From positions 5,910,236 through 5,974,235 of the forward strand of contig OZ251539.1 of the NCBI GenBank assembly GCA_965243135.1: a stretch of 64,000 bases of DNA, in the 5' to 3' direction. Positions 1-64,000 of the stretch are shown here, piece after piece. A program made the position numbers and the translations under genes. Position 1 is the stretch's first letter. The number at the start of each line of letters is the position of its first letter. A model generated the notes under the pieces. It was not told the DNA's origin and ran no database searches. It was given only the letters and a program-made list of their open reading frames with translations. The stretch comes from Alphaproteobacteria bacterium. Its GTDB lineage: Bacteria > Pseudomonadota > Alphaproteobacteria > MPNO01 > UBA830.

Positions 1-33
1 ACCGGCCCGATTTCCTTTCCTGGGGATTTTGCG

Positions 34-1032
34 ATGAACCGGATATTCTCCGGCGTGCAGCCGACCGGCAATCTTCATCTCGGAAACTATCTCGGCGCGA
101 TCCGGAATTTCGTGGATCTGCAAGGCGATTACGAGTGCATATACTGCGTCGTCGATCTCCACGCCCTGACCCAGTGGCAAGACCCAGCCGAGCTCGCCCG
201 CAACACGCGCGAGGTCACGGCCGCCTTCGTCGCGTCGGGGATCGATCCGGAGAAGAGCGTCATCTTCAGCCAGAGCCGGGTGCCCGCCCACACCCAGATC
301 GCCTGGATATTCAGTTGCGTCGCGCGGATCGGCTGGCTGAACCGCATGACCCAGTTCAAGGAGAAGGCCGGCAGCCGGCGCGAGAACGCCTCCGTCGGAC
401 TGTTCGCCTATCCCGCTCTGATGGCGGCCGATATCCTCGTCTACAGGGCGACCCACGTGCCGGTCGGCGAAGATCAGAAGCAGCATCTCGAACTGACGCG
501 CGACATCGCGCAGAAGTTCAACCACGATTACGGCGTCGACTTCTTTCCGCTGGTCGAGCCGCTCATCTTCGGCGAGGCCACTCGCGTGATGAACCTGAAA
601 GACGGCACGAAGAAGATGTCGAAGTCGGACTCGTCGGAGCAGTCGCGCATCGTCTTCACGGATTCCGCCGACGAGATCTCGAAGAAGATCAGGCGGGCGA
701 AGACGGACCCTGAGCCGCTTCCGTCCGAGCCCGCCGGCCTTGCAGGACGCCCGGAGGCGGCCAACCTCGTCGGGATCTATGCGGCGCTGTCGCGCAAGAG
801 CGCCGCCGACGTGCTCTCGGAGTTCGGGGGGCGAGGATTCGGGGATTTCAAGCCGGCGCTCGCCGATCTCGCGATCGCGAAGCTGGGGCCTATTTCGGAC
901 CGCATGCGCAGATTGATGGACGACCGGGGGCATGTCGACGCAATTCTGGAGAACGGCGCGGAGCGCGCCGCGGAGATCGCCGAGCCGATCAGGGACAGGG
1001 TCTACGAGATCGTCGGGCTGGCTTCCTCCTGA
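34..1032 (+). CDS. trpS: tryptophan--tRNA ligase
   Basis: 332-aa ORF with the class I aaRS signature motifs (HLGN for HIGH, KMSKS) and a TrpRS-like N-terminus [14 protein letters not shown]. Confidence 0.9.
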
Positions 1033-1125
1033 AACCGCGTCCGGCCTCGTCGGGAGGACGCCGGCTCTTGCGTCCGCGTGCGGTTGGGCGCACAAAGCGC
1101 CCGTGACGATCTGCCGCGGATAGCG

Positions 1126-2049
1126 ATCATGCAGATATATCTGCCCATCGCGGAAGTGTCCCTCGACGCCCTGGCGCTTCTGGGCCTCGGCGGAATGGTC
1201 GGTTTGCTGTCCGGGATGTTCGGAGTCGGCGGCGGGTTCCTGATGACGCCGCTGCTGATCTTCATCGGCGTTCCGCCGGCCGTGGCCGTGGGCACCGAGG
1301 CGAATCAGGTGGTGGCGGCGTCGGTGTCGGGCGCGCTCGCGCACTGGCGGCGGGGCAACGTCGACTTCAGGATGGGCTTCGTTCTCCTCGTCGGCGGCTT
1401 GATCGGATCGAGTTTCGGCGTTTGGCTGTTCACCTTCCTGCGCGGCATCGGCCAGATCGATTTCGTGATCTCGGTCTTCTACGTTCTGTTCCTCGGCATC
1501 GTGGGGGTGCTGATGGTGGTCGAGAGCGCCCGAGCGTGGTTCCGCAGCCGCAATCCGGCCGCGCCGCGCCGCAAGCTGCATTACCACAACTGGATGCACG
1601 GCCTTCCGCTGAAGGTTCGATTCCGCCGCTCGAAACTCTACATCAGCGCGTTGCTGCCGCTGAGCGTCGGAGCGTTCGTCGGGATTCTTTCCGCCATAAT
1701 GGGCGTCGGCGGCGGCTTCGTCATGGTGCCCGCGATGATCTATCTGCTCGGCATGCCGACGGCCGTGGTGGTCGGAACGTCGTTGTTCCAGATCGTGTTC
1801 GTGACGGCGAACGTGACCTTCCTGCAAGCCGTCAACAACCAGACCGTCGACATCGTGCTCGCGATGCTGCTGGTCATAGGCAGCGTGATCGGCGCCCAGC
1901 TGGGCGCCCGCGTCGGCAGCCGCCTGCGCGGGGAGGAGATGCGGATCGCGCTCGGCCTTATCGTGCTCGCGGTTTGCCTGCGCGTGGCGTGGACGCTCGT
2001 GGCGACGCCCGAGGACGTCTTTTCGCTCGGCGCGGGGAGGACGCATTGA
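1126..2049 (+). CDS. TSUP/TauE-SafE family membrane permease (DUF81)
   Basis: Polytopic membrane protein with two GVGGG repeats (GMFGVGGGFLMTPLL and IMGVGGGFVMVPAM). The ORF opens at 1078; the internal Met at 1126 (MQIYL) is the more typical start. Confidence 0.8.
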   Translation: MMQIYLPIAEVSLDALALLGLGGMVGLLSGMFGVGGGFLMTPLLIFIGVPPAVAVGTEANQVVAASVSGALAHWRRGNVDFRMGFVLLVGGLIGSSFGVWLFTFLRGIGQIDFVISVFYVLFLGIVGVLMVVESARAWFRSRNPAAPRRKLHYHNWMHGLPLKVRFRRSKLYISALLPLSVGAFVGILSAIMGVGGGFVMVPAMIYLLGMPTAVVVGTSLFQIVFVTANVTFLQAVNNQTVDIVLAMLLVIGSVIGAQLGARVGSRLRGEEMRIALGLIVLAVCLRVAWTLVATPEDVFSLGAGRTH

Positions 2050-2789
2050 CCGCGTTTCGGAGAAGCGCGCTGGCGGCGGCGCTTTGCGTCTGTTCCGCCG
2101 GCTTCGCCGTCGCCCAGAGCGTCGTGGCCGATCTCTCCGACCGCGAAATCGCCATTACCACCGGCTTCACCGGCGCCGAGCTCCTCCTCTACGGCGCCAC
2201 CGAGGGTTACGGCGACATCGTGGTCAAGGTCGCCGGGCCGCGCCGGGACGAAGTGGTCAGACGGAAGCAGCAGGTCGCCGGGATATGGATCAACGGCGCT
2301 TCGGTCACCTTTCGGGACGCGCCCGCGTATTACCGCGTTGCCGCCTCGAGGGACCTCGAAGAGATCGCGGCGCCGACGGTGTTGAAACGGCATCGCATAG
2401 GAGCCGAGACGCTGGATCTGCCGGCCGCCTCGACGCGTCCGCAAGCGGAAGTCGCGGAATTCAGGAAGGCGCTTCTTCGCAACAAGCGGCGACTCGGGCT
2501 TTACGGCGATTCGGTTTCGGAGATCTCCGTCACGGGCGGGCGCCTGTTCCGGACGTCGATTTCGTTTCCGTCGATCGTGCCGACCGGCCGGTATCTCGCG
2601 ACCGTCTACCTGTTTCACGACGGCAAGCTCGTTCAAAGCGACGAGACGCCGCTGACCGTGCGGAAGGACGGGCTCGGCGCCGAAATCTTCAGGTTCGCGC
2701 ACGAGCGGGCGTCGTGGTATGGGGCGATTGCCATTCTGATCGCGCTGGTGGCAGGATGGCTTGCGGGCGTGATTTTCAGGAGAACGTGA
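2046..2789 (+). CDS. alphaproteobacterial conserved membrane/periplasmic protein (TIGR02186-like), partner of the DUF81 permease
   Basis: In-frame TTG at 2046 overlaps the upstream stop (ATTGA). N-terminal signal peptide and C-terminal TM helix (WYGAIAILIALVAGWLAGVIF). The first 200 aa of the long listed ORF 1422..2789 are a GC-frame artefact. Confidence 0.55.
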   Translation: MTAFRRSALAAALCVCSAGFAVAQSVVADLSDREIAITTGFTGAELLLYGATEGYGDIVVKVAGPRRDEVVRRKQQVAGIWINGASVTFRDAPAYYRVAASRDLEEIAAPTVLKRHRIGAETLDLPAASTRPQAEVAEFRKALLRNKRRLGLYGDSVSEISVTGGRLFRTSISFPSIVPTGRYLATVYLFHDGKLVQSDETPLTVRKDGLGAEIFRFAHERASWYGAIAILIALVAGWLAGVIFRRT

Positions 2790-2791
2790 GA

Positions 2792-3307
2792 ATGAACTGC
2801 GCCGACCGGATCGTCGACCCGATTCAGAACGCGGAAGCGACGGGGCAGCGCCGGGTATTCCTGTGCGTGGTCGATTCGACGAAGGAATGCCGGGTCGCGA
2901 TCTATTTCGCGGCGCGCCGGACGCTCCGCGCCGACAGCCAGCTCGCGCTCCTCTACGTGATGGAGCCGGCGGAATTCCATCATTGGAGGACGGTCGAGGA
3001 AAAGATGCGCGAGGAGGCGCGCGAGGAGGCGGAAGGCTTCGTTCAGGAATACGCGACGCTCGTTCAGGAATGGACCGGACAGATGCCGATTCTCTATATT
3101 CGGGAAGGAGAACCGACCGAAGCGATCCGGGAGCTGATCGAGGAGGAGCCGCGCATATCGATACTGGTCCTCGGCGCCGGCACCGAAAAGAAGGGGCCGG
3201 GCCCGCTGGTGTCGTCGATCGGCGGCAAGATGTCGGGCAAGTTCCCGATTCCCATCACCATCGTTCCGGGCAACCTGACCGAGGAACAGATCGACATGCT
3301 AACGTGA
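2792..3307 (+). CDS. universal stress protein (UspA family)
   Basis: ATG at 2792 begins MNCADRIVDPIQ...; the Usp fold ends with the ATP-binding G-x2-G-x9-G-S-like motif (LVLGAGTEKKGPGPLVSSIGG). The upstream part of ORF 2084..3307 is an Arg-rich artefact. Confidence 0.8.
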   Translation: MNCADRIVDPIQNAEATGQRRVFLCVVDSTKECRVAIYFAARRTLRADSQLALLYVMEPAEFHHWRTVEEKMREEAREEAEGFVQEYATLVQEWTGQMPILYIREGEPTEAIRELIEEEPRISILVLGAGTEKKGPGPLVSSIGGKMSGKFPIPITIVPGNLTEEQIDMLT

Positions 3308-3643
3308 CGGAGGGGTCTCGGCGAATTCGCGTTTTTGGAAGGAGGGGCTCGAACGGGGAGGCGACGCTTGCCGCGCGAGGACGGAGAGGATCGGTGCCGA
3401 CCGGTCCGCCACCTCGTCCGCACTGGCCCGGGCACTGAAGCCCAGGCGGCGGTCGTACACCCCTTCCGCTCCCTCGTCGCGCCAACGCCGGAAGATGCGC
3501 TCCGAAACGCCCAGCGTCTCCGCCGCCTCGCCTTGGCTCAGCGCCCCGGATGAGACACCTCCTTCCTCAGTCCCTGTTCCGTCCGCCGCTACCTCCTTGG
3601 TCTGGAAGCGTTTTAAACAGGGTACATGGACCGGACATATCAT
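3299..3643 (-). pseudogene. remnant: HTH-like segment fused to a short phage-integrase fragment
   Basis: The C-terminal ASADEVADRSAPILSVLARQA is nearly identical to ATPAAADRSAPILSVIMRQA in the integrase at 14440-15514. The upstream part (LSQGEAAETLGVSERIFRRWRDEG) looks like a transposase/excisionase-type HTH. No full domain is present. Confidence 0.4.
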
Positions 3644-3735
3644 CTGTCACTGACATCGCCGGGCGTTGCCGCTTGCATCCTCACCCAGCCGGGGCTAGAT
3701 TGCGGGCAGATACCCGCTGGCAGCGTGCTGTCAGC

Positions 3736-3775
3736 TCAAGGGCCGCTCCTCGGAGCGGCCCTTGCTTTTTTCCGG
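3736..3775 (+). terminator. rho-independent terminator-like hairpin
   Basis: GGGCCGCTCC-tcg-GGAGCGGCCC followed by TTGCTTTTTTCC on the + strand. Confidence 0.5.
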
Positions 3776-3783
3776 GGACGACC

Positions 3784-4554
3784 ATGAGAACGAGAGTCTA
3801 TGTCGACGGCTTCAACCTGTACTACGGAGCGCTCAAGGGGACGCCATTCAAGTGGCTGAATCTTGTCGATCTGGCGCGCCGGGTGCTGTCGGCGGGATAT
3901 GTCGTGGATAAGCTGCTTTACTTCACCGCCCATGTATCCGGGGTTTCGGACCCGGGGGCGCCGGCCCGTCAGCATGCCTATATCACCGCGCTCCGCACGC
4001 TGCCGGAGGTGGAAGTGCATTTCGGGAGCTTTCTCGCCAAGACGGTCTGGCGTCCGCTCGTCAACCTGCCGGTGGCTGGCCGGCGGATCGACGCACCTCG
4101 GCCCGTGACATTGCCCGCGGGCGATCACACGGTCGTTGGGCCACGGATGCAGACGCTGCCCGTGGGCCGATACCCCGCACCTGGCGCGGGAAGGAAGAGA
4201 CGAGGCAAGGCGTCCGCTCCGCTGCCGGACGCATTGGTCGCGGAGTTCCACGCCATGGAAGAGAAAGGCTCCGACGTGAATCTTGCGGCCCATCTCCTGA
4301 ACGATGCCTGGAGCGAGCTGTTCGAGGCGGCAGTCGTCGTCTCGAACGACACCGATCTTCTGACCCCTATCCGCATGGTGACCGCCGAGCGGAGGAAGCC
4401 GGTCATCATCGTGTATCCAGGACGATGGCAGGTCGCGCCGAAGCTGCGCGCCGCGGCGAGCCATGTGCGCCATATTCGCCCCGCGATGCTGAGAGGGGCG
4501 CAATTTCCTGACACGCTGCCGGGCACTGCGATCTCGAAGCCGACGGGCTGGTAA
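3784..4554 (+). CDS. NYN-domain (LabA-like, PIN-like) putative RNase
   Basis: MRTRVYVDGFNLYYG... then EEKGSDVNLAAHLL and VVVSNDTDL, the three acidic-residue motifs of the NYN fold. Start is the internal ATG of ORF 3550..4554. Confidence 0.7.
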   Translation: MRTRVYVDGFNLYYGALKGTPFKWLNLVDLARRVLSAGYVVDKLLYFTAHVSGVSDPGAPARQHAYITALRTLPEVEVHFGSFLAKTVWRPLVNLPVAGRRIDAPRPVTLPAGDHTVVGPRMQTLPVGRYPAPGAGRKRRGKASAPLPDALVAEFHAMEEKGSDVNLAAHLLNDAWSELFEAAVVVSNDTDLLTPIRMVTAERRKPVIIVYPGRWQVAPKLRAAASHVRHIRPAMLRGAQFPDTLPGTAISKPTGW

Positions 4555-4587
4555 GCGCGCGAGCCAACGCCTTTGGACGCGCCGTAA

Positions 4588-4980
4588 GCGTTCGGTCGTG
4601 GGGTGAGGGTGTCGAAGCCCCGCCTCCGGGCAAGGTTTCAACCAGACATCCTTGACCGGGAAAGCGCGTTCGTTCCGGGTGCCTGAGGCGGCTCTGTTCG
4701 CCCCTGGTTGGCGACCCGGTAGCATGTTCCTCGCGGAGTAGACGTTCGTTTGCGGGCGGCTTGGCGCATGACTTCGCCGGGGGCTGGATACCCGCTTTAG
4801 ATTCCTGTTTGCGATAGCCATGTCGAGCGAACATGCACGCGCACTTCCCGGGACCGAGTTGTCGGGCGGCGGGCGGGCTCTGGCCGCGTTGCGACGGGAG
4901 AATGAGGCTTTTGGCCAAGCGCCGGAGACCACGGTCCAGAAAGCGGAGAAGCGGCGGGGATTTTCCGCCGGGCGACGGCC
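4588..4980 (+). mobile_element. IS66-family 5' remnant (left inverted repeat plus first ~47 codons of the transposase)
   Basis: GTAAGCGTTCGGTCGTGGGGTGA at 4588 matches the IS66-type terminal repeat seen at 18547, 43981 and 46896. ORF 4820.. starts MSSEHARALPGTELSGGGRALAALRRENEAFG like the other IS66 transposase N-termini, then breaks off at about 4980. Confidence 0.6.
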
Positions 4981-4984
4981 GCCG

Positions 4985-5197
4985 CAAGGCGAAACAAAGA
5001 TCCTCCTGAAGCTTCTTTTTGCGGTAATGCTGCAACAGATGATCGATGGCGGCCGATCCCGCTTCCGATGCGAAGGCGACTTCGAAATTCACATTCCGTT
5101 CCAGATGCGCCGCATGTGTTCGCTCAAATACGTTCGCATGCATTTTGTCGGCAACTGATCCCATAATGATCCGGGTGGCCGACTCATTGCGATCCAA
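4985..5197 (-). pseudogene. truncated third ORF of the Ubl/E2 operon (identity unknown)
   Basis: Only about 60 codons (…HANVFERTHAAHLERNVNFEVAFASEAGSAAIDHLLQHYRKKKLQEDL) before the sequence switches to the reverse complement of the IS66 remnant. Confidence 0.3.
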
Positions 5198-5472
5198 TTC
5201 CTTCCTCTCTTGTCCTGATAGCGATTATAGGCGCCTCCCCTCTCGTCATAGATGGGCGGGTTGATGTGAATCCAGTGAGGCGGATATTCCGGGTATCCGT
5301 TTTCCTGCATGCTAATGCCCAACGTTACCTCTCTGCCTTTATAGGCACCAACTTCAACTTTATACGGAAAGAAAATTGCAACAGGTCCATGAGGACTGTC
5401 TTGCAAGTCAGTCAAATATCCCAGAGATTTCAACTCGGATTGAATGCGCACAATGTCGTCGGACATTTGCAA
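5089..5472 (-). CDS. UBC/E2-like fold protein (prokaryotic E2 family, tentative)
   Basis: 127 aa, AT-rich (~48% GC). N-terminal helix IVRIQSELKSL resembles the E2 N-helix; YPEYPPHWIHINPP resembles the E2 YPF-x-PPK-hydrophobic pre-catalytic segment. No canonical HPN-Cys motif. Tightly coupled to the upstream gene (5473/5472). Confidence 0.4.
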   Translation of the reverse strand: MQMSDDIVRIQSELKSLGYLTDLQDSPHGPVAIFFPYKVEVGAYKGREVTLGISMQENGYPEYPPHWIHINPPIYDERGGAYNRYQDKRGRNWIAMSRPPGSLWDQLPTKCMRTYLSEHMRRIWNGM

Positions 5473-5826
5473 TCACGCGACAGGGGTGGAAGTATTGGGG
5501 ATGGTTATGAAATTATTGTCCCGATCCAGATAAACCCAGTCATCGAGCTTATATTCGGTCGCTTCGCCGCTTCGCGATACAAGAATATAGTTTTTCGGCG
5601 TTCCAGGGATCGCTCCTTTCTTTTTCGCATGGATCAAAATATCCTCTGCGACGAGTCTTTCGTGCACAGATTGCAATTTCTCGCCGTTTACCTCGAAAGG
5701 ATATGTTCGGTCGAGAGGATTTCTATGTTCGGATTTTCCAAGAGCGGCGTTCTTGAGAGGAGCGTCGATCTGTTTATCATCGTTGTTCACCGTATCGCTC
5801 CCGCATGGAGAACCCTTTGCGACCAA
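5473..5826 (-). CDS. multiubiquitin-like beta-grasp domain protein (tentative)
   Basis: 117 aa; YPFEVNGEKL...ITIP matches my recollection of the multiubiquitin domain (PF14452) found with E1/E2/JAB genes. AT-rich codon usage. Confidence 0.45.
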   Translation of the reverse strand: MVAKGSPCGSDTVNNDDKQIDAPLKNAALGKSEHRNPLDRTYPFEVNGEKLQSVHERLVAEDILIHAKKKGAIPGTPKNYILVSRSGEATEYKLDDWVYLDRDNNFITIPNTSTPVA

Positions 5827-6583
5827 GATATGGTGCTTTGCGGCGCACTGTCAATAGGAATATTTTGGTACTCGCCGTCGTCGGGCGGCGGTCGATCAAT
5901 GCCAGGGTTGCAGACCGCCGCGCTGCCGAACCATTGGGAGCACCTCGGAATGCGGATCTATTTTTGCCAAACTCCTTGTTTTTATTTACGGAATCGGGAT
6001 TTCCCCGTTAGGCAACGTTCAACGTCTGATTTTCGCTCGCATCCCCAGTCGCCACGCCGCCTCGAAGCGACCAGACTCTTCGAGACCCTTACACCCGACA
6101 AACGCAGGAGAGCACGGTCGCTTTCCCCACCCGTCGGCCCGCGGAGCTCGCCAAACAACCGCAGGAGCGGCGCTGGTTCGTCGAACAGTTGTGGAGCGAG
6201 CAGGCGGTCGGCATAGCCGAAGTGCGGCAAATTCTTTCTCGTTCTCGCCGTTGCCACCGGCACGCCCTGCCTCGGCGCTTCTCTGCTGCTTCCGGCCGCG
6301 TTCTGCTGGGCCGTTCGCCTCCACAACGCCGCAGGCAAGGTTGCGCCGTTGCTTGCCTGCCTGCGCGACCTGCAACGTAACTTCGAAACCGCTGTCGTTC
6401 TCGTCCGCCATGCCCGAGTGTGCACGGACACGATAATCGATGGAAACATTTGGAGAACTCGATCAAAAGGGTCCTGGCAGCGGCCATCCTGCGAGTTCAC
6501 TGGTTGCCTTCGGGCCAAACCATGGTGCTGCTGGCATCGGCAAGCGGTGACACGGAGCTAAAACTAGGGTTTTCTGGCGGACA

Positions 6584-6994
6584 CTAGGTCTGCCTGTGCC
6601 CCATAAAGATTTTTCTGGACTCTGGCCAGCCGATTCGTTACGGTGCCCGGCATGGAGTTCCAGAATCAGGTTCGGCAAAGCCTCCAGAACGATTTTGCGC
6701 GCTTGCAAGGGGTGCTGGCGAACGAGGTCTTCACTCGCCGCAGCGAGGTCGCGGGTGTGCGAAGCATTCGGGTTTGGGCTTGGCCGCCTGCAGCGAGCGG
6801 GCTGTCTGAAGGCGTTGGCGGAGTTTGAGGCGGCGGGACGGATTTCGCTGCCGTTGCCGACGCGCGGTGGCGCGTGGCGCCCGCGATGTCTTGCGAAGCC
6901 GGTTCCTCCACCGAAGAGCGTACCGGAGGAAGTCGGTGCGGTCGAGGGCCTGGAGTTGGTGCCGGTGACGGATGACGGGCATCGCCTGGTGTGA
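6584..6994 (+). mobile_element. left part of the split IS4/Tn5-like element (copy 1): inverted repeat plus 5' end of the DUF4338-like/transposase ORF
   Basis: IR CTAGGTCTGCCTGTGCCCCATAAAGATTTT at 6584; its partner is at 17542. ORF MPGMEFQNQV... parallels copy 2 at 40375 (with a frameshift). Similarity ends near 6994. Confidence 0.55.
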
Positions 6995-7195
6995 CCGCTC
7001 CGACACCCGGACTGACGACGAATCGACGCCCTAACCCTTTATGGCGCACATCCCTTTCTCGCGAATATCCGTGAATTTACGGCGGGTTGCGGCGAACGGC
7101 ACATCCCTTTTTTCGGGGCGTCGGGAGAGTTGCATTCGGGGAACTTTCTCGCGATACACCGAACTTGCGCAGCGCTCGTATCGTGTAAGCGTTCG

Positions 7196-8065
7196 CTACC
7201 CGGGTGATGATCTGCGATTGAGGACCTTCTTCCAGTCCCGCCGCAGGGGCCTCAACCAGATATCCTTGACCGGCAGCGCATACTCGTTTTTCACGTCGAG
7301 TTTGCCGCGGCCCTGCGTTTTGCCGGCCCGAATCCAGTTGGCCGCACGGTAGCAGGTTCCTTCGAAGCGCTGCGTTTCGCAGAAGGTCTCGAGCAGTACG
7401 GGACGCAGAGCGTAGCGGCGGTCCCAGTCGTCGGGCAAACGTTGCTCGACCTGTGCGAGGACGTGGGATGCAAGGCGTTTGATTCTGACCCAGGGCAGTA
7501 TGAGGAACCTTGCGTTGTTGACGACGAAAGGCAGATTGCGCTGACGGCATGTCCCAACCGATCAGCTTGTCCCGTGGCGCAATCTTCCACGCGGCGGCGC
7601 CGAAGCCGAGCACGGCCAGCGGTTCGCCCTCTGCGGAGCGGACGAAGTATCGCAGCTGTGCGCCGGGCATGGGCGTAAAGCCGAGGTAATGATAGCGGTC
7701 GATGAAGGCGTTCCAGAGACGGCCCTCGCTGGCGTTGCGGACGGGTTCGGTGCGCAGCGGACGGACTTGGTCGAGACGGTCGGGAGTTGGGAACGGGGGC
7801 GGCTCGGTTTCGGGAGACGGCGGAGCGGCGAACGCGGGCGGGCTGCGACGGCGGCAGAACGATGAGGCCGTCGCGTTCCATCCGCAACAGGGCGACGCGG
7901 GCGCTCATGTCTTTGACGCCGCCGTTGGGTTTGCGCCAGTCGAGACGCTCGCACAGGATGCGTGAAAGGGGCGTGCGTTTGAGAGGTGGGTTCCGTTGCG
8001 CGATCAAGTCGCGAATCAGGTTGAGTTCGTCCTCGGAGAAATCCCGCCCGCAATAACGATAGCTC
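7196..8065 (-). pseudogene. DUF4338-like IS-accessory protein, at least two frameshifts
   Basis: Pieces MSYRYCGRDFSEDELNLIR..., LAVLGFGAAAWKIAPRD..., NNARFLILPW..., and LLETFCETQRFEGTCYRAANW...GKTQGRGK are collinear with the intact 44008-44877 copy but lie in three frames. Confidence 0.6.
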
Positions 8066-8668
8066 ATGGCCCCTGCGGAGCCGCGGTGCGCCAGGTGCGG
8101 ACGCGCTCCGGGTCGGCGCCCCAGGGAAGCTAGGCATGCGCCTCTTCGGGCGCTCGTCCGCCATGTTCGGCGCAGGCTTGCAGATAATCGCGGAGCCAGT
8201 GGTGCGGCGAGAGGCCGGCCAGTTCGAGCGTACCGAATACGGAGAAGAGCAGCCCGGTCAGTTGCGCGCCCGCCTCGCTGAACGAGCCGAACGAGAGCTT
8301 GCGCCCAACAACCGCGCCGCGCAGGGCGCGCTCGGCAAGGTTGTTGTCCATCGGCACGGCTGTCGACGAAGACCTCCAAGCCTTCGCGATGACGCAGCAA
8401 GGACTGCAACGGCTTGCGCTGCGGCGCTTCCTCCGGCAGGTCGTCGAGTTGCCGCCTCGCGTCGTCGAAGAATGTGTTGCTCTCAAGCTCCCGTTGCGCC
8501 TCGTCGAAGGCGGCGGCTTGTTCTCTCGCTCCGGGGATCCAGTGCCGCAGCCGCTCGGCATTCCAACCGTACAGAGTCGCGATCTTGGCTACCCATTCAT
8601 CGCCGAAAGACTTCATGTCGGGACGCCCGACTCCGATGTCCATGAAGTCGCGGCGCACATGCGTCCAA

Positions 8669-9081
8669 TTATGTTGAATTCAACATAACTGGGCTTATGT
8701 TGCGGATCCAGTTATGTTGCGGAATGGTTGCAACGTACTGAAAAACAATAAAATCAGATCCATTTCCGCAACATAATATTTCGCAATCACAGTGCATCAA
8801 GAAAGGCCGTAAACCTTTTGTTCTCTTTCCACGGGCGAACCGACTCTGCGCAATGCCTGAGACAGTTCAGGCGTTCCTCAAGCAGCGGTGCGGCGCGATA
8901 GAAGGCTATGGCACCGTGATCGACAAACAGATCCTCGAACATGGTCGTATCTCCTTGTGGTCGGAGACATGACCATGGCAAACGAATGCGAATCCAAATA
9001 TTATGTTGCGGAAATGCGTTTGGTTCCGTTGTTTTTCAAGTCGTTAGCGCTCCTCCGCAACATAACTGGATCCGCAACATA
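8669..9081. mobile_element. MITE-like non-autonomous element (413 bp, AT-rich) with 6-bp target duplication
   Basis: Flanked by GTCCAA at 8663-8668 and 9082-9087. Termini are TTATGTTG...CAACATAA. Both ends carry TTATGTTGCGGATCCAGTTATGTTGCGGA in inverted orientation. At least 7 copies of the 12-mer TTATGTTGCGGA plus the perfect palindrome TTATGTTGAATTCAACATAA. It splits the transposase exactly between duplicated CW(T)(Y/H)V codons. Confidence 0.6.
8787..8942 (-). CDS. small ORF (51 aa) carried by the MITE, unknown function
   Basis: ATG at 8942 preceded by AAGGAG at a 7-nt spacing; MFEDLFVDHGAIAFYRAAPLLEERLNCLRHCAESVRPWKENKRFTAFLDAL. No family recognised. Confidence 0.3.
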   Translation of the reverse strand: MFEDLFVDHGAIAFYRAAPLLEERLNCLRHCAESVRPWKENKRFTAFLDAL

Positions 9082-10120
9082 AGTCCAACAGTAAACGAGC
9101 ACGAACTGGTCCGGCAGATCCTTCGCCAGCTTCTTGTAAGCGGAGTACCGGTCGCGATATACCGGCTCGTCGACGCCGAGGCCTCCGAACAACTTCTGCG
9201 CTGCCGCTGCGCTGCGGGAAGGGTCGATGATCATTCGCACGGCGTCCGAGGTCTGGCAAACCCAGAGCCAACTGCGGGGATTGTCGCCTTCCTCGCCGCG
9301 GACGTGAACCCTCCAGCTCGTCTCGTCGCCGTGGGCTATTCTGGCCGTTGCCTGACGTTCGATAATCGCATCGGCCAGCGGCGCGAACAAGGGCACGAAG
9401 CGCTTGACGCTGTCCCCCAGCGTACCTGGCGCGACCTCGAAGTCGAGCATCGACAACTGCCGCGGTACAGATCGCAACGGACGGTGAAGGGCGTAAGTCT
9501 CGGTCAGAAACCAGGTCCAGACGCTCAAGCCATAAGGCGTGTTCGCGAACAGCCGCGGCACCGGCGGAGCGATCGCCTCCTGCTTCGGTGCGCACGAGCA
9601 CGTCGAACGGTACCGGGGCCGGCGGCAACGCCGCTTGTAGGCGCGAAACTCGACCTCGACGAACTCGGTGACCTTTTCTCCGTTTCTCGCGTAAGGCTTG
9701 CCGCAGTTCGGGCAGCGGCATTCCTCAGGCTCAATGACCTCCACCTCTACCGGCAAATCCTCGCGCGGCGTGCGTCCGTGCGACGGCGACCCGGGCTGCC
9801 GCCCCCGACGCCGCCGGGCCTCTCGTTCCGCGCCGCCCTTCCGCGAACGGCGGGTGCGCTCGCTCTTGCGACCGAACTTGTCCCGAACAAGCTTGCGGTT
9901 GCGCGCCTTCAGGCGGGCGTTCTCGCGTTCGGTCTCGTCGAGTCGCTTCTTCGTCTTCGCAAGCTCGTGCCGAAGGCGGCCCGCTTCCCGCTTGAGCTCG
10001 TTCACCGAAGAGACGGACTTCAGGCGTTTCAGCTCGTTGCGCGCCGCCTCTGCGCGCGCCCGCGACCGGCGGTGCTGCGTTTTCCAGAACGTCGCCTGCT
10101 GACGAGCGCTTACCTCCTTC

Positions 10121-10270
10121 CAGCGCGACGCCTCCGCTTCCTGGCGCGACGCCTCCGCTTCCTGGCGCGACGCCTCCGCTTCCTGGCGCGACGCCTCCGC
10201 TTCCTGGCGCGCCTCGTCCCGCTGCCGAATCGCCTCGTCCCGCTGCCGAATCGCCTCGTCCCGCTGCCCG
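10121..10270. repeat. 21-bp tandem repeats inside the IS66 transposase N-terminal region (4 copies of one unit, then ~2.5 of a second)
   Basis: CTGGCGCGACGCCTCCGCTTC x4 then CGCCTCGTCCCGCTGCCGAAT x2.5; encodes QEAEASR x4 and QRDEAIR x2 in the transposase coiled-coil segment. Confidence 0.85.
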
Positions 10271-11629
10271 AGGGTCATTGCCAGCAGCAAGACCCACTGT
10301 CGGTCGGTCGCTTCGAAGCAAAAATCTGGTGTCGCCAACTCCATAAAGGCGATATACAGGGGTCAGCGAATCGTTTCCAGTCCCCGGGGCAAATTTTTTT
10401 CGTCCCCCGGGTAGCGAACGCTTACCGTATCGTTTCTCTTTCATGGCGCTCCAATCCACTGATATTGCGCCGGTTTTTCAGATTTATGCATATGTACAGG
10501 ACATATGGGGCTCAACCTTTCCTTTCCGGCGCTTCGAAGGTCCTGCAGGCCGCTTCGGTATCCTTTCCGAGGCCGTTATGTATGTGGCGAATGCGGACCG
10601 TGAAACGACGACAGCGCGCCGTGACCGACAGCGAGCGGGACGAGTTGAAGCGACGAGCGTGCCGGGGTCTCGCGCTTCGTCTTCGAGCGGCTGATGACCG
10701 AGCCGCCGGCCGCCTTGGAGCGGGCGGGCGTTAGCGGTTCTCTGCGAAGCGGAGAAAGCGCGCATGTCCGAAGAGGTCTGGCTGGGTCTGCGGCGCACGC
10801 CGCTCCGTCACCCGGTCATAGCTCCGGGTCATGAGAAGCCCCGTCTCGACGAAGCGCAGCCAGCATCGCCTCGTCGTGCGCCTTCACGACCCGCGACCGC
10901 TTGCTGGCGTAGACCAGACCTTCCGGCGACGCCGACTTCGGCGCCGAAAAGGTCACGGCCACCCCGGGCAGCTGCTCGTGCCTGCTGTCGCGCAGCCGTC
11001 CCAGCCGCCGACCGGTCCCCAACTCGGCAGCACCTGTGCAAACGCTTCGGCCGGACCGGGCCGCGCAACCTCAGAGCCGCCGCGCCGTCTCCTCCCGGAT
11101 GTCCGCCGCGGACGCCGCGCTCCCTCGCCGAACGCAGTTCTTCGACCGCCCGACGGAGTTCCGCCGCTGGCATCTCGGATTGTGAAGGAACGGCTTGCGG
11201 TGCCTGGCCGGTGCCAGCTCTCCAGCCAAAGCTCCCACCTTAAATCCTTCCCGCCGCGTCCCGGCCCCTGCGTCGCCGCAACCGTTGCCCGCTTCAGCTC
11301 CGCGCTTGCTCCCGTAGCAGACCCGGAAAACGGGCAACCGAGGGGGCGCGGCCGCCGACCGAAAATTCCGTCGGCGTTCCTCCCCCTCGTCCGGGGTCGT
11401 CAGGCAAAACTTTGAAATCGCCGGAGTCGCCCGAAAACCGGAAACGGGTTGGCGACGGGATCGTCAGTCAAGATAGTCGTCTCTTGGTCGTAGAAATGAA
11501 GCATGTCGGCAAGCTCGTTCACGTCACCGCCATGACTGCCCGCATGAAACGCCGGGAAAATTCTGAATCCAGAAGGATTTCGTGGACACACCAGTTACGA
11601 CAAGAAACCTTTCGAAAAATCGTGTTTTG

Positions 11630-12268
11630 CTATCTGTTTTTCAATGAAATTTGAACGCAAAACACTCCCCAATGCAACACCGCATCATCCATTTCTTCTG
11701 ACGAAATACGACGATACTTACATTTCACAACTGCTTCCTTTTCAAATCGTCCCCTAATCATAGTTTCGATGTTCTTTCTCTTTCGTTCGGCTTTCCGCCT
11801 CGCCGATGTCTTGTCTTTTGCCTTTCCCGAAACAAGCACAGCAAGGAAACCTCGACGAAGGGCCCCATTCTGGTGAAAACCGAAGTTGCTTATCGCCTCC
11901 CATATTCTGTCCAAATCTTCCATGCAAGTCTTTTTATTCCATTCTCGTTTTACCTCGATAACGCAAACTGGTTGATCCTTGGAATTGAAAAGCGCGATGT
12001 CCGTCCGTTTGCCGCCCCTGATTGCGCCTGGAAGACGGCCTCGTGTCTGTGCGCCAGACCAATCCCTGATCCAATTGAAGTGCACCTCCAAAAGAAGGCT
12101 TTCGTTTTCATTCTGGAGGCGATTTAATGCATCTCCTATTTCGCAGACTATGAGGCTCTCTACTCCGGAATCCAACAGCGACCAACCGTCTGTCCATTTC
12201 TCGTATTTCCTATTGGCGTTGCGAGTTCCTTTAAAAATCGCCGAAACGATCTGCTTCTCAGTCGGCAT
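11630..12268 (-). CDS. AT-rich orphan gene, PD-(D/E)xK nuclease-like (tentative)
   Basis: 212 aa, about 40% GC amid 65% GC DNA. Contains TDIALFNSKDQPVCVIEVKRE, i.e. D-x13-E-V-K as in restriction-endonuclease-fold nucleases, and a basic C-terminal tail. Confidence 0.4.
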   Translation of the reverse strand: MPTEKQIVSAIFKGTRNANRKYEKWTDGWSLLDSGVESLIVCEIGDALNRLQNENESLLLEVHFNWIRDWSGAQTRGRLPGAIRGGKRTDIALFNSKDQPVCVIEVKREWNKKTCMEDLDRIWEAISNFGFHQNGALRRGFLAVLVSGKAKDKTSARRKAERKRKNIETMIRGRFEKEAVVKCKYRRISSEEMDDAVLHWGVFCVQISLKNR

Positions 12269-13221
12269 GATATTCCTCCCATGGTCGCTCTCTCGGTATT
12301 CTAAAAGCGTGCGCGGCGTCTATTAACATGCAATGTAAAAGAGCATCTTTCATCCCGTCTGTCAACACTCGGAGGTCCCGTGAGGTTTGGAATGCAACAC
12401 GCATGGCGGCTGAGCGGCCGTTTGCATGTTGCGGAGAGGCCAGGCGCGGCGGAGGTCAAAACGGAGACTTGCGGCCACTTGGCCAGCGACGGACGTCGCC
12501 TGATCCACACGCTGCGCAGCGAACGCCGGGGCGGTTCGTCCGCGACCGCACGACGGCGAATCGGCTGGCAACGCGGACGAGCGTGGATTCAAGCAGGCCG
12601 GCCGGCGGGCAACCGCCCGCCACCTGCACAGCACCGTCGAGGCGTTGGCGCTACTTTGCACGACATATCCGCTACACGCCCATTTCTCCGGCACTTTCCA
12701 GAAGTGCGGAAAGCACGTCCCCGATCCGTTCGGCGGCCGCTTTTTGCGAAAAAAAGCTCGCGGCAGCGCCAGTCGCTTTGTCGCGAAGAGCGCCGACCTT
12801 GGCGACGCCCTTGACGCCGTCGCGCAGGACAACTCGGCACTTGTCGTCGGTTGGGACGATCGGACACTTCGCATTCGCGCGCGAAGTCGATCGCCCGTTC
12901 GTCTGGCCGGAACTTCGCGTCCAATTGTCGGGGGCGGCAACCAACTGCAGGTCGGGCCGCACTTCCGAACGTGAGCGACATCGGCGGTGAGCCGCCGTCA
13001 CCTTGCAGGCTTCCGGCGCAAGACTCAACGTTCTCTGCCGTCCGCGTTATGGAAGCTGACGGTCCCGCGGACGCCCGACACGCTTCCTTGTCGCTGTCGG
13101 AGCGAAGCGGAACCCCGTCGAGCGAGACGGTGCAGGAAGCCGCCTGTTTCCGCCTCGCGGGCCGCCCTGTCTTTCTCGTTCCAGTGCTTGCCCGCCTTTG
13201 TCGACAGACGCGCAACTGGAC

Positions 13222-13290
13222 GGGCCTCCCGGCTCCGTCCGTCGGCGTGCAGTGGCGCAGGAGCATCGCTGCGAGGCGCCGGACCCGTGA
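13222..13290. repeat. imperfect ~70-nt repeat, copy A (partner at 34938-35005)
   Basis: GGCTCCGTCC-GTCGGCGTGCAGTGGCGCAGGAGCATCGCTG...CCGGAC aligns at about 75-80% with the copy at 34938. Lies just 3' of the integrase at 13317. Confidence 0.4.
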
Positions 13291-13316
13291 GGTAGCCCAA
13301 GCTTTCGGCATCCACG

Positions 13317-14436
13317 CTACGCTGATGGTTCTTCCACGCCGTGCAGAAGTGAGGATATGGCGGTTCCGATCCGTTCGGCCGCGGCCTCCACCTCCCTGTC
13401 CGCGACATGCGCGTATCGAAGCGTCATCCGGACGTCCCGGTGGCCGAGCAGGCGCGCCACCACCGGCAGCGGAACGCCCTGCATAACCGCATGGCTGGCG
13501 AACGTATGCCGCAGATCGTGCAGGCGGACATCCTCCAGATCGGCCCGCTTCCTCGCTTCGTACCAGAGCCTGAGGTAATCGTCCGCCGGTCGCGCCGGGT
13601 CCGACGCCGACGGAAAGACATACGGGCTCTCCGTTTGCGGCTGGCGTTCGACGATGGCCCGGGCCTGCGCGTTCAGAAAGACCTTTCTCGGCCCCGTCTT
13701 GCCGTCCGCCAGGACGGCTCCGTCCACCTCCCGCCATTGCAGACGCACGATTTCGTTCTTCCGGCAGCCGGTCGCGAGCAACAGGCGGACGATGTCCGCC
13801 TGCCGCCTGCGGGACGGTCTCGCGGACGGCGGCGCGCACCTGTCCAGTTCCTCGCGCAGCCGGTGGATTTCCTCCCGCGACAGAAAGCGGGTGAGTTTCG
13901 GGCGCGGGTTTCTCCTGACGCCCGTTGCCGGATTCTTCTCGATCAGACCGGTCGCGACCGCGCGGTTCAGGATTTGCTTGAACACCTTCAAGGTCACGTT
14001 GGCGCCGCCGGGCGACGTCTTGCTGTACCGATCGAACCACCGGTTGACTTCGACCGCGGCGGTCGAGCGGCAGCGTACCGAAGGCCGGCAGCAACTGCCC
14101 GTTCAGCGCGCTTTCGATCCCCCGACGCGAAGCCCGCTTGTATCGCTCCCAACAGGCTTCTTTCCACGGACCCGCGACGAACTCCGCGAACGTGGGAACC
14201 TTCCCGCTCGGCTCCTTGACTGCGAGGCCGACGCATTCGCGGCGCGCCTCGTCGGTGCTTTTCAGCGCCGCCGGACCGAGCGACGCCTTCCGTCCGCCGC
14301 GAAGGTATATGTAACTGCGATGTCCCGACGGCCGGACACGGACGCCGAGGCCCGCGATGCGCTCGTCCCAGACCGTGTATTCGCGCTTGCGGGGCCGGAG
14401 CGCGGCGACCCGGGCGTCGGTCAGCCGGATTCTCAT
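13317..14436 (-). pseudogene. tyrosine recombinase/phage integrase (int1), single frameshift
   Basis: N-terminal arm-type domain (MRIRLTDARVAALRPRKREYTVWDERIAGLGVRV...LPAFGTLPLDR) in one frame. The rest (…AVEVNRWFDRYSKTSPGGANVTLKVFKQ…HDLRHTFAS…LGHRDVRMTLRYAH) is in another. The shift is at GACCGCCGCGG near 14050. Confidence 0.75.
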
Positions 14437-14439
14437 GCC

Positions 14440-15514
14440 TCAGCCCTCCAGCGCCGCGCCGACCGCCTCGACCGCTTCGCGGACCGTCCCGTCGGCCGCA
14501 TGCGCGTATTTGAGGGTCGTTTCCGGCCTGCTGTGACCGAGCAGCCGGCCGATGGTCAGCACGGTCTCGCCGTGCCTAAGCGCCATGCTCGCGTAGGTAT
14601 GGCGGAGGTCGTGCAGCCGGACGTCGCCAAGGTCCGCCTCGATTCTCGCAGGCCGCCAGAAACTGTCCAGCGAACTTTTGGCCAGGGGACCGGACGCAGA
14701 GGGGAAGATCCACTTGCCTCGCCGCTCCAGCCCGTCCAGGACGTGACGGGCGGCCGACGACAGCCACACGGTTCGCGGCCCCGTCTTGCCGTCCGCAAGG
14801 AACAGCTTGCCCTCGCGATAATCGATCCATCGCAGCGTCAGGATCTCGCTCTTGCGGCAGCCGGTCAGCAACAGCAGGCGGACGACCGCGACGCGCCGGT
14901 CGGGCTCGCGGCCCGCCAGAACCGCCTCGAGACGGCGGATCTCCGGAACCGTCAGGAACCGTTCGCGCCCTCGCCGGCGGTAGCGTCGGATGCCCTTGCA
15001 CGGGTTGCTGTCCTCCGGCCGGTAACCGTAGACCTCCGCCTGCCGCATGATGACCGACAGAATCGGCGCCGATCGGTCCGCCGCCGCGGGCGTCGCGTGC
15101 AGCGAAGCGAACCAGCGCTGGACGTCCTGCCGCGTTATCCTGGCGGCGTCCTTCGAACCATGGCAGGATCTGGTTCTTGTAATAGCCGCGGTTGACCTCG
15201 AGCGTGCGCGGTTTCCAGTGCCGCCCGTAACGCTCGAACACTTCTTCCGCGACCGCTTCGAACGACGACAACGCGCCGCCCGTCCCGCCGCGGGCCAGAA
15301 CGGCCTTCGCCCGCGTGCGGGCTTCTTCCGCGGCGATGTCCTTGCCGACGATCTTCCAGACGCGCCTGCCGTCTCGCTGGGTGTGAACGAAGTATCGCTT
15401 CCCGCCGGACGGAAGGACTCTGACGCCGAACCCCTTGAGCTCGCCATCGCGGACGTCGTAGGCGGCCTCGCGCGGCTCGAGAGCGTCGACTCTGCGCTGG
15501 TTGAGACGAACCAT
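14440..15514 (-). pseudogene. tyrosine recombinase/phage integrase (int2, paralog of int1), single frameshift
   Basis: MVRLNQRRVDALEPREAAYDVRDGELKGFGVRV...ILPWFEGRR in one frame, then ARITRQDVQRWF...HDLRHTYAS...LGHSRPETTLKYAH in another. The shift is at GACGCCGCCAGG near 15140. Confidence 0.75.
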
Positions 15515-15699
15515 GCTTCTTCCCCCGAAATCGTTGCAGACGGGGAACGAAGCAGGCGCTGCGGCCGTCCCCGCCGACTGGTTTCGCGAAAAAGAAACGC
15601 GCTATATCAAAGGGTTAAAGCGCCAAAGCACCGAAGGTGCGCCGCCTGGTGTGGAACACGATGCTGGAGGAGGAGCATCCACGCGGCGCCGGTCCGCTG

Positions 15700-17542
15700 G
15701 TGGGCTGTCAGTTACGGTGTGGGGTCGGCGCATGGCTGGCTGGGGGCTGTCGGGTTCGCGGCGTCGGCGCACAGGCTCGAATGCCGCGACCGTAGGCTGG
15801 AGCGACGCAGGAAGGCGCGCTTGTTTGCACCGGGTCGTGTGCCTGTCGCGTTTTCTGGTCCGTCCCGGCGTCGAGTGTCGTAGCCTCGCATGTCTTGGGC
15901 GGCGTGGTCCGCAGGGTGGGAGACGATTTCGAGGCGCGCTACGGCTACCGCCCGTATTTGCTGGAGACCTTCGTAGATCGGCATGCGGGAACGAGCTTTC
16001 AGGCGTCCAACTGGCGTGGCGAGACAGCCGGCCGGGGGCGACAGGGCCATGCGGCAACGGAGACGCCGAAGGCATGTGTACGAGGCGGACTGGCGGGTGC
16101 GCATCCCGGAGCCGCGTGCGCCGCTTGCGCCGTTGGAGGTCGGATCCGGTCTGGATCGGGAGAGTTGGGCGGAACAGGAGTTCGGCGGTGCGCCGCTGGG
16201 GGATGCGCGTCTGAGCGCGCGTCTGGTGACTTGTGCCCGATACCAAGCGGAAGCGCCGACGCAGGCGTTCACATGCGCTGCGAGGGGGGCCTTGATAAAG
16301 GCATACTACCGTCTGATCGACAAGCCGGACGGTGATGCGGTGACGGTGGAGAACATCCTGCAGCCGCATCGGCGGCAGACGCTGCGGGCAGGGGGAGAAG
16401 ACGGTGCTGTGCGTGCAGGACGGCAGCACGCTGAACTTCGCGAAGCGGGGGAAGACCGAGGGTTTGGGAATCATCGGTCGGAACCAGACCGGCGCCGGTA
16501 CCCGAGGCCTGAACCTGCACGCCACGGTCGCAGTGAACACGGAGGGGTTGCCGCTGGGGATTCTGCGGGCGGCGTGCGCCGCAGCCGGGCGCGGAGAAGA
16601 ACAAGCCTCGCGAAAAGAAAAAGTCGTACCGTTGGATCCAGGGCCTTCAGGATAGCGCCGAGGCTGCTTCTGCACTCGATGGCGTTCAGGTGGTCGGCGT
16701 CCCGGGAGGCGGACTTCGTCGATCTGTTCGTTGAGCGGCGTGAGCGGACGCCGGGAGTGGAACTCCTAGTGCGGGCGAAGACGAACCGGGTTCTCGGCGA
16801 GGACGACACCGACAAGCTGTTCGACAAGGTGCGGAAAAGCCCAGCGCAGGGCAAGCGAGTTATCGAGGTCAAGCGTCTGAGCGCGCGCATAAAGGCAAGC
16901 AAGCAGGCCGCGAGGGCCGTGCGGCCGGAGCGCCAGGCCACGGTCGAACTGCGCTACCTCAAGGTCGAGCTGCCGGCGAAGGGCAAGGAGCCCGTTGAGG
17001 CGACGATCATGCATGTCCGCGAGAAAGCTCCCCCGCGCCGAACGGCTGGAATGGTTCTTGTTGACGACGCTGCCGGTCGAGAGCGCCGCGGACGCCGAAC
17101 GCATCCTGACCTGGTATGGTTTGCGCTGGCGCATCGAAGATTATTTCAGGGTTCTGAAGTCCGGCTGCCGAGGAACTCAAGAACCGGACTGCCGAACGTC
17201 TTCAGCGCGCCGCCGCCATCAACATCGTCATCGCCTGGCGCATCCGGACCCGTCTCGGACGGGAACTGCCCGACCTGCCGCCCGAGATCCTGTTCTCGGA
17301 CGTCGAACTCCGGGTGCTGGCGCTCCTCGCCTTGGCGCATGGCACCGCCGAAAAGCCTCGGAGACGCTGTCTTCCTGGTCGCCCGCCTCGGAGGGTACTT
17401 CAGGCGCAAGCGTGATCCGCCAGGCGCGGAAGTGATGTGGAACGGCTACGCCCAACTCGCCGCCAAGGCGCATTTCCGGGAGCTTGAGGATGAATACGGA
17501 TGTTAGTTCAGCAAATCTTTATGGGGCACAGGCAGCACTAGG
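15700..17542 (+). mobile_element. right part of the split IS4/Tn5-like element (copy 1): degenerate DUF4338-like C-terminus fused to a Tn5-like transposase, right IR at 17513-17542
   Basis: …ATVGWSDAGRRACLHRVV… and DFEARYGYRPYLLETFVDRHAGTSFQASNW (DUF4338-like). Then LGDARLSARLVTCA, ENILQPHRRQTL, READFVDLF, LVRAKTNRVL, WYGLRWRIEDYFRVLKSGC (Tn5-like DDE/YREK motifs), spread over at least five frames. Confidence 0.6.
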
Positions 17543-17574
17543 TACGGGCGCGGCGGCGAGCCCAAAACGGGTTT

Positions 17575-18390
17575 CTACCGCAGCCGGGGTATCGAAGTCG
17601 TCGCGGGCTTGGCGAATCCCCTGTCGAGCAGCCGCGCGACATGGTGGTTGCGCCGCTTGACGGTCTTGCCGCCGAAAACCACCGCGATTAGCCTTCTGTT
17701 GCCGCGTTTGGCGGAAGCGACGAGACTATACCCTGAAGCCCGTATGTAGCCGGTCTTGATGCCGTCCAGCCCCTCATAGGAGGACAATAGGCGATTGTGG
17801 TTGCGGTACGTGCGGCCGCGCCATTTCCAGTTTCGGCGCGAGAACTCCCGGTACCTCTCCGGAAACCGCTTCAGCAATGCGCGGGCGAGGATCGACATGT
17901 CTCTCGCCGTGCTGAGTTGCCGACGGTTGGGAAGTCCGGAGGCGTTCCTGAACGTTGTGTTGCGCATGCCGATCTGGCGCGCACGCTTGGTCATGAGCAC
18001 TGCGAACTTCCGTTCCGTTCCGCCTATGGCTTCGGCAAGGACAGTCGCGACGTCGTTCGCGGACTTCGTCACCAAGGCGGCGATCGCATCCCGCACCGTG
18101 ATCTTCTCGCCGTGCTGAAGCCCCAGCCTGGGCGGGGAACGTCCTGCCGCAATCCGTGATACGGGCAGTTTCTGTTTCATGCCGAGCTTGCCGGCGCGCA
18201 GGGCTTCGAAAGTCATGAATAGCGTCATGATCTTCGTGAGGGATGCAGGGTACTTCTTCGTATCGGCATTCGCCGCATGAAGAACGCGGCCTGTACCGGC
18301 CTCGACCACGATGGACGCGTATTTCGCAACCGCTGGCGGCGCAGCGGCAACGGCCATCGCGAGACTCGCCACGAACAACAATCGAAGCAT
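17575..18390 (-). CDS. D-alanyl-D-alanine carboxypeptidase (serine type, PBP5/6-like)
   Basis: Signal peptide, SLTK (SxxK) active-site motif, and overall DacA-like sequence. Confidence 0.85.
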   Translation of the reverse strand: MLRLLFVASLAMAVAAAPPAVAKYASIVVEAGTGRVLHAANADTKKYPASLTKIMTLFMTFEALRAGKLGMKQKLPVSRIAAGRSPPRLGLQHGEKITVRDAIAALVTKSANDVATVLAEAIGGTERKFAVLMTKRARQIGMRNTTFRNASGLPNRRQLSTARDMSILARALLKRFPERYREFSRRNWKWRGRTYRNHNRLLSSYEGLDGIKTGYIRASGYSLVASAKRGNRRLIAVVFGGKTVKRRNHHVARLLDRGFAKPATTSIPRLR

Positions 18391-18546
18391 AGCATTCTCC
18401 CGTAGAGGCCGCTCGGCAGTTTCGGCGGCCCTTTCAGTGGATATCCTTACCTAATCCAGTGCTTCATTATAATGCAATCATAAGCGTTCGCTACCCGGAG
18501 GACGAAAAAATTTTGTCTGGGGACTGGACACGGAATTTTGATCCTT

Positions 18547-18892
18547 CGCCCGTAAGCGTTCGGTCGTGGAGTGACGAAGCGCCTGTCCGGCTTGGCGAAC
18601 CACCGAGCCGAACACTATTTTTTGCTCCTGTATACGACAGGCATGGCGAGCGAACATGCATCTTCTCGGGACCAGGTTGGCGGGCGGGCAGCCAAGTCTG
18701 GTTGCGACACTCCGAGAGAATGCGGTTCTCCGTTTGGCGCTGGTGAGCGCGGTTCACGAAGCGGAGAAGTTTCGTTGCGACGCGAAGAAATGGCGGGGAG
18801 CTTTCCTTCGGGCGCTGGCCCTGAAAAAGAGACGCGAGGCACCGCCCCGAGAGGCGGCAGAGAACGAGGGTCTGAAGTCCCGCAGCCGCAGA
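18547..18892 (+). mobile_element. IS66-family 5' remnant
   Basis: GTAAGCGTTCGGTCGTGGAGTGACG at 18547; MASEHASS... transposase N-terminus from 18643. Confidence 0.55.
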
Positions 18893-19480
18893 GTCAGCGT
18901 TCGCTGCCCGGGGGATGATCAGCGATTGAGAACCTCCTTCCAGTCCCGTTGCAGGGGTTTCAGCATCCTTGACCGGTAGCGCATATTCGTTCTTTGCTTT
19001 GCCGCGGCCTTGTGTTTTGCCGACCCGGGTTGGCTGCGTGGCAGCAGGCGCCCGCGGACGGGGGCTGAAGGTCTCAAGCAGTGCGGGATGCAGGGCGTAG
19101 CGGCGTTTCCAGTCGTCAAGCCGCTCGGCCTGCGCGAGGGGATGCGAGATGTTTGATTCTGACCCGAGGCAGTAACCTTGCGTTGTTGACGACGAAAGGC
19201 TGGCTGGCGTCGCACCGATGAACTCGTCCCGCGGCGCGGTCTTCCACGCAACGACGCCGAGCGCGGTTGGCGGTTCGCCCTCTGCGGAGCGGATAGAGCG
19301 CTGTGCTTCGGGCATAGGCATAAAGCCGAGGCAGTACTGCCGTGTCGGCGTCTCGCCGGTGCCGTGCGCCGAAGCGCCGTAGCTGCGTAACGATCTCGTC
19401 CCGTTGTCGCTGAAGCACGTCGGACATGCGGGATTCTCTCTTGGGAGACGAAGAGGCCGGGTGCGCGGAGCTGAAGGACG
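18893..19480 (-). mobile_element. IS66-family 3' remnant with a heavily degenerate DUF4338-like ORF
   Basis: IR-like GTCAGCGTTCGCTGCCCGGGGGATGATC at 18893, followed (minus strand) by recognisable but broken DUF4338 motifs (AWKTAPRDEFIG, RYALHPALLETF, GKTQGRGK). Confidence 0.45.
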
Positions 19481-19730
19481 AGCGCGTCGCAGGGAAATGC
19501 GCCGCCGCCCGCTGCTTCGCGCATGACCGTTCCTCCTGAGCCTGACGCGTTCCGTTCCGAAAACCAAGTCCATATCCTCGATGGCTGGCATCTCACCTGC
19601 GAAGAGGGACGCTGCATGCCTCGTGACGGACGACTGCCTACGGGGGGGCGCCGACAAAGGCGAAAATTGACCGCATGCGCGCCAGCGTGCACCTTTCCTG
19701 CGCCGCAAACCAAAACGTCCGGAGTCTCCA

Positions 19731-20914
19731 GCATGCCGCCTCGCCGCGTAACTGTCTTCCCGCTTCTGGCCTTGACCCTGCTTGTCGCGGCCTGCTCGCA
19801 CCGGCCCGCCGAATTGTCGGCCATCGACATCGCGCAACCCGGCAAGGTCCTTGTCGACCACGAGGCGAGGCGTTCGCAACTGAAGGGCGGCGAACTGTGC
19901 CCGGTCTGGGAAACCGCGCTGCCCCGGACAGCCCTTCCCCCGGTGGTGGGCGTCGAGGCGCCGTCGGGTTACGGGATCGACTGGCGCTTTGCCGCCCCCC
20001 GGGACCAAATGATGGAACTCGGCGCGGCCTGTCTTAAGCTGGGCGGGAAACCCTGCAGGACCATTGCCGACACCATGGTCTCTTGGTCGCAGGCCGAGGC
20101 GGCCATCGTCGAAAGCAGCGGAGACAACAGCAGGTTCTGGAACGACTCCATAACCGTCAACCTGGACGTCGTCAGGCCGTTCGTCGGCGCCTATGCGATT
20201 GCGCGCTCTTCGGTCGCCGTGGCGCCGGAAGAGGACGCGCGGATCCGGGAATGGGTCGAGGCCGTCCTGTGGCGGTCGAGGAATTTGCTGCGCGGCGTGC
20301 GCCGCAAGGGCCGAAACTACGCCGCCCATAACCACGCCGTCGCCTCGGCCGCCGCGCTCATGGCCTACGGGGCCATGTGGGGCGATTCCGCGGCGTTCGG
20401 ACACGGCGTCGACCAGTGGTTCATCACGCTGGGAGACATGCGGCGCGACGGGAGTCTGCCCATCGAAACGCGCCGGGGCGCGCGCGCTCTCTTCTACACA
20501 GGCAGGACGCTGAGCGGACTGACGAGCATCGCCGAGATGGCGCGGACCCAGGGGATCGACCTGTACTCGTCTGGGCCGTCGGACGAGAAGACCATCCACA
20601 AGGCGGTCGCGTTCATGCTGGACGCGCTCGAGAACAACGATGCGGTCCTTTCCTACGCGAGCGAAAACTACGGGCCGGGCCCTTACGGGGACTGGCGGCA
20701 GCAGGATCTGGGCGCTCCGGGCGACACGCTCGGCTGGGCGATTCCCTATGCGGCCCGGTTTCCGGACCATCCGAACGCCCGGCGATTGCGTTCGCTCGAG
20801 ATCGACAAGCGTATCCCGACGCAGGACGTCCTGGATTACGTCCTCGCTCCCGACAGCGCAGTCATGGGTCACTGGATCGGTGGCCGCTCGGACTGCCTTT
20901 ATGGAGCGCCGTAG
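19731..20914 (+). CDS. alginate lyase-family lipoprotein
   Basis: MPPRRVTVFPLLALTLLVAAC (lipobox LVAAC), then a domain with NHAVASAAALMAYG and RRDGSLP...FYTGRTLSGL typical of the alginate lyase (PF05426-type) fold. The 983-aa antisense ORF 18491..21442 is an artefact. Confidence 0.65.
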
Positions 20915-21209
20915 GTCCGAACGAAGGGCGGGCTGGGGGCCGGCGCCGCCATTGGAGCCGGCGAAACCCGGCCTCTCAGGCGGGTCTTCCAGCATCGGCG
21001 GCGGACCGCGGCCGCCTCCGTTTCGAAAGCGCAAACGCGGAAAGGGGGGTCTTGACCAAATCAATCCTGGACGAATAATGGCGGGACAGGGAGGTCGCGC
21101 TCCGCCGTCTCGCGGCGGGAGATTACGGACTTCTCGCAGGGTGCGCCGCGCGGTCCGGCGGCGCTTGCATGCTTTCCGGCGCTTCGCGCCTGGATGACGA
21201 GGTAGGAAT

Positions 21210-22169
21210 TTGACAGAAAAATCGTTGGCGCGGCGGCAGTGTCGGATTTTGGTCGTTGCCGCCGCTTTCCTGGTTGTTTCGCATTCCGTTTCCGCGACCC
21301 GGATGTCGGCCCCCGGCGCGGCGCCGGTCTCCACCGCCGAGGCGCTGGTCTCCACCGCCGTAGAGCCGAATCTCGCGCCGGAACCGAGGCGCGGCGGCCG
21401 GGCCGACCGGATCGTGCTTGTCAGTTCGGCGAACCAGCTCACCGGGTATTTCGAGCGCGTGAATTATCGGCTCGGCGACGTCCGCGACCGGGGCGAGGTG
21501 CCGAGGTTGTATCTCGTGCGCCTGCCGTCGGACCTGCGGAAACTTCGGAACACGTCCCAGCGCAAGGACGTGTTCATCAAAACCGCCTTGCCGCTGATCC
21601 TGCGCGCCAACGAGCTGATCGCCGAAGAACGCGCGAGATTGATCGAACTGAGGAACCGTGCCGGCCTCGCCGGGGCGGAACGAGAGTGGGCCGTGAGGCT
21701 GGCGCAACACTACGGGTTCGAACGACTCGATTTCGCGAAGCTGCTTGAACGGGTCGATCTCGTCCCGCCGTCGCTGGCGTTGGCCCAGGCCGCCGAGGAG
21801 AGCGGTTGGGGGACGTCGCGCTTCGCCCGGACGGGAAACGCGTTGTTCGGCCAGCGCGTCTTCAGGCAGAGACTTCATGGCATGGTGCCGCAGGCGCGCG
21901 CCCCGGGAAAGACCTTCCGGGTGCGGGCGTTCGAGGGCTTGCTGGACAGCGTGCGGGCCTATTTCCACAATCTCAACACTCACCCCGCCTACGAGGATTT
22001 CCGGAAGATGCGGGCGAGGATGCGCAAGGACGACTCGGTCGACGGCCATGCGCTCGCCGGAACGCTCGAGTTCTATGCGGAACGCCGCGGCGCTTACGTG
22101 GAAACGATCCGCAAAATCATGGCGGTGAACGACCTGCGCGTCTACGACCGCGCGCGGCTCGGCGAGTAG
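21210..22169 (+). CDS. glucosaminidase-domain protein (Bax/FlgJ-like)
   Basis: AQAAEESGWGTSRFARTGNALFG, the mannosyl-glycoprotein endo-beta-N-acetylglucosaminidase signature, after an N-terminal signal region. Confidence 0.7.
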   Translation: MTEKSLARRQCRILVVAAAFLVVSHSVSATRMSAPGAAPVSTAEALVSTAVEPNLAPEPRRGGRADRIVLVSSANQLTGYFERVNYRLGDVRDRGEVPRLYLVRLPSDLRKLRNTSQRKDVFIKTALPLILRANELIAEERARLIELRNRAGLAGAEREWAVRLAQHYGFERLDFAKLLERVDLVPPSLALAQAAEESGWGTSRFARTGNALFGQRVFRQRLHGMVPQARAPGKTFRVRAFEGLLDSVRAYFHNLNTHPAYEDFRKMRARMRKDDSVDGHALAGTLEFYAERRGAYVETIRKIMAVNDLRVYDRARLGE

Positions 22170-22315
22170 TCGACCGCCGAAGGACGCCCGAGGTTTGGGC
22201 GCGAGCCGCTGCGGCGGAACGGGGCGTTTTCCGCGCCGTTGCCCGGCGGGAAGGCTCCCGGTTCGCGCGCCCGAGGCCGCGCGAAAACCCGCCGGGAACG
22301 CGTCGCCCGAGGTCG

Positions 22316-23335
22316 CTACGGAAGGTAGAACTGCAGGCCGAACCAGCGCCACCGCCCGTTCCGGGCCAGCATCGTGCAGTTGATGCGCGATCGCCCTTTC
22401 GGCAGCGCTTCGCCCAACCGCACCTCTATCCTCGGGCCGAGAAGCTCGAGCTTCAGCTCTCCCTGCCTCGCCTCGTAGCAGGAAAGGCGCTCCAGTCTTC
22501 GCGCGACCGGCTTCGAGACGACGGTGAAGCCGAACGGCGGGGGATTGGTCTCGCTGGAAAGAAGCGGGTCCGCGGGGGTCACGTCCTTTACGGGCAGCGG
22601 CAGCGCATTCGCCGCGAGCTTGAAGCGGTCAAGTCCGCCGTAGGTCTCGTTCATCGAGAAGCGCGGCAGGTAGTACATGTCCTGCAGGTAATGAATTGCG
22701 CCGGAATGTTGTCCAAATCCGAAAGCGAACCCGGATTCTTTCGCCGCGTCGCGCACGGCGAGGCTGTACTCGCCGTAGGGATAGGCGATGATGTCCGGCG
22801 TAACGCCGAGCTCCTCGCGGAACCGTTCGTTCGAGACCCGCAATTCTTCCAGGTTCTCGGTCACGCTGTCGCGCGGCATGTGCGGATGCGAGTGGGTCTG
22901 GCTGCCGATCGAGACCCCCGCCGCGTGCAGTTCGCGCAGTTGGTCCCAGCTCATGTAGCCGGGCGTCCCGTCGTCCAGCGGCTTCGTCGCGACGAAAAGG
23001 GTGAACGGCATGCCGGCGTCGCGCAGGCGCGGCCATGCCTCCTCGTAGACGGAGAGGAACGCGTCGTCGATCGAAATGCCCACCGCGCGCTCGGGCAGCG
23101 GTTCGCGCGCCGACAGCTTGCCCAGGATTTCGGGAATCGGCAGGACGCTGTATCGGGAATCCGCCAGTTCGCCGAGATGGGCCTCGAACTGCTCGAGCTG
23201 GATGTTCGTCGACGGAAGAGAGGATTCTCCGAATCGGTGGTACATCACCACCACGGCCGAATCCGCCGCCAGCGTCGGCGACGGCGCTAGGCCGACGGCG
23301 GCCGCGAGGACGATTTTACGCAGGGTGCGGGACAT
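22316..23335 (-). CDS. polysaccharide deacetylase (NodB-homology) family protein
   Basis: Signal peptide, then ISIDDAF, THSHP, and a NodB-like layout. Confidence 0.75.
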   Translation of the reverse strand: MSRTLRKIVLAAAVGLAPSPTLAADSAVVVMYHRFGESSLPSTNIQLEQFEAHLGELADSRYSVLPIPEILGKLSAREPLPERAVGISIDDAFLSVYEEAWPRLRDAGMPFTLFVATKPLDDGTPGYMSWDQLRELHAAGVSIGSQTHSHPHMPRDSVTENLEELRVSNERFREELGVTPDIIAYPYGEYSLAVRDAAKESGFAFGFGQHSGAIHYLQDMYYLPRFSMNETYGGLDRFKLAANALPLPVKDVTPADPLLSSETNPPPFGFTVVSKPVARRLERLSCYEARQGELKLELLGPRIEVRLGEALPKGRSRINCTMLARNGRWRWFGLQFYLP

Positions 23336-23404
23336 GGAAACGACTATAGGCCGGCGACGGAGTTCCGGACAGGGCCGGTTTCCCGCTTCGCCGGAAGATC
23401 CCGG

Positions 23405-23992
23405 TCAACGGTCGGCCCGCATCATCGATTCGGGCAGCGCGCCGTCCCCGAGAAGGTCGTAGCCGCCGGAGTCGAACAACTGATAATGCCACCATTCGTT
23501 CCTGTAGAAATCCCATCCCGCCGCGGTCATGAGTCCGAGCAGAAACAGGCGGTTGGCCTGCGCCTCGCGGGAGATTTCGGTGCAGCCGTGGTGCGACAGC
23601 GGCGTGAACGCGTCGAAACCGGTGCCCATGTCGAGCGTCTCGCCGTCCGGCTTCGCGAGGGTGAGGTCGACCGCGACGCCGCGCGAATGCGGAGATCCCT
23701 TTTGCGGAGGGGTGAGGTAGTCGGGGTCGGGCGTGTGCTTCCACATCGCCCATTGCGCCTCGGCCGGACGAAAGGCGTCGTATATCCTCAGCGTCAGGTC
23801 GTGGGCGGCGGCGAGGGCGACGGCTTTCCGCAGAGCCGCCGCTGCGTCGGCGTGGAGATAGCAGCCCGGGCGCGCGTAGATCGGCGCCCCCGTGAAGTTG
23901 TCCGCGGTGGCGTAGACGATGTCGCAAACGACGTCGAAGCGCCGTTCGGAGATTTCAACCAACGTCATCCAGGTTCTCCGAAGATGCTTCAA
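23405..23992 (-). CDS. ddpX: D-alanyl-D-alanine dipeptidase
   Basis: VanX/DdpX-like: SPHSRGVAVDLTL...WEWWHYQL. Confidence 0.8.
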   Translation of the reverse strand: MKHLRRTWMTLVEISERRFDVVCDIVYATADNFTGAPIYARPGCYLHADAAAALRKAVALAAAHDLTLRIYDAFRPAEAQWAMWKHTPDPDYLTPPQKGSPHSRGVAVDLTLAKPDGETLDMGTGFDAFTPLSHHGCTEISREAQANRLFLLGLMTAAGWDFYRNEWWHYQLFDSGGYDLLGDGALPESMMRADR

Positions 23993-24033
23993 ACCTATAT
24001 TATCCGTCCCCGAATCGCGAAAGCGCTACGCGG

Positions 24034-24705
24034 ATGCCTCTGACGCTCGCTTTCGATACGAGCGCCGAGGCGTGCTCGGCGGCGCTCCTGAGGAACGGCG
24101 CCGTGCTCGCAGAGGAACGGAAGCGCATGGCGCGCGGTCATGCGGAGGCCCTGATCCCGATGGTCGACCGGGTCGTGCAGGCGGCGGACGAATCGCTTTC
24201 GGCCGTCGAGATCGTCGGGGTGGTCGCCGGTCCCGGCTCGTTCACCGGCCTTCGCGTCGGGATCGCGGCGGCGCGCGGCTTCGCGCTGGCTTCGGGCGCC
24301 CGCGCGGTCGGCGTGTCCGCGTTCGAGGCGGTTGCCCTCCGCGCGCTGGAGGACACGGGGCGACGCGCTTCGATCCTCTGCGTTCTCGAGACGCGAAGGT
24401 CGGATTATTTCGCGCAGGGCTTCGGCGTCGACGGAAAGGCCCTGACGGCCGCTTCCGTAATGACTTCCGGCGAACTCCGCCAACGCCTTTCGCAAGGCGA
24501 ATGCCTCCTCGCGGGAAACGCCGCAAGGCGGCTCCTGTCCGAATTGCCGCGCGCCGGCTTCGCCCTCGCGCCCGGAGACGGCCTGCCGGTCGCCGCCGAC
24601 GTCGCCCGGCTCGCCGACCGCGCGGGAGAAAACGCGTCCGGCCCGGAGCCGTTGTATCTTCGGGCGCCGGAAGCCAGGCGTCCGGACGGCGGCTTCCGGG
24701 GATGA
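24034..24705 (+). CDS. tsaB: tRNA threonylcarbamoyladenosine biosynthesis protein TsaB
   Basis: MPLTLAFDTSAEACSAALL...GPGSFTGLRVGIAAARG (YeaZ family). Confidence 0.85.
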   Translation: MPLTLAFDTSAEACSAALLRNGAVLAEERKRMARGHAEALIPMVDRVVQAADESLSAVEIVGVVAGPGSFTGLRVGIAAARGFALASGARAVGVSAFEAVALRALEDTGRRASILCVLETRRSDYFAQGFGVDGKALTAASVMTSGELRQRLSQGECLLAGNAARRLLSELPRAGFALAPGDGLPVAADVARLADRAGENASGPEPLYLRAPEARRPDGGFRG

Positions 24706-25190
24706 CGGGGCATTCGCTGGTTCCCGTCGGCGAAACCGACGTCGGAGAGATGGCGCGCATCCATGCGCTGTCGTTCGACGACGCCTGGAGCGGCGCCACG
24801 TTTCGCAGAATTCTGGCGACGCGGGGAACCTGCGGCATTGCGGCGCGGCACGACCGCAAATGGACGGTTTCCGGCTTCGCCCTGCTGCGCCTCGCGGCGG
24901 ACGAGTGCGAACTCCTCACCATCGCTGTCGCGCCCGAGCGCCGCGGCGCGGGCGTAGGCGCGCTGCTGTTGCGAGCCGCGTTGGGACAGGCGCGGGAACG
25001 AGGCGCCCGGAAGTTCTTTCTGGAAGTCGCCGACGACAACTATATTGCCCGGCGGCTCTATCGAAGCCATGGCCTGCGGCCGGTCGGGCGCCGCCGCGCC
25101 TATTACGACCGAGCGGGCGGCGCGTCCGCGGACGCCCTGACCATGCTCCGCGACCTCGGAGATCAGGCCTTTCGCACGACGAGCCTGTGA
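24702..25190 (+). CDS. rimI: ribosomal-protein-alanine N-acetyltransferase
   Basis: GNAT fold (TIAVAPERRGAGVGALLL); ATG overlaps the tsaB stop (ATGA). Confidence 0.8.
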   Translation: MTGHSLVPVGETDVGEMARIHALSFDDAWSGATFRRILATRGTCGIAARHDRKWTVSGFALLRLAADECELLTIAVAPERRGAGVGALLLRAALGQARERGARKFFLEVADDNYIARRLYRSHGLRPVGRRRAYYDRAGGASADALTMLRDLGDQAFRTTSL

Positions 25191-25396
25191 GCCGGCGGAT
25201 CCGGCGCGAGCGAGACGATCTCGTGCCCGAGTTCGATCAGGGATTCCGGGACGTTCCGGAGCGGCTCGGCGCCCGCCAGGCGGATTTCCAGGATTTCGCC
25301 CGGGGACATCTTCTCGATCTGCAGCCGCGTCCTGACGAACGTCATCGGGCAGACGTCGCCCGTAATGTCGATAAAGTGGTCTGCGGTGTCCTTCAT
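25163..25396 (-). CDS. TusA-like sulfurtransferase (SirA/YedF/YeeD family)
   Basis: MKDTADHFIDITGDVCPMTFV... with the CPxP motif; 77 aa. Confidence 0.7.
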   Translation of the reverse strand: MKDTADHFIDITGDVCPMTFVRTRLQIEKMSPGEILEIRLAGAEPLRNVPESLIELGHEIVSLAPDPPAHRLVVRKA

Positions 25397-25469
25397 CGAA
25401 GCGAACGTTGCAATATCCCGGACGCTCCGTATACATGGTTTTCGTCCGGTTGTCGCAGGAGATCGTTGC

Positions 25470-25871
25470 ATGGACGAATGTCCGAAAGACAAGGAGATGC
25501 TGGCGTGGACGACCGAGATCGTCGCGGCGCATGTCGGCAACAACGCCGTGGCGATCCACGATCTGCCGCTGTTGATCCGCACGGTTCACGATTCGCTGGC
25601 GGGCTTGTCGGCCGCGCCGGCCGCGGGAGACCGGCAGCGGCCGGCGGTTCCGGTCGGGAATTCAGTGACGCCGGACCACATCGTATGCCTCGAAGACGGG
25701 CGGAAGTTCAAGATGCTCAAGCGGCATCTCGCGACGGCCTACGGCATGACGCCCGACGAATACCGCGAGAAATGGGGCTTGCCGGACGACTATCCGATGG
25801 TGGCGCCCGGGTACGCGGAACAGCGCAGTTCGCTGGCGAAGGAGATCGGGCTGGGCCGGCGGCGGGACTAG
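25470..25871 (+). CDS. mucR: MucR/Ros family zinc-finger transcriptional regulator
   Basis: MDECPKDKEMLAWTTEIVAAHV...VCLEDGRKFKMLKRHLATAYGMTPDEYREKWGLP is the classic Ros/MucR sequence. Confidence 0.85.
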   Translation: MDECPKDKEMLAWTTEIVAAHVGNNAVAIHDLPLLIRTVHDSLAGLSAAPAAGDRQRPAVPVGNSVTPDHIVCLEDGRKFKMLKRHLATAYGMTPDEYREKWGLPDDYPMVAPGYAEQRSSLAKEIGLGRRRD

Positions 25872-25921
25872 GACGCCCGCGCTTTGACTATGCGGCCCCG
25901 GTTCCCTACTCTTCGGGAATG

Positions 25922-26350
25922 ATGGTGGCGACGGCGATAGAGCGCTTGTGCGCTGAAAAAGGCCTCAGAATGACCGGGCAGCGGCGGGTGATCGCCCAGG
26001 TCCTGTCCGAGGCCGAGGACCATCCCGACGCCGAGGCGCTGTACGCCCGCGCCAGCCGGATCGATCCCCGCATCAGCATGGCCACGGTGTACCGCACCAT
26101 CCGGCTGTTCATGGAGGCGGGGATCCTCGAGCGCCACGACTTCGGAGACGGGCGGGCGCGTTACGAGACCGCGGACGACGCCGACGGCCATCACCACCAT
26201 ATCATCAACGTGCGGACCGGCGCCGTGACCGAGTTCGAGAACGAGCAGCTGGAGGTTCTGAAACGGCGCATCGCCGCCGACCTCGGTTTCCGGATCGTCG
26301 GGGAGCGGCTGGAACTGTACTGCGTTCCGATAGACGGCGACGAGACGTGA
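25922..26350 (+). CDS. fur: Fur-family metalloregulator (Fur/Irr/Zur type)
   Basis: …GQRRVIAQVLSEAEDHPDAEALY...TVYRTIRLF...HHHHIINVRTG.... Confidence 0.8.
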   Translation: MVATAIERLCAEKGLRMTGQRRVIAQVLSEAEDHPDAEALYARASRIDPRISMATVYRTIRLFMEAGILERHDFGDGRARYETADDADGHHHHIINVRTGAVTEFENEQLEVLKRRIAADLGFRIVGERLELYCVPIDGDET

Positions 26351-26380
26351 AGCGCCGCGGCTCCGAGACGGGGACTGGGC

Positions 26381-27190
26381 GTGACTGACGCGGTCCTCTT
26401 CGACCCCATCCGGCTCGGAAACCTGGAGTCCCGGATGGCGCGGACCAGGGCCGAGATCGAGGCGGCGCAGGCGTTGCGCTATCGCGTCTTTTACGGCGAA
26501 ATGTCCGCCGTGCCTTCGGCCGAAGCGGCGGCGTCCCGCCGCGATTCCGACCGGTTCGACGAAATCTGCGACCATCTGCTCGTGGTCGACGCCGCGCGCG
26601 CCGACCTGCCCGGCGGGGTGGTCGGGACCTACCGCCTTCTGCGCAGCAGCGTCGCCGCCCGGCACGGCGGCTTTTACACGACCGGAGAATTCGAAATCGA
26701 CGAGGTCGTCTCCTATGCCGGCGAGACGCTCGAACTGGGACGGTCCTGCGTGGAAGCCGAGTACCGCAACCGTCCGACGATGCAGCTGCTCTGGCAGAGC
26801 ATCGCGCAGTACGTCTTTCGCTACGACATCGGCATAATGTTCGGATGCGCCAGCATACAGGGAACCGATCCGGAGGCGCTGGCGCTGCCGCTTTCCTATC
26901 TCTACCATTTTCACCTCGCCCCGGTCGGGCTGCGCCCCCGCGCGCTTGCCGAACGCCGCGTCGACATGCGGATTTTGCCGGAGGACGGGATCGACCGGCG
27001 GGCGGCTCTCGCGGCGCTGCCGCCCCTCATAAAGGGCTACCTGAGACTCGGCGGCTTCGTCGGCGACGGAGCGGTCATCGATCGCGAGTTCAGCACCACG
27101 GACGTCAGCATCGTGGTCAAGACGGACCTCGTGACCGAAAAATACTTCAAGCATTACGAGCGCAAGAGGCTCCGGGCCGAAGGAGCGTGA
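26381..27190 (+). CDS. olsB: ornithine-acyl-ACP N-acyltransferase (ornithine lipid synthesis)
   Basis: GNAT-like hemolysin-type N-acyltransferase immediately followed by, and overlapping, a PlsC-family gene, as in olsB-olsA. Confidence 0.7.
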
Positions 27191-27996
27191 TGGGGTCGCC
27201 TTTCCTGGCGCTCGCCAGAATCGCGGCGTATCTGTCGCTGACCTTCGCGCTGCTTCCGGTGCAGATATTCGCGGTATGGGCGCGGCTGGAACTGGCGGCG
27301 CGGCTGCCGCTCTTCTACCACCGCGTTTGCGCCCGCATACTCGGCTTCAGGATCCGGCTGACCGGCGGCATTCGGCGCGGCGGGCCGATCCTCTACGTGT
27401 GCAATCACACGTCCTACGCGGACATCACGATTCTGGGCGCGTTGCTTCCGGCCTCGTTCGTGGCGAAGGCGGAGATATCCGACTGGCCCTTGTTCGGATT
27501 GCTGGCGCGGTTGCAGCGGTCGGTATTCGTCGACCGGCGGGGGATTCGTACGATGCGGCACCGGGACGAGATCGCGCGCCGCCTAGAGAACGGCGACAGC
27601 CTGATCCTCTTTCCCGAGGGAACGAGTTCGGACGGCAACTCGGTGCTTCCGTTCAAGAGCGCGCTGTTCGCCGCCGCGCACGGCGCGCCGGCCGGAGGTT
27701 CGCTGCAAGTGCAGCCGGTTTCGATCGCCTACACCCGCCTCGACGGCATGCCGGTCGGCAGGGCGCTGCGCCCGTACTTCGCATGGTACGGGGACATGGA
27801 GCTGGCTCCCCACGTATGGGAAGTCGCCGGCCTCGGACGGGTCACCGTCGACGTCGTCTTTCATCCCCCGGTGACGGCGGACCGGTTCGCGACGCGACGG
27901 AAGCTCGCGGACCATTGCCACGAAGCCGTCCGCAGCGGCGTGTCGGCCGCCAACGCCGGCCGGCTGGACCGGTTCGCGTCTCCGGCGCCGTCTTGA
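27190..27996 (+). CDS. olsA: lyso-ornithine lipid O-acyltransferase (PlsC family)
   Basis: NHTSYADI (HX4D motif) and FPEGTSS. The start overlaps the olsB stop (GTGATGG). Confidence 0.7.
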
Positions 27997-28007
27997 CAGT
28001 CGCCGGC

Positions 28008-29456
28008 ATGGTGGATAGCCTTGCGCACGGGCCGTCGTCCGCGGCCGCGAAGGGTCGGCGGGCGGGCGGGAAATTGCAGGGGCGGGCGGAACCCGCGAAT
28101 GCCTCCTTGAAACTCTACGTCAAGAATTACGGCTGCCAGATGAACGTCTACGATGCCAGGCGCATGGAGGACGTTCTCGCCCCGTTGGGATACCGGCCGG
28201 TCGGCGCGGCCGAGGAAGCGGACCTCGTCGTTCTCAACACCTGCCACATCCGCGAGAAGGCCGCCGAGAAAGTGTATTCGGAGCTCGGCCGGCTGCGCGC
28301 GATGCAGATGCGCGGAAAGCGCTTCATGATCGGCGTCGCGGGTTGCGTCGCGCAGGCCGAGGGCGCGGAACTGATGCGCCGCGCGCCTTACGTCGATCTG
28401 GTGGTCGGCCCGCAGACCTATCATCGCCTGCCGGAAATTCTGGCGCGGATCGGGCGCGAGTCCGGGCGCGGCGTCATCGACACGGAGTTTCCGCCCGAAA
28501 CGAAGTTCGACCTGCTGCCGCGGCCGAGCGGACAGGGAGCGTCGGCGTTCCTGACCGTGCAGGAGGGGTGCGACCGTTTCTGCGCGTTCTGCGTCGTGCC
28601 CTACACCCGCGGCGCGGAGCATTCGCGGCCGGCGGCGGACGTCATGGCCGAAGCGATGGCGCTGACCGCCGCGGGCGCCCGCGAGATCACGCTTCTCGGC
28701 CAGAACGTGAACGCCTATCACGGCGCGCTGGAGGGCGGCGGCGAATGCCGGCTGGCCGGGCTGATCGAGCGCCTCGCCGAAATTCCCGGCCTCGAACGGA
28801 TCCGTTACACCACGTCGCATCCCCGCGACATGACGGACGACCTCATCCTCGCCCATCGCGACATCGCCAAGCTCATGCCCTGGCTGCACCTGCCGGTGCA
28901 GTCGGGTTCGAACGCGGTTCTCGCCGCGATGAACCGCCAGCATCGCGTCGAAGACTATCTGGATATCGTCGACCGGCTGCGGGAGGCCCGTCCGGACATC
29001 GCGCTTTCTTCCGACTTCATCGTCGGGCATCCGGGCGAGGGCGAGGAGGACTTCGAAGCGACGCTCGAACTCGTGCGCGCGGTGGGTTTCGCGCAGGCCT
29101 ATTCGTTCAAGTACAGCCCGCGGCCCGGCACCCCGGCGGCCGCGCGGGAGGACGCCGTGGAGGAAACGGTCAAGGCCGAACGTCTCGAACGGCTTCAGGC
29201 GCTGCTGAACGAGCAGCGGATCGCCTTCAACGACGCCTTCCGGGGACGGACCGTTCCCGTTCTGCTGGATCGCCGCGGCCGTTCCGACCGTCAGCTCGCC
29301 GGACGGAGCGCCTGGATGCAGGCGGTGCACGTGAACTTTCCCGACGTCGCGCAGGCCGCCGATTCGGCCGGTCGCATTGTGGACGCGCGGGTGGTGGCCG
29401 CGCATCCCAATTCGCTGGCCGCAGTGCCCGCGGTCCGGCGCGGGGAGGCCGCTTGA
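28008..29456 (+). CDS. miaB: tRNA-2-methylthio-N6-dimethylallyladenosine synthase
   Basis: [14 protein letters not shown], radical-[11 protein letters not shown], and TRAM-like C-terminus. Confidence 0.9.
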
Positions 29457-30418
29457 GGCAGCGCGCGACATCGGGCGGCGCGCCGTTGTTCCTCGAATTC
29501 GACGACAACCGGCTGCTGCCCATGCTGTTCGGGGATTTCGACAGGCATCTGGCGCGCATGGAGCAGGCGCTGGGGGTATCGATATCGTCGCGCGGCAACA
29601 GCGTCACGATCACCGGCGCGCCGTCGATGGCCGAGGCCGCTCGCGCGGCTCTCGAATCCCTTTACGGACGGCTCTCCCAGGGACACGACGTCGCTCCGGC
29701 CGACGTCGACGCGGCCGTGCGCCTGGCCCGGACCGGCGAAGAATCGCAGGCGCGCGGCCGGGTTCTTCGCACGCCGAAGCGCCACATCTCGGCGCGCTCG
29801 GCCGGCCAGGAGGCCTACATCAGGGCGCTGACGGACAAGGATCTCGTTTTCGGGCTCGGTCCCGCGGGCACCGGAAAGACCTATCTGGCGGTCGGCATGG
29901 CGGTGTCGTTGCTGACTTCCGGACGGGTCGACCGCATCGTGCTCTCGCGCCCCGCGGTCGAAGCCGGCGAGCGGCTCGGGTTCCTTCCCGGCGACATGCG
30001 CGACAAGATCGACCCTTACCTGCGTCCGCTCTACGACGCGCTGTACGACATGATGCCCGCCGATCAGGCCGACCGCCGCCTGGAAACGGGCGAGATCGAG
30101 GTCGCGCCGCTCGCCTTCATGCGCGGCCGCACGCTTTCCAACGCTCACGTGATCCTCGACGAGGCGCAGAACACCACTCCGGTCCAGATGAAGATGTTCC
30201 TGACCCGCCTCGGCGAAAACGCCCGCATGGTCGTGACGGGCGATCTCAGCCAGATCGATTTGCCGGCGGGGGCGGTCTGCGGCCTCCGCCACGCCGCGCG
30301 GACCCTCAAGGAGGTGGAGGGCGTCGGGATCGTCAATCTCGGAGTCGGAGACGTCGTTCGGCACGAGCTCGTGTCGCGAATCGTGTCCGCTTACGACGGC
30401 GCCGAGGGGAACCCTTGA
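29453..30418 (+). CDS. ybeZ: PhoH-like ATPase
   Basis: Walker [16 protein letters not shown] start overlaps the miaB stop. Confidence 0.85.
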
Positions 30419-30419
30419 C

Positions 30420-30905
30420 GTGGGCGAGTGCCTCGTCGAGATCCGGGTCGACGCGGCGGCCTGGCGGGAGATCGAATTCGAAGCCGTGGTTCGCGAAGCC
30501 GCCTCCGGGACTCTGCGCGAGGCGGGGCCGAAGGGCGGCCCGCTGGAGCTGAGCGTTTTGTTGACCGACGATTCCGCCATGGCCGATCTGAACAGGACGT
30601 GGCGGGGAAAGGACGGGCCGACGGACGTGCTTTCCTTTCCCGGCGATTTCCGACCGTCGCCGGCTCCGCGGCTTCTGGGCGACGTCGCGCTGTCGATCGA
30701 CGCCCTGAAGGCGGACGCCGCGCGCGCCGGCCTGTCCGCGACGGATCATCTGGCGCATCTGGTCGTGCACGGCATCCTTCACCTCGTGGGATACGATCAC
30801 GAAAGCGATTCCGAAGCGGCGGCGATGGAGAAAGCCGAAGCGGACATTCTCGGCGCGATGGGAATCGCGAATCCTTACCTGCGGGAGGCGACGCTGCGTT
30901 CATGA
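30420..30905 (+). CDS. ybeY: endoribonuclease YbeY
   Basis: HGILHLVGYDH zinc-binding motif. Confidence 0.9.
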   Translation: MGECLVEIRVDAAAWREIEFEAVVREAASGTLREAGPKGGPLELSVLLTDDSAMADLNRTWRGKDGPTDVLSFPGDFRPSPAPRLLGDVALSIDALKADAARAGLSATDHLAHLVVHGILHLVGYDHESDSEAAAMEKAEADILGAMGIANPYLREATLRS

Positions 30906-40316: not shown

Positions 40317-42652
40317 CTAGTCCTGCCTGTCCCCCACAAATCGATACTAGACTTTTTGGTGCCGATTCGCTACGGTGCCCGGCATGGAGTTCCAGAACCA
40401 AGTCATCCGCAGTCTTCGCAGCGACCTCGCCCGGCTGCAAGGGCTGACCGGGACCAGCCGCAGCCAGCTGGTTGATCGGGTTTGCGCGGAGTTCGGGTTC
40501 CGGGACGCCCGTGGTCGCTGGCAACGCATGACCTGCCTGAAGGCCCTGACCGTTTTGGAGGCGGAAGGGCTTGTTTCGTTGCCGCCGTGTCGCAGCGTTC
40601 GGCAGCGTCGGCGGCGTGTTGTCGATCCGGTGGCGCCGGCGCACGGCGTGCCGGACGCGGTCGGCGCGGTCGAGGATTTGAAACTGGTTCTGGTGACAAA
40701 CGCACAGCAGCGCACGATCTGGGACGGGGGCGCACGAGCATCCGCGTGGCGCAGGGCCGTTCGTAGGTTGTCAGGTGCGTTGTTGGGTCCGCGCATGGCT
40801 GGCTGGGAGCTGTCGGGTTTGCGGCCTCGGCGCGCTGGCTGGCCTGTCGCGACCGTCGGTTGGGACGACGACAGACGGCGCGCTTGTTTGCACCGGGTAG
40901 TCGGTCTGTGTCGTTTTCTGATCCGGCCCGGGGTGTCGTGCCGTAACCTCGCCTCACATGTTCTGAACCGCGTGGTCCACAGGAAACGACTTCGAGGCGC
41001 GCTACGGCTACTGCCCGTATCTGCTGGAGACCTTCGTCAATGAGGACAAGCATACGGGAGCGAGCTTCCAGGCCGCAAACTGGCGGTGGGTGGGAAAGAC
41101 CAGCGGTCGCGGTCGCCGAGGGCGTGCGGCGGAGGCACCGAAAGCGGTGTACATGTATGAACTGGATGCGGGATGGCGGGAGCATCTGCGGGTACCGCGT
41201 CTTGTGCCGCTGGAGGTCGGAGCCGGCCTGGACCGGGAGAACTGGGCGGAACAAGAGTTCGGCGGCGCGCCGCTGGGGGATGCGCGTCTGAGCGCGCGTC
41301 TGGTGACTTGCGCCCGCCATCAGGCGGATGCGCCGATGCGAGCGTTCACAGGCGCTGCGAGAGGGGATCGGGCTTTGATAAAGGCTTACTACCGTCTGCA
41401 CGCCGGACAGGGATGCGGTCACGGTGGAGAATATCCTGCAACCGCATCGACGCCAGACGCTGCGGCGGATGCAAGGGGAGAAGACGGTGCTGTGCGTGCA
41501 GGACAGCAGCACGTTGAACTTCGCGAAGCGGGGAAAGACCGAAGGCTTGGGCATCATCGGGACGAACCAGACCGGTGCCGGAGCCCGAGGCCTGAACCTG
41601 CACGCTATGATCGCGGTCAACACGGAGGGGCTGCCGCTGGGGGTTCTGCGGGCAGCGTTCGACGCGCCGCAGCCGGGCGCGGAGAAGAACAAGCCTCGCG
41701 AGGAGAAGAAGTCGTACCGCTGGATCGAGGGTCTTCGGGACAGCGCCGAGGCTGCTTCTGCACTCGATGGCGTGCAGGTAGTCGGCGTCATGGACCGGGA
41801 AGCGGACTTCGTCGACCTGTTCGTTGAGCGCCGCGAGCGGACGCCGGGAGTGGAACTCCTGGTGCGGGCGAAGACGAACCGGGTTCTCGGTAAGAACGAC
41901 GCCGACAAGCTGTTCGACAAGGTGCGGAAAAGCCCGGCGCAGGGCAAGCGCGTCATCGAGATCAAGCGCCTGAGCGCGCGCATCAAAGCCAGCAAGCAGG
42001 CCGAGAAGGCCGTGCGAGAGCCCCGCCAGGCCGCGGTCGCGCTGCGTTACCTCAAGGTCGGGTTGCCGGCGAAGGGCAAGGCGCCCGTCGAGGTGACGAT
42101 CGTGCATGTCCGCGAGGAAAACCCGCCTACAGAAGCCGACCGGCTGGAATGGTTCCTGTTGACGACGCTGCCGGTCGAGAACGCCGACGACGCCGAACGC
42201 ATCCTGATGTGGTACGGCCTGCGCTGGAGAATTGAAGATTATTTCCGGGTCCTGAAGTCCGGCTGCAAGATCGAGGAACTGGAGAACCGGACGGCCGAGC
42301 GCCTGCAGCGCGCCGCCGCAATCAACATGGTCGTCGCCTGGCGGATTCACCTGATGGCCCGCCTCGGACGGGAATTGCCTGACCTGCCGCCCGAGATCCT
42401 GTTCTCGGACGTCGAACTCCGGGTGTTGGCGATCTTCGCTAAATCGCGCCGCAAGCACGCGCCGAAAAGCCTCGGAGAGGCCGTTTCCCTGGTCGCCGCA
42501 CTAGGCGGCTATTTCAAGCGCAAGCGGGACCCGCCAGGCGCGGAAGTGATGTGGTACGGCTACCTTCAACTCGCCGCAATGGCCTTTCACCAGGAACTTC
42601 AGGATGAATATTGTTAGTCCGGTATCGATTTGTGGGGCACAGGCAGGGCTAG
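40317..42652 (+). mobile_element. IS4-family (Tn5-like) element, copy 2, encoding a DUF4338-like::transposase fusion ORF (40375-42617, frameshifts about 40750-41000 and 41400)
   Basis: 31-bp IRs CTAG(T/C)CCTGCCTGT(C/G)CCCCACAAATCGATAC at 40317 and 42652. Orf MPGMEFQNQV... carries the DUF4338-like N- and C-terminal blocks, then continues without a stop into LGDARLSARLVTCA...AYYRL. After one frameshift it runs as an intact 397-aa Tn5-like catalytic region (DREADFVDLF, YGLRWRIEDYFRVLKSGC). Confidence 0.7.
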
Positions 42653-42829
42653 TCTTCGACTACCTGCGAATGACCGACAATACCCTCGGAAGACGAAGAC
42701 AGTCAGGAAATTAGAACAAAAAGGCCGTGGCCCAGCGCGCGGCAAACCGAACGCAGCGGACGGTGCAGGCCATACCTCTCCGCCAGGACGAACGCCCAGA
42801 CGGACACTCCGTATCGGGTGAAATACCCG

Positions 42830-43613
42830 CTCCGGGGCCGGGACCTCCCTTTCCTGCCCGCAGGTGCAAGTCGGGCGCAGGTCGTCGAACATGCCGAACG
42901 CGATCCTGTACTCGAGGACGTACGTCTCGTTGTAGCCGTTCGAGACCCAGGCCTTGCCGCAGTCCTTGCACTTGCGATCGTCCGGAACCGAATCCTCCTC
43001 GCGGACAGGCAGGTCCGGAAACGGCGTGCGGCCGTGCGACGGCGTTCCCGAACGGCGCCCCCGGCGTCCGCCGGAAGCCGTAGGCGGACGCTCGCTGCTG
43101 CGTCCGTACAGATCCCGAGTGAGCCTGCGGTTGCGGGCCTTCACGCTCTCTACGGCGGCAGCCTCCGGTTTCGCCGCCGACGCCCTGCGTCTCTTTCTCA
43201 GGTTCCGGGCCTGCGTCCGGCGGAAACGCCCTCGCCATTCCCTCGCCTCCTGGACCGCGCTCGCCAGCGCCTGGTCGCGCTCCGCAATCTCCCGGAGGAG
43301 GGCCGCATTCTCCCGGAGCAACGACGCAGGTGGAGTCTGACCGTCGCCCGACAGCTCGGTTCCGAGAAGCGCGCCTGCAGATTTGAACGCCATGGCGCAC
43401 AAGAACTAAAACCCGGTTTCCAGCAAAAATTTTGTCCGGCTGGACAGGTCGCTCCGCCCGCGAGATGCTGCGACAAAACCTGTTGCCGGGCTACCTGCCG
43501 GACGTGGCGCGACCCAGGATCACCGCCGTACCCGGTCAAGGAAGTCAGGCCGAACCCGGGACCGGAGGCGGCTCCTCAAAAAATAGACCGTCACTTGACG
43601 AGCGAACGCTTAC
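42830..43613 (-). mobile_element. IS66-family 5' remnant (IRL at 43613; transposase N-terminus with Zn finger), truncated by the IS4-like copy 2
   Basis: GTAAGCGTTCGCTCGTC (rev-comp of 43597-43613); MAFKSAGALLGTELSGDG...CKDCGKAWVSNGYNETYV.... Confidence 0.55.
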
Positions 43614-44007
43614 ATTGGGACGCGTTCCAATGTAGGATCGTCCCGTGTTCCGACGGTAGTTGCGTCCAATTCGGTACCCGAGGTACTCTAGTGGTTTCTC
43701 AGGCACTCGTAAGCCTTCTCCGCGTTTATCGGCAGTTTCAGCCTTTCCATGAGTGCTTCGACTGCCGCCAGCATCTTACTGGCCGACGCTTTGCCGAGCA
43801 CCACGCTGTCATCGGCGTAGTTGACGATCTTCGCGCAAAAGTTTTGAGCATAGCCCAATACCTTCCAGCCCAGAATGAAACGACGCATGTAGATGTTGCT
43901 GAGTAGAGGGGAGATCGGTGCTCCTTGCGGAGTGCCTTTCCTTTCCCTGCGCGCCCGGTTCGTGCGGCGTTTGCCGCCTTGTAAGCGTTCGGTCGTGGGG
44001 TGACGGT

Positions 44008-44877
44008 CTATTTGTTGAGGCTCTTCCTCCAGTCCCGCCGCAGGGGCTTCAGCCAGATGTTCTTGACCGGGAGAGCGCGTTCTTTCCGAGTATCGAGCTT
44101 GCCGCGGCCCTGTGTTTTGCCGACCTTGATCCAGTTGGCGGCCCGGTAGCAGCTTCCTTCGAAGCGCGGCGTCTCGCAGAAGGTCTCGAGCAGGACCGGA
44201 CGCAATGCGTAGCGGCGCTCCCAGTCGTCCGGCAGCCGTCGTTCGACCAGAGCGAGAATATGGGACGCGAGATTTTTCATCCGAACCCAGGGCAAGATCA
44301 GGAACCGGGCATTGTTGACCGCCAGCGGCAGGTTGCGGCGGCGGGTCTCGGGGTTCCATCCGACGAGTTCGTCCCTGGGCGCGATCTTCCAGGCTGCGGC
44401 GCCGAAGCCGAGGACGGCGAGGGGTTCGCCGCCAGCAGCCCGGACCAAGTATCGCATTTGCGCGCCGGGCAGCGTCGAGTAGCCGAGATAGTGGTAGCGA
44501 GCGACGAACTCGTTCCAGAGGCGGCCTTCGCCCGCGTTCCGGACAGGCTCCATGGCGACAGGTTGGACATCGGCGAGACGTTCGGGGACCAGGAACAGGG
44601 GCCTGTCGGTCGCGGGGCCGGGCACGATCGGACGGCGTACGGTCGGCGTTTGCCTTGGCGGCGGCAGGACGATCACGCCGTCGCGATGCATGCGCAGCAT
44701 GGCCACTCGCGCGCTCATATCCTTTAGGCCGCCGTCAGGCTTGCGCCAGTCGAGGCGCCGGCAGACCTCCCGCGACAGCGCCCGGCGGGTGAGGCTGCCC
44801 CTTCCGATCAGGGAGCGGATCATGTCGATCTCGTCCTCGGAGAAGTCGCGCCCGCAGTAGCGGCAAGGGCCGCCGCT
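44008..44877 (-). CDS. DUF4338-like IS-accessory protein (only intact copy in the window)
   Basis: GTG start overlaps the transposase stop (GTGA). CRYCGRDFSEDEIDMIRSL..., RYHYLGY, LAVLGFGAAAWKIAPRDELVGW, NNARFLILPWV, NLASHIL, LLETFCETPRFEGSCYRAANW, GKTQGRGK. Family assignment is from memory of Pfam DUF4338 and is unverified. Confidence 0.6.
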   Translation of the reverse strand, partial: SGGPCRYCGRDFSEDEIDMIRSLIGRGSLTRRALSREVCRRLDWRKPDGGLKDMSARVAMLRMHRDGVIVLPPPRQTPTVRRPIVPGPATDRPLFLVPERLADVQPVAMEPVRNAGEGRLWNEFVARYHYLGYSTLPGAQMRYLVRAAGGEPLAVLGFGAAAWKIAPRDELVGWNPETRRRNLPLAVNNARFLILPWVRMKNLASHILALVERRLPDDWERRYALRPVLLETFCETPRFEGSCYRAANWIKVGKTQGRGKLDTRKERALPVKNIWLKPLRRDWRKSLNK

Positions 44878-46680
44878 CACGGTCCCTGGGGGAGAGAGGG
44901 ATGCCAGGAGCGGAGGCGCTCCTCGCCTGCGCCCCACGGCAGCCAGGCAGCCGGGCCTTCGGGCGGCGGACCGCGATGACGGGCGCAAGCATCGAGATAA
45001 TCAAGCAGCCAGCTGTACGGCGAGACGCCGGCCATCTCGAGCGTGCCGAAGATGGAATAGAGCATGCCCGCCAACCGCGCTCCGTCCACGCTTTGCGACC
45101 CGAACGAAAGCTTCCGGCTGATCGCGAGGCCGCGCAAGCCGCGTTCGGCGGGGTTGTTGTCCATGGGAACGGCCGCGTTGTCCACGAAGGTTGTCAAACC
45201 GTCGCGGTGGCGCAGCAGGGAGTCCAGAGGGCCGCGTTGCGCCGCGCTCTCCGGGAGCGCGTCCCGCGCCTTTTTCGCCGCCGCGAAGAACGCTTCGGCG
45301 AACCTCGCGAGCCGCCGCTGGGCGGCGGCGTTGTCCGGGCGCGCCAGACGCCTGGCGTTGAGACGGTATAATGCCGCAATGCGACGAAGCCACTTTTGGG
45401 CGAACTGCGCGAGGTTCGGGTAGCCGGTCTCGAGGTTGACGAAGTCGCGTCTGGCATGGACCCAACAATATGAAAGGACGATGCACCCTTCCATGACGCG
45501 CGCCAGCTTCCGATAGGCGGAGTAGCGGTCGCAGACCAGGTGAGCCGCCTGTTCGGGCGAGCCGAGACCCTTGAACAGCTCAAGGGCGGCTTCCGCGCTA
45601 CGCGACGGCGAGGATGCGGACCGCGTCCGCCGCCCGGGCGATCCAGGCCCAAGCGCGAGCGTTGCCTCCGTCCTCTTCGCCCAACTCCCGTATCCACCAC
45701 CCTGTCTCGTCGCCGTGAATGATCGGCGCCTTCGACAGATGCCGGGAGATCTCTTCGTCGAGCGGCTCGAACAGGCGCAGGAACCGTCGCTGGGCGTCCG
45801 CCAACGTGCCGGGCGCAATGGCGAGCCCGTGCTGGCCCAGCGCGCGGCAGACCGAACGCAGCGGACGATGCAGGCCATACCTCTCCGCCAGGACGTTCGC
45901 CCAGACGGAGACTCCGTACCGAGTGTTCGGGAACAGCCGCGCCGGGGCCGGGCCGACAGCCTCCTTTTCCGGTCGGCAGGTACAGGCCGGGCGCAGCCGC
46001 TTCCGTCGAATCCTCCGGACATAGGTGACGGTCCTGGTCTCGACGATCTCCGTGTCTTTCCAACCGTTCGAGACCCAGGCTTTGCCGCAGTCCGGGCACG
46101 TGCGCTCGTCCGGAATCGACTCCTCCTCGCGAACGGGCAGCTCGGGGCGCTGCGTGCGACCATGCGACGGCGTTCCCTGATGGCGCCCCCGGCGTCGACC
46201 GGTTGCCGCAGGCCGCCGCTCGCTGCGGCGCCCGAACAGCTCCCGGGCAAACCTGCGGCTGCGGGACTCCAGACTCTCGTTCTCCGGCGTCTCCGCAGTT
46301 CGACACGGGGGCGGCACCTCATGTCTCTTTATCTCGGCGTCGCAGCAACACTTCTCCGCTTTCTGGACCGCGGTCTCCAGCTCCCGGCCGAGATCCGCAT
46401 TCTCCCGGCGCGACGCGGCCAGCGCCAGACTGAGATCCGCACTCTCCCGGCGCGCCGCGGCCAGCTCCCGGCCGAGATCCGCACTCTCCCGGCGCGCCGC
46501 GGCCAGCTCCCGGCCGAGATCCGCACTCTCCCGGCGCGCCGCGGCCAGCTCCCGGCCGAGATCCGCACTCTCCCGGCGCGCCGCGGCCAGCTCCCGGCCG
46601 AGATCCGCACTCTCCCGGCGCGCCGCGGCCAGGCCGCCGCCCGACAACTCGGTCTCCGGAAGTGAATGTTCGCTCGACAT
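44877..46680 (-). pseudogene. IS66-family DDE transposase (single-ORF ISBst12-like type), one frameshift near 45600
   Basis: MSSEHSLPETELSGGG, coiled-coil repeats, CPDCGKAWVSNG, HGDETGWWI...; then in a second frame DRYSAYRKL...CWVHARRDF...PMDNNPAERGLRG...SPYSWLLDYL. Confidence 0.7.
46381..46640. repeat. 42-bp tandem repeat (about 5.5 copies) inside the IS66 transposase N-terminal coiled-coil region
   Basis: CTCCCGGCCGAGATCCGCACTCTCCCGGCGCGCCGCGGCCAG units; encode ELAAARRESADLGR x5. Confidence 0.85.
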
Positions 46681-47798
46681 AGCGACCGTGGAGCCAAAAA
46701 CGCGTGTCCAGCCCCCGCCCGAATCATTCGCCAAGCTCAATCGAACGTTTACTCCGCGAGGAGCGCCGGGCCGCCAACCAGGGGTGGACAGCCTCAGGCA
46801 CCCGGAACGAACGCGTTCTCCCGGTCAAGGATGTCTGGTTGAACCCTTGCCTGGAGGCGGACTCTCAACACCGTCACCCCACGACCGAACGCTTACGCCG
46901 CCTTTGCCGTCGTCCTCTTCCACTGCCATTTCCAGCCATGCCCAGCCCAGCATTCGCCCGTCGCTTACGCGACGGGCGACGGACTTCGTCAGTTCCGCAT
47001 GAGGGGCCGAAGTAGTCGGACAGGTCTGCGTCCACCACCTCGTGGTAGCCTTGTCTCAGCAGCTGGTGCACCCGATTGACCGCGTCGAGTGCGCCTCTTT
47101 CCGGTCTGTAGGCATACTGCTCCGGTTGCAGGTCGGCTTCGAAGATCGGCGACAATATGAGCATCGCCGCCGTTTGCGCCACCCTGCGCAGGGGATGCCC
47201 AGGGGCCGGAATTTTCCGCGCTGTTTCTTTGGGACCTGCCGTACCGCGGTCGGTCGGTAGGTTCCTTCTTTCAAGTCCCGCGCCAGTTCCTCAAGCCATT
47301 GGTCCACTCCTTGCGCTTCGATATTCGCTATCGTCGTTCCGTCCGTCCCGGCAGTCCCTCCGTTTCGACGGACGTCCTGCCAAGCCGTGAACAGCACTTC
47401 GTAGCTCCATACCTTGTCGCATAGCGAGTAGAACCGGAAGCTCGGGGATTCCTTCGCTTGTAACGTTGTCTGGAGTCTCCGAACTTTCTCCGAGGCTGCT
47501 AGGCTTTTGCCAGTCCTCATGTCCTTTCTTCCTTCCAACGCTTCTCTCGACCCAAGGCCCCTTTCCTCCACCGGCATTACCCGGCTTCTCCGGTACTACG
47601 GGCCTCTCCGCCACCCTGCCGGCCCGGCCTGCCCCTCGCGGGGTTCCGGTTGACTCGTGCGCGTCACCGACAGGGCTTCCCGTGTTGCTGCTTCCTTCAT
47701 CTTCCATGCGTGCCGACCCCCGGCGGAAACGGTCGGTGCTCTTGTCGTTCTCTTCCCGACCGTCGGCGGCTTTCCCCTAGTTTCTGGAGGGTCAGCTT

Positions 47799-49413
47799 GG
47801 GTGTGGATCTCATATGGCTAAAATTGCATAAAGTGCAACATTATCAAGCTGCAAGGACTGTTATTTCCTGATTGTCATTTGCGGCAGGAACTCCGACCAT
47901 AGCTTGCCATGCTAAATCGAAACGGCCGGATCTTATCAATGCTCTGAAAGTGAGGACGTTCTGACCTCCTTCGATACTCCAACGCATGCCGGCCCGCTTC
48001 ATGCGCTGGTTGACCAGAACCTTGTTGGCAGCTTCGACAACGCCTGACCGCATAGCCCCTAGCGTTCAAGCTTGCATAGCGCATGCGGCGCCTGTGCTTC
48101 CGGAAAAACTTGAGCTCGCGTTCGAGATCCTTGAGCGCCGCCGTTGTCGTCGCCTTGTCGCGAAGATGGCGGATCGCCCGGATAACCTTGTCGATGCCGT
48201 TGGCGTCGTCACGCAGGACAGCGCGGTACTTATCGTACCAGTCGGTCGCGACCGCATGGTCGGCAACGTCGCTGAGATGTTCGCACGCATGAAAGAAATC
48301 GACTACCTGTTCGTCGGGTCGAAGTTTCTCGAGAAACGTCCAGTTGTCGGCTGCGGCATCGGCGACGGCAACGATCTGAAGGTCGGGCCGCACTTTCCGG
48401 ATGTGCTCGACTTCTTCGGTGATCTGCGCCTTCAGCGTCGTCTTGCCAGTTTCCGGCATCTGCGCATAATACAGTGTTTCCAGGCGATTGCCGTCCGCGT
48501 CATGGAAACTTATCGTACCGCAGGACGCTTCGCGCCAGCACGCTTCTTCATGCTCGTCGGGACGAAGCGCAACCATCACGCCATCGAGCGAGACGGCGAA
48601 GGAAACCGCTTCCGACGGCACCGGTTTCGCCTCGCGGATTTCGTCCAGGGCCGCTTGGCCTTTCTCCTTCCAGAGATCGCCCGCCGTCACCAGGAGGCGT
48701 CGCAGGTGGCTCGACGACGGGTTCATGCCCCCCAGCTTTCCGAAGAGTTTGGCCGCGTCTCTCGGCGTGCAGTGATCCATGACCAGGAGGGCGCGGTAAG
48801 CGGCGGGAACCGTGAGGTAACCGTCGACCAGACCCAGGCTTTCGTCGACGGGCATGATGGACGAATTTCGGGCGCGGTACCGAGAACGGTAATACGTGAC
48901 CGGACCGAACAACGTATTGATGGTTTTTGGCGTCGGCGCAGCCCGGTAGAAGACCTGATCCTCCCGGTGAATCGGACCTTGTTCGTCGTCTCGCGCTTCA
49001 ATGTAATCGCCTACGGCCGCACGACAGATCGTGAAAGCATGCTCCCTCAGCCTCGAAACCGGCGAACGCCTCGGAACCCTGTTCCCGTCGTTCGATTTCT
49101 TTGCAGATGAAGGCTGCGGCTGACCGAAGCGCCTCGGCGGTCGTCGCGGGGAGGTCCGAGAAGGACAAACCGGGGCTGTGATGCTGACATGGGAATGCTC
49201 CTGATGTTGTGTGTTGGTGCCAACATTCTGCCGCATCTTGCGGCTTGGAGCATTCCTTTTTTTGCTCTCCAACTCCCCCATCGCGACAAAATCCGCCCCC
49301 GGAACGGCGATTTGTCACGAAATCGCTGATTTCGGCCTCGCAGCGCCGCGACACGGACTTGGATAATCGTTGAAAATCAACGTCTTATGTAATCTTAGAT
49401 TTAGCCATATCAG
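47799..49413 (-). mobile_element. ISKra4-like element (1615 bp) with a frameshifted transposase (about 47844-49200); 8-bp target duplication
   Basis: IRs GGGTG(T/C)...ATCT-ATATGGCTAAA at both ends; direct repeats GTCAGCTT at 47791-47798 and 49414-49421. Transposase tail MKRAGMRWSIEGGQNVLTFRALIRSGRFDLAW is recalled as ISKra4-type. Family call is moderate confidence. Confidence 0.55.
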
Positions 49414-49781
49414 ATTTGCACCCGTCAGCTTCCGCATTACATGTTTCGAGGCCTGGTTCACTCGCGTTTCGGCCCGCATGTTCGCTGAGCGGCCTTCGCC
49501 GCCCATTTCCAGAGTGCTTCAGCCTACATCGTCACCTCCGTAAACCGCCCTGGCCGCTACCAACCGGAACGACAGTTGTTGGGTGGGATTCGCACCCACC
49601 AGAAGAAAGCGCCTTTCCACGGCGCACAAAAACCGCATAGTTGCGCCGCTATCGCGAGAACCGTCGCCAAAGCGCTGACCGCGACGACTTCGGAAGTCCT
49701 GCACCGTACTTAAATACTCGTACAGACTCCCCGTGATCCGGTATCTCGTCTACGTTCAATGTCTTGCAGTTCCAGATCTTA

Positions 49782-50412
49782 TTATCGGAAAGCATGCAGA
49801 GTTGCTTGCGGGCATCCTTTTCCAGCTGGAACATCTTTCTGGACGTTCCATGTTCGCGGTAACCGCCACATGCGTTCATATCCCTTTGTGAAACCAACGT
49901 CTCGCCAGTTCGCCGCTTGATAACACGTTCCCTCGAAACGGTCCGGATCTATAAAAGTCTCCGCCACTGGATGGCCGTATGCCGTCCGAAAGTCGGCCGA
50001 CAGGCGCTGGGTGCTGAGGGACAAAATATGGGACGCCAGGTTGTGTTGCCGCCAGGGCGGAAGAATCAGCAAGCGCGCGTTGTTCGCTACAAGATGCAAC
50101 CGGCGGCTACGCTGCTCGGGCGTCCAGCCATTGGTCGCGCGCTCGCAGCCGCCAAGCCGCCGCTTTCCAGCCCAGCAACGCCACCCATTCTCCGTCCGGG
50201 GCCACGGCGACATGCCGCACCGCCTCGCCGACCATGCCGCGGAACTCGAGGTAGTGGTGCTTCCGCATCGTCTCGTCCCACCGGTCGCGTTCCGCCGGGT
50301 CGAGCACCGGCCGAACGGCGATGTCGTCCGGCCCCCGTGTGTTTTTCGTCGTCGGCACATTGGCGGCAAAAACCGGAAATGTCCAGAAGAAAATTACCTG
50401 CCGGTATTTCAT
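49782..50412 (-). pseudogene. short-form DUF4338-like protein, one frameshift
   Basis: …RKHHYLEFRGMVGEAVRHVAVAPDGEWVALLGWKAAAWRLRARDQW… then …RLHLVANNARLLILPPWRQHNLASHILSL…VAETFIDPDRFEGTCYQAANW. Confidence 0.5.
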
Positions 50413-50584
50413 TCATCCCTTTCTTGAAGAGCCGTGTGCGCTGTCCGCAACGCCTTGAAATGCGGACAGCTTTCAGGAGTACCAAATTCTTTCCTCGGGT
50501 ACGGAAAACTGCGAATTCTTCGCGCCGGGACCGTGATTTTCGCAGATTCCATCCCACGGCCGGCCGGGCGACGCCCTTGGCCGC

Positions 50585-50765
50585 CCGCGTTCAGGCCATG
50601 GCCCGGCTTGCACCGGGTTTGCGGTGCGGCAACACTCGCCTTTCGTTCTGGAGACTGAGCACCCGCGAGGCCCTTGCGGGCTCGTCAGCGGGCGGGCGGA
50701 GCGGGCCGCGAGGCGCCGGCCGGGCGGCGAGCCGACAAAAAACGGCACAGCGCAAACGGCTCTTG
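50585..50765. repeat. ~180-bp GC-rich repeat, copy C2
   Basis: See C1 (35090-35272). Confidence 0.5.
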
Positions 50766-50799
50766 AACGGCTTTTTCCTTGTATTATCATTAGGTTAGG

Positions 50800-51695
50800 A
50801 TGAAGGATAAATTTGCCCTGGCTTTGAGGTAGGCGTAGCCTTGCCAGAGCTTGATGGTCCCGGGCAACGGCTGACGTTTGGAGGAGATGAAGCTCGCGAG
50901 CCGTCCCACGTCGACCACGAAGGTCCAGATGTCGAGCAGCTGAAAGCTTGACGGTCTTCGAGTTCTTCCGTGGACATGGGGCACCTTGTTGTCTGACAGC
51001 GTGCAAACTGTCAAATGTACGCTGGTTTTCCCCATATTCCAAGACTTTCTTGTGATCGTCATAATCCTGTCATGCACTCCGCTCTTGACCACGCCTCGTT
51101 CGGCGAGGTCGAGCACCGTGATTTCGTCTTCCTCCGCGACTTCGGCGGCCGGGGCGTTGGGCCTGTCCCGCGCCATGCGTTGGAGAGACCCGGCAGGCGG
51201 CGTCGAAGGCGAGGTACTTTCGAAGGTCGCCGGCATCGTCGAACCGCTGGTTTTCGACGCCCACTTGAGGGCCCTGAAGTATTCCGTCCAGCGCCGCTCG
51301 TACCACTTTACGATGCGCACCGCGTCGTCTTTCTCGGGTTCGCCCTCCGTCGCGAGCAATAGCCAGTCGAGACCTTGCGGCTCGGCGACCGGCACGGCGA
51401 ACATGGAGACAGGATCGTCGCCGATCCTGTCGCCGGGCGGCACGAGCTTGACGCGGGCGGCGCGGATGTCGAGCGTCACCTCGCGCTTCTTGCGCGCCCG
51501 CTTGCCGCCGCAGGCGGCGAGCGTCAACGATCTCCGGGTCAGCACCGGCTGCTCCGCCATGTAAAGGCCCATTTTCTTACCATCTTCGCACAGCACGCGC
51601 CGCCGCTTCGAGCGGCACGCACGCACTACCAAGCCAGCGCCCGCTGCCACCGCCCTCGACAGCAGTTCCCAGATGTCTCCTTCCCGGTCGCACAC
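50800..51695 (-). pseudogene. second-type IS4-family (Tn5-like) transposase, C-terminal fragment, frameshifted
   Basis: MCDREGDIWELL...LLATEGEPEKDDAVRIVKWYERRWTEYFRALK (DREAD and YREK motifs). Distinct from the 40317-type element. Confidence 0.55.
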
Positions 51696-51769
51696 TGTTA
51701 CGATGAGTTCAGGCCGAAGGCTTCGTAAAGGGCACGCTGATCATCTGTCATCGGCGGCGGGTTGTTGTC

Positions 51770-52042
51770 CTAGATCTTCAGGCTGTTGCCGTAGGTTTCC
51801 ATATTGAGGCCGCAACTTCCGCAAACTGCCCGGTCTCCGTGGTCGAGCCGCCCCCTCCCCTTCTCACAGCGGGGGCACATGACCAAATCCCAATCGTCCG
51901 TGACGCAGCGGCCAGGCACGTAGACACTCTCGCGTTCCTCAAGGATTTCGAAGTCCGACTTCCAATGAGACTCAGCCCATCGCGGCGGATCGGACCGCTC
52001 CTCCTGAAAACGGTGGGTCACGCGCAACGTGTTGTCAGCCAT
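51770..52042 (-). CDS. small AT-rich protein with a C-terminal zinc ribbon (CPRC...CGSC)
   Basis: 90 aa, low GC; two CxxC pairs 17 residues apart. Confidence 0.35.
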   Translation of the reverse strand: MADNTLRVTHRFQEERSDPPRWAESHWKSDFEILEERESVYVPGRCVTDDWDLVMCPRCEKGRGRLDHGDRAVCGSCGLNMETYGNSLKI

Positions 52043-52313
52043 GTCTGTTTCTCCTCAAGTGTTCAGATGAGCGTGGTTATACCAAACCTACTATTAAGTG
52101 ACCTGTATAATAAATGACTGTACTCGTTTATGTGCAACGAGAATGCGCTACTGCAACCCCCGCAAAAACAAGTCATTTAATTGTGGGATTGGTATTAGTC
52201 GAAGTCAGGAAATAGCGCAGGATAGGCCTATGCATCCTCTGGCGCCGACAGAGTGACCGTGCTTCTCAGTCACTCTGTCGGTGCAACTATGATTCGCTGT
52301 CGCCGAGTGTCCG

Positions 52314-52766
52314 TCAGAGTATCAGGTTTGTCGGTGGACAATGCGGCCAAGAAACGGAATCGATCCACCGTGGCGGATCCGTCAGCAGACAATCCGGCCA
52401 AGGCGTGAAGGCCATCAGCTCGGTGTCGCCTCGTTCGGCTCGTGCCTGCTGGGTTAGGGCTTGCCCGGTCCCGTCGCACAAAGGGCAGGTTTGATCAGCA
52501 AGCTCGGTGTCGCCTCGTTCGGCTCGTGCCTGCTGGGTCGGACTGCCAAGGGGACATTCCGGCCAAGGCTTGAAGGCCATCAGCTCGGTGTCGCCTCGTT
52601 CGGCTCGTGCCTGCGGCGGGGTCGGTATGTGTCCTGTCCCGCCACAAAGTCGACACTTTTCCGCGAGGTAGATCGGCCCGGACGGCCGCGGGTCACCCGG
52701 GGGCAAGATTTGAGCTGATACTGAATACGGCAGAAGTGCGATTAGCACTGCGAACAGGATTATCAT
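52314..52766 (-). CDS. small secreted repeat protein with DnaJ-type CxxCxGxG motifs
   Basis: Signal peptide MIILFAVLIALLPYSVSAQ; CRLCGGTG and CPLCDGTG; three QQARAERGDTEL repeats encoded by three ~40-bp DNA repeats. Confidence 0.45.
   Translation of the reverse strand: MIILFAVLIALLPYSVSAQILPPGDPRPSGPIYLAEKCRLCGGTGHIPTPPQARAERGDTELMAFKPWPECPLGSPTQQARAERGDTELADQTCPLCDGTGQALTQQARAERGDTELMAFTPWPDCLLTDPPRWIDSVSWPHCPPTNLIL
52417..52618. repeat. three copies of a ~40-bp repeat (AGCTCGGTGTCGCCTCGTTCGGCTCGTGCCTGC) spaced 78-88 bp apart
   Basis: Seen directly in the sequence. The repeats lie in the coding sequence of the 52314-52766 gene, so this is not a CRISPR array. Confidence 0.8.
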
Positions 52767-52903
52767 AACTCGTCTCCTAGCTGGTGATCACTGCCAGCAA
52801 GTCTACTAGGACGCTCTGAACGTGCCTGAACGGCATCGGCGAAGGCCTCGAGGTCTCCCGCGCCGGCCCGGCGGACCAGCGCGGCATCGTCGTCCTTGGT
52901 CAT
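52763..52903 (-). pseudogene. ECF sigma-factor N-terminal remnant (about 25 codons)
   Basis: MTKDDDAALVRRAGAGDLEAFADAVQ resembles a sigma-70 region 2 N-terminus; a stop follows shortly. Confidence 0.3.
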
Positions 52904-53314
52904 GCAGCAATTGTCCGAGCGTTCATGTTGTCTTGGAGCCTGATTGAAAACTATCGGGTGGCCTTGTGGTATCCACAAGGTTCCGTAACTCCATATGTGG
53001 AGACCACTATGCCTTGGGACAAGGCCACCCGAGAAGTATACCCGAAAGACGGAGCGCAGCGACCGTGCGAATGCGGAATGGGAGGCTGTCGCGCGCCTTC
53101 TCCCGGGCCGCTATGGGTCGTCTTCTCAAAAGCGCCCTGACCTGAATGCGATCCGTATGGCACCGAATTACCCGGAAAAGTCTACGAAAACTTTTTCTCA
53201 AACCCCATATTTTTCAAGGGTTTCGAGGCTTAGCGGAAATTGCTGACCCGCAGTAAACGCCATTGGGTTGGATCTTGATGCGAATGTCTGTCGGCCACCG
53301 CCGTATAGGCGGAA

Positions 53315-54214
53315 TCAAACGTTGAGAATCCGCGTCGGCCTGATTTCCTCCCCGACGAGGCGGGCGAGCGCGACCGGCCTGTCCCCCGATACCGCGAACA
53401 GCGCGGCTCCGGGTGCGCAGGTTTCGCGGGACCGCGCCCGGATAGGACGGCCATGGCGCATGTCACCTGCCTCGGACTCGGAAAGGTTCACCGTGGGGAG
53501 ATCCTTCAACGCCGCCCCGACGGGCAACAACTCGCTCGCTATCTCGGGCCGTGACGCCAGTTCTTCCAGGGTGACCGCCTCCCTTTCGGAGAACGGGCCG
53601 ACCGCCGTTCTGCGCAAATCGACGGCATGGGCGCAGGTTCCGAGCGCCTCGGCCATATCGCGCGCCAGGCTGCGGACATAGGTTCCCTTGCCGCAGACGA
53701 CCTCGAAGACCGCGTGATCCGCGTCGGGGCGGTCCTCGAGGGTGAAACGGTTCACCTCCACCAGGCGCGCCGGAGGCGGCGTGTCGTCGCCGCCGCGCGC
53801 GCGGCTGTAGGCGCGCCGGCCCTCGATCTTGATCGCGGAATAGACGGGCGGCACCTGCGAGATGGCTCCGACGAAGGCCGGCAGCGCCGCCTCGATCTCG
53901 TCGTCGCCGGGACGGACATCGCTGGTCGCGACGATCTTGCCGCTGCCGTCGCCGGTGTCGTGCGCCTCTCCGAACCGGGCCGTGAACCGATAGACCTTTT
54001 CGCCGTCCATGACGTGGGAAACCGTCTTCGTCGCTTCCCCAAGGGCCACCGGCAGGACGCCCGACGCTTCCGGGTCGAGCGTTCCTGCATGGCCTGCTTT
54101 CTGCGCGTCGAAGAGGCGGCGAACCCGGGACGTCACCTGCATCGACGTGGGGCCGGTCTCCTTGTCGACGACGACCCAGCCATGGACCGGATTGCCTTTG
54201 CGCCTACGCGTCAT
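53315..54214 (-). CDS. truB: tRNA pseudouridine(55) synthase
   Basis: HAGTLDPEASGVLPV catalytic Asp motif; position after rbfA. Confidence 0.9.
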   Translation of the reverse strand: MTRRRKGNPVHGWVVVDKETGPTSMQVTSRVRRLFDAQKAGHAGTLDPEASGVLPVALGEATKTVSHVMDGEKVYRFTARFGEAHDTGDGSGKIVATSDVRPGDDEIEAALPAFVGAISQVPPVYSAIKIEGRRAYSRARGGDDTPPPARLVEVNRFTLEDRPDADHAVFEVVCGKGTYVRSLARDMAEALGTCAHAVDLRRTAVGPFSEREAVTLEELASRPEIASELLPVGAALKDLPTVNLSESEAGDMRHGRPIRARSRETCAPGAALFAVSGDRPVALARLVGEEIRPTRILNV

Positions 54215-54626
54215 CTTTCTGCGGCGCGGACGGGCGTGCGTCGGAGGCTGCCGTTTGCAGGAGCGCGTTGATGCGATCCGCATTGTCGAAGCGGGAATCC
54301 AGGTCGAACGAGAGTGCGGGCAGGCGCTTCAGGGCGACGGCCTTGCCGATCCGGCGGCGCAGGAAGGGAGCCGCGCGCCGCAGGCTCGCGACAAGTTCGG
54401 CGGCGTCCGCGCCGCCGAGCGGCATCACGAAAGCGGTGGCGCGGCGAAGGTCGGGACTGACCCGAACCTCGGTGACGGTGACCGACACGCCGTCGAGTCC
54501 GGGGTCGTTCGCCTCGCCGCGGTGCAAGACATGGGACAGAGCGTGGCGGATGACTTCGCCGACGCGAAGTTGGCGCGGCCCCGGCAGCCCGGCGGCTCCC
54601 GACGGCCGCCGGTTTTCGCTGCGCAT
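54204..54626 (-). CDS. rbfA: ribosome-binding factor A
   Basis: RbfA-like 140 aa between infB and truB. Confidence 0.85.
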   Translation of the reverse strand: MRSENRRPSGAAGLPGPRQLRVGEVIRHALSHVLHRGEANDPGLDGVSVTVTEVRVSPDLRRATAFVMPLGGADAAELVASLRRAAPFLRRRIGKAVALKRLPALSFDLDSRFDNADRINALLQTAASDARPSAPQKDDA

Positions 54627-54659
54627 AGCGTTTTTCCTCCGGAGGCTCTCGCGGCCCCG

Positions 54660-57236
<2,577 letters not shown>

Positions 57237-57242
57237 GTTCCG

Positions 57243-57827
57243 TCAGCTTTCCTGCAGTTCCGGCGGTCTCAAACCTCGAAGCCTTCGCACTTCGCGAACC
57301 AGGCGGTCGCATAACCCTCCCGAGCGAACCGCGGCGTGCACGACCCTGTCGCGTCCGAACGGCGCGCCGAGCCGGGAAGCCGTCCACAACGAGACGACCA
57401 TGGCCTGCGGCGCAAGCCGCACGACCTTCTCGTGACCGTCGTTCGCGCCATCGGACGCCTCAAGCAACAACTGCACATCGCCTTCTTTCGCGGCCGCACT
57501 CACCCGCTCGAATCCGAAAATCGCATCGCCGGAGCGGCGCGCCAGCCCGATCAGGTCCATGCAGCGTTCGTCGAGCAACCCGACAAGGCGGTCGCACAGA
57601 TCCGCCGGCACGGCCACCCGGCGCCGCGCCCCTCGCGAAAAAGCGTTCTCCGCACAAGCTCGCCGAACTATATCGCGATCCGCCTTCAACCACAATCCGC
57701 GACCGGGGAGGCGTTCGCCGAGATCCGGCACCAGTTCGCCGCCGGGCGAGACGACGAAGCGGACAAGGTCGTCCCGCGGGCCGGCGCTGCGCGTAACGAG
57801 GCATCTTCGCCGCGGCCCGTCGCCCAT
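57243..57827 (-). CDS. YlxR (DUF448) / L7Ae-like RNA-binding protein of the nusA-infB operon
   Basis: RRCLVTR...LVRFV motif; position between nusA and infB. Confidence 0.7.
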   Translation of the reverse strand: MGDGPRRRCLVTRSAGPRDDLVRFVVSPGGELVPDLGERLPGRGLWLKADRDIVRRACAENAFSRGARRRVAVPADLCDRLVGLLDERCMDLIGLARRSGDAIFGFERVSAAAKEGDVQLLLEASDGANDGHEKVVRLAPQAMVVSLWTASRLGAPFGRDRVVHAAVRSGGLCDRLVREVRRLRGLRPPELQES

Positions 57828-57837
57828 CGTCCCGTTC

Positions 57838-59430
57838 TCATCCCGCCGCTTCTTCCGAAGCCGTCGACTCCGCAGGGTCTTCGTCGGGGAACCAATGGGC
57901 GCGGGCAGCCATGACGATCGCGTTGCCTTGGTCCACGTCCAGTTCGAAGTCGGCGAGAATTCCCCGGCCCTCGCCGTCCCGATTCCCCGGGTCGACCAGC
58001 TCGTCCGTCGCGAGATCGCCGAGATCGTCGACGGTCTTGACGCCGGCCTTTCCCAGCGCGACCAGCATCGCCGGAGAGAGCATCGGGATTTCGGCCACCT
58101 CGTCCGCGACGCCGAGCTCCCGGCGTTCCTCGGTAAGCCGCTTTTCCTCCTCCGCCAGAAAGGTCTGCGCCCGATTGCGCAGTTCGCGCGCGAGCTCTTC
58201 GTCGAATCCCTCGATCGCGAGCAGATCTTCGATCGGCACGAAGTTCACCTCTTCGACGGAGGAGAAACCTTCGGTGACCAGCAGATGGGCCAGAACGTCG
58301 TCGACGTCGAGCGCGTCGATGAAAGCCTGGGAACGCGACCGAAATTCTTCCTGGCGGCGCTCCGATTCCTCTTCCTCGGTGAGGATCACGATGTCCCAAA
58401 GCGTCAGCTGCGACGCAAGGCGCACGTTCTGGCCGCGGCGGCCGATGGCCAGGCTGAGCTGGTCGTCGGGGACGACGACCTCGATCGTCTTCTGCTCCTC
58501 GTCGAGCACGACCTTCGTGACCTCGGCGGGCGCCAGCGCGTTGACGATGAACGTCGCCGGGTCGTCCGCCCACTGGATGATGTCGATTTTTTCGCCCTGC
58601 AGCTCGCCGACCACGGCCTGAACCCGGCTGCCCCGCATGCCCACGCAGGCGCCCACCGGATCGATGCTCGAGTCGTTCGACAGCACGGCGATCTTGGCGC
58701 GGCTGCCGGCGTCGCGGGCGACGGCCTTGATCTCGATGATCCCGTCGTAAATCTCGGGAACTTCCTGGGCGAAGAGCTTGGACATGAAATGCGGGTGGCT
58801 GCGCGACAGGAAGATCTGGGGGCCCCGCGTTTCCTCGCGCACGTCGTAAATGTAGGAGCGGACGCGGTCGCCCTGCTTCAGCGGTTCCCGCGGAATGCTT
58901 TGGTCGCGGTGGATGACGCCCTCGGCCCGGCCCAGATCGACGGTCGTGTTCCCGTAATCGGAGCGCTTGACGATGCCGTTCACGATCTCGCCGATCCGGT
59001 CCTTGTACTCCTCGTACTGCCTCTTCCGCTCGGCTTCGCGCACCCTCTGGACGATGACCTGCTTGGCGGTCTGGGCGGCGACCCGCCCGAAGTCTATCGG
59101 CGGCAGCGGGTCGACGATGACGTCGCCGGCCACGGCGTCCGGTTTGATGTTCCGCGCTTTTTGCGGCGTGATCTGGGTGACCTCGTTCTCGATTTCGTCC
59201 GTCACTTCCAGATACCGGGCGAGATTGATGTCTCCGGTTTTCCGGTCGATGACGACGCGGACGTCGTGTTCCTGGCCGTACTTCGTCCGCGCCGCTTTCT
59301 GGATCGCCATCTCCATGGCGATCAGAACCTCGTCCGCCTCTATGGCCTTTTCGCGGGCCACGGCGTCGGCCATCTGCAGCAGTTCGAGCCTGTCGTAACC
59401 TGCGACCGGGATGTTTTCCATGTCGATCAT
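57838..59430 (-). CDS. nusA: transcription termination/antitermination factor NusA
   Basis: MENIPV...ELLQMADAVAREK..., S1 and KH domains, C-terminal AR repeats. The long N-terminal extension of the listed 716-aa ORF is an artefact. Confidence 0.9.
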   Translation of the reverse strand: MIDMENIPVAGYDRLELLQMADAVAREKAIEADEVLIAMEMAIQKAARTKYGQEHDVRVVIDRKTGDINLARYLEVTDEIENEVTQITPQKARNIKPDAVAGDVIVDPLPPIDFGRVAAQTAKQVIVQRVREAERKRQYEEYKDRIGEIVNGIVKRSDYGNTTVDLGRAEGVIHRDQSIPREPLKQGDRVRSYIYDVREETRGPQIFLSRSHPHFMSKLFAQEVPEIYDGIIEIKAVARDAGSRAKIAVLSNDSSIDPVGACVGMRGSRVQAVVGELQGEKIDIIQWADDPATFIVNALAPAEVTKVVLDEEQKTIEVVVPDDQLSLAIGRRGQNVRLASQLTLWDIVILTEEEESERRQEEFRSRSQAFIDALDVDDVLAHLLVTEGFSSVEEVNFVPIEDLLAIEGFDEELARELRNRAQTFLAEEEKRLTEERRELGVADEVAEIPMLSPAMLVALGKAGVKTVDDLGDLATDELVDPGNRDGEGRGILADFELDVDQGNAIVMAARAHWFPDEDPAESTASEEAAG

Positions 59431-59948
59431 CTGCGTTCTCCCGTATTGTCCGGACGCGGCGCGTCCCTGCCGGGCCGGGCGGCCGCGATCAGCTCGTCGG
59501 TCAGAACGAGTTTCGCGCTGTGCACGTCTTCGAACGGGACGACAAAGGTATCGTCGCGGACGGCGATGCGGACGCAGCCTTCTTCGACGCCCGCCAGCTT
59601 GCCGCGAAATCGTTTCCGACCGTCGACGGGAACGCGGCTTTCCAGTCTCGCCTCGAAACCGGCGAAGCGCTCGAAATCCGGGAGTCGGACCAGCGGCCTG
59701 TCGATGCCCGGCGAACTGACCTCGAGCGTGTAGGAATCCGGAAGGGGATCTTCCGCATCGAGGATCGCCGAGATATTGCGGCTGATGTCCGCGCAATCGT
59801 CGACGGTGATCTCCGCGCGGTCGCTGCGTTCGGCCATGACCTGAAGCGTCGGGCTGCGGTTTCCGGTCAGCCGAACGCGCACGAGGTCGTAGCCCATTGC
59901 GTTCAGCGCCGGTTCGACGAGCTCCGCGATCCTGTCCCTCTGGTCCAT
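59427..59948 (-). CDS. rimP: ribosome maturation factor RimP
   Basis: MDQRDRIAELVEPALNAMGYDLVRVRL... Confidence 0.85.
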   Translation of the reverse strand: MDQRDRIAELVEPALNAMGYDLVRVRLTGNRSPTLQVMAERSDRAEITVDDCADISRNISAILDAEDPLPDSYTLEVSSPGIDRPLVRLPDFERFAGFEARLESRVPVDGRKRFRGKLAGVEEGCVRIAVRDDTFVVPFEDVHSAKLVLTDELIAAARPGRDAPRPDNTGERR

Positions 59949-60224
59949 TCCGTTCGTTCCCGAAAATAAAAAAGCGGGCAGCGCCCACTCGTTAATCGTT
60001 CTGCTTCGCTCCGGAAGAAGAGCGCTTTCCAAAGAATAGCACCGGCGGAGCGGAATTCAAGCGCTTGGAGGCGATCGGTTTGCGCGCGCGGTTTCGGCGC
60101 GCGGTCGTCGAGGAACGGCCGGCGGGCCCGAAAAAGCGTCGCGAACGGGACGGACGACCTTGACGCGGCGCGCGCGGGCGTGCCCCGTTCGATCCTTCGC
60201 GCCGCCGCGGCGCGGCAACCCCCC

Positions 60225-60935
60225 TCAGATTCGCCCGCCAGGAGCAGGGCGGCCGTCGCGCGGTTGCCGCGCGTAGCGCATGAACGCGCTGGCGCGGCCC
60301 GCCGCTTTCGCTTTTTCCTCGAAACGCGTCGGCGGCCAGTCTTCCGGTCGGGTATGCGCGTACTCCGGTCCGAGGGGCGCGAAAGCGTCGTGATCGCGAA
60401 GAAGTTCGAGCATCCATTCAAGGTAATCGGCGTCGTCGGTCGCAATCCGAAGCTCCGCGCCGCCGCGCATGGTCGCCGCGAGACGGGACAGGGTCGACGC
60501 GTTCACGATGCGGCGCTTGCGATGGCGGGCTTTCGGCCAGGGATCCGGAAACAGGATGAAGACGCGGCCCAGAGAATCGTCCGGCAGGCGATCCAGCAGC
60601 AGCCGGGCGTCGTCGCGGTACAGCCTGATGTTGCGGAGGCCGCACCGCTCGATCCTCGTCGCGAGTTTCGCAGTTCCGGGGAGGAAGGGCTCGCAGCCGA
60701 TCATGCCGATGTCCGGATGGCGTTGCGCCTGCCAAGCCAGATGTTCGCCTCCGCCGAAGCCGATTTCCAGCCAGAGGTCTTCGACGCCTGCCGGGAACAG
60801 GCCGGCCGGGGCGAGCGGCGCCTCGTCCGGGACGATCTCCAGCTCGGGAAGGAGCCGGTTCACGAGGTCGCGTTGCCCTTGCCGCAATCGGCGTCCGCGC
60901 TGTCGACCGTACAGGATCCGGCGGCGTTCGGTCAC
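60225..60935 (-). CDS. trmB: tRNA (guanine-N7)-methyltransferase
   Basis: EIGFGGGEHL...FPDPWPK. Confidence 0.85.
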   Translation of the reverse strand: MTERRRILYGRQRGRRLRQGQRDLVNRLLPELEIVPDEAPLAPAGLFPAGVEDLWLEIGFGGGEHLAWQAQRHPDIGMIGCEPFLPGTAKLATRIERCGLRNIRLYRDDARLLLDRLPDDSLGRVFILFPDPWPKARHRKRRIVNASTLSRLAATMRGGAELRIATDDADYLEWMLELLRDHDAFAPLGPEYAHTRPEDWPPTRFEEKAKAAGRASAFMRYARQPRDGRPAPGGRI

Positions 60936-60957
60936 CGCGCAAGCCCGCGCCGCGGGA

Positions 60958-62127
60958 TCAGGCGGCCGCGGACCTGAGGTCGTCTACGAGATCCGTCCTT
61001 TCCCACGAGAAACCGCCGTCGGCGTCGGGTTCGCGTCCGAAATGCCCGTACGCCGCGGTGCGGGCGTAGATCGGGCGGCTGAGCGCAAGCCGCTCGCGGA
61101 TACCGCGAGGCGAGAGGTCGACGACCTCCTGAATGATTTCGGAAAGGCGGTCGTCCCCGACCTGCGAGGTGCCGTCGGTATCGACGTAGACCGACAGCGG
61201 CTTCGAGACGCCGATGGCGTAGGCGATCTGGATGGTGCACCTGTCGGCGAGCCCGGACGCGACGACGTTCTTGGCGACCCAGCGCGCCGCGTAGGCGGCG
61301 GAACGGTCGACCTTGCTGGGATCCTTTCCGGAAAACGCGCCGCCGCCATGGGGGGCGGAGCCGCCGTAGGTGTCGACGATGATCTTACGGCCGGTCAGCC
61401 CGCAATCGCCGTCGGGACCGCCGATGACGAACCGGCCGGTCGGATTGACGTAGAATTCGTCCTCGCCGCACATCCAGCCTTCCGGGAGGACGCGCTCGAC
61501 GTGCGGACGGACGATCTCGCGCACCGCGTCCTGGTCGAGATCCTCGTGGTGCTGGGTCGACACCACGACCGAGGTCGCCCGGACCGGCGCGCGGTCCCGG
61601 TATTCGAGGGTGACCTGGCTTTTCGAATCGGGGCCGAGTCCGTTCGCCGTCCCCGCGTGCCGCGCTTCGGCGAGGGACCGCAGTATTTCGTGGGAGTAGT
61701 GGATCGCCGCCGGCATGAGCGCGGGGGTCTCCCGGCAGGCGTAGCCGAACATGAGTCCCTGGTCGCCCGCGCCTTCGTCCTTGTTGCCGGCCGCGTCGAC
61801 GCCCAGGGCGATGTCCGCCGACTGCCGGTGCAGGTGGACGTCGACCTTCGCTTTCCGCCAGTGAAATCCGTCCTGCTCGTAACCGATCTCCCTTGCCGCC
61901 TGCCGCGCGGCGTCCTCGACCATTTCGGACGTGATCGATTCCGGTCCGCGAACTTCGCCGGCGATCACGATGCGGTTCGTCGTGGTCAAGGTCTCGCAGG
62001 CCACCCGAGACAGCGGGTCGGCCGCGAGATACGTATCGACTACCGCGTCGGAAATCCGATCCGAAACCTTGTCGGGGTGGCCTTCCGAGACCGACTCGCT
62101 CGTGAACAAGAATTCGCCGTCCCGCAC
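60958..62127 (-). CDS. metK: S-adenosylmethionine synthase
   Basis: [16 protein letters not shown]..., [16 protein letters not shown]. Confidence 0.95.
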
Positions 62128-62290
62128 CGTGTGTCTCCCGGTTGTTAGGTTGTCAGAGAAGCTTCCAGAATCCGCAAAGGGCTGCGCGCCATTGTCGCAA
62201 CAATCCGCACGGCGTTCAAACCTAGGTTCGCGGGATCGGAGAAGCGGAGTTTGCGGCGCTGCGACTCAGACCCGGGGCGATCTGCGGCCT
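62128..62290 (-). promoter_or_regulatory. metK 5' leader; possible SAM-II-type riboswitch (weak)
   Basis: Leader contains GGAUUCUGGAAGCUUCU just upstream of the RBS GGGAGA, faintly resembling the UUUUUGG / AAAGCU elements of SAM-II. Not verifiable by eye. Confidence 0.2.
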
Positions 62291-62667
62291 GGAGACAGAC
62301 AGCTGCGTAGCAAGTGCATGCCCGTTCAGCGTAAACGCAGGCCGGCATCCGACGCAAGGCCGCATGCCAGTCATCCGCCATGCGAAACTACGCAAGCGCA
62401 GCGAGGGACGGCGTGCGAACGTCGGGTGGGACGGGAAAACGCTCGTGACCCGGCGGAAATGCGCTGCCGGCTTGCGAGGCAGAAGCCGAGGCTGCCCAGG
62501 CGACTGCGATGCGGCGCAACGATCCAGTGCGGACCGTTCCCCCGGAACTCCTCTTGGGCGATCGAGGAAGAATTCCGCAGCGCCGGTTTCGTTGGCGCTG
62601 CGGAGAACTCGAGGGCCTCGCCGCGAGCCGCTCTTCGGCGTCCCGCGATTTCTTCCGGCGCGCCGGG

Positions 62668-64000: not shown

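Follow-up and report, generated by a model that had tools for sequence, protein, structure and literature searches.

Genes and remnants at the locus

The window, by which we mean the whole 64-kb stretch of DNA that was analysed, carries two small genes lying back to back on the minus strand, which encode a ubiquitin-like (Ubl) protein and an E2-like protein; the first ends in its own stop codon, 6 nt ahead of the second. Their GC contents (0.469 for ORF1, the Ubl gene, and 0.487 for ORF2, the E2-like gene) stand against 0.633 over the whole window, in agreement with a first-pass annotation that had described an AT-rich minus-strand pair in GC-rich DNA. Both genes of that annotation are present, but their starts, placed at 5826 and 5472, had to be moved to 5790 and 5466 on the basis of homologues; all relatives of the Ubl protein begin with MN(N/D)DDKQID, which supports the new start. 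The locus has the following features.

5825 to 5854, minus strand: putative sigma-70-like promoter, TTGACA-18 nt-TATCTT (10/12 in a consensus scan), about 35 nt 5′ of the Ubl start
5473 to 5790, minus strand: Ubl gene, 105 aa, start GTG at 5790, set from homologues
5089 to 5466, minus strand: E2-like gene, 125 aa, start ATG at 5466, set from homologues
4967 to 5092, minus strand: 5′ remnant of a JAB-E1 fusion gene, 42 codons, from tblastn and comparison with orthologues
4584 to 4966, plus strand: IS66-family left end, cut short internally, with GTAAGCG at 4584 and 77% identity to 46596-46901
4967 to 5865, no strand: low-GC foreign block, the remainder of the cassette, from the GC profile and about 90% nucleotide identity to locus L001 within this span only

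The spacer of the putative promoter holds an inverted repeat, GTGC..GCAC, and homology to L001, the closest relative, starts at about 5865, just 5′ of the promoter site. At the other end, the third gene starts at a GTG (5092) that overlaps the stop codon of ORF2 (ATGTGA). Residues 1-42 of the intact E1 protein of a relative, L090, match 5092 down to 4967 with 79% identity (tblastn, E 5.5e-15), and the stub translation, VNFEVAFASEAGSAAIDHLLQHYRKKKLQEDLCFALRRPSPG, was compared with the orthologues. No further piece of the E1 gene, or of the DUF2971 gene that accompanies it elsewhere, was found by tblastn in the 64 kb. A truncated third ORF had been proposed earlier with a start at 5197 or 5164 and about 60 codons; the truncation is real, but the gene starts at 5092 and retains 42 homologous codons.

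The IS66 remnant directly abuts this stub. Its family membership follows from the terminal GTAAGCG repeat and from its similarity to an element encoding DDE_Tnp_IS66, as the matching stretch at 46596-46901 precedes a DDE_Tnp_IS66 ORF at 44877-46322. The left-end remnant reported before at 4588-4980 is thus genuine, with its span corrected to 4584-4966. The DNA alignment with L001 stops at the same point as the E1 homology (4967), and since the remnant is itself cut internally, the junction is a deletion and not a simple insertion. The earlier view that the locus decayed at the IS66 remnant is borne out by the agreement of the DNA alignment, the IS66 similarity and the tblastn breakpoint. This deletion would have taken the whole DUF2971 gene as well as the JAB-E1 gene beyond its first 42 codons. 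A convergent NYN/HEC-09 ORF lies at 3550-4554; we asked whether it corresponds to the DUF2971 gene that is convergent in intact loci, and it proved to be unrelated.

A single beta-grasp protein and a cysteine-free E2-like protein

The first 25 or so residues of the Ubl protein form a disordered tail; a single beta-grasp domain follows, and the protein ends in ...TSTPVA. The core of its AF2 model (residues 27-100) has a pLDDT of about 88, and the best Foldseek matches of the model in the PDB were the multi-ubiquitin structures 8u38, 9d5a and 9d59 and the BubA chain 9ea8_B, all at probability 1.00, with ubiquitin next; the match to 9ea8_B (BubA 155-229) had a TM score of 0.73 and an rmsd of 2.6. 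The predicted fold is clearly a single beta-grasp of the multi-ubiquitin/BubA type, as had been suspected for ORF1. At the sequence level, a Ubl profile search of PDB sequences gave chance matches only and did not find BubA, and the proposed check with Multi_ubiq (PF14452, gathering cut-off 24.5 bits) returned no match for the window Ubl protein; two fused relatives match this model at 19-20 bits, under the cut-off. The C-terminal alanine is present in all 91 aligned homologues and in 68 of the 83 locus ORFs. Rare Ubl-E2 fusions (L006, P0037, P0047, P0062 and others) retain TPVA or TPVS at this place, and the in-frame fusion of L006 reads ...TPVA-TIPE-MSDN.... Against relatives, the dN/dS ratio is 0.24-0.30 for the Ubl gene and 0.10-0.19 for the E2-like gene.

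The E2-like protein was modelled by AF2 with a pLDDT of 90.6, and the top Foldseek matches of the model were all E2 or UEV domains, although weak (best E 0.025). When aligned with canonical E2s by hhalign (E 5e-5), its YPEYPPHW segment pairs with YPFKPPKV, the alignment being confident only in the N-terminal half; forcing the C-terminal half onto canonical E2s gave zero-confidence columns, and we do not claim that Ser95 corresponds to Cys85. Prok-E2_E (PF14462) matches 13 of 57 E2-like relatives, some of them above the cut-off (best E 5.2e-8), whereas the window protein itself stays below the gathering cut-off (E 0.0025, 18 bits against 25), so that the Prok-E2 check suggested earlier succeeded for relatives but not for the protein that it concerned. 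These three lines are weak but concordant, and place the E2-like protein as a diverged member of the UBC superfamily. They also uphold the first reading of ORF2 as UBC-like without a canonical catalytic cysteine: no cysteine is conserved in the family, and 52 of the 92 E2-like ORFs of related loci are wholly cysteine-free. Ser95, in the motif W-x-A-M-S-R-P-P, is the sole invariant column among the 57 relatives, down to 22% identity. BubB was undetected by sequence with the E2 profiles (A1, A4) or with the distant fused relative P0096, which gave chance PDB matches only, and it was absent among the best 50 Foldseek matches of the model. Scans with NCBIfam and PADLOC gave no match for the Ubl protein, the E2-like protein or the chimeric third ORF. 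Prok-E2_E and Multi_ubiq were the only Pfam families touched by the proteins.

The intact cassette in related genomes

Our sample of the family comprised 79 distinct loci, one per species-representative genome, and, with a threshold of E ≤ 0.001, 562 Ubl homologues. Of 82 related loci, 80-81 have the Ubl, E2 and JAB-E1 genes together, the first two as separate genes in nearly all relatives, and a gene matching DUF2971 (PF11185; E 4e-5 in L003, above the cut-off) is adjacent in 64 of the 82, convergent in 53 and on the same strand in 11. The full cassette is found in the relatives L089 and L090, at 82% amino-acid identity; in L090 the Ubl, E2 and JAB-E1 genes lie at 179-2346. The GC content of the cassette is more than 3 points under that of the flanks at 68 of the 80 related loci compared. 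Some relatives have additional Ubl-E2 pairs, or orphan E2 genes, beside one E1 gene (L021, L028, L063, L030, L034, L035, L050, L053, L073).

The prediction that ThiF/E1 and JAB would be the next genes in related genomes came true in the form of one fusion, as the third gene of intact orthologues encodes a JAB-E1 protein of 490 aa. With a JAB-E1 profile, the best solved relative was Citrobacter BubCD (E 8e-30, both domains), followed by MoeB (3.5e-14); the E value for BubCD is some 15 orders of magnitude better than that of any other PDB match, and the HMMER alignments to it end at residue 329. BubCD is contained in the PDB entries 9ea5, 9ea8, 9eae and 9eav. Across 41-78 orthologues there is little or no variation in the JAB motif E..HSHP..S..D, in GxGxxG, NLDR and D of the adenylation domain, in two CxxC pairs or at Tyr358 and Tyr376, and the crossover region has no cysteine nearby beyond these two pairs. 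ThiF and MoeB are the best NCBIfam matches of the E1 domain, all far under the cut-offs. Among PADLOC models, those for E1-E2 proteins match the adenylation core at E 1e-18, and the BilD model matches weakly (E 1e-6), again through this core.

The E1 gene is also broken in the closest relative, L001. In L092 it is frameshifted, with homology continuing to about residue 86, and we therefore dropped the idea that E1 is prone to truncation near codon 40, which the window and L092 had suggested.

The DUF2971 proteins of the cassette retain the H-Y-T, W..YG and ExE-R motifs, which are of the H-Y-E type. DUF2971 has been predicted to be a DarT-like ADP-ribosyltransferase (ART) (PMC12522546), and under the name Aristaios it is a single-gene anti-phage protein proven in Lactococcus (PMC11381338).

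The record titles of the 79 loci are nearly all those of MAGs (Latescibacterota, Dehalococcoidia, Caldilineaceae, Entotheonella, 'Spongiisociaceae', Nitrospirales), lineages known mainly from marine sponges. The neighbours of intact loci include bSEFIR, type II and QueC/TGT CBASS, PsyrTA, type I and III restriction-modification (R-M) and DarT-Macro systems, and an HTH_3 and M78 pair resembling CapH and CapP lies upstream in 8-9 loci. Clustering of every ORF up to 3 kb from some 78 loci gave no additional family common to more than 9 of them. Of the eight largest clusters, seven were compared with Pfam: five comprised R-M subunits, HTH, M78, recombinase and DarT-Macro proteins, two had no Pfam match, and none was DUF6527, the BubE domain (PF20137). 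This domain was also missing from the precomputed Pfam matches in ten contexts (L002-L005, L085-L090). The neighbour clustering revealed no conserved secretion signals or secretion-system genes near the cassette, and no conserved cyclase beside it in the related loci. We considered TIR, patatin and STAND genes 3′ of E1 in loci lacking DUF2971 as swapped effectors, and rejected this because they belong to complete systems (bSEFIR, type II CBASS with cyclase and Cap2, QueC/TGT CBASS, PsyrTA, type III R-M).

Comparison with known conjugation systems

Bub operons are stated to contain BubE (DUF6527) in all cases (10.1101/2024.11.21.623953). Their chemistry proceeds through tyrosine and serine oxyesters, and the JAB domain cleaves BubAB (10.1101/2024.11.21.623953). 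The cassette most resembles Type I Bub (BubAB, BubCD, BubE; '6E.1'/DUF6527; Ye et al.). Both have a JAB-E1 fusion and a beta-grasp Ubl resembling BubA. The invariant serine of the E2-like protein, which has no conserved cysteine, and the invariant tyrosines of the E1, which has no crossover cysteine, are candidate counterparts of the catalytic Ser333 of BubB, accompanied there by a His and an Asp, and of Tyr370 of BubCD. Both have low GC and mobile or defence surroundings, some loci with an upstream CapH/CapP-like HTH and M78 pair, and rare members of the cassette family are Ubl-E2 fusions, as BubAB is. The differences are nevertheless numerous. BubE/DUF6527 is absent from the contexts and clusters scanned. 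BubAB is one pre-protein cleaved after a conserved glycine, whereas the Ubl and E2 of the cassette are nearly always separate and the Ubl ends in an invariant alanine (...TPVA). In the cassette E2 the serine belongs to an S-R/P-P motif; the S-x-H found in Type I BubB is missing, and this E2 has no detectable sequence similarity to BubB. Finally, the cassette usually adds the DUF2971 ART-like gene as a fourth component.

Type II Bub (BubA, BubBD, BubE) shares with the cassette the separate Ubl gene and the cysteine-free logic, but it has an E2-E1 fusion, lacks JAB and always includes BubE, whereas the cassette has a JAB-E1 fusion, a free E2 and no BubE that we could find. The Bil system (BilABCD) likewise combines Ubl, E2, JAB and E1 activities in a small defence-island cassette; it relies, however, on cysteine thioesters and a glycine terminus, and has a tandem IAD-AAD-CYS E1 with JAB as a protein of its own, in contrast to the cysteine-free E2 seen here and to an E1 whose only adenylation domain is joined to JAB. 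Cap2 and Cap3 of type II CBASS provide a ThiF-type adenylation domain, a JAB partner and, in some substrates, a C-terminal alanine, a residue that type II CBASS CD-NTases accept and conserve at this place (PMC10449767). Yet Cap2 is an E2-E1 fusion with catalytic cysteines, and the 'Ubl' is the CD-NTase itself, with no beta-grasp gene. Aristaios differs in acting alone; the DUF2971 gene of the cassette stands tail-to-tail with a conjugation module, and is absent from the window.

As BubE/DUF6527 was not found, we call the family Bub-related and not strictly Bub. An earlier hedge that the locus might be a divergent subtype was also right. The intact cassette, present in about 80 other bacteria, is a relative of Bub pathways for which literature searches found no description, and they gave nothing on a 'Type III Bub' or on a link between DUF2971 and ubiquitin-like proteins.

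Origin and possible mechanism

The gene pair and the stub are probably, taken as a whole, what is left of a four-gene cassette acquired by horizontal transfer, a stump in which the Ubl and E2 genes survive with a putative promoter and cannot conjugate alone. The window copy is most likely inert, because it lacks E1, JAB and DUF2971.

By analogy with Type I Bub, the E1 domain of an intact cassette would adenylate the C-terminal alanine of the Ubl protein, which would then be passed as an oxyester to an invariant tyrosine of the E1 crossover region, from there to the candidate Ser95 of the E2-like protein and on to a target lysine. The JAB domain would process the rare fused Ubl-E2 precursors after ...TPVA and would probably also strip conjugates, in place of the missing BubE. 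The DUF2971 protein would be the likely toxic output or target, in an anti-phage or stress-response role. We tentatively suggest, with less than even confidence, that the intact cassette represents a third architecture of cysteine-free ubiquitin-like conjugation, one that lacks BubE, works through Tyr/Ser oxyesters, activates alanine and is functionally coupled to a DarT-like ART toxin. It would serve in abortive infection or stress and would have spread horizontally among mostly sponge-associated bacteria of at least 10 phyla. That E1 alone has been lost repeatedly (the window, L001, L092/L093) could, as an equally tentative part of this proposal, reflect selection against an autoimmune-prone module.

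The E2-like protein might instead be a non-catalytic adaptor of the UEV/RWD kind, the Ubl being transferred directly from E1, or left unconjugated and regulating or binding the DUF2971 protein. The want of any cysteine would suit such an adaptor, as would the TSG101 UEV domains among the Foldseek matches, the Pfam RWD match of one E2-like relative, the C-terminal half that does not align with active E2s and the undetected similarity to BubB. However, a single serine alone is invariant in relatives as distant as 22% identity, the pattern reported for the catalytic serine of BubB (10.1101/2024.11.21.623953), and the partner E1 has no crossover cysteine and retains its invariant tyrosines. Together, these features fit a complete cysteine-free relay, and we regard an adaptor as unlikely. 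We give slightly less weight still to the idea that the window pair is a functional orphan module charged by a JAB-E1 elsewhere in the genome. Its ORFs are intact, the promoter is kept, dN/dS is 0.1-0.3, and in some relatives one E1 serves extra Ubl-E2 pairs or orphan E2s; but no E1 homologue occurs in the 64 kb, the stub shows that the local copy was destroyed, the low dN/dS comes mostly from divergence predating the deletion, and L001 likewise has a broken E1.

For the intact cassette, a defence role is suggested by association with defence systems; anti-phage activity has not been shown even for Bub itself (10.1101/2024.11.21.623953). The first-pass annotation was right to call the locus decayed, given the stub and the IS66 remnant; the anti-phage precedent that it invoked for Ubl-E2-E1 operons is one that Bub does not supply. 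Absence of a proven anti-phage phenotype for Bub, along with loci drawn nearly all from MAGs of lineages known mainly from marine sponges, could speak for a non-immune module of symbionts, in general stress or with eukaryote-like proteins acting on or against the host. Such a role seems improbable to about the same degree as an orphan module, for the cassette has no conserved secretion signals or secretion-system genes nearby, classic defence systems and regulators of the CapH/CapP kind surround it, and a DUF2971 protein is proven to act against phages in Lactococcus (PMC11381338). Far less plausible is a sulphur-carrier pair of the ThiS/MoaD type, for cofactor or thio-compound biosynthesis. 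That ThiF and MoeB head the NCBIfam matches of the E1 domain would favour it, but these reach no model cut-off and BubCD is a far better match than MoeB; the Ubl protein does not end in Gly-Gly, the cassette includes an E2-like protein and a JAB peptidase, and its surroundings show no conserved sulphurtransferase or biosynthetic gene.

Implications

For the annotation of the window, our results mean that two hypothetical proteins come from a broken defence-island cassette amid IS66 debris. The survey that defined Bub pathways in 2024 did so through DUF6527, and relatives without this domain were therefore invisible to it. The present family retains the unusual cysteine-free E1/E2 pair while swapping the deconjugase, the Ubl terminus, which is alanine, and the partner gene, a predicted ADP-ribosyltransferase. 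If the proposed chemistry is true, oxyester conjugation would extend beyond operons defined by DUF6527, the cassette would offer a natural case of an E1 activating the C-terminal alanine of a beta-grasp protein, and ART toxicity would provide a tractable output for this class of pathways.

The Ubl and E2-like genes

Two intact, closely spaced ORFs lie on the minus strand of the window, and their GC content (0.469 in ORF1, 0.487 in ORF2) is low against that of the whole window (0.633). The first-pass annotation had recognized this AT-rich pair, but its start sites had to be corrected by comparison with homologues to 5790 and 5466:

5854-5825, minus strand: promoter-like site TTGACA-18-TATCTT upstream of ORF1
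5790-5473, minus strand: ORF1, ubiquitin-like (Ubl) gene, 105 aa, from a GTG preceded by GGGAG to the stop
5466-5089, minus strand: ORF2, E2-like gene, 125 aa, from an ATG 6 nt past the ORF1 stop to its own stop

In a structure model of the ORF1 product, built with 91 homologues, some 25 residues form a disordered tail, and the core is modelled with confidence (pLDDT ~88). In the PDB this core is most similar to bacterial multi-ubiquitin proteins and to BubA (8u38, 9d5a, 9d59, 9cd2 and 9ea8_B, the last with a TM of 0.73 and an rmsd of 2.6 Å), while ubiquitin itself ranks after them. As modelled, the product is a single beta-grasp Ubl, in agreement with the multiubiquitin-like domain first proposed for it. 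The carboxy-terminus, T-P-V-A, is conserved, and its final Ala is invariant in 91/91 aligned homologues and terminal in 68 of the 83 locus ORFs.

The ORF2 model is confident (pLDDT 90.6, pTM 0.84) and comprises one helix at the N-terminus and two at the C-terminus, together with a four-stranded meander and an extra hairpin. Its assignment to the E2/UBC superfamily is supported by three independent, individually weak lines: the top Foldseek matches are Ubc12, UbcH7, Ubc13, UbcH8 and the TSG101-UEV (best E 0.025, TM ~0.5); Pfam Prok-E2_E matches ORF2 at E 0.0025 and 13 of 57 relatives (best 5e-8); and hhalign against four canonical E2s gives E 5e-5, pairing YPEYPPHW with the E2 motif YPFKPPKV, with no confident alignment of the C-terminal half. 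The expectation of an E2-like protein lacking the canonical Cys was also borne out, as no Cys is conserved among these proteins: most relatives have His in place of the window protein's Cys109, and Cys is entirely absent from 52 of the 92 E2-like ORFs called in related loci. Ser95, within W-x-A-(M/L/I)-S-(R/P)-P, is the only invariant column among 57 relatives reaching down to 22% identity.

The intact cassette

About 90 related loci, 82 of them non-redundant, emerged from protein look-ups and a single scan across species-representative genomes. The Ubl gene is present in 81 of the 82 and a long third gene in 80, overlapping the E2 stop by 4 nt in nearly all loci. The product of this third gene is a fusion of a JAB/JAMM peptidase, at its N-terminus, with a ThiF-type E1, as had been suspected of the truncated gene in the window, and a profile of 41 orthologues finds Citrobacter BubCD across both domains at E 8e-30 (next MoeB, 3.5e-14). 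Invariant or nearly so are the catalytic residues of JAB (Glu of QEDLCF, HSHP, Ser and Asp), the E1 adenylation motifs, two CxxC pairs, and Tyr 358 and 376 past the first CxxC, and the E1 region holding these two Tyr has no free Cys in the orthologue alignment.

A fourth gene of about 350 aa follows in 64 of the 82 loci. In 53 of these it is convergent and typically runs into the 3′ end of E1, and the other 11 have it on the same strand. It matches Pfam DUF2971 and keeps the H-Y-T, W..YG and Y..E.E.R motifs. A DarT-like ADP-ribosyltransferase activity has been predicted for DUF2971 (PMC12522546), and the Aristaios anti-phage system is a single DUF2971 protein (PMC11381338).

Some loci carry tandem duplicated Ubl-E2 pairs (L021, L028, L063), doubled Ubl genes (L012, L013, L045) or, past the DUF2971 gene, one further E2-like gene that stands alone (L030, L034, L035, L050, L053, L073), each with one JAB-E1. 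One cassette, from a Latescibacterota MAG (L006, 5665-6372), has the usual four-gene make-up except that its Ubl and E2 are naturally joined in frame, reading ...IPNKSTPVA-TIPE-MSDNINRI.... In several metagenomic proteins, too, the E2 is preceded by one or two beta-grasps in a single chain. That such fusions retain TPVA indicates that this is the mature Ubl end.

Decay of the window copy

The third gene survives in the window only as a stump, and the sequences needed to interpret it are:

5092-4967, minus strand: third reading frame, its GTG start overlapping the ORF2 stop (ATGTGA)
4584-4966: left end of an IS66-family element, with terminal GTAAGCG at 4584
44877-46901, minus strand: fuller IS66-family copy with a 481-aa ORF (DDE_Tnp_IS66, E 7e-31), the 300 bp upstream of which resemble 4584-4966

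The product of this frame, VNFEVAFASEAGSAAIDHLLQHYRKKKLQEDLCFALRRPSPG, matches the N-terminus of the ~490-aa protein of related loci over 42 codons and no further (tblastn, 5092 to 4967, 79% identity, E 5.5e-15). A truncated gene abutting an IS66 left end had been correctly described, but not its start (5197/5164) or its length (about 60 codons). The IS66 end is 77% identical to 46596-46901, upstream of the transposase ORF, and the element is itself broken off internally at its border with the stump. A clean insertion would not leave such a junction, which instead marks a deletion that took away the remainder of both. Since two loci with 82% identity to the window E2 (L089, L090) have all four genes, the window copy has lost about 1.35 kb of E1 plus the DUF2971 gene, and no other pieces of the missing genes were found elsewhere in the 64-kb window.

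The locus is a decayed remnant, as first proposed, and the surviving Ubl and E2 genes cannot conjugate on their own because E1, JAB and the DUF2971 gene are absent from the window. Their intact ORFs and a dN/dS of 0.10-0.30 against relatives are consistent with a recent loss. The E1 was lost independently, with Ubl and E2 ORFs intact, in two further lineages: in the closest relative, L001 (7375-7698), JAB-E1 is truncated at residue 108, and in L092/L093 (5858-6114) a frameshift lies near residue 40 and the gene stops near residue 86, with an ISAzo13 transposase 0.5 kb off. This repeated loss may reflect chance or counter-selection. The DNA alignment with L001 (~90% identity) begins at the promoter (~5865) and ends where third-gene homology stops. 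Past its broken E1, L001 7722-7799 holds GTAAGCG and shares 75% identity with window 3314-3386 (minus strand), close to an ORF (3299-3643, minus strand) that is helix-turn-helix-like by appearance; this is probably the end of another IS common to both genomes.

The region around the pair is a graveyard of mobile and defence fragments:

3550-4554, plus strand: NYN ORF (Pfam E 1.5e-5; PADLOC candidate defence protein HEC-09, E 3.5e-37), likely starting near 3784 (MRTRVYVDGFNLYY...) and ending 30 nt short of the IS66 end at 4584
7077-7670, minus strand: Druantia DruA fragment (Pfam E 4e-6, profile positions 80-121 only)
8130-8561 and 9001-10344, minus strand: partial IS66-family transposase ORFs beside the DruA fragment

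The NYN ORF was considered as a counterpart of the DUF2971 partner and rejected, being unrelated to it. Two adjoining perfect 21-bp tandem arrays (10123-10268; 4.2 copies of GCGCGACGCCTCCGCTTCCTG and 2.8 of CGCCTCGTCCCGCTGCCGAAT) lie within the IS66-type ORF 9001-10344, toward its 5′ side, and their predicted translation is a run of in-frame heptad repeats. More low-GC islands (0.43-0.51 vs a 63% background) occur at 8550-9150 and 11400-12000+.

Relationship to Bub systems and proposed role

Type I Bub comprises three genes (10.1101/2024.11.21.623953): BubAB, a Ubl-E2 fusion cleaved by the JAB domain after a conserved Gly; BubCD, in which JAB is fused to an E1 whose crossover loop contains Tyr370; and BubE, a Ser protease of the DUF6527 family that every Bub operon has. 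Conjugation proceeds via Tyr and Ser oxyesters (10.1101/2024.11.21.623953), and the Bub operon set was assembled through DUF6527 (10.1101/2024.11.21.623966). Like Bub, the cassette family has a JAB-E1 fusion and a Ubl of BubA-like fold. Its E1 and E2 also appear to be Cys-free as in Bub, with an invariant Ser in the E2 that may correspond to the one in BubB. In contrast to Type I, its Ubl and E2 are separate genes; its Ubl ends in Ala instead of being cleaved at Gly, and the invariant Ser lies in S-R/P-P, not S-x-H. No sequence similarity between BubB and the cassette E2 was detectable, none of the annotated contexts of the cassette loci showed a DUF6527 gene, and no fifth gene family within 3 kb was common to more than 9 of about 78 loci. 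The rare in-frame Ubl-E2 fusions bridge the two architectures, and type II CBASS CD-NTases offer a precedent for a terminal Ala (PMC10449767). Because of these likenesses and differences, we treat the family as Bub-related, yet outside Type I and Type II as defined, and the Bub-type interpretation made from the sequence holds with that qualification. The family is a variant of Bub-type cysteine-free conjugation systems of which we found no description in the literature.

By analogy with Bub, E1 would adenylate Ala105 of the Ubl, which would then move to a crossover Tyr, from there to Ser95 of the E2 and finally to a lysine; JAB would process Ubl-E2 fusions and probably deconjugate in BubE's stead.

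The cassette-bearing genomes (L006-L084), nearly all MAGs, belong to Latescibacterota, Dehalococcoidia, Caldilineaceae, Entotheonella/Tectimicrobiota, Nitrospirales, Acidimicrobiia, 'Spongiisociaceae' and Bdellovibrionales, lineages best known as marine-sponge symbionts. In 8-9 Dehalococcoidia loci (L030, L034, L035, L044, L050, L055, L067, L073, L074; e.g. L067 4420-5642), the cassette is immediately preceded, on its own strand, by HTH_3 (XRE) and M78/IrrE-like peptidase genes, a pair resembling the CapH+CapP DNA-damage regulators reported near Bub and CBASS, which adjoin 31% of Bub operons (Ye et al., 10.1101/2024.11.21.623953). The cassette is spread across many phyla, has a lower GC content than its flanks in 68 of 80 loci (median difference -7.8 points), and has as neighbours bSEFIR, type II CBASS, QueC/TGT CBASS, PsyrTA, type I and III R-M, DarT-Macro and serine recombinases. 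By association, this would suggest a role of the cassette in defence or stress.

Follow-up and report, generated by a model that had tools for sequence, protein, structure and literature searches.

An AT-rich insert of 414 bp within an IS66 transposase gene of the window (the whole 64-kb stretch of DNA analysed here, in whose coordinates all positions are given) is best explained as a RIT element that has lost its interior by deletion, and which, either itself or as its full-length parent, was very probably placed at the C-W-x codons of the IS66 gene by RIT recombinases, presumably through a conservative 6-bp exchange. It shares its ends with full-length RIT elements and has lost all three of their genes except about 33 and 17 codons. 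Below we describe the insert and the gene that it interrupts, its full-length relatives and the reading frame left inside it, the layout of ends and short flanking sequences across the family, and the histories that could have produced it.

The insert and the interrupted IS66 gene

The features of the locus are listed by position and strand, with P and S used hereafter for the palindrome and the internal 6-mer, "near" and "far" referring to the sides with and without P, and L045 being a full-length relative of the insert.

8130-10344, minus strand: host IS66-family transposase gene, interrupted by the insert and carrying a frameshift near 8360
8663-8668, no strand: near flanking 6-mer GTCCAA, adjoining P; TTGGAC in the IS66 sense, covering the C-W-T codons
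8669-8688, no strand: P, perfect 20-bp palindrome TTATGTTGAATTCAACATAA, at one end only
8689-8694, no strand: S, internal 6-mer CTGGGC, between P and the inverted repeat
8695-8781, plus strand: ritC-side inverted repeat, with the 12-mer TTATGTTGCGGA at 8695, again 17 bp on in the same direction at 8712, and as an inverted copy at 8765; blastn match to the ritC end of L045
8787-8942, minus strand: 51-codon ORF read as a fusion, RitA N-terminus at about 8942-8848 and RitC C-terminal tail at about 8838-8787
8940-8977, minus strand: ritA translation-initiation region, AAGGAG (8956-8951) and ATG (8942-8940) paired in a predicted hairpin
8996-9082, minus strand: ritA-side inverted repeat, with direct 12-mers at 9071 and 9054 and an inverted one at 9001
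9083-9088, no strand: far flanking 6-mer GTCCAA, on the side without P
Empty IS66 site: ...TACTGTTGGACGCATGTG...

By sequence inspection the insert spans 8669-9082 and is thus one base pair longer than the 413 bp first given for it; its G+C content is 46%, compared with 66% in the flanks. It starts with TTATGTTG and finishes with CAACATAA, the termini being TTATG...CATAA and not TG...CA. The direct GTCCAA flanks reported by the sequence-only reading were located at 8663-8668 and 9083-9088, and TTATGTTGCGGATCCAGTTATGTTGCGGA does occur at both ends in inverted orientation (8695-8723 and 9054-9082), as part of terminal repeats that extend to ~87 bp and are imperfect (8695-8781 against 8996-9082, with 70 of 87 positions matching). 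The left end is longer by 26 bp, made up of P, which is the perfect 20-bp palindrome claimed earlier, and CTGGGC; the arms of P are the terminal 8-mer of the inverted repeats. Exact copies of the 12-mer, presumed to be recombinase-binding sites, number six (plus orientation at 8695, 8712 and 9001, minus at 8765, 9054 and 9071), and the earlier figure of at least seven is reached only if the two 8-mer half-copies within P are included. When at most one mismatch is allowed, the window holds seven matches, namely the six exact ones and an unrelated one-mismatch match at 60626, for a chance expectation of 0.12, and seven matches were reached in none of 100 shuffles.

The insertion is as precise as had been proposed. 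Deleting 8669-9088 in silico, that is the insert plus one GTCCAA, gives a single frame, ...LVYCWTHVRRDF..., which also covers ...PDQFVLVYCWTHVRRDFMDIG... and gives one unbroken match to Pfam DDE_Tnp_IS66 (E 2.9e-47), with the interruption falling at the conserved C-W-x-H codons of the IS66 transposase. Among the intact homologues retrieved (42-50% identity) 113 have a contiguous CWxHxRRxF motif, and distant plasmid IS66 transposases likewise align unbroken over the junction. The segment is therefore not native to IS66 relatives, and the possibility raised together with the insertion reading, that intact copies of this transposase naturally hold the segment, has no example among the 113. A blastn search of PLSDB plasmids with the reconstructed empty site gave no match. 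The host IS66 is accompanied by a fragmented DruA-like gene and is itself decaying.

RIT relatives and the 51-codon reading frame

Relatives were sought in one genome per species, and in metagenomes, with the end pattern TTATGTTGCGG-N6-TTATGTTGCGG, which occurs at 44 genome loci from many phyla and at 51 metagenome loci, about 95 public loci together. On contigs that include both ends, these are mostly inverted and ~3.4 kb apart (3361-3414 bp between the ends in full-length relatives), and they enclose three tandem genes that overlap by 4-8 bp and encode proteins of about 410, 315 and 330 aa. All three proteins, RitA, RitB and RitC, are Xer-like tyrosine recombinases. The search that the sequence-only reading had suggested, for autonomous parents carrying such ends, is hence answered by RIT elements of ~3.4 kb, and an affinity of the ends with those of Tn7/Mu-like or Tc1-like elements is rejected, same-ended elements encoding three tandem tyrosine recombinases.

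RIT elements are reportedly treated in Van Houdt et al. 2009 and in Ricker et al. 2013 (Plasmid 70:226); the latter lies outside the RIT literature searched, in which no mention of a miniature RIT derivative was found, and may already describe some of the end features. We compared the trios of three relatives, L024, L022 and L057, with that of the Cupriavidus necator plasmid pHG1 (record coordinates 131433-134607), and each protein best matches its positional pHG1 counterpart, with 31-40% identity and E values of 1e-31 to 1e-60. The pHG1 ends contain TTATGCCG twice, 17 bp apart, and then CGGCATAA further inside, and so have the same layout of two direct repeats plus an inverted one as the family of the insert, but with another motif. 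The name RIT (recombinase in trio) was introduced for a group of elements that includes the pHG1 trio, and a palindrome overlapping the terminal inverted repeat is already in the RIT literature (PMC2864759, PMC3414803).

The window copy has the inverted repeats and palindrome of a RIT in a unit that deletion has shortened to 414 bp from the 3.4-3.5 kb usual for a RIT, but of the ritA-ritB-ritC trio it has only a 51-codon RitA'-'RitC fusion; consistent with the earlier statement that the window contains no cognate enzyme, no RIT trio was found anywhere in the 64 kb. Since relatives with the same ends have the trio and the window copy lacks it, we regard the latter as a non-autonomous deletion derivative.

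The ORF at 8942-8787 (minus strand) and its AAGGAG at 8956-8951 are both present as described, but the ORF, which had been left unassigned, can be assigned to remnants of two recombinases. Its first 38 residues match the N-terminus of RitA in tblastn (71% identity and E 4e-10 with L024; 66% identity and E 7e-12 with L045), and its tail, VRPWKENKRFTAFLDAL, corresponds to the RitC C-terminus, DRPWKQNKGIMAFLGAL in L045. At the DNA level, 8848-9018 of the window corresponds to the start of L045 ritA and the region upstream (76%), and 8689-8838 to the ritC-side end of L045 together with the final ~50 nt of its ritC (69%, blastn), with the deletion junction lying between 8838 and 8848. The distances from end to ATG (140 bp) and from end to stop (~92 bp) in the insert equal those in L045. 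Given these matches to both RitA and RitC, we read the ORF as what is left after an internal deletion of ~3 kb, by which ritA was cut at codon ~33 and fused in frame to the final ~17 codons of ritC. The ribosome-binding site (RBS) AAGGAG is that of ritA itself. On folding, the hairpin over this site and the ATG has a predicted energy of -25.5 kcal/mol (z -3.7), and it recurs in L045 and L024, where the stem strands change in paired fashion.

A Pfam scan of the 51-codon ORF found no domain, and a search for contigs with an identical 51-aa product found none on record. The protein remnants are short, at 38 aa and about 17 aa. The sole other relative of the ORF in the protein database, P0002, is the N-terminal stump of L045 ritA, a gene that is interrupted by an IS3-family element. 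A second mini-RIT of 462 bp (L009), which is independent of the window element, likewise has an in-frame RitA'-'RitC fusion and has lost its start codon; we therefore assign no function to the 51-aa peptide.

Target sites, end layout and 6-mers across the family

L045, from another genome, occupies the same C-W-x codons in the transposase gene of a related IS66, downstream of which there is likewise a DruA-like gene. Fixed sites are also seen in other lineages that share the 12-mer, at the ...LQxDxYAG|Y/F codons of IS66 and at the ...GYxYS|R codons of IS21 IstA. At Longimicrobiales loci the insertion is in a hairpin beside a group II intron reverse transcriptase, which looks like domain V of the group II intron (GAGCCGGAUGCGGGAA|AUCCGCACGUCCGGUUC). 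RITs inside an IS66 tnpA gene and a Tn6049-type transposase gene have already been reported, an IS66 tnpA gene being inactivated by a RIT in C. metallidurans CH34 (PMC2864759, PMC3414803).

In the direction of the target gene, the order along a complete copy is T_L, far 6-mer, body with its inverted repeats, x, P, near 6-mer and T_R, where x is the 6-mer adjoining P on the body side, the reverse complement of S. The module of a 20-bp near-palindrome between two 6-mers is present in about 45 related ends. Ends that bear P adjoin the downstream part of the target (11 labelled IS21-downstream, 8 IS66-downstream and 5 ambiguous, being both IS21-downstream and IS66-upstream) and none is labelled upstream only, whereas ends without P adjoin the upstream part (23 IS21, 11 IS66); three apparent exceptions to this polarity are asymmetric palindromes missed by the filter. 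Relative to P, both orientations of the ritABC body occur. Two copies have P at both ends (L033, L046) and one at neither (L081), which shows that ends are also reshuffled by exchange between copies and counts against the model of transposition given below.

The L057 locus, in which an inverted-repeat end, CAGGAA, P, TTCCTG and an inverted-repeat start follow one another, was considered as a circle junction and rejected, both arms being the ritC-side repeat in a tail-to-tail palindrome. Together with the contigs of L052 and L069, which have the same outside flank, inverted, at both ends, these tail-to-tail arms indicate that the L057 pattern is probably an artefact of assembly fold-back at inverted repeats.

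We compared the 6-mers of 16 complete, coherent copies. In 10 of them the far 6-mer equals the near one and in the remaining 6 it does not, with 5 of 6 positions matching in L022, L090 and L077, 4 of 6 in L083 (with which L087 is grouped, also with unequal flanks) and L023, and 2 of 6 in L094. In this last copy the far 6-mer is CAGCAG and the near one TTCCTG, and the IS21 frame is open only with CAGCAG, since TTCCTG would create a stop codon. L094 carries the foreign palindromic module CAGGAA-P-TTCCTG; at the same IS21 site L088 has CTGCTG-P-CAGCAG. As for x, 8 of the 16 copies have it as the reverse complement of their near 6-mer, a single copy as that of the far one alone, and 7 as that of neither, and where it is unlike both flanks it matches 6-mers at other alleles of the same target. 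Accordingly S is often the reverse complement of an other-allele 6-mer (L031, L076/L083/L087, L077 and the window). In the window S (CTGGGC) reads like the common IS66 C-W-A allele, and both flanks, TTGGAC in the sense direction, read C-W-T, the current target; we infer that S was carried over from an earlier insertion site.

Two other accounts of S were considered and dropped. One has S made afresh from the target at each insertion, yet in 7 of 16 copies S is unlike the flanks and matches other target alleles; the other has S as a slowly evolving, fixed part of the element, yet near-identical elements carry CAGGAA, CTGCTG and CGGCTG.

Alternative histories and a tentative model of transposition

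The insert had been read as bearing a 6-bp target duplication. The identical GTCCAA flanks are indeed there, but the flanks of relatives differ (as in L094 and L083), and from these unequal flanks and the other-allele S we prefer the view that the flanking 6-mers represent coupling (crossover) sequences of a tyrosine recombinase, which they would fit better than a true target duplication. It is unlikely that RIT insertion duplicates 6 bp by a staggered cut and that unequal flanks arose later through recombination or mutation. Identical flanks in 10 of 16 complete copies are what such duplication would give, and they include the rare alleles of L031 (CGTGAA) and of the window (TTGGAC), in both of which S differs. 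L094, however, shares both IS21 flanks with L088 and yet has its foreign module; homologous exchange would have swapped the downstream flank too, and this flank is unswapped, which counts against a later origin by recombination, and unequal flanks are found in L083/L087, L023, L077, L022 and L090 as well. Still further from the data, and highly improbable, is a MITE derived from a DDE transposon (Tn7, Mu, IS21 or Tc1-like) with a genuine 6-bp target-site duplication: multiple subterminal repeats and identical 6-bp flanks do recall such elements, but the full-length relatives all carry genes for three tyrosine recombinases and none for a DDE enzyme, the ORF consists of remnants of RitA and RitC, the termini are other than TG...CA, and flanking 6-mers in relatives can be unequal.

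A separate matter is whether the 414-bp form has itself moved. The 64-kb window has one copy of it and the public collections searched have none: PLSDB plasmids gave no blastn match to the element, and its exact 29-mer end had 0 matches in metagenomes and none in species-representative genomes. The description "MITE-like" is thus apt for its small size, non-coding character, inverted repeats, non-autonomy and derivation from an autonomous parent, and not for an amplified family, a single copy being known. By a slight preference we favour a full-length RIT that inserted and was later deleted in place, the mini form never having moved, as the element is single-copy, its host IS66 is decaying (the frameshift near 8360 and the fragmented DruA-like gene) and mini forms are rare, at 2 of ~60 elements sampled; the perfect repeats and intact RBS hairpin, which might be set against a deletion in place, argue only for a recent event. 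That the 414-bp form is instead an active, amplified MITE, transposing repeatedly in this genome with resident RIT recombinases, seems rather doubtful. All of its cis elements are intact, with six identical 12-mers and both P and S present; S is unlike the current flanks, which suggests at least one earlier site, and both flanks have the rare C-W-T allele, as expected from a donor copy of the same IS66. Against this, no second copy was found in the collections searched, and S may record moves of the full-length parent that preceded its deletion. The L009 mini-RIT, moreover, is single-copy in a complete chromosome that has no other match to the end pattern, and hence no cognate full-length RIT was detected there.

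For the preferred reading, a deleted RIT placed by RIT recombinases, we infer a route of transposition from comparative sequence patterns. The element, or its full-length parent, would have been delivered by these recombinases to a preferred site, the IS66 C-W-x codons, with RITs moving by conservative tyrosine-recombinase strand exchange over a 6-bp overlap and no target duplication. The recombining joint would consist of a P arm, 6 bp and an inverted-repeat end, CAACATAA-N6-TTATGTTG, which is shaped like a recombinase core site. The 6-mers would be coupling sequences brought from the donor, the overlap tolerating heterology, and each junction would begin as a donor/target heteroduplex that then segregates either way; both arrangements are present, one in L094 and L023 and the other in L090. 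The window flanks may match as donor and target were the same type of IS66 site, with S keeping an older allele. Two such joints would flank P as mirror images, with either usable, and use of either joint would account for the fixed polarity of P to the target, for a body facing both ways and for an internal 6-mer that is the reverse complement of an earlier site. The mini element would now be movable only with cognate RitABC supplied in trans. One prediction of a two-core arrangement, that the orientation of the palindrome tracks that of the body, fails, as L005 and L024 share palindrome orientation and have opposite bodies.

Taken as a whole, the following proposal is tentative, and we put its chances somewhat below even: RITs would be site-specific parasites of mobile elements (IS66 and IS21 transposase codons, a domain V-like hairpin) that use a conservative 6-bp exchange at either mirror joint beside the 20-bp palindrome, their 6-mers would record the prior site or sites, and the 414-bp element would be a trans-mobilisable minimal substrate with all cis sites.

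RITs are widespread across bacterial phyla, and how they move, how they choose targets and why they need three recombinases remain to be explained (PMC10214605, PMC5737581, PMC3414803); RIT transposition has never been reproduced experimentally (PMC10214605). RITs are already known as a kind, and the window element is of interest mainly as a minimal substrate and as an entry to a testable model of transposition. A 414-bp derivative with both ends marks out the cis sequences, namely three 12-mers per end, the 20-bp palindrome and the 6-bp spacers, and is small enough to be synthesised and tested with RitABC in trans. Comparison across the family, in which RITs repeatedly strike the same conserved codons of other transposons' genes, leads to a falsifiable model with 6-bp coupling, no obligatory duplication, a palindrome-centred joint and a fixed polarity to the target.

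Among known systems, Tn554 and SE (strand-biased circularizing integrative elements) carry a 6-bp donor-flank sequence into the new site (PMC10214605). Tn554, SE and GInts are, like RIT, multi-recombinase tyrosine transposons that are site-specific and for which target duplication is not obligatory, but their gene sets (TnpABC; IntA/Tfp/IntB/Srap) are unlike that of RIT, a 20-bp palindrome module or long inverted repeats are not described for the three, and in RIT the carried 6-mers flank a palindrome on either side. The coupling sequences of Tn916 and CTnDOT are also comparable, in that a 6-bp staggered exchange tolerates heterology and the flanks may or may not match; both elements are large and conjugative, use a single integrase plus Xis, and are not known to have terminal inverted repeats of the RIT type. 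Bacterial MITEs, derived from DDE insertion sequences, resemble the window element in being small, internally deleted and without an enzyme of their own, and in having terminal inverted repeats; the window element differs from them in that its parent has a trio of tyrosine recombinases, a single copy of it is known and its flanking repeat is probably not a duplication.

Palindrome module and atypical ends of RIT copies

Among the genome and metagenome loci with RIT (recombinase-in-trio) ends, designated by L-numbers, atypical placement of the palindrome module (the 20-bp palindrome with its adjacent 6-mers, usually at one end) was found in the following copies:

L033, 3436-6803
L046, 5852-9236
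L081, 783-4167

Some RIT copies carry the module at both ends and lie between two downstream target halves that differ from each other, and others lack it at either end and lie between two upstream target halves, as expected for inversions between two inverted RIT copies. Copies of one lineage that share a target site can carry the 20-bp palindrome with its asymmetric centre in either orientation, as in TTCAACTGCA and TGCAGTTGAA (loci compared: L018, L034 and L078 versus L025, L026 and L084; L053 versus L070). Two metagenome contigs, L052 and L069, have an identical outside flank at both RIT ends in inverted orientation, and another, L057, has a palindromic, tail-to-tail joint. These patterns are probably assembly artefacts at inverted repeats, and single short contigs therefore call for caution.

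Hairpins at the ritA start and at a target site

At the start of ritA, the ribosome-binding site and start codon are paired with an upstream segment in a hairpin:

Window, 8940-8977
L045 (full-length RIT within a related IS66), 4965-5003
L024 (Longimicrobiales), 1903-1944

The hairpin is conserved across these three diverged lineages, with paired changes in both stem strands, and may limit translation of read-through transcripts. A different hairpin hosts the Longimicrobiales RITs, whose insertion sites lie in its loop (L024, 1767-1798 and 5211-5240; also L027, L029 and L031). We take this target to resemble group II intron domain V; a reverse transcriptase/maturase ORF adjoins it (L024, 5237-6607).

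IS66 host genes and their DruA-like neighbours

Two features accompany the IS66 transposase gene of the window:

7077-8060, - strand, DruA-like gene (Pfam PF14236, E 1e-24), downstream of the transposase
10123-10268, a pair of perfect tandem arrays of a 21-bp unit, one of 4.2 copies and one of 2.8, within the transposase N-terminal coding region

The coding parts of the DruA-like gene are scattered across several reading frames, and it is therefore a pseudogene. The arrays code for the heptad repeats QEAEASR and QRDEAIR. The RIT of L045 is likewise flanked by an IS66 and DruA pair (3353-4234). Its ritA is split by an IS3-family element (HTH_Tnp_1 and rve; 5175-6770), so that mobile elements are nested three deep. 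Adjoining the RIT insertion point of L045, TGCTGG is in tandem duplicate (C-W-C-W; 9929-9950, IS66 sense strand ...CTGTGCTGGTGCTGGGT); an earlier RIT could have left it there as a 6-bp footprint, or it could be a mere variant.

Other probably foreign or decayed DNA in the window

12589-15514, - strand, two tandem integrase genes

In each gene the N-terminal and catalytic parts are in different reading frames, and both are therefore probably pseudogenes. They are weakly similar to RitA and RitC (24-28% identity) but do not form a RIT trio. G+C falls to 0.39-0.50 at 35001-39000 and 5001-6000, far below the background of ~0.65, which suggests foreign DNA.
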